Source: Candidatus Hermodarchaeota archaeon (GTDB taxonomy: Archaea > Asgardarchaeota > Heimdallarchaeia > Hodarchaeales > Hodarchaeaceae). From it: 32,000 bases of DNA. Below are positions 1-32,000 of this stretch, one piece after another (position 1 is the first letter of the stretch; each line of letters begins with the position of its first letter). A program made the position numbers and the translations under genes. The notes under the pieces are model-generated. The model made no database searches. It saw nothing but the letters and a program-made list of their open reading frames with translations, and was not told the DNA's origin. The DNA lies in the NCBI GenBank assembly GCA_048886185.1, contig JBHLKY010000013.1, positions 30,001-62,000 on the forward strand, in the 5' to 3' direction.

Positions 1-13
1 TGAAAAAATACGA

Positions 14-445
14 ATGACAGAATATATGATTTCGATTCCATTCTCACTTATTCTTGCTAAAAGAACTACTCAGATGTATCTTAGAGGTGTTTTAGCACGA
101 AATGTGTTTTTACCCAATAAAGAATGTTTTGATCAATTATTGGTTTCCTGTGATGATCCTAATAGTTTTAATAAAGATGATGGGCTTAAAATTCTTTCTG
201 GTGGGTTATCAACACAGATTCAGCTTTATACAAATGAATTACTAACTGAAAAAACGTTGGATAATTATTCCAGCCTAATTGCTGGAATAAAAAACACTCA
301 ACCCAAGTTAAATAAGATTCTTGCTAATCTACAACTCGAATCAATGAGCGAGGGGTTTTTTGCTAAAATACAGCAAATGAAAAGTGAATTTGGAGAAATT
401 GGAAGGACATACTTGCTTGATTGGATGCCTGGTTATGTGAGCTAA
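14..445 (+). CDS. Hypothetical protein, probably the C-terminal part of a gene that starts before the window
   Basis: 143-aa ORF. The same frame is open back to position 2 (GAA AAA ATA CGA ATG). A T-rich tract follows the stop. No family motif recognised. Confidence 0.6.
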   Translation: MTEYMISIPFSLILAKRTTQMYLRGVLARNVFLPNKECFDQLLVSCDDPNSFNKDDGLKILSGGLSTQIQLYTNELLTEKTLDNYSSLIAGIKNTQPKLNKILANLQLESMSEGFFAKIQQMKSEFGEIGRTYLLDWMPGYVS

Positions 446-502
446 ATATTTTAGATTCTCTGTTTGATTTTTATTTCATTTTAGTCCAATTTAACAATAT
501 TT

Positions 503-1663
503 TCAAAGGAATATATTTTTCAAAGCCTCTTGAATTGAAATGACCTCACTAGATGTTACTCCAGGATGGATGGGAACTTCAAAGTGAGATTGTGCGATCT
601 TCTCAGTTATTGGAAGATCGACCTTTGAGTAATCAGGATAATTTACGAATTTGTTCCATCGCCAGTGTTTAATTCCCTCTAAATAAGTTGGTTGTTTATG
701 ACAAGGGACGTAGTAAATCCTCCTAGACCCTATTCCAAGGTGGTTCAATTCTTTTATCACCTTATCGACTGAAAACTTAGAATCCTGAATTACAGGTGCA
801 CAAATATAATGTCCATGAGTGACTCCTCTTGGAATTGTTTGAACCTTAAGCGATTCAATCTCCATGATTGTACTTCTTATTGATTCAGCATTTTTTCGTC
901 TTTGCTCCAACATCTTAGGAAGTTTTCTAAGCTGAATTAAGCCAATAGCTGCAAGTGGATCCGCTAAACGAAAGTTGTATGCAATAATGTGATGATTATA
1001 ACCTCCAGTGATTCCCCTACCATGATTTTTGAGGCTTCTCATTCGTGTTGCCAGTTCATCGTTATCAGTGACAACCATTCCTCCTTCTCCACTAATCATA
1101 TTTTTCGTTGCATAAAAAGAAAAACACCCTACATCTCCAAAAGTACCAGTATGTTTACCATCGATATATGCTCCATGAGATTGGCAGGCATCTTCAATTA
1201 TTGTAAGATTATAGTCTTCTGCTAAGTCAGAGATTGCTTTCATGTCAGCAGGAAGGCCAAAAATATGAACAGGAACGATGCATTTTGTTTTAGGCGTAAT
1301 GAGCTTTCTTATCTCTTCAGGATCAATATTAAAGCTATCTGGATCAACATCAGCAAAGATTGGAATTCCACCCCCAAAGCAAATAGAATTTGCAGAAGCA
1401 ATGAATGTAAAGGCTGAAGTGATAACTTCAGCTCCAGGGGGAATATTTAATCCTTCCATTGCTAAGTGTAAAGCAGCTGTTCCATTAACCGTGCAAATTG
1501 CATGTTTGGCTCCAACAAATTCTGCAAACTCTTTTTCAAGGCTTCTGGCATTTTTTCCTTCTACAAATCCTCTAGACTGTATTGTTTTTGTAACTAAAGA
1601 GATCTCCTCTTCTGAGATTTGAGGTTGAGCGATATACTTCATGGACTGTTCTTCTCCTAACAT
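503..1663 (-). CDS. DegT/DnrJ/EryC1/StrS family PLP-dependent (nucleotide-sugar) aminotransferase
   Basis: Motifs NGTAALHLA, PIFADVDPDSFNID, IVPVHIFGLPADM, IIEDACQSHGA and FSFYATKNMISGEGGMVVT (PLP lysine). Alternative start ATG at 1642 (MKYIAQP) preceded by AGGAG. Confidence 0.95.
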   Translation of the reverse strand: MLGEEQSMKYIAQPQISEEEISLVTKTIQSRGFVEGKNARSLEKEFAEFVGAKHAICTVNGTAALHLAMEGLNIPPGAEVITSAFTFIASANSICFGGGIPIFADVDPDSFNIDPEEIRKLITPKTKCIVPVHIFGLPADMKAISDLAEDYNLTIIEDACQSHGAYIDGKHTGTFGDVGCFSFYATKNMISGEGGMVVTDNDELATRMRSLKNHGRGITGGYNHHIIAYNFRLADPLAAIGLIQLRKLPKMLEQRRKNAESIRSTIMEIESLKVQTIPRGVTHGHYICAPVIQDSKFSVDKVIKELNHLGIGSRRIYYVPCHKQPTYLEGIKHWRWNKFVNYPDYSKVDLPITEKIAQSHFEVPIHPGVTSSEVISIQEALKNIFL

Positions 1664-1752
1664 AGGACTCTATAGAATCCAGCATTGAAAGACTCTTTAT
1701 CTATTTTTAAGATAGATCAAATGAGTATAAAAATCACAAAAGTACAGAGATT

Positions 1753-2487
1753 ATGGGTATTTTTATAAGAAAGCAGGGTTTAATAGTGATTGGAGAAGAT
1801 CAAATCGTTCTTAATTATCATAAAATACTTTCTCTATTACAAAACTATACATATGGCGTTGAATGTCCCAAGTTGGTCATGGTTACAAAGGATCAGCCTG
1901 TGGATCTGGTTTCGAGAATTTTAAACAAAATAAAATATCCAATTCTCGGGGAAAATCGAGTACAGGAAGCCCTTGAGAAAATAGAAGTGTGTGGGAGTAA
2001 TAAAGCTGAATGGCACTTCATTGGACATCTCCAAAGAAATAAAGTTAAAAAAATTCTCAGAAAATTCTCCTTAATTCAATCAGTAGATAGATTGTCTCTA
2101 GCTAGAGAGATCGAAAAACGAGCATCTCAAGAAAATATAATTGTTAAATGCCTCCTTCAGATTGATATTTGTCAAGATGGCTCTAAATTCGGCTTTTCTC
2201 CAAGTTTGGATATTCTTACAGACGTATTACTTGAAATAAGCTCATACAGGCACTTAAGAATCCAAGGATTAATGACAATCGCCCCATATGTTTCTTCAGA
2301 AGATACTCGTATTTATTTTAGACGCATGCGTACACTATATGAAAAATTAATGAAATATAATGATCTTCCTCTGAATGTAGAGATGAAAATATTATCAATG
2401 GGTATGAGTAATGATTATGTTGAAGCCCTTGAAGAGGGATCTACAATGATTCGTGTTGGAAGAAGCATTTTTAGTGAATATGATTAG
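1753..2487 (+). CDS. yggS: Pyridoxal phosphate homeostasis protein (YggS/PLPBP family)
   Basis: Motifs LVMVTK (PLP lysine), WHFIGHLQRNKVK, GLMTIAP and LSMGMSNDYVEALEEGSTMIRVGRSIF. The true start may be GTG at 1786. Confidence 0.93.
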   Translation: MGIFIRKQGLIVIGEDQIVLNYHKILSLLQNYTYGVECPKLVMVTKDQPVDLVSRILNKIKYPILGENRVQEALEKIEVCGSNKAEWHFIGHLQRNKVKKILRKFSLIQSVDRLSLAREIEKRASQENIIVKCLLQIDICQDGSKFGFSPSLDILTDVLLEISSYRHLRIQGLMTIAPYVSSEDTRIYFRRMRTLYEKLMKYNDLPLNVEMKILSMGMSNDYVEALEEGSTMIRVGRSIFSEYD

Positions 2488-2546
2488 CATTCAACTAATT
2501 AAATAAGGTTATTGGAATAATAAAATTACTAGGAGTGTTATTTTTA

Positions 2547-5500
2547 ATGTCAAATCCTGAAAGTGAATATTCATTATCTAAAAATGAGAATAAACTATTT
2601 ACATCATTAGTAATGTTTGGTGGCCAGACAAAACAGGAATTATTACTCACAGCAGATTTACATGGTGAGAAAGCTGAACAGGCAATTTCAATGTTGCTTA
2701 GCAAAGGATTTATTCAGCTAGATGAGGAAACGGGAATCTTTACACAGTCCCTTCCTCTCCCAAATATTATAGCTTTATTAAAAGAGAGTTCAACAAAAAT
2801 TGAAAATATTAAAAAGGATCAATCAGAGTTATTTCAAGAATATCGAAAATCAACTGGTGAGAACTTAGAAAATCTTCGTGAATCCCTTGAAACGCAATTC
2901 GAGGAATTTAAGGTTTCTAGCAATACGTTACAAACATCCTTGAAAGAAAAATTTGATGAAACGGAACACCAGCGAGCAAAACAGACCGAAGAGCTTGCAG
3001 AAGCACTCATATCATCGTTTTCTACGAGTTCATCCAATCTCCAAACTGAAGTTCATACCACCTTATCTTCTGAGTCCTCATCTTTTGAAAAAGAGTGGAT
3101 TAAGGCTCTTGATGGTTTTCAAAGCATACCTGAAACAGGAACACGAACCTTAAAGGCATCCATTGTAAAATATGAAAGAGAAATATCTGAAATCATCAAA
3201 TCCGCTGTTAAGCAAATATCTTCTATTCAATCTCAACTTTCAGATGTTATAACCGCCATTGAAGTGGAGTCTACAAGTCAAGTTCAGGAATTTTTTATTA
3301 ATACAGAAACTTTTGCGGAGGATTTCAAAACAAACCTTAATACAGGCTTACATGAAACTTGGAAACAAGAAAAAGAATTTTTAAATGAAATTCGTAAGAT
3401 GGTACAAGTTACTTTGGGAAAGGAGATAATTAAAGCCCTAGAGGCGGTAGTAAATAATTTAGCGAAGGAGATAGATGAAGAAATCAATGAGGCTATTATA
3501 GAGGTTAAAAAACAAACCGATACTGCTATAACAACCAGTTCAAACCAAATAAAATCTGAGTTCAATGAGTTTGTGGAAAATTCATCCGAATTAATTCAGG
3601 AACAAAGAACTTCTTTAGACGTTTTAAATACAGAGCTCACGAAATTAACTTCTGAAAAAAAATTAGCAACAATTTCTGATACCTTCAAGCGACAATTACA
3701 AGCATATCTATCTACTGATTTAAATACATTAGAAACAAATTATCGTCGTGTACAAAAAGCAACAACTGATATTATGGAAGAAATTCGGCGTGATGCGAAA
3801 AATGGGTTACTGAAACAAATAAAAAATTTTGAAGAACTTATTAACTCATTTAATATGGTAATTGAGAAATCAATTGCACGAAAAGACATGGATGTAATAC
3901 AATTTCAACAATTATCACAATCAATTGTGCAGTTACTTGGAAATTTATTAATTTCAATTCCTATGAAATCAAATAACTTTAAAGCTACATTAAGAAACTC
4001 TATATACAAATCTATTGAAGAACTCAAAAATGCAAAGGATAAATCATCTTTAGACCCTGTTAAAGATATTTATGACTCTTTAACAAGCACTCAGAAACGA
4101 ATTGAAACATCATTCCAAGAAGCTCTGGAAGAAAGTCAGAATGAAATTCAAAAGGTAATTAGCTCTACAACCCAACTAGGCAATACAGTTTCAAGCCTTC
4201 AAGAATCTTATTTAGAAAAAATTGAGCATCGATTTGAACAAAGAGCCAAAGTTATGAACACAGAGCTAGAAGCTATCGCTCGTAATTTCCAACAAGTCAT
4301 AAAGACAATAGAAGGTGGATTTAATGATATATCACAACAATTATCTTCTGAAAATATTGTCTCAAATCTTGAATCATCACTTCAAACTTCAGTTTCTCAA
4401 CTAAAAAATGATGTTGATCTTACTTTCAGCCAAAATCAAAAGGACTCAAGTGATTACATAACACAATTAGATTCAACTTTTCAAACACATCTAGATCGAA
4501 CTCTTGATGTCATTAAAGAGGGTTTCAGTCAGATAAAGGAGGAGTTCAGTCTAGAATTAGAGAAGCAACTGAAACAAATAGAAACAAATAATGAAAATCA
4601 GCAAAATAACCTGATTTCTGCAATTGATATATTTTCTGGTCAAAACGTGGAACAATTTACTAAGTTTTCGGCTAATATTGCTAAAACACTCGAAGACAGT
4701 CATAAAATTGTAACTGATTTCATCGCTGAAAGTCATCGGACGACATCTGAAGTTGTTGAATTACAAAAGGCGAATATTGATAAGTATCAAGAGAAAGGAA
4801 TTAATGATATTTTATCTTTCGTTAATCAAATAGAATCCGAAGTTTCCTCTCAGAATAAGAAAGTTAAAGATGCCATGGAGGAACTTGAAGGTTATTATAG
4901 TGGTTATTCGGACTCTACTTATGGGGAAGTTTCTAATTTATTACGTCAAGTTCAGGAAAGTGGAGACAGGTTATCATCATTAGTGACTGATTCCTTACAG
5001 AGTGCGACGGAAGATCTAGAGAAGTTAACAGAAGACATCGATCTATATTATACAGACTCCCTAGCTGACTTAGAAAATCAGATAGGCGTTACCTCGGGTT
5101 TTGTTACGTCCGAGATCGAAAATTCTGTTAAAACTATTCAGGAAGAAGTGGAGACTCTGAAAACTGATCTTATTGATGCTTTAGAGGAGTTAGGTAATGG
5201 AATAAAAGATTTTATTGCACGTCAAGATCAGGAATTCCAAATAAAAACTCCAGAACAAGCTCAAGAGTTTTCGCAACTTTTTGATGATTTAATTCAGGAA
5301 CGATCACGTATAAATAATGAATTGGAGGATAATACGGAGGGGATGTTAACAAAACTCGTGGAGGACTGGAATAAACAGATGGAAAAGAGTAAGGAAATGT
5401 TACAGGATGTCTTAAACTCTATGGATAAAGCTATTGAATCAAATCTCGAGAATCTGGAGGTCATCGTTAAGACTAATGTTGAACAGGCTATTCAATCTTT

Positions 5501-6725
5501 CAATAGTATTCTTGACCTTGGATCTTCAAAAGAAGACATCCTAGGGTTAGGTGAAATCCAGACGAAAGTTAAACTTGCAAATAAGCGATTAAAATCAGCA
5601 ATATCCGATAGTTTAAATTCACATATCGAGCAGCTTGACCAACAATTGATACCAGAACTAGTTACATCATATGAAGCTGCCCACACCCAAACTGAAGAAG
5701 ATCTTTCCTCTTATCTAGAAGATTTAGGAGATTTAATTTCTAGCTCACAAACAACATTCACAAATCAGTTGCATAAATATTTGAAAGAAGAACGTCAGAC
5801 TCTTAATTTTTCTGAAATGAAAAATGAATTAAATGAGATTTTGCAAGGTTTTTCACAATCTACGACCGAAGATATTGAATCAATATCATTAAACTTAACT
5901 GATAGCATTCAGATGACTATTAAAGAAGTTGAAAAGTCACGAACACAAATAATTGATATGTTTTCTAATTTATCAACGATAATAGATGAACAGACAGCAA
6001 AATCTATCAATCAATTGAATAAATTCAAAGAAGAACTGTCACAAACTTTTGATACAACAAGCAAGGAGTTTAAAAAAGATCTTTTAGTGAATCTTGACTC
6101 GTATAACAATGACCTCAATAAAACTTCACTTGAACTCACAGGAAAAGCCAATCAAATTACTCAAGCAATTACAGAAGAAGCTGATAACCAAATCTCACAA
6201 GTACTAGATATCTCTCGTGAACTGCATGATAATTTAGCAAATTCAAATAGTCAACATATTGAGACCTTAGAAGCTTTTACTACAGAGCTTTCCAATGTTA
6301 AGCCCGTAGGGTCTATACGTTTAGTCAAACTAACTACTGATGAGGCAAAAAATGAATTTATTATGAATATGATAAGCGCGGCATCCAAACAAGTGACGAT
6401 TATGACATCGAATCCAACTTTCTTATCAGTGGCTGATCTAAAGACCATTCCTTCAGAAAAACGCATTTTCATAATTACAAACTTTGATTTTTCCAAAAAA
6501 GGTAAAAAATGGGTTGCAGAAGTTGGTAAACCAGTAAATATTAACTTTTATAAACTAAAAGCGAATAATATAACTGGAAATCTAGTAATTGGAGACAATA
6601 AATCTGTTCTAGTCCTTCCAAATTCATTAGGTATTACTAGCACAGATGAGAAACTCGTTTCATATTTCTCGGGCACCGCAGGCTTATTAAAAGGTGCTTC
6701 TCTTCAGTTAGAACCCAAAAAATAG
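2547..6725 (+). CDS. Giant TrmB-like protein: N-terminal winged HTH, about 1,170-aa helical/coiled-coil rod, C-terminal TrmB/PLD-like domain
   Basis: N-terminus LSKNENKLFTSLVMFGGQTKQEL...AISMLLSKGFIQ...LP fits the TrmB wHTH pattern. C-terminus EFIMNMISAASKQVTIMT...RIFIIT...LVIGDNKSVLV...GITSTDEKLVSYF fits the TrmB effector domain. The middle is rich in E/S/L/Q/K/T with almost no Pro or Gly. AGGAG at 2531-2535 favours ATG 2547 over GTG 2535. Confidence 0.8.
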   Translation: MSNPESEYSLSKNENKLFTSLVMFGGQTKQELLLTADLHGEKAEQAISMLLSKGFIQLDEETGIFTQSLPLPNIIALLKESSTKIENIKKDQSELFQEYRKSTGENLENLRESLETQFEEFKVSSNTLQTSLKEKFDETEHQRAKQTEELAEALISSFSTSSSNLQTEVHTTLSSESSSFEKEWIKALDGFQSIPETGTRTLKASIVKYEREISEIIKSAVKQISSIQSQLSDVITAIEVESTSQVQEFFINTETFAEDFKTNLNTGLHETWKQEKEFLNEIRKMVQVTLGKEIIKALEAVVNNLAKEIDEEINEAIIEVKKQTDTAITTSSNQIKSEFNEFVENSSELIQEQRTSLDVLNTELTKLTSEKKLATISDTFKRQLQAYLSTDLNTLETNYRRVQKATTDIMEEIRRDAKNGLLKQIKNFEELINSFNMVIEKSIARKDMDVIQFQQLSQSIVQLLGNLLISIPMKSNNFKATLRNSIYKSIEELKNAKDKSSLDPVKDIYDSLTSTQKRIETSFQEALEESQNEIQKVISSTTQLGNTVSSLQESYLEKIEHRFEQRAKVMNTELEAIARNFQQVIKTIEGGFNDISQQLSSENIVSNLESSLQTSVSQLKNDVDLTFSQNQKDSSDYITQLDSTFQTHLDRTLDVIKEGFSQIKEEFSLELEKQLKQIETNNENQQNNLISAIDIFSGQNVEQFTKFSANIAKTLEDSHKIVTDFIAESHRTTSEVVELQKANIDKYQEKGINDILSFVNQIESEVSSQNKKVKDAMEELEGYYSGYSDSTYGEVSNLLRQVQESGDRLSSLVTDSLQSATEDLEKLTEDIDLYYTDSLADLENQIGVTSGFVTSEIENSVKTIQEEVETLKTDLIDALEELGNGIKDFIARQDQEFQIKTPEQAQEFSQLFDDLIQERSRINNELEDNTEGMLTKLVEDWNKQMEKSKEMLQDVLNSMDKAIESNLENLEVIVKTNVEQAIQSFNSILDLGSSKEDILGLGEIQTKVKLANKRLKSAISDSLNSHIEQLDQQLIPELVTSYEAAHTQTEEDLSSYLEDLGDLISSSQTTFTNQLHKYLKEERQTLNFSEMKNELNEILQGFSQSTTEDIESISLNLTDSIQMTIKEVEKSRTQIIDMFSNLSTIIDEQTAKSINQLNKFKEELSQTFDTTSKEFKKDLLVNLDSYNNDLNKTSLELTGKANQITQAITEEADNQISQVLDISRELHDNLANSNSQHIETLEAFTTELSNVKPVGSIRLVKLTTDEAKNEFIMNMISAASKQVTIMTSNPTFLSVADLKTIPSEKRIFIITNFDFSKKGKKWVAEVGKPVNINFYKLKANNITGNLVIGDNKSVLVLPNSLGITSTDEKLVSYFSGTAGLLKGASLQLEPKK

Positions 6726-6748
6726 AATTCTTGAGAAAATGATTCCAA

Positions 6749-8599
6749 TTAAATAGTTACTAATCCTAGTAATCCTGATCTCTCTAAAGTTTGTTTGTTG
6801 ACCATCCCTTTTAGAGTCAATCCCTTTCGTGAATAATACTTTGTAACCAATTCTTCGTGATTTTTAAAAAAATCCTGTCTTTTTTTAAGGAATATCGCAT
6901 AACAATCTTCATCTCGTGTCATACCCATCCGTGTATTGAAGATTCGTTCTAAAAGAGTTATGCGATTTCCAATTTCTAATAATTTCTTGAAATTCAGGTT
7001 TTCATCAAATACAGCTTTGAGAAGGGATAATAAGGGATTTAATTCTAATCCCCGGCCACTAATTAATAGGTCTGGTAAAAGGTGTACAAGATGATTCTGA
7101 AAATTTTGGTGTAACCAATTGAATCTCTTACGAAATTTTAGAAAAAAAGGAATGTATCTAGAACAGAGCACTAGAGAATCAAGGACTGCGATTAGATTTT
7201 CAAACAATATGATTGCTTCGACTTTTCCTCTCTTGGAAATTGGATTGAGTTTGAAAGGGAGACCTAGAAGCTCGGGGAAGATCATATAATTTGTACGAAA
7301 ACTATTAGCTGCATAAGGGGAAATACCTATAGCTAAACTTTGACCTACAATATTAGGATAGTAATACATCCCTCCCATCTGGTTTTTAATCATGGGAGAT
7401 GGTTCACTAGTTTGTTGATAGAGATATATTTCTCCTCGGGATAACTGATCTCCTAATTCTTCCCTTTGAATGATTTTTTTAATCAACGAATAGATTTTTG
7501 GATTATTCCATTCAAATCCAAGATTAATGTCTAATAGTTTTCTCCTGTCTTCTTGGATGTTGAACAGTGATGCAAGTGCAGCTCCAGTGGAAAGGGGATC
7601 TAAGGCGTCCTTATCACAGGCTTCAATAGCTTTTTGTATTTTCTCTATCTCCACAATCTTCAAATTTGGCCCTAATGACACAAAACTCTGGTATGAATTA
7701 CGTTGACATTGAACAGGGCACTGCCAACACTTAAGCGAATCTTCATAACCATTAAAGGAAGAGATTTTCTCTGGAGATAATTGTAATAAGCGAGAACAAT
7801 TTTTAGCTGGAAGAACAGAATTTTTAATCACTGAAAAAATTGTTGAAAAGGTACCACGGTTATGTAACATTTTAAACCAAGAAGTTTCTTCAAGAGAGTG
7901 CTTAAAGTGCTCAATAAAATCTTGGGAAAGGCCATTCAAATCTTTAATTTTGGGAGGATCTGTAATAACTATGGCTTTGATGTTTTTTGATGCTAGAACT
8001 GCTCCTAATCCTCCACGACGAAAAAAATGTACTTGATCAATCGCTACGCCTGCAAAAGAAACTTGATTTACCGCTGATAATCCTGTTGTAGCAATAGAAG
8101 CATTAACACCATGTTTCGTTCGTAATAATTCGTCAGTTTCAGAAACTGATTTCTTCCAAAATGGATCAGCATCCTCGAGGGTTATATCAGAAAATTCATC
8201 TATCAGGATATACTTGGGAGTTTTGGCACATCCTGATATTTGAAAAAAGTTCATTCCAACATGAGCTAAACTTGCACCGAATCGTCCTGTTGCTACTGAA
8301 GTAAATAAGGTATTAGTCTGAGGAGATTTAAATGTGGCAACAATCATACCAGATGAGGGAAATAATGTTCCAGTAAGAATTCCAGTTCCAAAAATTACCA
8401 CATTATCAGCTCCACGTGGACTAGCATCTGTAGGAATTGATTGATAACTGAGATAAACCGTGATTCCCCTTCCCCCTAGAAAGTTTTCCACTACTCTTGA
8501 CTCGATTGGTATTTTAGGTGAAACTTCTTCTTCAGTTAGATCAAGTGTAACAATTTGTGGGTTCCATGTTTTTAACATTTTTTGGCTGCTCCTTGCCAT
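6749..8599 (-). CDS. Aldehyde:ferredoxin oxidoreductase (AOR) family protein, divergent
   Basis: Motifs FLGGRG, DNVVIFGTGILTG, KSPQT, RRGGLGAVLASKNIKAIV, CWQCPVQC (CxxCxxxC), CDKDALDPLSTG, DSLVLC and ERIFNTRMG. The EYE and GACH motifs are not recognisable. Confidence 0.88.
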   Translation of the reverse strand: MARSSQKMLKTWNPQIVTLDLTEEEVSPKIPIESRVVENFLGGRGITVYLSYQSIPTDASPRGADNVVIFGTGILTGTLFPSSGMIVATFKSPQTNTLFTSVATGRFGASLAHVGMNFFQISGCAKTPKYILIDEFSDITLEDADPFWKKSVSETDELLRTKHGVNASIATTGLSAVNQVSFAGVAIDQVHFFRRGGLGAVLASKNIKAIVITDPPKIKDLNGLSQDFIEHFKHSLEETSWFKMLHNRGTFSTIFSVIKNSVLPAKNCSRLLQLSPEKISSFNGYEDSLKCWQCPVQCQRNSYQSFVSLGPNLKIVEIEKIQKAIEACDKDALDPLSTGAALASLFNIQEDRRKLLDINLGFEWNNPKIYSLIKKIIQREELGDQLSRGEIYLYQQTSEPSPMIKNQMGGMYYYPNIVGQSLAIGISPYAANSFRTNYMIFPELLGLPFKLNPISKRGKVEAIILFENLIAVLDSLVLCSRYIPFFLKFRKRFNWLHQNFQNHLVHLLPDLLISGRGLELNPLLSLLKAVFDENLNFKKLLEIGNRITLLERIFNTRMGMTRDEDCYAIFLKKRQDFFKNHEELVTKYYSRKGLTLKGMVNKQTLERSGLLGLVTI

Positions 8600-8611
8600 T
8601 TTATTTCGAAA

Positions 8612-10069
8612 TTAAATCAGATGCACATACTTCAAGGTAAACTGCCTTTTTAAACAAGATATATCCATAATATTTGTGCCAACAACTTCATCATTGTAAA
8701 GAAAAAGTTCGAGAAGTCGTGCTATAACGATAGAATCACAGGACTCACGTGATTGATCCCTGAAATCCCATAAAGATAAGTACCACTTCTCCTCCTGAAA
8801 TTGCTTTCTATCAATCATACAATCTTGTTTTTCAAGCTTAGTTTTGCTTTTATAAATGAATTTTCCTTTTTGAAATACTAAAACTTCATAGTAGCAATGA
8901 TTAAAGATAACTGTTGAGTTGAATTTGGTGACAACCTCCCAGTTTCCTACAGGTTGATGTTGAACGGTGATTTTATCACGTAATCTTAATCCATGATTCA
9001 TAACATAATCAAATAGATGATTAAGAGTTAATAAATTTTCTGAATCACTCAATGAGTCATAGAGGATCACCAAAATACGACCAGGAAATAATTCATTAAG
9101 AGTTTCTGAAAAATTCGTGTTGAGAATATTCCGAGTTGTATTTCGGCAGTCTAAAAGCAATAAATGGTGTTTATAATTATTATCGATAGAATTGTACTCT
9201 TTCAATGCTTGGGGCAATAATGAATGATCAAGAGAATGGCTTATATTACTTTTTTCTTCTTCTGAATCTACTTCTGGCAGATGAATGATAGTTAATTGAT
9301 CTACATTGAAGTAACTAGTTAAATTTCCAGAAGTAAAACCTGATTTTTTGCGAATTATAGGTATTAAGTCTTCCACAATCTCTATTCCAATTGAATGACG
9401 TTTCATCTCCCTTGCAACTTTCATTGTTGTTCCTGATCCAAGAAACGGATCATAAATCCATGAACCCTTGCGAGAAAAGATTTCAATAAGTCTTTTAGGA
9501 AGTTCATCTGGGAAAGCAGCAACATCCTTTTCAAGACGGCCTTTCAAAGGTAAGACATTCGTTATCTCCCAAATATCATCAATTTGAATGTTTTTATTAC
9601 TAGGAAGATGCAAAGAGAGTGGTTTCTGGAAGATAAGAATATTCTCAATTAAGTTGTCTGGATAATAGTACATTGGATAGGGATTTTGTAATAAGACCCC
9701 ACTTCGTCTACTGATACGAATATATCCTTCTGGTTTCCTCCATACGATCCTCCCTTTCAATTTATAACCTATACTAGAGAATATCTTAATGATATCAGAG
9801 ATAATTGGGTACTTGATGCCCTTTACAAGCATATCATCAATATTTAAACCTACGATCCCTCCAATAGTTAATGCTTCGAAACTAAGCTCCCCAAATCTAG
9901 CAATCATCTCTAAGAACGTCTCATAATTCTGGAAAAGTTCCCTATAATCAAAAGGGGCATTAAAATATGGTGGTGAGGTCACTAAAAGATCAAAAGCTGG
10001 ATATTCAAGAATCTGTTTCGCTTTTGTGCAGTCTCCAATTAGGAGAAGATGTTTTGTGATCGTGATCAT
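8612..10069 (-). CDS. Beta-class (N4-C/N6-A) DNA methyltransferase with a degenerate second MTase-like domain
   Basis: LLIGDC...DLLVTSPPYFN (motif IV) precedes IYDPFLGSGTT...IGIEI (motif I), which is beta order. The C-terminal 185 aa repeat the same scaffold without the catalytic motifs. Confidence 0.9.
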   Translation of the reverse strand: MITITKHLLLIGDCTKAKQILEYPAFDLLVTSPPYFNAPFDYRELFQNYETFLEMIARFGELSFEALTIGGIVGLNIDDMLVKGIKYPIISDIIKIFSSIGYKLKGRIVWRKPEGYIRISRRSGVLLQNPYPMYYYPDNLIENILIFQKPLSLHLPSNKNIQIDDIWEITNVLPLKGRLEKDVAAFPDELPKRLIEIFSRKGSWIYDPFLGSGTTMKVAREMKRHSIGIEIVEDLIPIIRKKSGFTSGNLTSYFNVDQLTIIHLPEVDSEEEKSNISHSLDHSLLPQALKEYNSIDNNYKHHLLLLDCRNTTRNILNTNFSETLNELFPGRILVILYDSLSDSENLLTLNHLFDYVMNHGLRLRDKITVQHQPVGNWEVVTKFNSTVIFNHCYYEVLVFQKGKFIYKSKTKLEKQDCMIDRKQFQEEKWYLSLWDFRDQSRESCDSIVIARLLELFLYNDEVVGTNIMDISCLKRQFTLKYVHLI

Positions 10070-10272
10070 TTTTCTTCAACTTTGTCGTCAAACAAGGATT
10101 TGACGACTTAATTAGTAACTAATTATCCATTTTTTTTTCAGTTATTGATTGGTGCTTTCTTTTCTTTTTTCTTTTTAAGTAAAAGTCAAAAAATTCATAA
10201 CATTATTATTGTTGTATGATTAAATAACATTTCTGCCTCTATCTTTCTATTATATTAAGGAGTCAAGTAAGA

Positions 10273-11541
10273 ATGGAGTTAAAACAACCAGATAGTGCGC
10301 GTAATTCAACTACTGCCAAACCTAGTTTTATGGTTGACTTTGCTAATGCTTCTCTTTCAACAATATTTTCAATTTTGTTGTGGATCCTATTCTTCCAGTA
10401 CTATCCAGTATTGGGAAGCATTATCCCGCTTTTCTTTGGTATCTCTGTTGGAACTCTAGTTGGGACAGTGATAATAATTTTCTTCACTTATTCGATCCTT
10501 GTCCGGTGGTTTGAAATCTGGGCATATCAAATCGCTTCGTGGCGTTATCCCATCCCATACATGAACTATCGTACAAAGTGTCCATTTCTTCAGCGACGAT
10601 ATCTTACCTTTTCCTGCAGAGCTGAACAAATCGCTCCCTTTGATATCCCAGCCTTTGAGAAATGTCACAAATCATTAATGTGGGAAGCATGTTGGCCTGA
10701 GCGAATTCCTTCAATATTACAAGTGTATGATGAGGCGCCTCCAAATGTAAAGCAGCAGTATTCTTTTATTCTTGCAGCAATGAAAGAAATCGCTTCACCT
10801 GCAGCAGACAAAATGTATGAAGCTCTAACTTCTGAAACCTTAGAAATCCAGGCAAGAGTATCTGCAGGATATGCATTAGAAGAAATGAAAAACGAGAGAG
10901 GAATTGAACCATTAATTTCAATGCTTGGACAATTCGATCAACGTACAAACCAAATGATCCAAGCAATTTTAGTCCGTTATAAAGATATGGCGATGCCCTA
11001 TCTAATTAGTGCAATTCAGAATTGTGAGGGCGATATGCAGTGTGGGACAATCGTTGAAATATTAGGGAAGATAAAACATGATGATAGTGTTGCTACGATA
11101 GAAAATTTATTAACAAACGAAGAAACAGGGGAAGTTACGAGGTTACAATCAATTTATGCATTACAAGAAGTTGGGAGTGAGAAAGCAATGAAGGCTCTTG
11201 TTTCATATTTTAAATCCGCGCCTGCAGAGGAGCATGATATTATTAAAGATGTGTTATTGAATCAAAAATTGATAAGCTTCCCATTATTGATAGAGCTCTT
11301 ATCAGATCCAGAAACTCCAGAAGATTACTATACACGTATTGGTGATATTCTTGCAGATGTTGATGCAATAACATATGATAGATTTTTCACAAAACTCGGT
11401 GAATTAAAAGGATTGGATACCGTTCACAAATTAGCAACAATCTTAAAGGAAAACACTCCAGAAGAAGAAGAATTTCAAAGATTACATGAAGTACTTTCAA
11501 AGCATCAAACTTCTATCCAATCTGAAAATTCAATGGACTGA
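10273..11541 (+). CDS. Membrane-anchored HEAT (PBS-lyase-type) repeat protein with a Cys-rich linker
   Basis: Two hydrophobic segments at about aa 26-46 and 50-76, then CX11CX15CX8C, then HEAT-like repeats (ARVSAGYALEEM..ERGIEPLISML; IVEILGKIKHDDSVATIENLL; TRLQSIYALQEVGSEKAMKALVSYF). Confidence 0.8.
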   Translation: MELKQPDSARNSTTAKPSFMVDFANASLSTIFSILLWILFFQYYPVLGSIIPLFFGISVGTLVGTVIIIFFTYSILVRWFEIWAYQIASWRYPIPYMNYRTKCPFLQRRYLTFSCRAEQIAPFDIPAFEKCHKSLMWEACWPERIPSILQVYDEAPPNVKQQYSFILAAMKEIASPAADKMYEALTSETLEIQARVSAGYALEEMKNERGIEPLISMLGQFDQRTNQMIQAILVRYKDMAMPYLISAIQNCEGDMQCGTIVEILGKIKHDDSVATIENLLTNEETGEVTRLQSIYALQEVGSEKAMKALVSYFKSAPAEEHDIIKDVLLNQKLISFPLLIELLSDPETPEDYYTRIGDILADVDAITYDRFFTKLGELKGLDTVHKLATILKENTPEEEEFQRLHEVLSKHQTSIQSENSMD

Positions 11542-11624
11542 GAATCACTTCTCATTTTAATGAAAAGAAAACGTAAGTGCTGTCGATAGAACTTCTTTAG
11601 ACTCTCCTTTATATTTAATTCCAG

Positions 11625-11822
11625 TTAAGCTTGGATAAGAACCTTCCAACCTAACTCTTCAAGATTACCTACAAAATCGCGGATAAATGGTCTTTCCTTC
11701 AGAGAAACATCATTTAAGCTAGATATTTTTTTTTCATTAAGCCAAAGTTCTATTTGCTGTCCAGGAAAATGAACAGTCTTTAATTTCTTTGGTACATAAT
11801 AATTTCGGAGCATCTGTCTCAC
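11625..11822 (-). CDS. Small hypothetical protein, possibly beta-grasp/ubiquitin-like; 5' end may be frameshifted
   Basis: 65-aa ORF from GTG. In-frame upstream codons read VPVNLT back to a TAA at 11841-11843. A GGGAG + ATG (11863) in another frame encodes MLIFISIKFL*. Confidence 0.5.
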   Translation of the reverse strand: MRQMLRNYYVPKKLKTVHFPGQQIELWLNEKKISSLNDVSLKERPFIRDFVGNLEELGWKVLIQA

Positions 11823-12162
11823 AGTTAAATTTACAGGAACTTAATAGATATAAAAATGAGCATGTCTCCCTAATTTCGAAGAAATATCGTTCCTAGATAA
11901 CTATAGGTAGGTTAAATAGACGACAAAAAATTACAATTTTAGAAATATAGCGTGAGATACTTTGGATGAAAATATTAGCATGAGAATTTTTCACTTGATT
12001 AATTGTCAAGTGATTCATGATTCTTGGATATTTGACGAAATTAACAAAAGATAATCAAAAGTACACCAAATAAAGTTGGACGGGCTTACCTAGTGATAGG
12101 GCTGTAAGTACAATCAATCATGAAATGATCTGAGAATAGATTAGTAAATAGGAGAGTTTTTA

Positions 12163-12861
12163 TTGAATGTGATAATTTTTTTTGAGTCTGCACTCGAATT
12201 AATTCCAGAATCATTACGGAAACACCCTCTAATTCGAAAAAAATGGCAGAAAAGCCTGAAAAAGAAAAATAGGGGGATATTATTAGATGGGGCTGAACAT
12301 CGCCCTTTACTAGAGTGCTTAGAAGATGTAGAGAAGCGGGGAAGACCTGATATTATCCATCATTCATTGATTAACATTGTTTATTCTTCTTTATTTAGAG
12401 AAGAAAAGATTCAAGTTATTGTTCATACAAGAAACAATCTCTGCATTAAGATTCCGTCACATTGGAGGTTACCAGTGAATTATAATAGGTTTTGTGGATT
12501 GTTTTCTCAACTTTTATTAAAGCAACGGGTGCCCCTCACTGGTGACCCTATCCTTATTGCTAAAATTCAAACTCTGAGTAAATTATTGCAACAATTTGAA
12601 ACTTCGGACATCTATTTGTGTGATGTTCCAACAAATAGAACAAAAGATCTAATTAATATCTCAAATTTAACAGAGATTCCCAAATCATCCTCAAAAATTT
12701 TTTTAATAGGAGGATTTCAATCTGGTGAGGCTGAATTGAACACTTTAGACTCTGAAAGTTCCATTCAAAACATATTTCTTCTCACTTTATATGATGAAGT
12801 CAAACCAGCTTGGGTCATTGCAGCTAAGCTTATTCATTGGTTTGAAATTTATGGTTTGTGA
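12163..12861 (+). CDS. nep1: 16S rRNA pseudouridine N1-methyltransferase Nep1/Emg1 (SPOUT family)
   Basis: Motifs ESALELIP, RGRPDIIHHSL, VHT, RLPVNYNRFCGLFSQLL and FLIGGFQSG. TTG start preceded by AGGAGAG. Confidence 0.93.
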   Translation: MNVIIFFESALELIPESLRKHPLIRKKWQKSLKKKNRGILLDGAEHRPLLECLEDVEKRGRPDIIHHSLINIVYSSLFREEKIQVIVHTRNNLCIKIPSHWRLPVNYNRFCGLFSQLLLKQRVPLTGDPILIAKIQTLSKLLQQFETSDIYLCDVPTNRTKDLINISNLTEIPKSSSKIFLIGGFQSGEAELNTLDSESSIQNIFLLTLYDEVKPAWVIAAKLIHWFEIYGL

Positions 12862-12867
12862 TCTCTA

Positions 12868-13455
12868 ATGATAGTAAGGGTACTAATAGCTAGTTCTAAC
12901 CCCATTAAGGTTAGAGCAGCTCGTGAATCTTTTTCGTATTTTTATGAAGAATTAGAATTTTCGGAGCTAGATGCCAAGGATCTCGATCCACATTGTGTTC
13001 ATCTAAAATCACAACCAATAGGGGAAAAAGAAACATATGAATCATCAAGATGGAGAGTTAAGCAAGCAAGAAATCAGAATCCTAATTTTAATTATTATGT
13101 AGGAATTGAAGGAGGGGTTGTTTTAACAGCTCATAATCAACCTAGAATTGTTGTTTATAGCTCTATAGGTGATCAAACATTTATTTCAACAGTAAGAGGG
13201 TGTGAAATCCCTCTGCCTTTAAGATGGTATGAGGAACTAGTGAGTTCTCCTCACAAAGAATTGGGTGATATAGTATCAAAAATCAGCGGGGTTGACAATA
13301 TTAAACAAAAAGAGGGAGCTGTGGGCTTTTTAACCCAGAATTTCATAAAAAGGATTGATATTTTAAAGCAGAGTATGATGATGGCATTGATTCCTTTCTT
13401 GAATCCCAGATTTTTTGTCGGAAAAAGAAAAATCATTAATATGGGGGAGTATTAA
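12868..13455 (+). CDS. yjjX: Non-canonical purine NTP phosphatase (YjjX/DUF84 inosine/xanthosine triphosphatase)
   Basis: Motifs IASSNPIKVRA, SQPIGEKET, VGIEGG, ELGD and KQKEGAVGFLT. Lies 6 bp downstream of nep1. Confidence 0.9.
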   Translation: MIVRVLIASSNPIKVRAARESFSYFYEELEFSELDAKDLDPHCVHLKSQPIGEKETYESSRWRVKQARNQNPNFNYYVGIEGGVVLTAHNQPRIVVYSSIGDQTFISTVRGCEIPLPLRWYEELVSSPHKELGDIVSKISGVDNIKQKEGAVGFLTQNFIKRIDILKQSMMMALIPFLNPRFFVGKRKIINMGEY

Positions 13456-13504
13456 TCTTAAACTAAAAGAATCATTTAGAATTGATGAAGGAATTTGAAA
13501 TTTA

Positions 13505-14032
13505 ATGCGTTCTATTCAACCAATCAACAAATACACAAAATTTCCTAAGCAAATTGATCAAATCAAGCAATGGTTGGATCTTTTAAGATTAGAGTATGTC
13601 ATATTGTCTGATTCTCATGATGGAAGCTATACATTCCTTCTTCCGATTAAAAATAGTCCTGATATAAATATCACATTGGAAAAGGACTTTTCACATATTT
13701 CTTTTTTTTCAAATGGATTAACTCGATTAGCGAGCGAGCCAAAAGATGTTGTTCACACGTTTCTCCGTCAAGTAATGAAAATTCAAGGGCATTATTTCAC
13801 CAGTAGAGTTGTCTCAACCAGTTCCCAAGAAGATCTTCGTGTATTCATTGGATTTCGATTTGACGAAATGTCAATGTACCGTTTTTCGAGAAAAATTCGT
13901 GAATTGATCCAATTTGTCAAAGAAATATCGGAGTTGATTGAAAAATTTAAAATGAATGAACTTTGGCGAGATACTGAACAAGAACCACGATATCCAGAAA
14001 TTGATGTTCGAGAAAGAATACGGTTTCTTTAA
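13505..14032 (+). CDS. Hypothetical protein, possibly YbjN/CesT-like chaperone fold
   Basis: 175-aa ORF with a helix, strands, helix, strands, long helix pattern reminiscent of YbjN-type domains. No diagnostic motif. Confidence 0.6.
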   Translation: MRSIQPINKYTKFPKQIDQIKQWLDLLRLEYVILSDSHDGSYTFLLPIKNSPDINITLEKDFSHISFFSNGLTRLASEPKDVVHTFLRQVMKIQGHYFTSRVVSTSSQEDLRVFIGFRFDEMSMYRFSRKIRELIQFVKEISELIEKFKMNELWRDTEQEPRYPEIDVRERIRFL

Positions 14033-14038
14033 CTAATG

Positions 14039-14554
14039 TCAAAATGGTTTTTTTCGCCAACTTAGAATAGTCTCCAGCCAACATACAATTACAGCAAAGA
14101 ACCCGAAAATCAGGGCAAAAACTTCCCCTGTAGAGAATGGTATTGTTAAAAAGAAGATAAAATATCCTCCAAATAATACTGAGATGAATATTGCGTAAAA
14201 GAAGAATCTAGGCAGAGTAAAGTTACCAACCATTATGAACTGATTTAGAGCACCAATGTCTATCTTTTTAGCTATTTCATAGTTACCAAAACGATTTTTC
14301 CGTACAATTCCTAATGTTTCCAATTTTTCAAGATGATAACTAGAAACACTAGGAGACGAGAGATCCAGATTTCGTTGGATTTCCCTAACTCCCGCAGCCC
14401 CTTTTTTTCGCATTAAATAGAAATAGACGTCTAAGGTGGTGCCCTTAATCACACTTTCATAGTTTATCTCTAGGGGTTTATTGTTTTCCCCCTCTTGGGT
14501 CTCTGTAAAACTTTTAACTCTCCTGATTACATTTTTTGTATATTGATGAACCAT
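14039..14554 (-). CDS. Winged-HTH (ArsR-like) regulator with two C-terminal transmembrane helices
   Basis: TTLDVYFYLMRKKGAAGVREIQRNLDLSSPSVSSYHLEKLETLGIV is a wHTH. Two hydrophobic segments follow: FFFYAIFISVLFGGYFIFFL and VFALIFGFFAVIVCWL. Confidence 0.85.
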   Translation of the reverse strand: MVHQYTKNVIRRVKSFTETQEGENNKPLEINYESVIKGTTLDVYFYLMRKKGAAGVREIQRNLDLSSPSVSSYHLEKLETLGIVRKNRFGNYEIAKKIDIGALNQFIMVGNFTLPRFFFYAIFISVLFGGYFIFFLTIPFSTGEVFALIFGFFAVIVCWLETILSWRKKPF

Positions 14555-14695
14555 CTTTAGGCCTCAAAAAAAGTTATGCTTTTACATTTCACTAAGCTTT
14601 ATCCACAATATTAAAATAAAATACGTCTGGTGTAGTCACTGACACTTATTATAGATCTACTGTAATAAACAAAATTAAAGGAGCTCTGTCATCAA

Positions 14696-15160
14696 ATGGT
14701 TATTCGATCATCTGAATCTGAAAAGATCGATTCCCTTCATGATATCATATCTTCACTTGAAACAACGGCTCAAGTAAGACCAGAGATAGGAAAGTACGCA
14801 ATATCTCTTTCAAACAGGCTTTTAGCTTTGACTAAGGATTATTATGCCAGTTTAATCTTTCTATTTACAACTCCACTCTCATTTCATCAAAGGTTAATAT
14901 TAATGCAATTAATCTCTCTCTATCCCCAAGGAAGTTCAGGAATTGATTTAGCGCGAGCATTGGGAATCTCTGTTCAATCAAAATCTATCTATCGTGATCT
15001 AAAGGCCTTAGAAAAACATAGACTTGTCCGAATTGATGAGGTTCACTCCCGTTTGAAGTTTGCATACGCAAATTATGATAATCTAATGATTAATAGGTTA
15101 ATTGAGCTTGTAAAACTCCATGGGGAATCTTTACAGGCATTACTTACTGAAAAAAAATAA
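14696..15160 (+). CDS. Winged-HTH DNA-binding protein
   Basis: QRLILMQLISLYPQGSSGIDLARALGIS...SIYRDLKALEKHRLV, preceded by a helical N-terminal extension. Confidence 0.78.
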   Translation: MVIRSSESEKIDSLHDIISSLETTAQVRPEIGKYAISLSNRLLALTKDYYASLIFLFTTPLSFHQRLILMQLISLYPQGSSGIDLARALGISVQSKSIYRDLKALEKHRLVRIDEVHSRLKFAYANYDNLMINRLIELVKLHGESLQALLTEKK

Positions 15161-15174
15161 ATGGGTATAAAAAA

Positions 15175-15819
15175 ATGTTATTATTACCAGAAAAGATAAT
15201 TTGGAGACATCAAATCCTCTTTATAGCCATTTTTACTACTAGTCTTACTATAATGGGTTTAATCGTTACTTTACAAACTCTAATCCAAGATTATGACAGA
15301 GAATCGTTTTTCGAGGCTACAAGTTCATCTGAAGCAAGAGATTTTTTAAATACAATAGAAATTTATAATCCCTTATTCATAATCATTAGTTCGCTAATTT
15401 TTATGATAGGATTACTGCTTCTAATTGAATCTTTATTCTTTTGGATTCCTTCTTTAACAGACATCCCTGTATTCGGGAGAAATGGAAAGATGATCTGGAC
15501 AAAGAAATTCCTCGGTTTTCCTGAAAGAGTATTATCTCTTCAAGATACAGATACTAGAATCGTCATCCGTCGAAAACGATCCTCTCTAAGAGGATTACTT
15601 CTGAGGGAATTTACAATGGAGGTATACATTCCCCTAGATAGACCTGAATTCAAACAAATTTCTGATTTCACTTCTATGGAAAAGATTAATACAACTCCTA
15701 CTCATAAAGTTCTTGTTAAAACTGTCAAGTTTAAATACTTACCCCTCCAGATCATCCAAATTAAGTCGATATTAGCTTTAATGCTAAAGTCTCAATTCGA
15801 TACTTTCTCTAATGTGTGA
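15175..15819 (+). CDS. Hypothetical membrane protein (2 TM plus soluble beta-rich C-terminal domain)
   Basis: Hydrophobic segments at about aa 13-36 and 65-92. Lies 14 bp downstream of the wHTH gene and is probably cotranscribed with it. Confidence 0.7.
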   Translation: MLLLPEKIIWRHQILFIAIFTTSLTIMGLIVTLQTLIQDYDRESFFEATSSSEARDFLNTIEIYNPLFIIISSLIFMIGLLLLIESLFFWIPSLTDIPVFGRNGKMIWTKKFLGFPERVLSLQDTDTRIVIRRKRSSLRGLLLREFTMEVYIPLDRPEFKQISDFTSMEKINTTPTHKVLVKTVKFKYLPLQIIQIKSILALMLKSQFDTFSNV

Positions 15820-16068
15820 GACAACATCACTTCAAAATCATACTAATCATAAACAGGTTTAACAAATTTACTACGCTCTGGAAAGTTCTTTGTATTATCA
15901 ATTGATACTAAGAAGTCATCGAACCGTGATATCCGACAAGAACTATTTGGAGTAGTAATAATAGTTGCGAGGGAATCATTTTACAAAATGAAGGAGAATA
16001 TTTTTTAATGGTCAATGAAAGAGGATCTATCACATTAAATATTAATAAATAAGAAGTTGAAATATTAG

Positions 16069-16707
16069 ATGGTCAGGATCGTCGCGTACCAAGTACAAGA
16101 TAATGGTTTTTTTGATCCAGTGACCTTTAAAAAAGAAAATTTGAAATCTTCAGAAACATTTATTTTTGTTGATGAAGGACGAAAAGAACTCTGGATCTGG
16201 ATTGGTAGAGAGGCTGATGTTAGAACCAGATTTATTTCAAGTACAGTCGCTGCAGAGATCAGACGGCTTCATGGCCTCACATTTCGGGTTAGATCCGCGG
16301 ATCAAGGATCAGAACCCAGTGATTTTTGGAAATGCCTTGAATTGGTCCCCAAAGATGGAATCGGATTAATTAAAACGAAGGACTCCTCAGATCTCGTGCC
16401 TCCTGAACATCGTATTATTGAAAAATCAATTACTAAAGCTTCAGAGAAAACTAAAGTAAAATCCTCAAAAAAAATAAGCGAAAAAACCGATAAATCCACA
16501 CTTGATAAAATCATTCCCTTAAATAAATATATAGAGACAAAATCATCATTAATAACAACCCCTCCATGTCCCCAATGTAAACAAGGACATCTAGTTCCAT
16601 ATTCACAAGTTGTAAGTTTGACATCAAGGAGAAAGGAGGTGCTGCCATTTGCAAAATGGATTTGCACGAAATGTTGCCATTCTCCTCAGATTCCAAAAGA
16701 ATCATGA
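16069..16707 (+). CDS. Single-domain gelsolin-family protein with Lys/Ser-rich linker and C-terminal Zn ribbon
   Basis: Gelsolin signature SETFIFVD...ELWIWIGREA...RFIS...AAEI...VRSADQGSEPSDFW in aa 1-92. C-terminal CPQC-x25-ICTKC. Confidence 0.85.
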   Translation: MVRIVAYQVQDNGFFDPVTFKKENLKSSETFIFVDEGRKELWIWIGREADVRTRFISSTVAAEIRRLHGLTFRVRSADQGSEPSDFWKCLELVPKDGIGLIKTKDSSDLVPPEHRIIEKSITKASEKTKVKSSKKISEKTDKSTLDKIIPLNKYIETKSSLITTPPCPQCKQGHLVPYSQVVSLTSRRKEVLPFAKWICTKCCHSPQIPKES

Positions 16708-17382
16708 ATTCTTTGGGGGAGTTTTCAACAACTCATCGAGTTGCTTTCGTTTGTCTTCTGGCATATCTTCCATTGCTTTTTGTTGCTGCTCTAATAAATT
16801 TTGCATGAACAAAGAGTATAATAAAGGTAGCATAATTTGTGTTTCAATCCTAGCTTCAAAGTCAGACCGAGCATTATCACGATCTGCAATAAGACGTTCT
16901 TTGGTCATTGAACCCTGGCCTAAACCAGGAACCGATTTATCTTTAATAAAATAATTCTTACCGTTGAAACCAAGCGGAAACGCTTTGCATTCTAAAGGCA
17001 TTGAATGGTAAATGTTACAGAGACGATTCTCATTATCAAACATTGAGCAGCCATTCTCTCCACTTGTCAGAACTAAGGTCATGAAACTTTGTTTCTCTTC
17101 TGAATCTCCTGCTTGAAGTGTTTGAAACCTCAGATTTGGGAAAACCGCATTTATTGTCCCAGATTTTGTCCAATTACGGATATCAGCTAGTGATACAGGA
17201 ACAAATTCTCTCTTCTCACAACAAGTTCCACACTGAGTACAGTTGAACACATACTTTTTCTTAGGCTCCGTTCTAGCTGTTGTATCCTCTTTTCCTCGTT
17301 CTTGGTCATCTTTTTTAATTTCTTCCGCTGAAGATGTATCTGATTCCTTTTTCACATTTTCTCTGTTTTCTTCTTCAGACAT
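16702..17382 (-). CDS. YkgJ-family cysteine-cluster (Zn/Fe-S chelating, CxxCxxCC) protein
   Basis: FNCTQCGTCC and CSMFDNENRLCNIYHSMPLECKAFP, with an acidic low-complexity N-terminus. Confidence 0.88.
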   Translation of the reverse strand: MSEEENRENVKKESDTSSAEEIKKDDQERGKEDTTARTEPKKKYVFNCTQCGTCCEKREFVPVSLADIRNWTKSGTINAVFPNLRFQTLQAGDSEEKQSFMTLVLTSGENGCSMFDNENRLCNIYHSMPLECKAFPLGFNGKNYFIKDKSVPGLGQGSMTKERLIADRDNARSDFEARIETQIMLPLLYSLFMQNLLEQQQKAMEDMPEDKRKQLDELLKTPPKNS

Positions 17383-17549
17383 TATACCATCTTCCTTTGT
17401 AAGAGGGGTATGTCAAGTTTTTTGAAAGATTTTTTGATGAACTTCCTTAATGAAATGAGGCTGCAAATATAATCTTTATAACTATCGAATATGTTAACAA
17501 GAAACAAGAAAGAGCTAGTTTTCTCTCTTCTCTTCAGAGGAAACATTGG

Positions 17550-17762
17550 ATGATTAGTATAAATATTTCAACTAAGAATGGAATATTACTCTTTTCTCAC
17601 TTTTTTGTGCAAAGTTTTTATGATGCTGATGTGGCTCTGCGTGCTGGTTTGATAACTAAAGTTTTGAGTGCAATCAAAAAAACTCATTATGATATGGAAC
17701 TTAGAACAATTAAACAAGGGAATTATTTTCTAAGAAAAAAATTAATCAACAACATTGTGTGA
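17550..17762 (+). pseudogene. Truncated longin-like domain (first 70 aa)
   Basis: MISINISTKNGILLFSHFF...DADVALRAGLITKVLSAIKKT...LRTIKQGNYFL matches the beta1-beta2-alpha1-beta3-beta4 part of a longin domain. It ends at TGA TGA 4 bp before fpg. Confidence 0.5.
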
Positions 17763-17766
17763 TGAA

Positions 17767-18621
17767 ATGCCAGAATTACCCGAAATTCAAGCTATCTGTG
17801 AGTATCTTAATTCGGTTATTTCTGAAGAAGTTGTTACTGAAGTAAAAACTTTTCAACATACTGTGATTCGTACTCCCTCTGCAAGGGAGTTTGAAAAATC
17901 ACTCCTTGACTCGACATTAGACCAAATAGAGAGAATGGGGAAGATTCTAAGGTTTTCTTTTCATAAATCAGAGTTATTTTTGAAGTTGTATGTAGATCAT
18001 GGTTTGACTGGTAGATTAGGCTGGCTTTCAAATTCATGGAAGATTCCAGCAAAAACAGTTTTCACAATAAAGTTTAGTAATGATAGAAAACTGATCTATC
18101 ATGATTCTCGTTTTCATGGGGCTATTTGGTTGTTCTATAGCGATAATGAGAGTTCGATTGAGTATCCAGCTGTAATCGAAAGATTTGGTCCTGATATTTT
18201 TCAGGTTTCCGAAGATGAGTTTAATAAGAGATTACAAAAATTTAATGGTGAGATTAAAGGAATACTAACTAATCAAAAATTTGTTACTGGTATAGGTAAT
18301 GCCTACGCTGACGAGATTCTTTTTAAAGCGAGAATTCACCCTTTTACAAGACGACCTCAGCTCACAGAAAAGGAAAAATCTACCCTTTATTTAGCCTGTA
18401 GGGAAATTTTAACGAAATCTGCAAACAAGATAGCTTATATATTAAATAATACTCAGAAGCTAAATAATAAGCAGTATTGGAGACAACAAATTTTCCAGAT
18501 TCACCTAAAGGGAAAAGAGCCCTGCCCAATCTGCGGAAATTCCATCTCGACAATAAAAGCAAAAAGATTAACAAATTTTTGTAGAAATTGCCAGATTCCA
18601 AAAAATCGGAACTTTATTTAA
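17767..18621 (+). CDS. mutM: Formamidopyrimidine-DNA glycosylase (Fpg/Nei family)
   Basis: N-terminal MPELPE (ATG at 17767), RMGKIL, HGLTG, H2TH motif GIGNAYADEILFKARIHP, and zinc finger CPICG...FCRNCQ. Confidence 0.93.
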   Translation: MPELPEIQAICEYLNSVISEEVVTEVKTFQHTVIRTPSAREFEKSLLDSTLDQIERMGKILRFSFHKSELFLKLYVDHGLTGRLGWLSNSWKIPAKTVFTIKFSNDRKLIYHDSRFHGAIWLFYSDNESSIEYPAVIERFGPDIFQVSEDEFNKRLQKFNGEIKGILTNQKFVTGIGNAYADEILFKARIHPFTRRPQLTEKEKSTLYLACREILTKSANKIAYILNNTQKLNNKQYWRQQIFQIHLKGKEPCPICGNSISTIKAKRLTNFCRNCQIPKNRNFI

Positions 18622-18779
18622 GAAAGACAGCAAGATAGTGGGTATTAAGGGGCTTAAGATACAGGCCAGTAAGTGTAATAATTCACCTGAAACTCCCGAT
18701 ATGTATTTCCTATCTTACTGAGAATGCCTGAATATCCCCTACTGATGATAACGTGAAAAAAGATTAGATGGAATGACAT

Positions 18780-20162
18780 TTGCTCGACTTTTTCTTTGAA
18801 CCACGATCAGTAGCTATTATTGGAGCTTCTTCAGATGAGAAAAAATACGGACGGCTAATCTTCAATCATTTTGTCGTTCCTTTTCTAGGGAGAATATATC
18901 CCATAAATCCAAACATCAATGAAATCATGGGTATTAAATGCTATCCAAGTGTTTTTGATCTTCCTGAAGTTCCTGATCTGGCAGTAGTGGTCTTACCAGC
19001 AAAATTAGCAATTACTGCTGTTGCAGATGCTTCAAAACGTCGAATTCCTGCAATTATTTGTATTACTGCAGGTTTTTCTGAAGTTGGACGGGATGATCTT
19101 CAGCACGAGTTAGTTAAAAATTTAGGTGACACACGCCTAGTTGGGCCTAACTGCCTTGGAATAATCGATACAACTAGTCAAGTTAACACTTTATTTCCAA
19201 ACTTTGAATTACCTCAGAAAGGTCATGTCTCTTTAATATCTCAATCTGGGTCTCTTGCAATAGATCTTCTTCTAGCACTACAACAGAATAAGATCGGATT
19301 AAGAAGATTTGTCTCATATGGGAACGGTGCTGATCTCAATGAAACTGATTTTATACAATATTTTGGACAGGATCCTGAAACAAAAGTCATAGGCGCATAT
19401 TTAGAGAATGTAAAAGCAGGAAGAAAATTCATAAAGGTATCTAAAGCCATAGCTCGGAAAAAAGCCATTGTTGCATTGAAACTTCCTATGACTGAATTTG
19501 TATCAATGGCAGCTAAAAGCCATACTGGTGCTGTTGCTAGTACAACAGGACTCTATAAAGAAATTTTACGACAAGCTGGGATTATTCAATGTGACACTAC
19601 TTCTCAATTTTTCAATTCAATAAAAGCATTATATAATCAGCCTGTTGCGTTTGGAGATAAAATTGCAATAGTCGGTAACACCGGAGGCCCCTTAGCTATG
19701 GCCTTATATCGGATGAATAGATACAATCTCAAGCTTGGATCATTATCAAAAGAAATTGCTGCTGTTGTAACTGGAATTATTGAAAAACATGATGTTCAAA
19801 CTTCTCTTTCTCGAGGAAAGGATGATATACCATTAGCTTTTCTAGATTTAACAGGTAGCGCGACTACTGAAGTTATAGCTGAAATTACAAGAGCTTTTTT
19901 AAAAGAAGAAACTGTTTCTGGGATTATTGTTGTTCCACGATCGGACGCGCCTATTGTTTCAAAGGATGCTCCTGCTAGGATTGCTTTGATTAAGCGGGAG
20001 TATCCCCATAAACCTATTCTTGTTTATAATCTTCCAGATCCTACTATAAATACTGAATTTGAGAAGTATGGAATCACAGTTTTCAACACAGCCGAAGCGG
20101 CTGTCGATGGAATGTTTGCATTAGTAGAAAGGGGAAGAATCCTAAAGCAATACCTTTTTTAG
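18780..20162 (+). CDS. acdA: ADP-forming acetate/acyl-CoA ligase, alpha subunit
   Basis: FFEPRSVAIIGAS, IYPINP, GPNCLG, SQSG, SYGNGADL and AAKSHTGA (phospho-His). No beta/ATP-grasp domain is fused. Confidence 0.9.
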   Translation: MLDFFFEPRSVAIIGASSDEKKYGRLIFNHFVVPFLGRIYPINPNINEIMGIKCYPSVFDLPEVPDLAVVVLPAKLAITAVADASKRRIPAIICITAGFSEVGRDDLQHELVKNLGDTRLVGPNCLGIIDTTSQVNTLFPNFELPQKGHVSLISQSGSLAIDLLLALQQNKIGLRRFVSYGNGADLNETDFIQYFGQDPETKVIGAYLENVKAGRKFIKVSKAIARKKAIVALKLPMTEFVSMAAKSHTGAVASTTGLYKEILRQAGIIQCDTTSQFFNSIKALYNQPVAFGDKIAIVGNTGGPLAMALYRMNRYNLKLGSLSKEIAAVVTGIIEKHDVQTSLSRGKDDIPLAFLDLTGSATTEVIAEITRAFLKEETVSGIIVVPRSDAPIVSKDAPARIALIKREYPHKPILVYNLPDPTINTEFEKYGITVFNTAEAAVDGMFALVERGRILKQYLF

Positions 20163-20173
20163 GAGAATAAAGA

Positions 20174-21226
20174 TTGAATATCCTTGATCCCTCTGATGAC
20201 AAACACAAAAAGATACATGAGCGAGTTCGATCTCTGATTTTACAGTCTAGTGATAAAATAACCAAGAATATCCAAGTTACAACAGGGAGAATAGTCGATA
20301 CACGAATAAAACAAATACGTTCATACAAGGGAGCTGGAGGTAATACATTTGTCATCGAAGCTGCACTTTCTACTTCTTTGGCTGGAGAAGTTGATGGAGG
20401 GATTGTAATTAAGTTTGCTAACGATTTAGAAGCTGAAGTGGATAATGCTACGAAATTAGCAAAGTTACTTACATCTCGGCAAGACGATTGGGATAATTGG
20501 AAAAAGAATCACGAAATTTCAGCTCGTATTCACCGGTTTCCAGATTCTTTATTTGCCCCAGAAGTAATCCATGTCGTTCCTGAAGTTAAAGCAATGATTC
20601 TAGAGTTTTTAAGTGGATTTACTCCGTTGCTTCAGCTCCCTGTTGAATCCGTAGATCAATGGGGGTATGCAGGATATGCATTAGCCCGATTACATGGATC
20701 CGAGCGCCTTAAAATAAACGTAAAGCTTTACAATCCCATGTTCCAAGTATTAAAAACATGTGTTGAAGAGAAATATTTGAATTATTGGATCGAAATTTTA
20801 GAACAGTCGAAAGGGGGAGTAGAATTTATACATGGGGACAGTCATCTAAGCAATATTCTTGTTTCTCCAACTCGAATGGCTTGGATTGATGCAATACTGC
20901 TTCCCAAGCTTGATCGAATGGATGATGTAGGGTATATTCTTAGTCACGCTATACAAGAAAACGTTACATTAAACATTGGACTTGGAATAGACGATTCTAA
21001 ACTAATTAAAACAATAACACGATCTTGGGTACCTATTATTCTTACAACTTACAAACAAACATTTGATATTTCCCAGTTATACTCTCATCTTCCTTTAGAT
21101 TTTTTTATTGGCTCTCATTTAATTATTCGTGCTAGTTTATGGGAAAAAGAAATAGCAGCTATACTTACTCGATTAGGCCGAAAATTTATTTATGAAATGC
21201 CTATATCTAATTTGCTTTTAGAATAA
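20174..21226 (+). CDS. Aminoglycoside phosphotransferase/choline kinase-like small-molecule kinase
   Basis: Gly-rich GAGGNTFVI, IVIKF, Brenner motif IHGDSHLSNILV, WID and DDVGY. Lies 11 bp downstream of acdA. Confidence 0.82.
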   Translation: MNILDPSDDKHKKIHERVRSLILQSSDKITKNIQVTTGRIVDTRIKQIRSYKGAGGNTFVIEAALSTSLAGEVDGGIVIKFANDLEAEVDNATKLAKLLTSRQDDWDNWKKNHEISARIHRFPDSLFAPEVIHVVPEVKAMILEFLSGFTPLLQLPVESVDQWGYAGYALARLHGSERLKINVKLYNPMFQVLKTCVEEKYLNYWIEILEQSKGGVEFIHGDSHLSNILVSPTRMAWIDAILLPKLDRMDDVGYILSHAIQENVTLNIGLGIDDSKLIKTITRSWVPIILTTYKQTFDISQLYSHLPLDFFIGSHLIIRASLWEKEIAAILTRLGRKFIYEMPISNLLLE

Positions 21227-21236
21227 AAAGAATGTC

Positions 21237-21252
21237 TTTTTATTATTTTTTT
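21237..21252 (+). terminator. Putative archaeal oligo-T terminator after the acdA-kinase pair
   Basis: TTTTTATTATTTTTTT starting 11 nt after the stop codon. Confidence 0.5.
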
Positions 21253-21480
21253 GATTTGAACCAAATATTAATAAATTCGTTTTTCATAAATTCGCTAATA
21301 AATAGAGGAAAGCTTCTTTCTCTAAATGAAAAGTAAATCATACGTTTCCTGTTATTCTAGATGTTTTTAGATTGGATTATTGTCAGTAGTTCACTTTTAA
21401 GTCCGATTTCTGAAAGTGAGAAAATGTCCAAATTTATAGAAAGACTCTTTTAATATTATTTTAGTTATTTTCAGTAAATT

Positions 21481-21499
21481 ATGTTAGTTAAACTAACAT
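21481..21499. promoter_or_regulatory. Perfect 19-bp palindrome, putative operator upstream of mtnA
   Basis: ATGTTAGTT-A-AACTAACAT, read directly, 25-46 bp upstream of the candidate mtnA starts. Confidence 0.5.
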
Positions 21500-21524
21500 C
21501 TATGTAAGGTTAGATCTGTTTACT

Positions 21525-22640
21525 TTGAGAAAAGGAAGTAGATTATTGAAATTAAGAATAGATGGGAAAATTAAAGACACACCTGCAGTATGGTGGAATA
21601 GTACTGAAAATATTGTACAAATGATTGATCAAACCAAAATTCCGTTTCAAGTAGAGATATATAATTGTCCAACTTATCGTGAGACCGTTAAAGCAATAAA
21701 GGGAATGATCATACGTGGCGCCCCTTCAATTGGAGCTGCAGCTGCCTATGGATTAGCTCAGGCTGTCTTTGAATTTTCAGACAACTCTTTTTTTGAAGAT
21801 TATGTAACAAATGCTTATAATGAGTTATTAGCAGCAAGACCAACAGCGATTGATCTTAAAAATGGACTTGAATTCGTTAAAAAAGCTTATCCGTTGACTC
21901 CTAAAGCTGCTTTAAATCGTGCTCAATCTTTTGCTAACCGTATTGCAGATGAGGGACGGAGAATAGGTCAAGTTGGAAAAGCATTAATTAAACCTGGTAT
22001 GAATATTCTCACTCATTGTCACACGGGTGCTTTAGCCTTAGTTGACAATGGTAGCGCCCTTGCTCCAATCATCCAGGCATGGGATGAAGGAAAACGATTT
22101 CATGTTTATGTGGATGAAACACGGCCAAGATTTCAAGGACGGTTGACAGCATGGGAGCTTAATCAGTATGGGATTGATCATACGGTAATTTGTGATTCTG
22201 CAAGTGGATTCTTTATTTCGCGAGGGAAAGTTGATTTAATCATTCTCGGTGCCGATAGAGTAACTAAAAATGGAGATATTGCAAATAAAATTGGAACCTA
22301 CAGTCTCGCAGTCCTTGCCAACTATCATGATGTACCATTTTACACTGCATTTCCAACATCAACTTATGATCCATCGACTAATGTTGGAGAAGAAATAACA
22401 ATTGAATTACGTGACCCTATTGAATTAAAACAAGCACTTGGTTATTCAGAAACTCTCAATAGAAATCATACTGTTTCATTATATTCCAATGAAATTAAAT
22501 TTACTAATCCAGCTTTTGATATAACACCTAGTAATTTGATTCGAGGGTATATTACTCCTCATGGAATTCTGAATCAATTTCAACTTGAGAGTGCCCTAAT
22601 CAACCAAGCTCACCCTAAAAACAGCACAAGAAGCATTTGA
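21525..22640 (+). CDS. mtnA: S-methyl-5-thioribose-1-phosphate isomerase
   Basis: IDQTKIP, IRGAPSIG, ARPTA, ILTHCHTGALA, VDETRP..QG.LTAWEL, GADRV...GDIANKIGTY and NPAFDITP. Probable start TTG 21546. Confidence 0.92.
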   Translation: MRKGSRLLKLRIDGKIKDTPAVWWNSTENIVQMIDQTKIPFQVEIYNCPTYRETVKAIKGMIIRGAPSIGAAAAYGLAQAVFEFSDNSFFEDYVTNAYNELLAARPTAIDLKNGLEFVKKAYPLTPKAALNRAQSFANRIADEGRRIGQVGKALIKPGMNILTHCHTGALALVDNGSALAPIIQAWDEGKRFHVYVDETRPRFQGRLTAWELNQYGIDHTVICDSASGFFISRGKVDLIILGADRVTKNGDIANKIGTYSLAVLANYHDVPFYTAFPTSTYDPSTNVGEEITIELRDPIELKQALGYSETLNRNHTVSLYSNEIKFTNPAFDITPSNLIRGYITPHGILNQFQLESALINQAHPKNSTRSI

Positions 22641-22666
22641 TGAAATTACCTTAGAGAAAAGGACAT

Positions 22667-22825
22667 TTGAAGGTTGTTATAAATTATACTAGAGAAAGTT
22701 TAGAATTCAGAGATAATTCGGAGAGTTTAACTAGAATATTTTTAAATCGATGGTTAGGCATATTTAATAAGAATTCATCACAACAAAAATTTATGGTGGA
22801 TCTTCCTAAGAAGAGAATCTATTAA
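22667..22825 (+). CDS. Possible 52-aa small ORF
   Basis: TTG AAG GTT...ATC TAT TAA encodes LKVVINYTRESLEFRDNSESLTRIFLNRWLGIFNKNSSQQKFMVDLPKKRIY and fills the gap between mtnA and the next gene. It is below the ORF-track cutoff and could be chance. Confidence 0.25.
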   Translation: MKVVINYTRESLEFRDNSESLTRIFLNRWLGIFNKNSSQQKFMVDLPKKRIY

Positions 22826-22855
22826 AAAGCCAATCTTGAAAACTTCAAGAAGGTA

Positions 22856-23173
22856 GTGAAAAAGATGAAGGAACTTGTGAATCAAATTCGCTCTGTTGCA
22901 GCTTTTTGTGGACTTGACATTGAGTCTATAGCGTCACGTAAAACATATGTCGTTCTTGAACTGAAGTCAAAAGGAAGATTCCGAAAAAAAAATTACCATA
23001 TGGGTGTTTCTAAGAGTCTAAATGGTATTTTGGCAGCAGAAAGAGAATTAAGTCGAGATTATAAAGACAAAATTGTAATCTTAGATCCAGTCAATTATCT
23101 GCCTACACCTACTTTCAAAAATGTTTCTCTTTTCCATGATCTTGATTCCCTTCAAAGCTTTTTCAATGAATGA
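22856..23173 (+). CDS. Small hypothetical alpha/beta protein
   Basis: 105-aa ORF with alternating strand/helix pattern, loosely like a degenerate restriction-endonuclease fold. No catalytic motif seen. Confidence 0.6.
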   Translation: MKKMKELVNQIRSVAAFCGLDIESIASRKTYVVLELKSKGRFRKKNYHMGVSKSLNGILAAERELSRDYKDKIVILDPVNYLPTPTFKNVSLFHDLDSLQSFFNE

Positions 23174-23712
23174 ATTTGGAATTAAGTTTGTCTTCAATCT
23201 GATAAATTTAACAATTTTAATTAAACGAGAGAGTCTGGATGGTAAGGAATAGAGGTAATATACCTCCTAAATTCCAGCAAAAATCGATGAATTATTTGAA
23301 ATCCTTAAAACATCTAAAAACTCTACGGACGCAGATTGGAGGATCAATCCTTATAAATTTTGAATTGAACACTTTGGAAAACAAATAGGGGATTCCAGCT
23401 CTTAATGAATTCATTGCAATCACAGTTTCTAAAGTATAACTGGAAGGAGATGGTATTGTTGGATGGTTTAAGAAGATAACTGTTTAAAGGAGGAACAACA
23501 GCGACAATATCCCATTTGAAACTAGATTTAACAAATCGTGTGTTGGTTCTAGAGGGAATCATTCCTGCAACCGAATATTATACAATTTCTCTCATTTTAT
23601 CCAAAGGATCTATTGACTCCAAATTAACACCTGTAATATAAATTTCAAGACGCAAAAGCTTATTGAAAACAATCCATTTTTGCTTCATTTTAAAAGAAGT
23701 GGAATAATTTCA

Positions 23713-25893
23713 ATGCAATTTCCTCATCCTTGCGTACAAAAAATAGTTGATCATGCAAAGAAAGCCCTAGACTCAGGTAAATCCATCAATTTAACACTTG
23801 AAATTAAAAATTTGACACTTTCACAGCGATTTGAATTATTTTGTCTTGTTAAAGACTTGGAAATAATAAATCATGAATCTTTTCCTTTAGAGGTTATAAT
23901 CTGGGAAAAGTTCCATGATCTTTTCCGTAATGACTATTCAGAGACCTCTTTCCTATTTGAACACTTCGATGAGAGTCTTGAGCTGGCTAAAATAGCATTA
24001 ATCTCAGATTTATTCGATTTGGAGGATTATAGGACAATAATACGTTTTCTCTATATAAATCTAGATGAATATGTGAATTCACTGAATAAACTAAATTTAA
24101 GCCTTCTCCACTATCTTCGGGTGCAAAAGGTAGGTTCTCAAGTTCTTGAGATCTTCAGCCACCTCTTAAGATTTCTAGGAATACCTCTAATTGTTTCAGA
24201 AGAAGTAAAAGAATATCTATTAGAATTCTTTCCCGAAGCTGAACCTGAAATTAATGTCTTCTTCGAACTACCTATCTCAACAATACAACGATATCCAGAA
24301 TATATTGAGGAAGTAGCTGAACAACTAAACTATGATAGAACTAATCCTGTATTAAAGGATTGGTTGGATCATGAGACTCTGTTCAAGTTAGAACAAACAA
24401 AAATCAATCAGGTCATAAAATCATGGAAACCAGAAATCTCCCCAGATTCTGTTGATGACCTTGTCACCGATCTTAAGAATTTCTTAGCTAAAAATGATCT
24501 TTCATCGCTTCCAATTGTCTTTAATTCATTTGTAAAACCCTTTTCTTCTTCTTTAAAACCATGTGAAGTAAAGTCGTCGGATTTGAGTTCAAAAATTCCT
24601 CAGGAAATCTTACAAACTTATGTGGAGAAGCTGGTATATCCAATATCATGTCATAAAGAAGATAAAATCAGAATTACTTTTTTAGGAGGAGCTCAAATAG
24701 GAACAATGGGTATTTTGGTCTCTACATCTCAATCAAATGTTCTTCTTGATTACGGGATGTCGGTGGCAAATTATCAGATTCCTTATTGGAATGAGTCATT
24801 GAGATATTTAGATGCCATCTTAGTCTCACATGCTCATCTAGATCATGTTGGAGCTATCCCTTATCTGTATGCGCAGGGGTATAATGGGTATGTTTTTGGT
24901 AGTGGAATGACAAAAAACCTCACTAATTTTCTTCTTCAAGATAATCTTGAATTAATGAAAAAAAATACTAGTGACATTATTAGAAATGAAGATCATCGAT
25001 TCAAATTTCTCTCACAGTCTGCTTATGTTTATCAGATGTTAGATCATTATGTATCCATTAAATCAGGACAGGAGTATCAGATTACTCCAGATATTGTGAT
25101 TAAATCTATTCCCGCTCATCATATTCAAGGTTCTTTAGCTTTTATCATTGAATGTGGAAGTAGACAAATTTTATTTTCAGGAGATGTTAATTTAGATCCA
25201 TCAGCACTTTTTGGGGAAAGATCTCTATCTCTTCCTACGAATGCAGATCTCTCAATTATTGATGGCACTTACTATAATCAAACTCCATTTGATCATATAA
25301 AAAGAGATGAATTACTATTTAACACTGTGAGAGAGGATGAAAGAGTAATAATTCCAGCTTTTAGCATTGGAAGAGCCCAAGAAGTGATGACTAAACTTGA
25401 TAATGCAGGATTAACAAAAGAACGAAAAGTAAGTTTACTCGGTATGGCCACTAAAGTTGCACGGGTTTCTGGACTCCAAACAAAGGGGTATCTGAGTGAT
25501 TATCTTGTACAGCCTTTCAAAGACGAAGTAGTGATCACTGGAGGTGGAATGTTAAGTGGGGGTTATGCGCGGGAATTAGTAGAACTTACAAAAGAAGACT
25601 CCAAAACTACTATTATTCTTTGTGGATTTCTTGCTAAAAATACACTAGGTAATAGACTTTTACATAGGATGGAACCATCATATAAACAGAAGATAGTATT
25701 CACCCGATTTAGTGGCCATTCTTCAAGTAAAACACTATCAACTTATTTAGAGTCTCTTCAAGGCCAGAAAGTTCTCGTTCATCTGGGGAACCTAACTATA
25801 GATCCTTTTACGTCAAAAAAAATCAGAGAGATTATTACTCTCACCCATCCTGATATCAAAGTTCCATCATTGGGATCATCTCTTGAGTTGTAG
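23713..25893 (+). CDS. MBL/beta-CASP family nuclease (CPSF3-like) with an uncharacterised N-terminal region of about 316 aa
   Basis: From 24664: IRITFLGG, LLDYG, SHAHLDHVG (HxHxDH), AHHIQGS, FSGDVN, IIDGTY, IIPAFSIGRAQE, FSGHSS and LVH. ATG 23713 chosen over TTG 23680. Confidence 0.88.
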   Translation: MQFPHPCVQKIVDHAKKALDSGKSINLTLEIKNLTLSQRFELFCLVKDLEIINHESFPLEVIIWEKFHDLFRNDYSETSFLFEHFDESLELAKIALISDLFDLEDYRTIIRFLYINLDEYVNSLNKLNLSLLHYLRVQKVGSQVLEIFSHLLRFLGIPLIVSEEVKEYLLEFFPEAEPEINVFFELPISTIQRYPEYIEEVAEQLNYDRTNPVLKDWLDHETLFKLEQTKINQVIKSWKPEISPDSVDDLVTDLKNFLAKNDLSSLPIVFNSFVKPFSSSLKPCEVKSSDLSSKIPQEILQTYVEKLVYPISCHKEDKIRITFLGGAQIGTMGILVSTSQSNVLLDYGMSVANYQIPYWNESLRYLDAILVSHAHLDHVGAIPYLYAQGYNGYVFGSGMTKNLTNFLLQDNLELMKKNTSDIIRNEDHRFKFLSQSAYVYQMLDHYVSIKSGQEYQITPDIVIKSIPAHHIQGSLAFIIECGSRQILFSGDVNLDPSALFGERSLSLPTNADLSIIDGTYYNQTPFDHIKRDELLFNTVREDERVIIPAFSIGRAQEVMTKLDNAGLTKERKVSLLGMATKVARVSGLQTKGYLSDYLVQPFKDEVVITGGGMLSGGYARELVELTKEDSKTTIILCGFLAKNTLGNRLLHRMEPSYKQKIVFTRFSGHSSSKTLSTYLESLQGQKVLVHLGNLTIDPFTSKKIREIITLTHPDIKVPSLGSSLEL

Positions 25894-25901
25894 AAAGGTT
25901 A

Positions 25902-26711
25902 TCAATAATAATCTGGTTGTCTATGTTGTAAGGAAGGAAGAATAGATCGAACTTGAAATAAAACGGCAGGATCGAGTCGTGCTGTGACAACTTCCTCTTC
26001 TTCAGTCCCCTCAACAAGAATATCTCCCCCAGGATCGTATATTACAGAATGCCCGAAATATTCGAAGTTAAGATCATTCCCAACGCGATTTACACCACAC
26101 ACGAACAATTGGTTTTCAATTGCTCGCGCTTGGAGTAATTTAGTCCATATCTTATATTTCGGATGTGGAAATTCAGCCAAATAGAATATAAAATCTACTT
26201 TACCTTCTAATGTGATCCTACGACTAAGCTCTGGAAATCTCAGGTCATAACAAATAAGAAAACCTAAAATTCCACAGTTTGTTGGATATGAAAGATCTGA
26301 ATGAAGAAATCCTCCAATTGAAAAAATCTCTGGTTCCCTCATTGGAGGAAAAAGATGAATTTTCCTGTATTTGCCTAAAAAAACGCCTGATTCATCCATA
26401 ATTGCTGCTGTATTGTAAAATAAATCCTCTTCTTTTTCGATCCAGCTCGCGATAACTATTGCAGTATGTTGTTTAGCCATTTTTTGAAGGAATGTAGTAG
26501 TTTCCCCTCCAGGAATAATTTCTGCATGTTTCTGGACATTATCTAGATCATATCCCGTGGAAAACAGTTCTGGTAGACAAATAATATGAGGAAGATTCTG
26601 GGGAGCTTGAGAGGCTGCGTTTGAAATTAATTTTTCAGCCTTATTGAGGTTTTTAGTTTTTTTCCCAAATTCAATATCCATCTGTATGAGAGAAACTTGT
26701 GTTGTTTTCAT
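25902..26711 (-). CDS. Carbon-nitrogen hydrolase (nitrilase superfamily), omega-amidase Nit2/YafV/MtnU-like
   Basis: Catalytic triad motifs ICLPELF (E), GKYRKIHLF (K) and LICYDLRFPE (C); also RAIENQ and YFGHS. Confidence 0.92.
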   Translation of the reverse strand: MKTTQVSLIQMDIEFGKKTKNLNKAEKLISNAASQAPQNLPHIICLPELFSTGYDLDNVQKHAEIIPGGETTTFLQKMAKQHTAIVIASWIEKEEDLFYNTAAIMDESGVFLGKYRKIHLFPPMREPEIFSIGGFLHSDLSYPTNCGILGFLICYDLRFPELSRRITLEGKVDFIFYLAEFPHPKYKIWTKLLQARAIENQLFVCGVNRVGNDLNFEYFGHSVIYDPGGDILVEGTEEEEVVTARLDPAVLFQVRSILPSLQHRQPDYY

Positions 26712-26721
26712 TTAGTTAAAC

Positions 26722-27567
26722 TCATTCAGGGGTGATTTCAGAATCAGACATTACGTGGATAAGACGTTTGTTTGTGTATAAGTATACACAGAAGAAGATT
26801 ACTAAGGCTCCAATAAATGAAGCACCAACTCCTAGGATCGTATGTAAGAAGGTTTCATAAGAGGTATCTGCTTGAAACGTAAAATAAATGAAGTCCCAGA
26901 AACCATGAATAGCAATTGGAAGGATTAAATTATATTTAGTACTCTTGAAAGTATACGAAAATGTTAATCCCATAGCAAAAGCACTGAGGAAAATAGCAAA
27001 CATACTTGGTAAATTACCCCCAGGAGCTAACAATAACAGATGGAGAAGACCAAATAACGTTGCAGAGACACTGGCTGCGATAATGAACGGATATTTTGAC
27101 TCTATTATCGTTTGAAGATAACCACGAAAAAGCAGCTCTTCACCAATCCCAAAACCAAAATAAGCAATTAAAAGTGATAATATAATTCCAAAAATATCAA
27201 GAAGTCCTCCAATTGTTACAATCTCGAAAATATATTCAAGAATGATTGTCGGGATAATACCAGCAATTGTGATTGGGATACTAAGAAGAATCCATTCCCA
27301 TCCATATTTGTAATTCCAAGAAAAACCCGCAACACTCATTCTTTGACGATCGAATTGTAAAAAGATGTAAACCAAACCAACCCCAACCACTCCATTCATA
27401 GCACGGACAATATTTATCTCTAAGGTAGGGGGAAAGGGATTTCCATTATTGAAAACGGCTCGGACTATCCCTAATATAAATCCTTGAAAGCTGAAAACTA
27501 GAATCACGCAAATAGCAAAGAATAGAATAACACGGATCCATAAGTCTTGTGTTGAGTATTTTTTCAT
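26722..27567 (-). CDS. CPBP/Abi (CAAX protease type II) intramembrane metalloprotease
   Basis: GEELLFRGY, FGLLH and AIHGFWD, with multiple TM helices. Confidence 0.92.
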   Translation of the reverse strand: MKKYSTQDLWIRVILFFAICVILVFSFQGFILGIVRAVFNNGNPFPPTLEINIVRAMNGVVGVGLVYIFLQFDRQRMSVAGFSWNYKYGWEWILLSIPITIAGIIPTIILEYIFEIVTIGGLLDIFGIILSLLIAYFGFGIGEELLFRGYLQTIIESKYPFIIAASVSATLFGLLHLLLLAPGGNLPSMFAIFLSAFAMGLTFSYTFKSTKYNLILPIAIHGFWDFIYFTFQADTSYETFLHTILGVGASFIGALVIFFCVYLYTNKRLIHVMSDSEITPE

Positions 27568-27724
27568 TAATCCAATCCTCTAAATGCTGTTTGAATGTGG
27601 TTTATTGTATATCTAATTCAAAAGAAGTAGTTCCATTGAGAAACACAAAAAGATCTTGTCTATACAAGAGAGGATTGAATATATTTTAAAATGGTTTTGA
27701 TTTAATGATTCTCAGTGAAAAGAA

Positions 27725-29293
27725 GTGGTTGGTCCTCTTGTTGCATTTGCAGGTCTAACTGTGGCAGCTCTAGTTAAACAGGTTGTAGCAGATTATACAG
27801 CGAATATGGCGAAGAAAAAATTAGCAAAATCCTTTCTCATTGAAAGAATAGACACTAAATTGGAGAAAAAGCTCGGAAAGGATTTTTTAAAAGAAAAATT
27901 GAATGATGACAATATGGAGGAGGTACGTCAGGTCATCCATGAAGAATTAGCGGCCTATTCTCCTCGTAAAGACCTCGATCAACTGATCATCAATAGTGCT
28001 CAGAAATTAAGTGATGAACACGAAGAGATATTAACTAAACTGGATTCTATAGAGAATCTTCTGCAGAAAATTTCAATTCCCTTTGCATATACTATAGCTA
28101 AAGAAAGTGAGAGAGAAATTCCTGAAGAATTATTAAGTGGCCTTTTAGAAGGTAGTCTACAAGGGCAAAATTCGTCCCAGAAGGTATTATCTGAACTAAC
28201 AGATGATAAACACTTGCCAAGTGAAGTATTAAATGCACTAAAAGAGTTTGAGTTCATAAAAAGGATTCACACGGAAGGAGAAACAGAAATTTCTCGTTTA
28301 GTGAAGAAATTTGCTTACACTCAAGGAGAGATTAATAGTTTGAGTACTTTGATGGACATTTCTTCCTTATTAGTGGGTGGATCAAATGAAGAACTGGAAA
28401 ATTTAATATCTGATTTTGTTTTTAAAATGATAAACGAAGGAGTAAACACTTCTGTTATGGAAGATTCAGTAATTTCATTATGTTTCATTATACATAGGTT
28501 AGGGAAATTCGAGCTTCTATCTCAAAATGATCGTTTACTCTTGAGCTCATTCTTAAAAAAGAATGTTCAAAAGATTGAAGACCCCACTCGCATGCTAGAA
28601 GCATACTTTTTACTTTCTGTATTAGATATGGCAGCTGACATCAATACAACTTTTATTAAAGAGATTTTAAGCAGATACCAACAACAAGGGATTAGTTCTG
28701 TAAAAGAGATGTCAGGGCAATTACGTATTGATGGGAGGATTGCACGTTTTTTAAGACGGATAGGATTCCGAACTTCGAAACCAGAGGAATCATTACGAGA
28801 TATAAAACTGTTAATTCGAAAATTAGACAAAAGGAAGTTTGTAAGAAGTACTCAGCTACTGAAATACCAATTGAATCGGCTTATAACAGAGATAAATTTA
28901 ATGGCTGTTTATTTTGAGAAAAATGATCCCACAGAAGTCAATCTAGAAGAACTAATTGAATTGCTTCAGCTTTTATTTGAGATTCTTAACCGCCCAAGGG
29001 TGTTTCAATTAGATTTAGAGACACGTAAGAACGTTATTGAATTGATGGATGCTGCTTACTATCTTTATGACTTACTAGCGGTTCGAAACTCTTGGAATGT
29101 GATAAACAAGTTTCAATTAGATGTAAAATCATTGTATTCTCCTACTCTTGGAAGTTATGAAAGGGTAACAACTGATCAAGCAGCTTTCAATCGTGCTCTC
29201 ATTGACTTTTCACGAAGTAGGCTTAAGAGGATAGAACGAGATTTACCTAGTCCTCCTCGGAAAGATGCTAAACCAAGGACAAAATTGAAATAG
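27725..29293 (+). CDS. Hypothetical all-helical protein
   Basis: 522-aa ORF with a hydrophobic N-terminal helix, a short coiled coil and a Leu-rich helical remainder. No family recognised. Confidence 0.75.
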   Translation: MVGPLVAFAGLTVAALVKQVVADYTANMAKKKLAKSFLIERIDTKLEKKLGKDFLKEKLNDDNMEEVRQVIHEELAAYSPRKDLDQLIINSAQKLSDEHEEILTKLDSIENLLQKISIPFAYTIAKESEREIPEELLSGLLEGSLQGQNSSQKVLSELTDDKHLPSEVLNALKEFEFIKRIHTEGETEISRLVKKFAYTQGEINSLSTLMDISSLLVGGSNEELENLISDFVFKMINEGVNTSVMEDSVISLCFIIHRLGKFELLSQNDRLLLSSFLKKNVQKIEDPTRMLEAYFLLSVLDMAADINTTFIKEILSRYQQQGISSVKEMSGQLRIDGRIARFLRRIGFRTSKPEESLRDIKLLIRKLDKRKFVRSTQLLKYQLNRLITEINLMAVYFEKNDPTEVNLEELIELLQLLFEILNRPRVFQLDLETRKNVIELMDAAYYLYDLLAVRNSWNVINKFQLDVKSLYSPTLGSYERVTTDQAAFNRALIDFSRSRLKRIERDLPSPPRKDAKPRTKLK

Positions 29294-29306
29294 AGAGCCT
29301 AAAGAC

Positions 29307-29320
29307 TTTTTTCATTTTTT
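29307..29320 (+). terminator. Putative oligo-T terminator
   Basis: TTTTTTCATTTTTT 13 nt after the stop at 29293. Confidence 0.45.
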
Positions 29321-29638
29321 ACTAATCATAATCACTCATACACGATAAACAAAAGAAAAGTCTCACTTAATTCTTCTCATATTAAGCTAATGATTCTGAT
29401 AATAAAAGGGCTGAATATATAAGTAATGCAATACTCTTAAGGTTTGACCTTATTAGCAAGTAGATGGTTTGCAAACATTTTTAATCAATTTCGTGTGATT
29501 GTAGTTCCAACAGCAGTAAGCCTAAGTAATAATAGAAGAGAATTCATGACCATACTAAAAAGCATGGTTGTTTTATAAGTGCTTACCTCGAACTGATACA
29601 ACTCAATCTATGATTTCTAGGCCCAATTTGGTGTAAGT

Positions 29639-30664
29639 ATGCTCTTTGAAGGGATAATACTGACAGTAATGGCTGATTCAGGGCCAATGACTGAAATTAA
29701 TCTCTCAAAGTTAGATGATACAAGTGCAATGAAATTAAGTATCAGTTTAATGACCGCACTCGGTTTAGGAGAGAGCCAAGACCAATTAAACCAGCTTCAT
29801 GGTTCATTCCCAGTTCCAGGGCGCAAAGAATTATCCTTAGCTTATCCATTCTTAGTAGCTTCTACTACATCAGCTGATCCTCGTATTCAAGCAGCTGGAC
29901 GATATTGTACGCTTTTCCTCCTATTTTCTCGGGAGACAAAGCAGAAAGTGCTAGCAAGTTATGAAATAATTGAACAAATAATTTCAAGAACACTCAAATC
30001 GGTAACCCAGCAAGCTGACTTGACAACAGGATTTATAAAGGAGATATATACGAATATTGAAAGTGTGGTGGCAACTAGGGAAGGTACAAGCACTCCTGCA
30101 GCCATTAAACGGTCTACAGCAGATTTAGAGAGAATTAAAGTTGTACACGATCGGTCTCAAATCCTATCTGCCATTATTCGTGAAATAACTCAGATTCAGA
30201 CATCTATCCAATCATTATTAGACGAACTAATGGTTTTCACAGATACCCCTATTCTAGAGGGATCTTATTACATGCGTCCAATTATTAAAGCAGAAGATTT
30301 TATTAAAATATTACCCCAAATCTCTCGATATGAGAAAATACTTGCAAAGTTAGATGGGGAAGATAAAGAAACAGTAAGAGAGATCGTTGAACCTTCTATA
30401 CTTGTAAGAATTGGGAATCTTTTTTATTGGAAAGCACTAAGTTCTCAACAGATGTTAGAATATGAGAAAGCAATTGAGTTCTATTTACGAGCAAATCAGC
30501 TGAAAGACGACTCAATATTGTATCTTACCATTGGATCTATTTACCGAAGAATGGATCGGTCTGGTGATGCAAAAGATTGGATTGAGGGAGGATTTTCACG
30601 GATGAGAAATCGAAAGGAATCTATTCGAATTTCACGAAATATGCTCTTTGGGGATGTCCGCTAA
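29639..30664 (+). CDS. uDENN/longin-like N-terminal domain with C-terminal TPR repeats
   Basis: N-terminal EGIILTVMADSGP...LHGSFPVP...LAYPF...DPR...GRYCTLFLLF resembles the uDENN/folliculin-type longin pattern. C-terminal ILVRIGNLFY...YEKAIEFYLRANQL..DSILYLTIGSIYRRM..SGDAKDWI is TPR-like. Confidence 0.72.
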   Translation: MLFEGIILTVMADSGPMTEINLSKLDDTSAMKLSISLMTALGLGESQDQLNQLHGSFPVPGRKELSLAYPFLVASTTSADPRIQAAGRYCTLFLLFSRETKQKVLASYEIIEQIISRTLKSVTQQADLTTGFIKEIYTNIESVVATREGTSTPAAIKRSTADLERIKVVHDRSQILSAIIREITQIQTSIQSLLDELMVFTDTPILEGSYYMRPIIKAEDFIKILPQISRYEKILAKLDGEDKETVREIVEPSILVRIGNLFYWKALSSQQMLEYEKAIEFYLRANQLKDDSILYLTIGSIYRRMDRSGDAKDWIEGGFSRMRNRKESIRISRNMLFGDVR

Positions 30665-30703
30665 GTATAAGAAAAATACTCCCTTCCAGGTTTTCTAGAA
30701 TTT

Positions 30704-31996
30704 TCATTCTGAATTGCGTTTTCGCTTCTGTTTTTCAGGATTACCTAAAGGCAATTTTCCTCCCGTTAAACCCACCTCTTTGGCAAGCTCCATGAATGGG
30801 AGTACCATTTGTGCTACTGATTTGTAGGCATCCTGTCCTTCACCCAATAATATCATACGATCGATGTTGATATTCTTGAAAATTTCAGGAAGCATATCAA
30901 TCGTCTTTAATTGTATATATTTTTCATCAGCTTGACTTAATGCTTTCGCTTGCTCAAGAATTCCTTCAGCAATAGCCACTTGTGTTTGACGAATTTTAGC
31001 TGCCTCACCTTCTGCTTCGTTTAGTAATTGGTCTTTTCGTGCTTCAGCTTGTTGCCTGATTCGTTCAGCTTCAACTCCTACTTCTTGAGTGACACGAAGG
31101 AATTTTTCTGCTTCAGCATTGATTTGTTTCTGGCGACGCTCTGTTTCTGCGGCAATTACTGCCCTTTCTTGTTCTAATTGAGCAATTTGAATTTCCCTAT
31201 GCTTAGCTTTCGATTCAATGGAAAGTTTGACCTCCTGATCAGAAAGACCTGTTTTCTGTCTTACATCAAGGTTTCGAAGCTGTACTCTTTCTTCCATTTC
31301 GGCTTGTCGGAGCTGGGCGTTTTGTGCTTCCTCAATCTTTTTCACAGCTTCAAGATTATCTTTGAGTCGTTCATCAAGAACCTCAACATCTCGGATTTCA
31401 ATAGATTCAATGGTAACTCCCCAATCCCCTGCGAGTGCATGAAGTTCAGTTGTAACATTTTTAATGATTTCAGCACGATTGCGTATAATTTGTTCTATTT
31501 TCATGTTTGCACATGTTGTTCGAATGATTGCTTCTGTAGCATTCTTTATTGCTTTTTCTATATAATCACTCCTATGAGGATCCCAACTTACCTTGGAAAA
31601 AGAGATTTCAGGGTTTGTTACTCTCCAATACACAAATGCAGTCAATGCGACATCTTGATATTCATAAGAAACAACCTTTTCACGAGCCTCCAATAAGGTT
31701 TGTTGAACAGTAGTGGGAATAACAACTACTTCATCGAAAACAGGCCATAAGATTACTGTTCCGCCCGTTCCAGCTCGTTTAACTTTTCCACGTCGGAAAT
31801 GAATAACATATTCGTTTGTCTTAAACTTCTTAAATCGAGAGACATAGAATATGATGATGAAAAGAAATAATAAAAATAAGAAAACAAACACGATGCCGAC
31901 ATAAGGGATTAATTTAGGAAAAGCAAGGATTATACCCATTGCAACTACGATAAAAACGATAAACAGACCACCCATATAAAATAATTCTTTTTTCAT
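30704..31996 (-). CDS. SPFH/band 7 domain protein, flotillin-like
   Basis: Two N-terminal hydrophobic segments, SPFH core (NEYVIHFRRGK...ILWP...VALTAFVYWRV...IIRNRAEI...WGVTIESIEIRDV) and an A/E/Q/R-rich coiled-coil tail (AEAE/EAEGEA-type). Confidence 0.92.
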   Translation of the reverse strand: MKKELFYMGGLFIVFIVVAMGIILAFPKLIPYVGIVFVFLFLLFLFIIIFYVSRFKKFKTNEYVIHFRRGKVKRAGTGGTVILWPVFDEVVVIPTTVQQTLLEAREKVVSYEYQDVALTAFVYWRVTNPEISFSKVSWDPHRSDYIEKAIKNATEAIIRTTCANMKIEQIIRNRAEIIKNVTTELHALAGDWGVTIESIEIRDVEVLDERLKDNLEAVKKIEEAQNAQLRQAEMEERVQLRNLDVRQKTGLSDQEVKLSIESKAKHREIQIAQLEQERAVIAAETERRQKQINAEAEKFLRVTQEVGVEAERIRQQAEARKDQLLNEAEGEAAKIRQTQVAIAEGILEQAKALSQADEKYIQLKTIDMLPEIFKNINIDRMILLGEGQDAYKSVAQMVLPFMELAKEVGLTGGKLPLGNPEKQKRKRNSE

Positions 31997-32000
31997 TTAT

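Follow-up and report, generated by a model that had tools for sequence, protein, structure and literature searches.

The gene described here raises the question of whether a protein with a TrmB-type domain at each end and a very long helical region between them is a transcription regulator or a structural element, and of how so long a helix is arranged. It lies in a window (the whole stretch of DNA that was analysed) of 32,000 nt from an archaeon of the order Hodarchaeales. This order belongs to the archaeal groups known to be closest to eukaryotes; to our knowledge, little is known of the organisation of DNA, membrane and cytoskeleton in their cells.

The gene and its end domains

A single open frame occupies positions 2535-6725 on the + strand of the window. 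The starts of the orthologues set the initiation codon at the ATG at 2547, which gives a protein of 1392 aa. Full-length orthologues (n=33; 1389-1404 aa, 41-72% identity) are single-copy, and conservation of the protein spans its genus-level lineage. The protein contains no cysteine and 14 Pro residues. Searches with Pfam and NCBIfam revealed no enzymatic motifs, and there was no match to a transmembrane or signal family. A scan for sigma-70 promoters and terminators gave the shuffled expectation, such a scan being ill suited to archaea. A search for sequencing runs yielded four DNA runs from a single sediment study, the probable source, and none of RNA. The features of the locus are as follows, with their basis in brackets.

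1753..2487, + strand: YggS-type PLP-binding gene, upstream neighbour (59 nt gap to the rod-protein gene)
2547..6725, + strand: rod-protein gene, 1392 codons plus stop (single-copy in the genome)
2547..2756, + strand: TrmB-type winged helix-turn-helix (wHTH), aa 1-70 (PF01978 score; match of the orthologue profile to TrmBL2/TrmB; charge count)
2757..4514, + strand: N-arm of the rod, aa 71-656, 586 residues of hendecad helix (periodicity; AlphaFold)
4488..4547, + strand: apex block, aa 648-667 (invariant columns; AlphaFold break; mirror axes at aa 657-659)
4527..6296, + strand: C-arm of the rod, aa 661-1250, about 587 helical residues to aa 1247 (periodicity; AlphaFold)
6297..6722, + strand: PLD-like domain of the TrmB/TrmBL2 type, aa 1251-1392 (AlphaFold model; fold matches; charge; translation)
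6489..6512, + strand: basic loop F-S-K-K-G-K-K-W, aa 1315-1322 (invariant or nearly so in orthologues)

The Pfam TrmB profile (PF01978) matched aa 1-70 with 23.5 bits (E 5e-5), just short of the cut-off of 25.6, and a precomputed PF01978 match is present in many orthologues. For a profile of the 33 orthologues, the best solved chains in the PDB were TrmBL2 (5bpd, E 6e-5) and TrmB (3qph, E 1.9e-4). Judged by sequence, the N-terminal domain is thus a wHTH of the TrmB family, as an earlier note on this DNA had proposed. The wHTH has a net charge of -5, and its wing reads L-D-E-E-T-G; the recognition helix and wing together carry a net charge of -4 in this protein (family mean -3.5), and the basic residues usual in these two elements are absent. 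Among the 23 TrmB-type wHTHs of the genome it is the most acidic, the others averaging +2.5. Given that the wHTH is acidic and that it is the PLD-like domain which is basic, the further proposal that the protein is anchored to DNA by its wHTH appears doubtful.

Comparison of aa 1251-1392 with Pfam and with PDB sequences gave nothing significant, and the C-terminal domain was therefore identified only by fold search. Its AlphaFold model (pLDDT 86.5) matched TrmB 2f5t and 3qph with Z 13.9 and 13.7, respectively (rmsd 2.4-2.8 A over 123-126 residues), and TrmBL2 with Z 11.8; proteins of the PLD superfamily ranked next, and the Foldseek E value for the fold match was 5e-8. The predicted fold agrees with the TrmB/PLD-like C-terminal domain proposed previously. 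One distant relative (P0077) has a precomputed PF11495 match. As read from the translation, aa 1251-1392 include no histidine; hence, the HKD motif (HxK(x)4D) is absent, which indicates that the PLD-like domain is catalytically dead. The domain is basic (net +9, pI about 9.7), and its KKGKKW loop is limited to the orthologue group of the 1392-aa protein, being missing from distant relatives. The structural alignment stops at TrmB residue 244, the point at which the protein ends, as does TrmBL2; the second (sugar-binding) subdomain of TrmB is therefore absent. Pfam TrmB_C had no match in the 1392-aa protein.

On this sequence and model evidence, the protein from this Asgard archaeon is a relative of the DNA-binding protein TrmBL2, a chromatin protein of Thermococcales (PDB 5bpd, 5bqt, 5box and 5bpi), although sequence identity between the two is only about 12%. 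Both have the domain order wHTH, pairing helix and single PLD-like domain, and both are without the sugar-binding subdomain. TrmBL2 is about 264 aa long and its helix comprises about 40 residues, whereas the helix here has about 1,180 residues, is hendecad and probably folds back; further differences are the acidic rather than basic wHTH and the lineage-specific KKGKKW loop in the C-terminal domain. TrmB, the sugar-responsive regulator of Pyrococcus furiosus (3qph, 2f5t), has a wHTH of the same family and gave the best structural match to the C-terminal domain, against TrmB residues 107-244; its second effector subdomain, which follows residue 244, has no counterpart in the 1392-aa protein.

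The hendecad rod

In the AlphaFold model, 97% of aa 71-1250 (about 1,180 residues) is helix. The hydrophobic period of this region is 3.66, with a power of 37 as compared with a shuffle maximum of 9.6, and the power at 3.5 is only 0.4. This periodicity is far beyond chance. Maxima in the hydrophobic autocorrelation lie at 4, 7, 11, 15, 18, 22, 26, 29, 33 and onward, and about three positions per 11 residues are strongly hydrophobic. The segment used as an example in the earlier note corresponds to nt 5151-5237 (aa 869-897) within the C-arm, and the hendecad pattern described for it is present. The claims of about 1,170 helix-forming residues between the termini and of a hendecad rather than heptad pattern therefore hold. 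The end domains, rod length and period were all correctly recognised, and the protein is clearly more than an ordinary regulator. Each distant relative examined also displays hendecad periodicity.

The short amphipathic pairing helix of the TrmB family, of 35-40 residues, is replaced here by about 1,180 residues (aa 71-1250) of 11/3 helix, about 30 times longer, the length of which is strictly conserved and which is probably folded back. Among the 33 orthologues, indels in the rod are of 1-3 residues only, with none of >3. The rod has a net charge of -90. Its polar surface positions show strong conservation from end to end, and so does the apex. Any two 132-residue blocks of the rod score at most 13 bits against each other; hence, an origin as a recent tandem array was rejected. 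A Foldseek search of the PDB with the rod model, itself of low confidence, gave nothing at E <= 0.001.

Topology of the rod and alternative explanations

Three concordant signals centre on the midpoint of the rod. The motif K657-E658-G659-F660 (KEGF) is nearly invariant and is situated at the exact midpoint, between arms of 586 and 587 aa as defined by the domain borders, and a helix break is predicted there by AlphaFold (aa 654-659). Of 425 axes compared, one at aa 659 gives the best mirror symmetry of conservation (r 0.6), and it stays the best after detrending with 101-151-aa windows. APC-corrected mutual information summed on anti-diagonals peaks at i+j of about 1315 (1311-1318) with a smoothed z of 4.8, the peak being 4.8 sd above the entropy-matched null; outside it, unsmoothed z values reach at most 2.6. 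The pLDDT of the AlphaFold model mirrors itself about aa 658 (r 0.89). Two other length classes have a mirror axis displaced by no more than about 10-13 residues from the estimated midpoint of their rods, the signal being weak. The coincidence of conservation, covariation and model confidence at KEGF favours a hairpin of about 87 nm. Hence, a fully extended helix exceeding 100 nm, as envisaged in the earlier note, is disfavoured, and the most likely form, as far as sequence and models indicate, is a rod of fixed length of about 87 nm in which the helix is folded back and both end domains share one head.

Other observations are less readily reconciled with a hairpin. The AlphaFold model of the rod is of low confidence (mean pLDDT 63, pTM 0.26) and rests on the alignment that also served for the covariation test. 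Covariation itself is spread out, its peak covering about 10 residues, and the top single pairs are barely enriched (P 0.04-0.19), so that mirrored regional evolutionary rates could contribute to it; two segments within aa 235-414 of the N-arm give no signal. The profile of hendecad amplitude lacks symmetry (r -0.07). The hydrophobic stripe flips at about aa 367, 602, 995 and 1084-1109 without mirrored counterparts; these flips are compatible with a hairpin only in that every one of them falls at a predicted helix break. The hendecad register is kept at six of the ten predicted breaks, which would equally suit an in-register parallel dimer. Mirror-placed indels of +2 at about aa 604 and -2 at about aa 703 (sum 1307) co-occur in only 4 of 14 sequences.

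In TrmB, the helix after the wHTH pairs two chains. The strongest competing explanation, possible but distinctly less probable, is accordingly a lengthened TrmB coiled coil, i.e. an extended parallel homodimer of about 175 nm with the wHTH pair and the PLD-like pair at opposite ends, which would function as a strut or bridge with two ends. The alignment of the N-terminal profile with TrmBL2 continues from the wHTH into the next helix, and a helix directly precedes the C-terminal domain, as in TrmB. An in-register dimer also matches the unmirrored flips automatically and fits the breaks that keep register. However, it accounts neither for the three signals that are mirror-symmetric about the exact midpoint nor for the nearly invariant Gly-containing motif there, and it would tolerate indels of 7 or 11 residues, none of which was found in the rod. 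Rods of either topology might instead polymerise into a cytoskeletal or nucleoid-associated network, as in intermediate filaments or the bacterial cytoskeletal proteins Scy and FilP, in which hendecad-based rods occur. Contacts such as acidic wHTH to basic C-terminal domain, or apex to apex, would suit the opposite charges of the end domains and the conserved polar surface and apex, and the genome encodes four paralogues with different rod lengths; sequence relationship to intermediate-filament, Scy or FilP proteins was looked for and not found, and filament formation is considered unlikely.

The likeness to apolipoproteins suggested previously is upheld as regards the 11-residue periodicity only. 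The Pfam Apolipoprotein A1/A4/E family (PF01442) matched with 60.8 bits (E 1.8e-16), which is below its cut-off of 90 and reflects the period and polar helix composition shared with exchangeable apolipoproteins; unlike these, the protein is cytoplasmic and archaeal and has neither 11-/22-mer sequence repeats nor proline-punctuated 22-mers, its few Pro residues showing no 22-residue spacing. A coat of amphipathic 11-mer helices on a lipid surface, as in apolipoproteins, perilipins, synuclein and LEA proteins, largely unfolded before binding to a membrane or lipid body, would be in keeping with the periodicity and with the basic-aromatic KKGKKW loop in a fold common to the membrane-binding PLD-like domains of MITD1 and F13. 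Yet the apolar stripe is a narrow one, taking up about three positions in 11, and a disordered coat is not expected to show fixed length, residue-by-residue conservation and arm-to-arm covariation, which makes this explanation quite improbable. Least probable is an ordinary ligand-responsive TrmB-type transcription regulator with a long linker. Both TrmB-family end domains are present, as such a regulator would have, but the usual basic residues of the recognition helix and wing and the sugar-binding subdomain are missing, and there would be no explanation for a strictly conserved rod encoded by about 3.5 kb.

Proposed function and relation to known rods

The preferred reading, in which the protein is a non-enzymatic structural protein from a TrmBL2-like ancestor with a fold-back rod that serves as a spacer or tether, is held as a whole with moderate confidence, on sequence and model evidence. 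Both TrmB-family end domains are retained. The helix is predicted to reverse at KEGF, so that the arm of aa 71-656 would pair antiparallel with that of aa 661-1247 to give a two-stranded, almost straight rod about 87 nm long, with the wHTH and PLD-like domain forming a head at one end and the conserved tip at the other. The scaffold or tether suggested in the earlier note is a viable though hypothetical role. More tentatively, the protein could act as a spacer or tether of fixed length, its head attaching to a polyanionic surface (DNA or acidic membrane) mainly via the basic PLD-like domain and the KKGKKW loop. The acidic wHTH might then serve protein contacts, e.g. TrmB-like pairing of heads, rather than sequence-specific reading of DNA, and the conserved apex might engage a second molecule or partner.

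The arms of SMC, Rad50 and MukB resemble the predicted hairpin in topology only, having a head to which both termini contribute, a long coiled coil that runs antiparallel within one chain, and a conserved length and apex. The leading matches in the fold search with the rod model were MukB, condensin, JetC, cohesin and Rad50, all sub-threshold (E at least 0.011). Unlike SMC and Rad50, the protein has no ABC ATPase head (Pfam/NCBIfam), hinge domain or CxxC zinc hook; SMC arms are mainly heptad whereas the rod is hendecad, and there is no homology. SMC arms are roughly 50 nm long, and the rod, at the predicted length of about 87 nm, would be longer.

Hallmarks of a precise structural element are seen here in a protein that appears to derive from a chromatin protein: its length is fixed, its tip is conserved, and conservation extends to single residues throughout 1,180 helical positions. 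If it is indeed a tether of fixed length, it would represent a new class of architectural protein, in which a regulator fold has been turned into a scaffold; a description of the family was not found in the literature searched on TrmB, Asgard, hendecad and apolipoprotein topics. The genome encodes three shorter paralogues of 714, 760 and 800 aa besides the 1392-aa protein, and the superfamily is Asgard-wide, in discrete length classes. A wider proposal, speculative and on balance rather unlikely, is that these constitute an Asgard family of fold-back tethers that have a TrmBL2 head and resemble SMC/Rad50 but lack an ATPase, the four paralogues being rulers of fixed length (about 35-87 nm) that space or tether chromatin, membrane or cytoskeleton in a primitive nucleoid-organising or nucleoskeleton-like system.

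Comparison of the neighbourhoods of distant relatives revealed no partner gene conserved across the superfamily. The neighbours in distant relatives are unrelated, and hence an operon partner or functional link with the adjacent genes was rejected. The YggS-type neighbour is kept within the lineage only, distant relatives being without it, and the gene order DegT / YggS / rod gene / AFOR is kept in two orthologue loci.

The rod gene, its product and the end domains

The rod protein is encoded by a single uninterrupted frame.

2535–6725 (+), open frame of the rod gene

Orthologue alignments begin at the ATG at 2547, and the product is therefore 1392 aa long, comprising a wHTH (aa 1–70), a helical rod (aa 71–1250) and a PLD-like C-terminal domain (aa 1251–1392). 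It has no cysteine, only 14 prolines and abundant E, S, L, K, T, I, Q and N. The gene is present in one copy in its own genome (4.84 Mb, 96% complete). Two antisense ORFs lie within it, at 3284–3565 (−; 93 aa) and 6251–6496 (−; 81 aa), and are most probably frames open by chance, as the coding sequence is AT-rich.

The earlier note assigned a TrmB-type wHTH and a TrmB/PLD-like domain to the two ends, and both assignments were correct, the former by profile and the latter by fold. Residues 1–100 scored 23.5 bits against Pfam TrmB (PF01978; cut-off 25.6). The best matches of a 33-orthologue profile among solved chains were TrmBL2 (5bpd, E 6e-5) and TrmB (3qph, E 1.9e-4), with the alignment spanning the wHTH and continuing into the next helix. 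For the last 170 residues, neither Pfam nor PDB gave a significant match by sequence. The AlphaFold model of the C-terminal domain was confident (pLDDT 86.5, pTM 0.74), with alternating strands and helices, and Foldseek ranked TrmB at the top (E 5e-8). Structure alignment gave Z 13.9 and 13.7 for TrmB 2f5t and 3qph, respectively (rmsd 2.4–2.8 Å over 123–126 residues, the matched part being TrmB residues 107–244), and Z 11.8 for TrmBL2, followed by Nuc, FAM83, Zucchini, F13 and other PLD-superfamily members. As the domain contains no histidine, the HKD motif is absent. The protein ends at the position aligned with TrmB residue 244; hence, like TrmBL2, it lacks the second effector subdomain of TrmB.

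Periodicity, conservation and shape of the rod

Family-averaged hydrophobicity over aa 90–1250 showed a global period of 3.66 residues with a power of 37; in 200 shuffles the power never exceeded 9.6, and at period 3.5 the family profile had a power of 0.4. Sliding windows gave 3.6–3.76 nearly everywhere in aa 70–1260, and autocorrelation peaked at 4, 7, 11, 15, 18, 22, 26, 29, 33 and onward. Folding the rod on 11 gave three strongly hydrophobic positions and one of partial hydrophobicity, the remainder being charged or S/T/N/Q. The example segment of the earlier note, aa 869–897 (nt 5151–5237), conforms to this pattern. AlphaFold predicted 97% helix for aa 64–1262, in a low-confidence arrangement (pLDDT 63, pTM 0.26). 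The match to Pfam Apolipoprotein, at 60.8 bits below the cut-off of 90, reflects periodicity and not homology, since an internal-repeat search of the rod found none (≤13 bits).

The 33 full-length orthologues, from records named Hodarchaeales, Heimdallarchaeota or Promethearchaeota MAGs, share 41–72% identity, and every one is 1389–1404 aa long. Indels in the rod are of 1–3 residues at only about 10 sites, none of 7 or 11 residues occurring in the alignment; mean column identity is 65%, and numerous invariant positions are polar. As judged by this alignment, the rod protein is built with precision, unlike a spacer whose length can vary. The architecture of a TrmBL2-type head with a fixed-length hendecad rod is well supported.

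Three shapes were weighed, namely a parallel dimer of extended rods, a rod folded back as a hairpin, and a compact bundle. The domain borders place the rod midpoint at aa 660, where the nearly invariant K657-E-G659-F660 is found, and AlphaFold predicted a helix break at aa 654–659. Smoothed conservation is mirrored at aa 659 (i+j = 1318) with r 0.6, the best of 425 axes; detrending over 101 or 151 residues left this axis in first place, whereas a 201-residue window did not. APC-corrected mutual information between all columns of the N-arm (aa 71–656) and all of the C-arm (aa 661–1250), averaged along anti-diagonals, peaked at i+j = 1311–1318 (smoothed z 4.8). Unsmoothed, eight consecutive values had z 2.1–3.7, whereas none of about 1,000 other axes exceeded 2.6, and the peak mean was 4.8 sd over a null with partners swapped for entropy-matched columns. 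AlphaFold confidence along the chain is likewise mirrored, here at aa 658 (r 0.89, compared with a mean of −0.01 and sd 0.27 for other axes), as expected if the model pairs both arms; this signal and the covariation draw on one common alignment. The covariation is diffuse, individual pairs being barely enriched, and N-arm segments within aa 235–414 gave no signal. The hydrophobic stripe flips near aa 367, 602, 995 and 1084–1109 without mirroring between the arms; a hairpin would have to absorb these flips at the helix breaks predicted there. In the ~1000- and ~1120-aa length classes of the family the mirror axis is weakly seen, about 10–13 residues or less from the estimated rod midpoint.

The rod is therefore probably a fold-back hairpin, a topology that is moderately supported. 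At the standard α-helix rise of 0.148 nm per residue, 586 residues give a hairpin of ~87 nm, which is favoured over the extended rod of more than 100 nm proposed previously. The hairpin base would hold the wHTH beside the PLD-like domain, an arrangement also found in compact TrmB proteins.

Charge and candidate attachment

Net charge is −5 for the wHTH, against a family mean of −3, and −4 for the recognition helix plus wing, the latter reading D-E-E-T-G. The wHTH is the most acidic of the 23 TrmB-type wHTHs of its genome, the others averaging +2.5. The rod has a net charge of −90 and the C-terminal domain +9 (family +3 to +12, pI 9.1–10.2). A loop in the latter, F-x-K-K-G-K-K-W (aa 1315–1322), is invariant or nearly so in the 1392-aa orthologues and absent from the distant relatives compared. 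In the family at large, wHTHs range from acidic to neutral, and C-domains differ in charge. The interpretation in the earlier note is partly supported: the two domain assignments, the rod length and the hendecad periodicity stand, but the charges make DNA anchoring through the wHTH doubtful. As to binding target and role, we infer from these calculated charges that, should the head attach to a polyanion (DNA or an acidic membrane), it would more likely do so through the PLD-like domain than through the wHTH.

Distribution and gene neighbourhood

No description of the family was found in the literature searched. The C-terminal domain profile matched only 13 clusters among 1.84 billion representatives. 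In 301 genomes of the phylum, the gene was found in 18 of 20 of the same genus (frames of 1390–1415 codons), with weaker matches in other lineages (~750, 846, 921, 987, 1141 and 1312 codons). All three parts (wHTH, rod, PLD-like domain) are present in four of five relatives extracted, and the fifth has no recognisable N-terminal wHTH in the frame read; the period is 3.66–3.67 in all five. A profile search of longer proteins revealed discrete classes of 846, ~1000, ~1089, ~1120, ~1147, 1330, 1392 and 1462 aa in Thor-, Loki-, Hod- and Hermod-archaeal records, the proteins being for the most part annotated hypothetical or mislabelled SbcC, RmuC or TrmB. Members of the ~1000–1150-aa classes (P0058, P0082 and P0055, labelled Thorarchaeota) have the wHTH preceded by a poly-acidic extension of 40–70 residues with a net charge of −13 to −21, which is absent in the 1392-aa group.

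Three shorter paralogues lie in the source genome (G000), outside the window:

C16:24674–27076 (+), 800 aa
C3:11311–13455 (+), 714 aa
C6 near 202331–202510 (−), 760 aa

Each has the TrmB wHTH, a hendecad rod (period 3.64–3.67) and the PLD-like C-domain (profile E 1.6e-32 to 3e-21); with the 1392-aa protein, one genome thus holds four rod lengths.

The surroundings of the rod gene in the window are:

503–2487, DegT aminotransferase (−) and YggS-type PLP protein (+)
6749–8599 (−), aldehyde:ferredoxin oxidoreductase (AFOR)
8612–10069 (−), 485-aa protein, Pfam N6_N4_Mtase DNA methylase domain in residues 27–240 only
10273–11541 (+), 422-aa protein, HEAT/PBS-lyase HEAT-like repeats

Two orthologue loci (45–59% identity) share the order DegT, YggS, rod gene, AFOR; the distant relatives examined do not, their neighbours being unrelated. 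Neighbourhood comparisons found no partner gene, and the rod gene stands alone. Farther upstream come an XPD-like helicase, a ThiF protein and an unknown protein of 346 aa. The C-terminal half of the 485-aa protein has no Pfam match, and the HEAT-repeat gene is divergent from the methylase gene.

Follow-up and report, generated by a model that had tools for sequence, protein, structure and literature searches.

Beta-class amino-methyltransferases must, as Cheng, Blumenthal and colleagues are said to have argued, dimerise and share the work between their subunits, a proposal that, where the small type II enzymes are concerned, is reportedly based mainly on the dimers found in crystals. Two amino-methyltransferase domains in one chain are known from type IIS methyltransferases, namely M.FokI and the HinfI-like fusions M.MlyI, M.PleI and M.AlwI, in which both domains are active, acting on one strand each of an asymmetric site, with the nuclease alongside.

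The dimers formed by beta-class enzymes, including TTHA0409 of Thermus thermophilus HB8 (2ZIE/2ZIF/2ZIG), are held by a mortise-and-tenon joint, and a division of labour has been proposed for them (PMC7544214, PMC10406627). In the Mod dimer of the type III enzyme EcoP15I and in the CcrM homodimer, one subunit recognises the target while the other methylates it (PMC7544214, PMC10406627), both subunits being identical and intact. The heterodimers METTL3-METTL14 (RNA m6A) and, in ciliates, MTA1-MTA9 and AMT1-AMT7 (DNA 6mA) combine an active subunit with a paralog that has an eroded motif IV and supports substrate binding (PMC7544214). Finally, the persistent orphan methyltransferases of archaea, such as the haloarchaeal CTAG m4C enzyme, are nuclease-free, taxon-conserved and mostly of the m4C type II (Anton et al., 2023, PMC10609329), and they are ordinary single-domain proteins.

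The gene described here departs from these systems. It lies on the minus strand at 8612-10069 of the window (the whole stretch of 32,000 nucleotides that was analysed), exactly matching the open reading frame reported in a preliminary description made from the sequence alone, and encodes a two-domain methyltransferase of 485 aa (P0001) according to the ORF list and its translation; all features below are on the same strand. While TTHA0409 and its relatives of about 283 aa are single-domain homodimers, here two copies are fused and one of them is dead, so that the asymmetry that EcoP15I Mod and CcrM attain with identical subunits is hard-wired in one chain. Compared with the two-domain type IIS methyltransferases, it has a single live domain and no companion nuclease. 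Literature searches for a single-chain active/inactive beta-class methyltransferase, or for m4C in Asgard archaea, found nothing relevant.

An intact methyltransferase domain and a degenerate copy of its subfamily

Domain 1 (aa 1-244; 9338-10069) is an intact beta-class amino-methyltransferase. The match to Pfam PF01555 (N6_N4_Mtase; E 2e-34) covers residues 27-240 only, and the whole protein scores 119.9 bits on this family, for which the curated cut-off is 26.7. When the domain-1 profile was compared with the PDB, the best solved relative was TTHA0409 (E 3.6e-20). Thirty-one full-length homologs have the start and the layout in common with it at 48-70% identity, and across them 94 of the 244 columns of domain 1 are invariant and mean pairwise identity is 0.70. 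The order of motifs is that of the beta class, with the catalytic loop of motif IV, SPPY (aa 32-35; 9965-9976), N-terminal to the FLGSG (aa 209-213) of the SAM-binding motif I, DPFLGSGTT (aa 207-215; 9425-9451). Both motifs, already pointed out in the preliminary description, were located at these positions in the translation, and SPPY, NIDD, FQK, DPFLGSGTT and E230 are invariant in the 31 homologs. A variable linker (aa 245-299; 9173-9337) follows, with a mean pairwise identity of 0.29 and zero invariant columns in the 31-homolog alignment, and with pLDDT below 50 at residues 270-279 of the full-length AlphaFold2 model.

The second half of the protein had been described as a catalytically dead copy of the first. 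Residues 270-485 are without any Pfam or NCBIfam match and domain 2 alone (aa 300-485; 8615-9172) gave no match to the PF01555 profile, so the annotation of such a protein is that of an ordinary methyltransferase whose tail goes unexplained. Because plain BLASTP of one half against the other was also non-significant (best E 0.29), profiles were needed to back the alignment made by eye. With hhalign, the domain-1 and domain-2 alignments matched with E 3.8e-5 and a probability of 70.7% over 102 columns, which establishes the halves as homologous at the profile level and recovers the previously listed repeat pairs KHLLLIGDC/KHHLLLLDC, GGIVGLN/GRILVIL, GYKLKGRI/GLRLRDKI and ILIFQKP/VLVFQKG; the last two were found again, together with IDDIW/YLSLW and RLIEIFSRKGSWI/RLLELFLYNDEVV, when MAFFT was run with single-domain relatives.

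Searches with domain 2 point to the same subfamily. Against 1.84 billion proteins, phmmer retrieved active PF01555 proteins (P0123, E 4e-5; P0125, E 3e-4), and the domain-2 profile matched single-domain SPPY methyltransferases of other Asgard families with E 1e-16 to 1e-21; identity of domain 2 to single-domain enzymes is about 30%, versus 21% to its own domain 1. The only match of this profile among PDB sequences, Sir4 (E 0.066), was set aside as due to chance. At the structural level, the top Foldseek match of the domain-2 model was TTHA0409 (E 1.8e-8, TM 0.57), followed by HpyAVI, RsrI, MTA1c and METTL3-14, and an independent Atlas model of domain 2 gave TM values of 0.72-0.76 to ten PF01555 clusters. 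Domain 2 thus has the methyltransferase fold anticipated for it, with the same closest solved structure as domain 1, and is a degenerate copy of the TTHA0409-like subfamily to which domain 1 belongs. TTHA0409, which is the best solved match of both domains and belongs to the same Pfam family and subfamily, likewise reads SPPY at motif IV and has a recognition region that is short and structured; its dimer includes a tenon residue, for which the protein has a predicted counterpart.

As the preliminary description had it, domain 2 lacks motif IV and FxGxG: both are deleted in the alignment with single-domain relatives. According to this alignment and the translation, LLLLDCRN (9140-9163) remains at the place of strand beta4 and motif IV, next to a gap of 34 residues corresponding to the missing SPPY-bearing stretch, and EVVGTNI (8669-8689) occupies the place of motif I, the FxGxG loop being deleted. 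The dimer 'tenon' loop is deleted as well. The loss of motifs IV and I identifies domain 2 as a degenerate derivative rather than a working member of PF01555.

A likeness to METTL3-METTL14 and MTA1-MTA9 had also been suggested, and this stands for the architecture and the fold class, but not for the family. The beta-class motif order and fold are shared, and Foldseek matched domain 2 to the METTL3-14 and MTA complexes with E 2e-5 to 4e-4. The eukaryotic proteins, however, are of the MT-A70 family and consist of two polypeptides plus accessory subunits, whereas the protein analysed here is one chain in which PF01555 was the sole family found, with no Pfam match to the MT-A70 profile up to E 10. 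Since MT-A70 is reported to be essentially absent from Asgard genomes (PMC12695648), the protein represents a parallel to the eukaryotic enzymes and not their ancestor.

Predicted packing and the recognition-region segment

Both domains fold confidently in the models obtained. The full-length AlphaFold2 model (pTM 0.86, pLDDT 81.7) resembles TTHA0409 with E 9e-14 and a TM by target of 0.72. When the two domains were modelled as separate chains, ipSAE reached 0.89 and the best of three controls 0.00; among solved complexes 58 of 80 attain this mark, and among mismatched pairs 2 of 110 do; the two-chain runs had a contact agreement of at least 93% and a partner pLDDT of at least 86. The earlier proposal that domain 2 is packed on domain 1 is in this way borne out as a high-confidence prediction, in which the contacts are made through equivalent elements of the two domains. 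This score may partly reflect the memory of the predictor, given that homodimers of the family have already been solved; as a modelling result, what it shows is likeness to those solved homodimers, which is the point claimed.

Interface residues fall on aligned positions of both domains in 28 cases versus 13 expected (approximate p 4e-8, the positions being non-independent), and it is from this equivalence of interface elements only that we infer a dimer-like geometry. Domain 2 has its predicted socket in the RLLELFL helix (aa 451-457; 8699-8719), in which R451, L455 and F456 are invariant and which is contacted by domain-1 residues 132-135 in the complex model. These residues are part of the mostly invariant PYPMYYYPDN loop (aa 130-139; 9653-9682; PMYYYPDN being its invariant portion), the candidate 'tenon' of domain 1, which in the same model touches L455/F456 with an expected error of 0.5 A and aligns with an A-I-I stretch of TTHA0409, the presumed home of the published tenon Ile163 (PMC10406627).

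The two domains differ in the segment between FQK and W, which in domain 2 had been noted to be longer and to lie where target recognition is normally located. The difference in length was upheld, with 36 residues in domain 2 (aa 399-434; 8768-8875) versus 21 in domain 1 (aa 147-167; 9569-9631); rather than an insertion, the longer segment is the ancestral form, retained in domain 2, and it is domain 1 that has been shortened, by a deletion of 15 residues relative to the family according to the alignment with single-domain relatives. Between 19 and 21 of the 36 residues are identical to those of four active bacterial enzymes (53-58%, where domain 2 in its entirety reaches about 30%), and among orthologs the segment has a mean pairwise identity of 0.68, level with the live domain. 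That it has been kept at full length and conserved in domain 2 and reduced by 15 residues in domain 1 suggests a division of labour between the two halves. Many of its residues, including much of aa 404-433, are nevertheless within the predicted interdomain interface, so its conservation may reflect packing instead of DNA reading. Domain 2 as a whole is conserved in homologs, as expected from the preliminary description: it aligns over its full length in 31 of 31, its mean pairwise identity among orthologs is 0.53 versus 0.29 for the linker, and the domain-2 match is free of stops in 13 loci of the genus.

Genomic context, distribution and origin

The neighbours of the methyltransferase gene are a HEAT-repeat gene and an AOR-family gene (6749-8599; Pfam AFOR_N and AFOR_C), the latter located downstream, 12 nt past the methyltransferase stop. 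The statement that no restriction nuclease is adjacent therefore holds and, together with the profiles and the fold, the neighbours confirm the initial observation of a live methyltransferase joined to a dead copy of itself with no nuclease partner. The AOR gene marks a syntenic slot; it adjoins the methyltransferase in every genome bearing it, but a functional link between the two was set aside because the AOR gene stays in genomes without the methyltransferase.

The methyltransferase is present in 12 of the 22 genomes of one Asgard genus, always in this single slot, and unlike the persistent orphans of other archaea it carries a dead copy. The order DegT, YggS, 1396-aa protein, AOR and methyltransferase recurs at each of the nine further loci whose flanks could be used, and divergence is alike for the methyltransferase (53-69%) and AOR (53-72%). 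The gene is an orphan and has been vertically inherited. At least two genomes (G058 and G064) have an empty slot, and G071 lacks the gene at that place, which indicates that the enzyme is dispensable in some lineages. The trees of AOR and of a coiled-coil protein, which are weakly resolved, need two changes between presence and absence; a loss of the methyltransferase on the way to G058 and G064 would be the simpler account.

The single-domain relatives offer a different picture. In each of the four whose flanks were read (P0059, P0086, P0110 and P0125) the next ORF overlaps or abuts the methyltransferase and encodes 315-357 aa with no Pfam match, a candidate nuclease; among single-domain Asgard relatives, two of seven have a neighbour of that kind, of 355-360 aa. 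These bacterial cassettes thus have a candidate nuclease after the methyltransferase, whereas the gene studied here has none, and a search of the 22 genus genomes for the candidate nuclease family, with P0126 as query, gave 0 matches. Cassette methyltransferases are the nearest relatives (50-55% identity), and domain 1 stands on a long stem of 0.84 changes per column relative to them. The tree backbone is unresolved for both domains and a sister relation between domain 1 and domain 2 was neither shown nor rejected (p-AU 0.33); the tree would fit an in-place duplication as well as it would the joining of two members of the family.

An exhaustive phmmer search found no stand-alone or split version of domain 2. 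Two candidates were discarded, since P0121 (195 aa) is the end of a gene that an assembly gap interrupts in G065 and P0122 is a fragment of 107 aa. As for the two-domain architecture, no PDB chain and, in a non-exhaustive Atlas search, no cluster spans both domains, the TM by query never exceeding 0.50. The genome contains very many PF01555 copies, some of them with stops, and it holds at least one further live/dead tandem, from another subfamily, the 816-aa dead-live protein P0127. No RNA runs were listed among those containing the window stretch; these were sediment-metagenome DNA runs only, possibly its source.

Proposed function and alternative explanations

The reading we favour, and consider reasonably probable, is that a solitary beta-class amino-methyltransferase has turned into a self-sufficient pseudo-dimer within one chain, which probably makes m4C in DNA. 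Domain 1, which keeps all the catalytic and SAM-binding motifs, would bind SAM and methylate a flipped base. Domain 2 would stand in for the second subunit of the homodimer, docking by the helix, strand and socket elements that serve in the homodimer itself, and would give a partner surface and probably part of the DNA binding or recognition. The substrate is likely double-stranded DNA and the product N4-methylcytosine, given that motif IV is SPPY and that the single-domain relatives belong to two-gene cassettes with a candidate nuclease. An asymmetric site, single-stranded DNA or RNA had been raised as possible targets in the preliminary description. Motif IV is of the m4C type, SPP(Y/F) and not DPPY, and SPPY is also the active site of N4CMT (PMC10406627); TTHA0409 has been described as a putative N4-cytosine methyltransferase (PMC5173035). 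Enzymes of the m6A and m4C types can be very similar (PMC10609329), and SPPY represents a tendency, not a proof. As no nuclease accompanies it and its place on the chromosome is fixed, the enzyme would serve to mark the genome of the host rather than to shield it from a cognate restriction enzyme.

The location of the segment of domain 2 also bears on another explanation, by which domain 2 is a structural prop that stabilises domain 1 and converts an obligate dimer into a monomer, without a share in binding or recognising DNA, specificity residing wholly in domain 1. The predicted interface takes in the majority of the conserved domain-2 residues, much of aa 404-433 among them, and the catalytic subunit of CcrM reads the target strand itself (PMC10406627). 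We nonetheless judge this explanation unlikely: 15 residues of the family's recognition-region segment are gone from domain 1 while domain 2 keeps the segment (0.68), as expected if the function had moved, and a non-catalytic partner aids substrate binding in the EcoP15I, MTA1 and METTL3 complexes (PMC7544214). A shift away from genomic double-stranded DNA, in which the fused enzyme, once its nuclease partner was lost, was recruited to RNA, to single-stranded DNA or to some other substrate, could be read in the long stem of domain 1 (0.84 changes per column) followed by high conservation (0.70), and beta-class enzymes such as M.EcoGII and METTL3 do act on RNA or single-stranded DNA (PMC7544214). 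Such a shift appears improbable when the nearest relatives (50-55% identity) are cassette methyltransferases and the protein has neither a linked RNA-binding domain nor an RNA-processing neighbour, the slot neighbours being of the AOR family and HEAT-repeat type.

It would be very surprising if the gene were a functionless, decaying remnant, either of a doubly active two-domain methyltransferase, comparable to some type IIS enzymes, or of a restriction-modification cassette. That several genomes of the genus lack the gene in the slot would fit decay, as would a genome with so many PF01555 copies, some with stops; yet 31 of 31 homologs are full length, no stops interrupt the domain-2 match at 13 loci of the genus, both domains are far better conserved than the linker and fold confidently, and the gene has diverged in step with the housekeeping genes around it.

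If the single-chain pseudo-dimer is the right reading, a non-catalytic partner welded to a live subunit would constitute an evolutionary experiment backing the proposal that these enzymes are obligate dimers. The protein may also serve as an object for testing it, having one chain and one active site, natural genomes free of the gene, and the segment on the dead half. The active/inactive pairing of the eukaryotic m6A writers would then have arisen in archaea too, in a different family. The 485-aa live-dead protein and the 816-aa dead-live one represent unrelated single-chain families, of which this genome has at least two, and it is conceivable, though rather doubtful, that Hodarchaeales-type Asgards have repeatedly made dimeric beta-class methyltransferases into hard-wired active/inactive pairs in which the dead copy is the reader. 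If so, the dead copy would read the sequence, the strand or the hemimethylated state, and the closest archaeal relatives of eukaryotes would possess solitary, inherited genome-marking enzymes following the logic of METTL3-METTL14 and MTA1-MTA9, with an independent origin.

A methyltransferase domain joined to a degenerate copy

The open reading frame at 8612-10069 (-) was present exactly as the preliminary description gave it and encodes 485 residues, in a window that is AT-rich (33-37% G+C throughout) and otherwise made up of housekeeping genes; the public runs containing this DNA were sediment metagenomes only. Source names given to the closest homologs mark the organism as Asgard, of Hodarchaeales/Heimdall type. 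Domain 1 (residues 1-244) matched Pfam PF01555 (N6_N4_Mtase) over residues 27-240 (E 2e-34), with SPPY (motif IV) preceding DPFLGSGTT (motif I) from N- to C-terminus, which is the beta-class order, and these and the other family motifs were invariant across 31 full-length homologs. Its closest solved structure was TTHA0409 of Thermus thermophilus (profile E 3.6e-20, Foldseek E 9e-14). Around 6,000 single-domain proteins matched this domain, the best being of about 283 residues and 50-55% identical to it; the few source names attached to these best matches were bacterial.

Residues 270-485 had no match in Pfam or NCBIfam, and BLASTP of one half against the other gave no significant similarity. 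Profile-profile alignment of domain 1 with domain 2 (residues 300-485) did relate them (E 3.8e-5, 102 columns), recovering the paired stretches initially listed between the domains. An exhaustive phmmer search with domain 2 over 1.84 billion representatives returned its own small family and two active single-domain PF01555 enzymes, P0123 (E 4e-5) and P0125 (E 3e-4), and the domain-2 profile matched single-domain SPPY enzymes from other Asgard families with E-values of 1e-16 to 1e-21 per genome. When domain 2 was predicted with AlphaFold2 (pLDDT 82.7), the model had TTHA0409 as its top PDB match (Foldseek E 1.8e-8, TM 0.57), followed by M1.HpyAVI, M.RsrI, the MTA1 complex and METTL3-METTL14, while the ESM Atlas model of residues 297-485 gave TM values of 0.72-0.76 to ten PF01555 clusters, bearing out the methyltransferase fold claimed for it. 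All five lines of evidence, from profiles, phmmer and the AlphaFold2 and Atlas models, identify domain 2 as a degenerate copy from the subfamily of domain 1.

Compared with active enzymes, the joint alignment revealed four deletions in domain 2: 34 residues spanning strand beta4, SPPY and the following loop; 10 from the PMYYYPDNLL loop; about 7 from the AAFPDELP stretch; and 7 from the DPFLGSG loop. These losses imply that domain 2 can neither catalyse methyl transfer nor bind SAM in the normal manner. The domain is conserved among homologs, as the proposal of a functional pair needs: across 31 orthologs, mean pairwise identity was 0.53 in domain 2 versus 0.29 in the linker (residues 245-299), with 0.70 in domain 1 and 0.68 in the target-recognition-region segment retained in domain 2 (residues 399-434). 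In the domain tree each domain formed a fully supported clade, and the inner branching of the two clades matched, so the fusion is older than the family's spread. The AU test did not reject sisterhood of the domains (p-AU 0.33), and the tree is compatible both with a duplication of the ancestor of domain 1 and with a fusion to another family member as the source of domain 2.

Predicted packing and complementary losses

Beta-class enzymes, including TTHA0409, crystallise as dimers, and the dimer has been proposed to be necessary for a division of labour (PMC7544214; PMC10406627). No solved structure or Atlas model spanning both domains was found in the PDB or in a non-exhaustive search of the Atlas. 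The full-length model had a pTM of 0.86 with both domains confident, and the domains modelled as two chains with alignments reached an ipSAE of 0.89 (best of three controls, 0.00; of 80 solved complexes 58 attained the ipSAE mark, as did 2 of 110 mismatched pairs). The two-chain runs had at least 93% of contacts in common and a partner pLDDT of at least 86. Such a pass means that the pair resembles family homodimers, is not proof of binding and may partly be recall, since these homodimers are in the PDB. The predicted interface is built from equivalent elements of domains 1 and 2, namely helices 86-98 and 345-357, strands 104-110 and 363-369, and the helix that precedes motif I, near F198 and F456, respectively. 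Aligned positions lying in the interface on both sides numbered 28 versus 13 expected, as a pseudo-two-fold dimer predicts, and altogether the packing of two methyltransferase folds as a pseudo-dimer, suggested in the preliminary description, was returned by the predictions.

In the model, the PMYYYPDN loop of domain 1 contacts L455/F456 of domain 2, both sides of this contact being invariant. The HMMER alignment places this loop over an A-I-I stretch of TTHA0409 that would lie next to or at Ile163, the published tenon residue of the beta-class mortise-and-tenon joint (PMC10406627); the loop is a candidate tenon. Domain 2 has lost the matching loop, which would make the joint one-way.

From FQKGKF to YLSLW, domain 2 carries 36 residues located between motifs VIII and I, the site of the beta-class target-recognition region, which has been described as structured in TTHA0409 (PMC5173035). 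The segment is equally long in bacterial and archaeal single-domain enzymes and is 53-58% identical to the bacterial ones, the figures for the whole of domain 2 being about 30% to bacterial enzymes and 21% to domain 1 of the same protein. Domain 1, without 15 of these residues, is the altered copy. The difference in length noted initially is real, but an insertion in domain 2 was ruled out by the single-domain enzymes. Much of the retained segment sits inside the predicted interface, as would suit a domain 2 that only props up domain 1; however, the losses are complementary, domain 2 having shed the catalytic motifs and tenon, and domain 1 a part of its recognition-region segment, which argues that domain 2 is more than a prop.

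Neighbourhood and distribution

Flanks of four single-domain relatives were read from their encoding contigs, and each of these genes is followed by an overlapping or abutting open reading frame of 315-357 residues without a Pfam match. Two of these, 56% identical to each other, have a PD-ExK-like motif at the end, as expected of a restriction endonuclease, and are candidate nucleases; two of seven single-domain Asgard relatives have a similar neighbour of 355-360 residues. The partner family of about 350-360 residues (L029:6833-7882, L030:5833-6906, L039:3206-4273 and L034:416-1498 in the searched contigs) had no match in Pfam, NCBIfam or the PDB, and probably represents uncharacterised restriction endonucleases of the PD-ExK type; it follows single-domain relatives in bacteria and some Asgard genomes. 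As originally observed, no nuclease lies beside the two-domain gene, whose neighbours are an AOR-family gene (6749-8599, (-), starting 12 nt past the methyltransferase stop) and a divergently oriented gene for a HEAT-repeat protein whose N-terminal part is hydrophobic (10273-11541, (+)), and none of the genus's 22 genomes gave a match to the candidate nuclease family. One ESM Atlas cluster, of 1,265 members, has PF01555 fused to HEAT repeats. A 1396-residue protein of mostly apolipoprotein-like helical repeats (2535-6725, (+)) is syntenic across the genus at 38-70% identity.

A search for the same architecture in 400 genomes of the phylum, as had been suggested, found it in the window's own GTDB genus only (12 of 22 genomes). 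Each of the nine further loci whose flanks were usable has it in the slot after the AOR-family gene, and identity across loci is 53-69% for the methyltransferase and 53-72% for AOR, consistent with vertical descent but not with a mobile cassette. The AOR-family gene is the constant neighbour of the methyltransferase, yet is retained where the latter is absent: genomes G058 and G064 have an empty slot, with the AOR-family gene directly next to the HEAT gene, and in G071 different genes follow AOR. Flanking-protein trees nest G058 and G064 among carriers with weak support, and loss of the methyltransferase there would be the simpler reading. An apparent gene fragment in G065 was an assembly gap. 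The G073 bin holds two AOR-methyltransferase pairs (L017, contig 8; L021, contig 216), each with its own AOR, 62% and 72% identical to that of the window, and probably mixes two species.

Proposed origin and recurrence

In the simplest reading, the gene would have started as a cassette methyltransferase whose nuclease was lost, followed by tandem duplication or fusion, after which one copy would have decayed into a non-catalytic partner. SPPY and the putative cassette ancestry point to DNA as substrate and N4-methylcytosine as product. The single-chain active/inactive pseudo-dimer of the preliminary description is supported, its packing being predicted, with corrections regarding the segment and the family. 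The proposed analogy with METTL3-METTL14 and MTA1-MTA9 holds for the arrangement, an active subunit with an eroded paralog, but not for the family, these being MT-A70 proteins, reported to be nearly absent from Asgard genomes (PMC12695648), whereas the two-domain protein belongs to PF01555. Our literature search found no description of a single-chain active/inactive beta-class enzyme.

The same genome has 37 PF01555 matches in 4.8 Mb, several with internal stops, an unusually large beta-class methyltransferase gene set. Among them, the 816-residue tandem P0127 (L041:1829-4279, contig 33), of another subfamily, has the reverse, dead-live layout. Its N-terminal copy scores 36.8 bits alone, above the Pfam cut-off, with DLSLYY at motif IV and DLSTNFGTS at motif I, whereas the C-terminal copy is intact (DPPF, FCGSGTT). 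Homologs of P0127, of about 800 residues, number 58, the named ones all being Asgard, and in 10 aligned homologs the N-terminal motifs are degenerate as well. A 571-residue tandem (L042:889-2604, contig 29) consists of two permuted copies, motif I before motif IV, with catalytic loops DIPMW and DVPYW. The value of the finding would be greater if recurrence across families were general and the dead copies were readers.

Follow-up and report, generated by a model that had tools for sequence, protein, structure and literature searches.

The locus at positions 16,069 to 16,707 of the window (the whole 32,000-nt stretch of DNA that was analysed) raises the question of whether it encodes a gelsolin joined to a zinc ribbon and, if so, what such a protein would do and how it is related to the gelsolins already described. 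The ORF 16069-16707 on the forward strand begins with an ATG start codon and its product, P0001, is 212 aa in length. We concluded that it is not a chance ORF but a real conserved gene, since about 52 full-length homologue clusters were found, with E values from 1e-53 to 1e-90, and 20 of 21 related genomes contain the gene. The features assigned to the gene are as follows.

16035..16052, forward strand: A/T-rich TATA-like box, 17-34 nt 5' of the ATG, recognised by sequence only.
16069..16707, forward strand: whole gene for the 212-aa protein P0001; the stop codon is counted in the end coordinate.
16075..16353, forward strand: gelsolin-homology domain, aa 3-95, from PDB phmmer, AF2 and Foldseek; the WxG signature is W44-I45-G46.
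16219..16272, forward strand: long helix, aa 51-68 (VRTRFISSTVAAEIRRLH), an AF2 helix equivalent to the actin-binding helix in gelsolin G1 and ProGel.
16342..16368, forward strand: motif just 3' of the gelsolin domain, aa 92-100, with the family consensus IPxEGLGP; P94 and G99 are invariant.
16369..16542, forward strand: Lys/Ser/Thr-rich basic linker, predicted to be disordered, aa 101-158 (pLDDT <50; conservation 0.36).
16543..16686, forward strand: C-terminal 4-Cys zinc ribbon, aa 159-206, from invariant Cys, a domain model and shape matches.

In P0001 the gelsolin domain is thus followed by the basic linker, and this in turn by the zinc ribbon. The original prediction had described this three-part anatomy and had read the protein as a putative Asgard actin regulator, and both are backed by sequence, fold and conservation. 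The motifs on which it drew are at the places given (WIWIG at aa 42-46 and QGSEPSDFW at aa 79-87 in the gelsolin part; CPQC at aa 167-170, 16567-16578, and CTKC at aa 199-202, 16663-16674, in the ribbon), its gelsolin-type N-terminal domain does model as gelsolin, and its flexible Lys/Ser/Thr-rich linker proved to be both basic and predicted-disordered. We named the layout 1DGel-Link-Zn; it is that of a single-domain gelsolin confined to one family of Hodarchaeales. The TATA-like box is a possible archaeal promoter, from which a leaderless mRNA or one with a short leader would be transcribed. The sequencing runs listed for the locus are four sediment-metagenome DNA runs, from which the window may itself derive, and one estuary-metagenome DNA run with a small share; no RNA runs are listed.

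When P0001 was compared by phmmer with the PDB chains, the best match was Thor 2DGel3 (7c2h_G, E 6.3e-9), and further matches were obtained with Heimdall 2DGel (7whf_G, E 5.7e-7), villin and Thor ProGel (7c2f_B, E 4.7e-6). The Pfam model PF00626 scored 14.7 bits on P0001, below the 21-bit cut-off, with model positions 6-76 of 76 covered, and the relatives P0043, P0052 and P0060 exceed the cut-off. In the AF2 model of P0001, which was based on 26 homologues, aa 1-95 have a pLDDT of 80-89, and the strands (aa 4-9, 15-18, 30-35, 40-45 and 73-78) and helices (aa 51-68 and 84-91) follow one another in the expected order. The best PDB match of this model in Foldseek was the actin-bound Thor ProGel (7c2f_B), with a TM by target of 0.89 and an rmsd of 1.3 Å over 86 columns, and it was followed in the ranking by other Asgard and eukaryotic gelsolin domains. 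Because of the phmmer and AF2/Foldseek matches, and because relatives lie above the Pfam cut-off, we concluded that the N-terminal domain of P0001 is a gelsolin domain. Both phmmer and AF2 gave one gelsolin domain only. The long helix at aa 51-68 is the best-conserved segment of P0001: its mean column conservation is 0.90, that of the domain as a whole 0.80. The motif at aa 92-100 may contact actin as well, by analogy with Loki2DGel, in which the first 20 linker residues are ordered (PMC9433394).

The positions of the Ca2+ ligands were numbered relative to the Trp in the WxG motif, and this numbering was combined with alignments. We take the Ca2+ ligands of human gelsolin G1 to be Glu97 and Asp109, that is, W+9 and W+21. 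At the equivalent positions P0001 has T53 (W+9) and R65 (W+21), and in 54 of 54 family members W+9 is T, S, V, N or I, never an acidic residue, and W+21 is R or K; the acidic Type II and Type I ligands of the Ca2+-regulated 2DGel type are absent from P0001 and these 54 members. D or E at W+9 and D at W+21 were found in both domains of the 2DGel encoded in the same genome and in both domains of one Loki 2DGel, and the other single-domain paralogues of the genome resemble P0001. Since its W+9/W+21 residues are as in the single-domain paralogues and unlike those of 2DGel, we assigned the gelsolin domain of P0001, as judged from its sequence, to the single-domain ProGel/1DGelX class. Action independent of Ca2+ is therefore the expectation for P0001, on the model of Thor 1DGelX, which nucleates and severs without Ca2+ dependence and the C-terminal extension of which is a proposed filament-side binder (PMC7444086).

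Downstream of the gelsolin domain, aa 100-160 of the AF2 model have a pLDDT below 50, i.e. are predicted to be disordered, and column conservation falls to 0.36 in the linker. The linkers of 50 homologues are 46-92 aa in length with a median pI of 10.0, and the pI is at least 8.7 in 49 of the 50; what is retained is the basic composition and not the sequence. The ribbon that follows has a column conservation of 0.70. It consists of two knuckles, C167-P-Q-C170 and C199-T-K-C202, with a long beta-hairpin between them, and its pLDDT, 73-86 in the full model, reaches 86.4 when the domain is modelled by itself. C167, C170, C199, C202, G173, P177, S179 and W197 are invariant across the 26 homologues, and about 15 residues ahead of the first Cys are conserved as well.

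Wherever the ribbon resembles a named family, the score is marginal or falls below threshold. DUF3716 (PF12511), with a gathering cut-off of 22 bits, scored 13.7 on P0001 and marginally exceeded the cut-off on the relatives P0011 (22.7) and P0023 (23.1); the NCBI name of P0011 follows DUF3716. In Foldseek the nearest structure was the toxin-binding N-terminal Zn domain of MqsA (probability 0.97, E 0.2, TM 0.50), and the shape neighbours in the ESM Atlas were clusters of YgiT/MqsA-type fingers with a TM of 0.55-0.60. TIGR03830 weakly matched 15 of 24 members, and none of TIGR03831, TIGR03830 and PF15731 matched the ribbon above cut-off (best E 0.003-0.004). From the sequence and the models, we infer that the zinc ribbon probably serves to dock proteins and belongs to a family not yet described.

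The labels of the homologue clusters, where these are named, are mostly Hodarchaeota, Hodarchaeales and Heimdallarchaeota; Thor and Hermod occur as labels once each. A profile of the zinc module was used to search 400 Asgard genomes. Exactly one copy was found in each of 20 of the 21 genomes of the window's own Hodarchaeales family, always in a frame that also encodes a gelsolin domain; apart from two cut by N runs, such frames are 206-258 aa in length, and in the window's own genome the module was found only in the 16069-16707 gene. The 2 genomes of the sister family and the 31 genomes of another family of the class yielded no copy. A full-length relative with 30% identity, P0060, is encoded on a 2.5-kb metagenome contig and has an acidic, Pro-rich linker. 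P0057 and similar short proteins were rejected as genuine short forms because N runs in the assemblies cut them, and P0072, with a different N-terminus, was set aside as it looks like a chimeric gene call.

The module also occurs as a free-standing protein. Three of the four genomes of one unrelated Asgard genus (G009, G007 and G006; L033-L035) encode a protein of about 80 aa with the pattern CPKC..G.L.PLS..W.C and a basic tail, the gene for which sits between those for an hypB-like GTPase and a 2-hydroxyacid dehydrogenase. Free-standing modules were found on two short metagenome contigs too. On a 1.8-kb JGI contig (L111), which may be a fragment of a virus or mobile element, a 54-aa free-standing module (P0173) lies amid tightly packed ORFs of 43-113 aa. 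The module was also sought within longer proteins; none turned up, though this carries little weight.

Other additions to gelsolin domains were seen in metagenomic proteins. Among P0117, P0155, P0160, P0085, P0122, P0188 and P0055, short CxxC-x10-15-CxxC ribbons unrelated to that of P0001 are fused at the C- or N-terminus, and P0055 is a tandem two-gelsolin protein with a Lys/Arg-rich linker and tail. Since gelsolin domains are joined to other short ribbons at either end, zinc ribbons and basic tails are recurring additions to archaeal gelsolins.

Taking these data together, we consider it probable that P0001 is a Ca2+-independent actin regulator, the tail of which docks to the filament or to a partner; each of the rival readings discussed below was scored lower. 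The gelsolin domain would bind the actin of the organism via its long helix, and since Thr and Arg stand in place of the canonical ligands, Ca2+ would not control this binding. The polycationic linker would contribute affinity of low specificity towards a polyanionic surface, for which the side of the actin filament is the simplest candidate, and the zinc ribbon would serve as a small protein-docking module that makes a second actin contact or ties the protein to a partner. By analogy with what was proposed for the X domain of 1DGelX, severing, capping or bundling of filaments would be conceivable for a single gelsolin domain that has a second attachment of this kind. Direct contact between the tail and actin is doubtful, because the isolated Zn domain of Loki2DGel and the basic tail of Heim2DGel failed to co-sediment with rabbit F-actin (PMC9433394).

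The neighbouring genes are as follows.

14696-15160, forward strand: upstream neighbour, 154-aa winged-HTH-like protein with weak HTH matches.
15175-15819, forward strand: upstream neighbour, 214-aa two-TM membrane protein without a Pfam family.
16702..17382, reverse strand: convergent neighbour, 226-aa CxxCxxCC protein (PF03692, 37 bits), with a 6-nt overlap with the gelsolin stop.

The two upstream genes are 15 nt apart, and the wHTH-like gene stands beside the gelsolin-Zn gene in 17 and the two-TM gene in 18 of 20 related loci; the CxxCxxCC gene adjoins it in 20 of 20. Among these loci the wHTH-like and membrane proteins have diverged to 26-55% identity, and persistence of their genes upstream in 17-18 of 20 loci despite this divergence speaks for an actin-to-membrane tether, in which the linker would bind acidic lipids, for which its polycationic nature would suit it, and the ribbon would dock on the cytoplasmic part of the two-TM protein. 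Actin would then be anchored or regulated at the membrane, for example in protrusions, and in cultured Hodarchaeales actin filaments do extend into membrane protrusions (bioRxiv 10.1101/2025.02.26.640444). Against this reading, the two-TM protein belongs to no known family, and a 250-nt gap with a separate TATA-like box lies between its gene and the gelsolin gene. Moreover, the synteny comes entirely from one family and may reflect kinship only, so that we regard it as a lead and not as proof of shared function. We consider the tether rather improbable.

The charge of the tail bears on a second alternative, namely that P0001 couples actin to nucleic acid, a histone-H1-like linker and a basic ribbon binding DNA or RNA in chromatin, ribosomes or mRNA. 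The median pI of the linker (10.0) is accompanied by one of 8.9 for the zinc ribbon, and the ribbon has a weak likeness to the RNA- or DNA-associated eL43, S27ae, TFS/Rpb9 and IS1595. These similarities, however, are generic to zinc ribbons and all below threshold, the closest shape, that of the MqsA N-terminal/YgiT type, binds protein, and the gelsolin-Zn gene has no linked nucleic-acid genes. Such an adaptor is, in our opinion, quite improbable.

The genome has one actin gene (380 aa, contig C2, L012) and five other gelsolin-domain genes. The latter lie on contigs C22, C8, C6, C7 and C16 (L001, L002, L004-L006) and encode a 387-aa two-domain gelsolin with a Pro-rich linker and an additional C-terminal domain, two ProGel-like proteins, and two 1DGelX-like proteins of 318 and 284 aa with differing C-terminal domains; among the gelsolins of the genome, the two-domain form alone has acidic Ca2+-ligand positions. 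Within the family actin is 97-99% identical (L087-L099) against 39-70% for the gelsolin-Zn protein (L013-L032), i.e. the regulator evolves far faster than actin, its presumed target. The near-invariance of actin across the family fits a constrained actin interface. In L. ossiferum in vivo, Lokiactin co-immunoprecipitates gelsolin homologues (PMC13716822).

The fast evolution of P0001 relative to actin would also be compatible with co-option of the gelsolin fold for a non-actin job. Gelsolin-like domains are known in such settings, for instance in Sec23/24, where they occur together with a zinc finger. But the best matches of P0001 in sequence and structure are Asgard gelsolins crystallised with actin, and the canonical actin-binding helix is its most conserved segment. 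The Sec23/24 analogy itself was rejected, as the matches to the ribbon are poor (E 5-8), the order of the domains is reversed there, and the likeness to actin-bound Asgard gelsolins is strong. We regard a non-actin function as highly improbable. The metal or redox switch that the original prediction had suggested, in which the four Cys would release Zn2+ upon oxidation and toggle actin regulation, possibly with the convergent CxxCxxCC neighbour, is scarcely credible and nothing in the analysis backs it: P0001 does have two CxxC pairs and the PF03692 gene beside it in every locus, but CxxC...CxxC ribbons are usually structural zinc sites, no gelsolin, wHTH or membrane gene lies within 1.5 kb of the orthologous CxxCxxCC genes in two other families, the Hodarchaeales hosts are strict anaerobes, and no supporting features were found.

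The preferred reading, a Ca2+-independent actin regulator with a docking tail, gives P0001 some significance for the biology of its host. [quoted passage not shown] P0001 would be a lineage-specific gelsolin of theirs, predicted to lack Ca2+ control and to have a docking tail of its own, and as such a handle for finding where the actin network is attached in Hodarchaeales cells. What is gained is incremental, as both the general design and the part that Asgard gelsolins play in regulating actin have been published before.

Among the known systems, the closest in design are Loki2DGel (PDB 7WHG) and MKD1-2DGel, which were studied biochemically and structurally and in which two gelsolin domains are followed by a 69-79-aa linker and, at the C-terminus, a (CxxC)2 Zn domain (PMC9433394; Akil et al. 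2022, Commun Biol 5:890). The original prediction, which knew of no characterised gelsolin fused to a Zn ribbon, was therefore wrong in this respect, and the match to a characterised Asgard class that it had named as decisive was found in part: the gelsolin-linker-Zn design has already been published, but P0001 is a distinct variant of it. A literature search that included full texts found no publication describing the Hodarchaeales 1DGel-Link-Zn form. P0001 shares with the two Loki proteins a gelsolin module, a linker of about 60-80 aa that shows little conservation, and a (CxxC)2 zinc domain of about 45-60 aa at the extreme C-terminus, and free-standing copies of both the Loki and the Hodarchaeales zinc modules exist. 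It differs in having one gelsolin domain where Loki2DGel has two, T and R at the Ca2+-ligand positions where Loki 2DGel has E and D, and a basic linker (pI about 10) where the Loki linkers are acidic (pI 4.6-4.7). The P0001 type of zinc module is present once per genome, whereas each of the 135 genomes of the Lokiarchaeial family has 2-10 copies of the Loki type. The Loki Zn domain also occurs at the C-terminus of unrelated Loki proteins and free-standing, and was not consistently detected outside Loki (PMC9433394). On the grounds of sequence, P0001 thus appears distinct from the published forms in its single gelsolin domain, its basic linker and its different zinc-ribbon family.

Whether the two zinc modules share an origin was approached by comparing their profiles. 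The ribbon profile did not match the full-length Loki2DGel chain (7whg_G) among the PDB sequences at E values up to 10, and the best match of the Loki Zn profile in the window's own genome had an E value of 0.61 and lay in an unrelated place. 2DGel-Link-Zn genes were recovered from Lokiarchaeial genomes; the matches of the ribbon profile in such genomes were rejected as 2DGel genes, being ZPR1-like or broken frames. Aligned by hhalign, the Hodarchaeales ribbon and the Loki Zn domain gave a probability of 82%, a score of 28.1 and an identity of 21%, and a control of 60 shuffles of the non-Cys columns with the Cys fixed gave a score of 12.2 +/- 3.1 and a maximum of 21.6. Since 28.1 exceeds the maximum of the shuffles, the likeness goes beyond cysteine spacing; shared knuckle features (CPxC, CxxCG) could explain much of it. 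That the two modules are divergent homologues, and gelsolin-linker-Zn an ancestral Asgard design predating the Loki/Heimdall split, seems to us unlikely. If it were so, the published restriction of the Zn domain to Loki would be overturned, and the ancestral design would be an actin-network docking module present in the lineage nearest to eukaryotes. Asgard gelsolins appear to have been equipped repeatedly with small zinc modules, for which both convergence and deep ancestry are possible.

The ribbon itself may be compared with the N-terminal Zn domain of YgiT/MqsA (TIGR03831, TIGR03830, PF15731; PDB 3GA8, 3HI2), which has the same arrangement of CxxC, long hairpin and CxxC and binds protein. 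The scores are below threshold, and P0001 has neither the HTH domain nor the toxin partner of that type and belongs to an archaeal, cytoskeletal context.

With respect to the gelsolin part, Thor 1DGelX (Akil et al. 2020, PNAS, PMC7444086) resembles P0001 in having one gelsolin domain without Ca2+ sites and a non-gelsolin C-terminal extension, for which binding to the filament side, and hence severing, was proposed. Compared by description, domain X of Thor 1DGelX is a predicted coiled coil, while the tail of P0001 is a disordered basic linker followed by a zinc ribbon; no coiled coil or helix was found past aa 91 in the P0001 models, in which the tail is disordered and then forms the beta-hairpin ribbon. 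Thor ProGel (PDB 7C2F), which the gelsolin domain of P0001 matches best in structure, is a bare domain of about 90 aa, to which P0001 adds the linker and the ribbon.

Follow-up and report, generated by a model that had tools for sequence, protein, structure and literature searches.

The protein encoded at 29639–30664, P0001, is best explained as a cytoplasmic three-part protein in which a GP-motif longin of the FLCN/SMCR8/NPRL2 class is followed by a linker and by a three-hairpin TPR-like module with a tail. We regard it as a new domain arrangement inside a known Asgard class of longins, and the pairing of longin with TPR appears to be unreported. We give about even odds that it regulates a small GTPase of the Rag/Arf family, with a GAP-type subunit as its most likely role. 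FLCN, GATOR1, and C9orf72-SMCR8 inactivate Rag and Arf GTPases, which govern lysosomal nutrient signalling, and catalytic arginine fingers stand beside the GP motif in FLCN (R164), NPRL2 (R78), and SMCR8 (R147). The origin of this unusual longin-based GAP mechanism is a question of eukaryogenesis; in the Hodarchaeales, GP-motif longins form an entire family, and their C-terminal modules are interchangeable.

P0001 Is a Conserved Single-Copy Gene

Within the window, that is, the whole stretch of 32,000 nucleotides that was analysed, the reading frame runs exactly as the original prediction had it, from an ATG at 29639 to a stop codon at 30662–30664, and comprises 341 codons (Table 1). The gene, which belongs to a Hodarchaeales archaeon of the Asgard group, is real and under strong purifying selection. 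It is present in single copy in 21 of 21 same-genus genomes and in both sister-family genomes, and a homologue search returned 49 homologues; mean column identity across the full-length orthologues is 69% (n = 23), and dN/dS is 0.04–0.08 (with dS >1). Together with the conserved motif residues described below, these values argue that the pattern is not a product of chance.

Five database entries (P0002, P0006, P0007, P0009, and P0010) are called at 331 aa and cover 97% of the P0001 query, their start probably being M11. We rejected M11 as the true start because residues 1–10 form strand 1 and are conserved as far as an orthologue that is 30% identical. The intergenic gap upstream of P0001 measures 345 nt and contains a TATA-box-like and a Shine-Dalgarno-like word; since such words are common in DNA of 34% GC, they are only consistent with P0001 having its own promoter. 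Among the public runs listed as containing the P0001 stretch there was no RNA run, all of them being DNA runs from sediment metagenomes.

Table 1. Features of P0001 and its upstream region, in window coordinates
Feature	Position	Strand	Basis
TTTATAA, TATA-box-like	29572..29578	+	~61 nt upstream of ATG; read from sequence
GGTG, Shine-Dalgarno-like	29630-29633	+	read from sequence
Complete CDS, 341 aa + stop (P0001): longin, helical linker, TPR-like module	29639..30664	+	ORF list
Longin domain, aa 1-125	29639..30013	+	AlphaFold2 model, structural matches
'DSGP', GP motif at β1-β2 turn (aa 13-16)	29675..29686	+	conservation; position as in PMC12290439
'DPRIQAAGR', β4-β5 loop, candidate arginine finger R82, plus R88 (aa 80-88)	29876..29902	+	
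Helical linker, aa 126-200 (helix 130-147, long helix 152-196)	30014..30238	+	DSSP of model
Mobile C-terminal module, aa 172-325, TPR-like hairpins	30152..30613	+	structure, consensus TPR match
Conserved C-terminal tail, aa 326-341 ('KESIRISRNMLFGDVR')	30614..30661	+	orthologue alignment

The Head Is Predicted to Adopt a Longin Fold

AlphaFold2 models were obtained for full-length P0001 (mean pLDDT 83) and for residues 1–135 (pLDDT 83, pTM 0.78), and in the model residues 1–125 adopt a longin fold. A first strand (5–12) leads into DSGP (13–16), a second strand (15–23), and a helix (27–42), which are followed by a low-confidence loop (43–48), an additional helix (47–54), and a strand bridge (57–58); a strand (64–74), the DPRIQAAGR segment (80–88, with a short helix at 81–86), a further strand (88–97), and two C-terminal helices (98–106 and 108–119) complete the domain. 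The DSSP assignment fits the longin order β-β-α-β-β-β-α-α, and the succession of strand, DSGP, strand, helix, two strands, DPR..GRY, strand, and helix that had been proposed from the sequence is reproduced in the model, as is the helical linker after it.

The longin fold expected for the N-terminus was likewise recovered in structural comparisons. The top match of the head is a Lokiarchaeal longin, 8yqg (Foldseek E 1.9e-4; VIA Z 11.5, rmsd 2.6, 118 residues aligned), with values ranging over Z 11.5–12.2, rmsd 2.6–3.4, and 118–137 aligned residues. This Asgard Roadblock-Longin protein crystallised as a dimer. Longin paralogues that resemble it in having a preceding domain, with the longin at ~110–240, occur in the genome (L005) and in the family, whereas the longin of P0001 is N-terminal and precedes a TPR module rather than following a roadblock domain; identity to 8yqg is 12–14%, with no HMM-level match.

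The closest eukaryotic look-alikes are of the FLCN/NPRL2/C9orf72/SMCR8 type that the original prediction had named, plus Lst4: VIA gave Z 8.8 to C9orf72, Z 8.8 to Lst4, Z 8.6 to chain H of the FLCN-FNIP2 complex (6nzd), and Z 7.9 to chain S (Npr2) of the SEA complex. The ESM Atlas neighbours of the head carry the Pfam families Folliculin, C9orf72, SMCR8_C, NPR2, and Avl9. The earlier label "uDENN" fits better in its FLCN-type meaning than in the sense of DENND Rab GEFs: DENND10 reaches Z 6.3 against 8.6–8.8, DENND proteins lack the GP motif (PMC12290439) that P0001 has, and P0001 contains no cDENN/dDENN core. Roadblock domains reach Z 7–8 (Z 7–8.4 together with adaptor-sigma/mu longins) and the longins of Mon1-Ccz1, BLOC-3, TRAPP, and CPLANE Z 7–7.7; because the eukaryotic scores of 8–9 lie barely above the 7–8.4 of the roadblock and adaptor-sigma/mu group, the fold by itself does not tell GAP longins from others.

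Sequence Profiles Link the Head to a Folliculin-Like Family of Hodarchaeales

No Pfam model matched the longin part of P0001 or of 106 family members, and neither these proteins nor the locus gave a match to PF11704 Folliculin, PF06218 NPR2, or the C9orf72-like family; PF06218 had no match anywhere in the genome. Searches of PDB sequences with an orthologue profile (A2) and a family profile (A6) matched no relevant chain. Profile-profile alignment by hhalign did connect A6 to A7 (86.8%, E 4.2e-6, 128 columns, GP on GP), a Hodarchaeales family represented in this genome by a protein that scores above the Pfam Folliculin cut-off (27.8 vs 23.3 bits). The genome encodes at least five paralogues of the P0001 longin in addition to this Folliculin-positive one; contigs with longin paralogues are C30, C11, C28, C22, C63, and C6. 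Relatives of the head are shuffled with Rag GTPase, TPR arrays, and PAS/REC domains, in agreement with the modular combination that had been proposed; weak longin relatives have PAS, GAF, and REC sensor domains as fusion partners, and fusions with sensor domains are also given in the preprint of Liu et al.

Fifteen Asgard longins have been published (PMC12290439). P0001 resembles the Heimdallarchaeial FLCN/SMCR8-type longins in organism clade, in fold, in a GP before strand 2, and in a conserved Arg in the neighbouring loop. It differs from them in that some combine longin and DENN as in FLCN (Liu et al. preprint), while P0001 has no DENN half, has a linker and a TPR-like module, and reaches no Pfam longin model. 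With FLCN (paired with FNIP), NPRL2 (in GATOR1), and SMCR8/C9orf72 it has in common the longin fold (Z 7.9–8.8), the GP motif, a β4-β5 loop that contains an Arg, and a family-level association with Rag/Arf-type GTPases; unlike them, it lacks detectable sequence similarity and any DENN or NPRL2 C-terminal domain, and its Arg lies off the aligned column of the Folliculin-like family.

Conserved Loops Contain the GP Motif and a Candidate Arginine Finger

A GP motif at the end of the loop preceding strand 2, combined with an Arg finger, was described in 2025 as the signature of GAP longins and of Heimdallarchaeial FLCN/SMCR8-type longins (PMC12290439). Among P0001 orthologues, D13, G15, and P16 of the first loop and D80, R82, I83, G87, and R88 of the β4-β5 loop are invariant. 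G15, P16, G55, D80, and R82 are kept in at least 90% of the 106-member longin family alignment, as is D13; across the family D80 is invariant and G87, like R82, is at least 90% conserved, the figures for GP and R82 having been measured over 54–106 members. The Folliculin-like family has an invariant Arg of its own, which hhalign places opposite Q84, two positions past R82, and for this reason R82 is no more than a candidate finger.

The Linker Varies and the TPR-Like Module Is Strongly Constrained

The linker is the least conserved part of P0001, with the highest dN of the three regions, and pLDDT drops to 62–76 around residues 150–180. Constraint is tightest in the C-terminal module, where dN is lowest. 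Approximately two TPR-like repeats had been expected at the C-terminus; the TPR-like character holds, and the count is nearer three hairpins (218–236/243–249, 252–269/272–289, and 292–304/308–325 in the model), two of them canonical and the first irregular, being built from the long linker helix. For residues 175–341 all top VIA rows are three-repeat TPR domains, aligned over 100–137 residues at Z 9–11.4, a range common for helical repeats. These residues superpose on CTPR3, Sti1 TPR2, CHIP, Sec72, and PlcR-type TPR, and the matches include the Hsp70/Hsp90-binding domains of Sti1, CHIP, FKBP38, Cns1, and Sec72.

Unlike these three-repeat domains, P0001 has a single repeat that is recognisable by sequence, and Pfam scores stay under their cut-offs: TPR_8 matches residues 262–290 with E 0.0012 and 19.2 bits, under the 25.7-bit cut-off. 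The designed consensus CTPR-rv4 was matched at E 4e-7 on WKAL..YEKAIEFY by a module profile that also includes the canonical TPRs of P0049. A protein language-model look-up with residues 150–341 returned TPR-family neighbours at 0.89, below the level at which we would count them as more than a lead.

The proposal that TPRs stand where a DENN half would be is supported by the model and by superposition, which show a TPR-like module in that place and no DENN. To call this a pre-eukaryotic domain combination was an overstatement, as longin-TPR was seen in one archaeal order only and is not a eukaryotic architecture; it looks like lineage-specific domain shuffling. The module also recurs without longin and with different N- and C-termini in P0047–P0049, P0047 combining it with a zinc ribbon, a coiled coil, and a proteasomal-ATPase OB domain. 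The tail (aa 326–341) was not found in these other module-bearing proteins. Among orthologues its residues S328, L336, F337, and G338 are invariant, and E327, R330, S332, R333, N334, and D339 are at least 90% conserved; model confidence drops at this C-terminal end.

Relatives of P0001 Are Linked to Rag GTPases

Gene fusion and operon structure both tie the longin family of P0001 to Rag GTPases. In P0089 a longin of P0001 type (residues 5–134, E 1.8e-14) is fused to a Gtr1/RagA domain (E 4.6e-34), and on contig C30 of the same genome a tight same-strand run consists of a Rag, a degenerate Rag, a longin paralogue, and a Rag; the three Rag genes of C30 lie at 7592-8521, 9351-10307, and 10318-11322. 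P0050, a full-length orthologue with 30% identity, is followed ~107 nt downstream by the gene of a 430-aa Arf/Gtr1_RagA GTPase. Since relatives of the longin are fused to, in operon with, or adjoining Rag-like GTPases, a role as Rag/Arf regulator is plausible for P0001. Gene context was inspected for full-length orthologues from seven lineages, one of which has a GTPase neighbour, and no GTPase gene lies beside P0001; set against the sister longin loci of the genome, the context of P0001 itself is weak in that it points to no GTPase partner.

A Rag/Arf-type GTPase query gave 16 matches in the genome. The best match there to the GTPase beside P0050 is a 410-aa HHH-Rag GTPase on contig C12, and complex prediction for P0001 (alignment A1) with this protein (A5) scored 0.00, which is not evidence either way. 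The C12-type GTPase was seen in 11 of 22 same-genus genomes, with 22 of ~40 candidates per genome scored; by comparison, the P0001 gene is in 21 of 21.

Other genes recur around P0001. Those of a Rce1-like membrane protease and a CN hydrolase are neighbours in the genus and in two distant orthologues, SPFH and Rce1-like membrane protein genes are adjacent to the locus, and proteasome subunit genes lie close to two of the most distant orthologues. The upstream neighbour encodes 522 aa with a hydrophobic N-terminus, gave no Pfam or Atlas lead, and adjoins P0001 in those same-genus genomes where both were located. It is on a separate contig from the P0001 orthologue in both sister-family genomes and also occurs in another family that lacks a longin-TPR gene, in 12 of its 31 genomes; we rejected it as an obligate partner of P0001 and keep it as a lead.

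A Possible Mechanism and Its Alternatives

For P0001 itself we infer dimerisation, a GTPase client, GAP chemistry, and a ligand of the TPR module. The longin head would pair through its β-sheet edge with a second longin, either another P0001 or a paralogue; the loops D13-x-G15-P16, H54-G55..P58, and D80-x-R82..G87-R88, at one end of the sheet, would face the nucleotide pocket of the GTPase, with R82 as the candidate arginine finger. Docking of the TPR module on a protein or peptide may then set the place or timing of the action of the head. A GAP reading is weakened by the lack of a GTPase neighbour, of a direct sequence match to Folliculin, NPR2, or C9orf72, and of register between R82 and the Folliculin-like Arg column, as well as by the fact that eukaryotic GAP longins are heterodimers with DENN halves, which P0001 is missing. 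P0001 should express easily and suit tests because it is short (341 aa), single-copy, and well conserved, with a head and docking module that are cleanly separable, and it could be used to ask whether archaeal GP-motif longins are GAPs and what the TPR module binds.

In a more specific form, which we think improbable, P0001 would be an archaeal Rag/Arf GAP whose TPR module replaces the DENN half and anchors the catalytic longin head on a membrane-bound partner; the conserved 522-aa neighbour and the SPFH or Rce1-like membrane proteins are candidates for this partner. If true, P0001 would correspond in a prokaryote to the FLCN and GATOR1 complexes, which are tethered to membranes.

P0001 could instead act without catalysis, as a longin partner or a scaffold in the manner of FNIP, NPRL3, Lst4, or Ragulator/roadblock subunits. 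It would then have no GAP chemistry of its own, would form a heterodimer with a catalytic longin paralogue or act as a GTPase holder, and would recruit further proteins through its TPR module. The paralogues and the Folliculin-positive longin of the genome make heterodimers possible, Lst4 and chain H of 6nzd score level with C9orf72, roadblock domains follow close behind, and R82 is displaced from the Folliculin-like column; yet the GP and an Arg of the β4-β5 loop hardly vary, and we consider such a role unlikely.

A role without small GTPases, as a TPR-type adaptor or co-chaperone or as a factor in proteostasis or for membrane proteins, with the longin head serving dimerisation or ligand sensing, seems more doubtful still. 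It would suit a module that is the most constrained part of P0001, occurs without longin (as in the OB fusion of P0047), and has Hsp70/Hsp90-binding domains among its best structural matches, and it would suit the recurrent protease and hydrolase neighbours, the nearby proteasome genes, and the sensor domains of weak relatives. However, conservation in the head falls on the loops with which GAP longins face the GTPase, every fusion or operon link in the family leads to Rag GTPases, and the conserved neighbours may be mere inherited synteny in one order.

Finally, a GEF or effector-type longin (like DENN, Mon1-Ccz1, or TRAPP) acting on a Rab-, Arf-, or Rag-like GTPase seems improbable: longin-based regulators are mostly GEFs (PMC12290439), the longins of Mon1-Ccz1, BLOC-3, TRAPP, and CPLANE reach Z 7–7.7, and the 16 matches imply many small GTPases, but DENND10 scores low, and P0001 shows the motif pattern of GAP longins and finds its top eukaryotic matches among them.

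A conserved longin-TPR gene in Hodarchaeales

P0001, the protein under study, combines an N-terminal longin domain with a helical linker and a C-terminal TPR-like module, and is encoded in a 4.84 Mb genome that is 96% complete. The window corresponds to C13:30001-62000 of this genome, which the source names of close homologues assign to Hodarchaeales (Heimdallarchaeia, Asgard). Its gene follows an intergenic gap of 345 nt that holds TTTATAA ~61 nt upstream of the ATG, with GGTG 6–9 nt upstream of the same codon. A look through public sequencing runs turned up no RNA data for it. A word-indexed search returned 49 homologues, mostly of 340–342 aa and 61–88% identity; P0050, found in the same search, is a full-length relative with 30% identity. 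In databases, several versions have 331 aa and cover 97% of the query, and Met11 is the probable start of those calls. We ruled out Met11 as the true start, since residues 1–10 are kept even in P0050 and form strand 1 of the longin; the start is thus the ATG at 29639.

Among GTDB representative genomes, all 21 of the genus and both of a sister family carry the full-length longin-TPR protein; in the other 278 genomes sampled from the phylum, any matches were confined to the N-terminal domain. Pairwise dN/dS between P0001 and its orthologues was 0.04–0.08 for the pairs that allowed an estimate of dS (dS >1, saturated or nearly so), with the least change in the C-terminal third and the most in the linker. 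FLCN/NPRL2-like Asgard longins, their GP and arginine marks and their domain shuffling have already been published (PMC12290439; Liu et al.), and the literature searched gave no account of a longin joined to this TPR-like module. P0001 is a clean, small test protein.

Features of the P0001 locus, of the P0001 model and of related proteins. Positions without prefix are in the window; G000 is the genome carrying it, C6, C12 and C30 are contigs of that genome, and L numbers are loci.
Feature	Position	Strand	Description
CN hydrolase (269 aa) and Rce1-like CPBP membrane protease (281 aa)	25902-27567	-	divergent from P0001 locus
522-aa protein	27725-29293	+	largely helical; immediately upstream of P0001 gene
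Longin-TPR CDS (P0001)	29639-30664	+	341 aa
SPFH/Band 7 protein	30704-31996	-	430 aa; Pfam E 2e-27
P0001 longin, first half (residues)	strand 5-12; D13-S-G15-P16; strand 15-23; helix 27-42		AlphaFold2
P0001 longin, middle (residues)	low-confidence loop and extra helix 47-54; strand 64-74		AlphaFold2
P0001 longin, end (residues)	D80-P-R82-I-Q-A-A-G87-R88; strand 88-97; helices 98-119		AlphaFold2
P0001 C-terminal half (residues)	helix 130-147; long helix 152-196		followed by three helical hairpins and a conserved tail
Folliculin-positive 437-aa protein	G000:C6:94274-94468 (locus L038:625-1938)	-	Pfam Folliculin, 27.8 bits
HHH-Rag GTPase	G000:C12:46238-47467 (locus L012:1441-2673)	-	410 aa
C30 Rag-longin run	G000:C30:6922-11322 (locus L020)	one strand throughout	degenerate member Gtr1_RagA E 1.6e-4
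P0047	locus L047:2802-3875		module, zinc ribbon, coiled coil, proteasomal-ATPase OB domain
P0048			canonical TPRs, then module
P0049			canonical TPRs, module, C-terminal zinc ribbon

The N-terminal domain of P0001 is predicted to be a longin

AlphaFold2 models were obtained for full-length P0001 (mean pLDDT 83) and, from an 18-row alignment, for residues 1–135 (mean pLDDT 83, pTM 0.78). The top Foldseek match in the PDB was the longin of a Lokiarchaeal Roadblock-Longin protein (8yqg, E 1.9e-4), followed at E 0.02–0.06 by SEA-complex and GATOR1 chains, TagF, DENND10 and a chain of the FLCN-FNIP2 complex. An exhaustive VIA-align search again placed 8yqg first (Z 11.5, rmsd 2.6, 118 aligned), ahead of C9orf72 and the Lst4 longin (Z 8.8 each), chain H of the FLCN-FNIP2 complex (8.6), AP2 mu (8.4), a Loki Rag C-terminal domain (8.2), chain S of the SEA complex (7.9), and roadblocks, Mon1-Ccz1 and TRAPP (7–7.7). 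On these scores the longin fold of the modeled domain is secure, while its place in the FLCN class is supported by rank order and motifs and not by a large Z gap. The ESM Atlas results agree: the nearest cluster is Heimdallarchaeal, with Pfam Folliculin in 23% of its members, and further clusters are, in order, C9orf72-like, NPR2, Avl9, SMCR8 and FLCN.

Conserved loops relate the longin to a Folliculin-like family

A 2025 survey of longin GAP complexes (PMC12290439) described a Gly-Pro (GP) motif that closes the loop leading into strand 2 and is present in FLCN, NPRL2, SMCR8 and C9orf72 and missing in FNIP2, NPRL3, adaptins, TRAPP and DENND proteins. In longin GAPs an arginine finger adjoins this motif, and the Heimdallarchaeial "FLCN/SMCR8-type" longins bear both marks (PMC12290439). 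Gly15-Pro16 of P0001 occupies the exact position of the GP motif. Gly15, Pro16, Gly55, Asp80 and Arg82 are at least 90% conserved in both family alignments (106 and 54 members), as are Asp13, Pro58 and Gly87 in the 54-member alignment; judging from usual longin topology rather than from coordinates, the three conserved loops probably share one end of the sheet.

An exhaustive search with the N-domain profile matched only 143 of 1.84 billion cluster representatives. Neither the longin of P0001 nor those of 106 relatives matched a Pfam model, and no PDB chain matched either longin profile. The host genome does encode, on C6, a 437-aa protein that passes the Pfam Folliculin cut-off (27.8 vs 23.3 bits) and carries "EEHGP" as well as an "ARG" motif that is invariant; it belongs to a family of ~430-aa proteins, mostly labeled PF11704, that is widespread in Hodarchaeales. 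Profile-profile comparison of the two families (86.8% probability, E 4.2e-6, 128 columns) pairs GP with GP and "GLGES" with "GVGEP." The invariant arginine of "ARG" pairs with Gln84 of P0001, two residues past Arg82, and Arg88 pairs with a mostly conserved arginine. On these pairings the β4-β5 loop is homologous, with Arg82 and Arg88 only candidate fingers. Two sub-threshold Folliculin matches upstream of the window (C13:6409-6672 and 11083-11277; 19.2 and 18.7 bits), inside open frames of 3793 and 1565 aa, are probably noise, as the same search gives such matches in 8 of 14 control genomes.

Relatives of the longin are linked to Rag GTPases

Among the longin-TPR contexts compared, a GTPase neighbor occurs only in the P0050 lineage, where a 430-aa Arf/Gtr1_RagA gene lies ~107 nt downstream on the same strand; the pair is found in three contigs, probably of one lineage. 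The best host-genome match to this GTPase (E 3e-52; next 2.9e-15) is the 410-aa HHH-Rag protein on C12, which by sequence is its orthologue. It has a helix-hairpin-helix region at the N-terminus (Pfam HHH_5 E 2.7e-4), then a G domain of the Gtr1/RagA type, and is extended at the C-terminus; it is labeled "ADP-ribosylation factor-like" at source, and is 51–81% identical among Hodarchaeales homologues.

In P0089, a metagenomic protein of 597 aa, the same GP-motif longin (5–134) is fused to a Gtr1/RagA domain (286–473, E 4.6e-34). The closest host-genome paralogue of the P0001 longin (264 aa, E 2.3e-18), itself with the GP motif, lies on C30 in a same-strand run with gaps of 10–20 nt, in the order Rag (334 aa), degenerate Rag-like (318 aa), longin, Rag (309 aa). 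The run also holds a 183-aa protein without a Pfam match; close by are genes for an MFS transporter and a fourth Rag-like protein. Partner evidence for P0001 itself is weaker than for its paralogues in Rag operons. The longin model also matches (TM 0.72 by query) an Atlas cluster whose Asgard proteins are annotated as Arf/Ras. In weaker family members the partners are TPR arrays (P0146) or PAS and REC sensor domains, in agreement with the extensive domain shuffling and the fusions of NPRL2-like longins to two-component domains reported by Liu et al.

A TPR-like module that also occurs without the longin

Over residues 175–341, the full-length model draws almost exclusively TPR domains as its top VIA hits, the majority with about three repeats (PlcR, APC subunits, Sec72, NASP, MamA, Sti1, CHIP, LGN and designed CTPRs; 100–137 aligned), at Z 9–11.4, values common for helical repeats. 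At the sequence level a single repeat is detected, below cut-off (Pfam TPR_8 E 0.0012); a module profile that included the canonical TPRs of P0049 matched a designed consensus TPR at E 4e-7. Residues 172–325 are 68–72% identical to the matching parts of P0047 and P0048, and P0049 also bears the module without a longin; judged from these alignments, the segment is a separable module. The module stands on its own in these other Asgard proteins, which have in common a "PYPYIYYFPYPKGP"-like linker that is missing in the longin-bearing form. The longin-module architecture is retained in the more distant P0050, P0053, P0055 and P0062, and partly in P0056 and P0063.

Proposed function

The domain identities of P0001 are well supported; as to function, which we infer, the most economical reading is a regulator of Rag/Arf GTPases, in which the GP and arginine loops would face the GTPase and the TPR module would dock P0001 elsewhere. 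GAP is the favored predicted activity, since the GP motif is described as specific to longins of the GAP type. The main rivals are a non-catalytic longin partner, a GEF-type longin and a GTPase-independent adaptor. Three observations hint at the adaptor: the TPR module also exists apart from the longin, it occurs fused to a proteasomal-ATPase OB domain, and Rce1-like and CN-hydrolase neighbors recur.

Gene neighborhood

The window reads CN hydrolase (-), Rce1-like protease (-), 522-aa protein (+), P0001 (+), SPFH/Band 7 (-). This order is identical in a 70%-identical relative, and the locus of a 61%-identical relative is without the CN hydrolase and Band 7 genes. P0053, an orthologue of ~30% identity (L041), directly adjoins genes for an Rce1-like protein and a CN hydrolase, with no 522-aa gene among them, and the distant orthologue P0055 (L042) adjoins a CN hydrolase; this association thus outlasts the 522-aa gene, and may be either functional or inherited synteny. 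The SPFH/Band 7 protein, which has a membrane segment at its N-terminus and ends in a long, charged coiled coil, is encoded convergently with P0001, with ~40 nt between the stops.

The 522-aa protein has a hydrophobic N-terminal stretch (MVGPLVAFAGLTVAALV) and belongs to no known family, with neither a Pfam nor an Atlas lead. Its gene adjoins the longin-TPR gene in same-genus genomes where both were located, and lies on another contig in the two sister-family genomes. In another Heimdallarchaeial family, which is without the longin-TPR gene, 12 of 31 genomes also encode the protein, at 25–30% identity.
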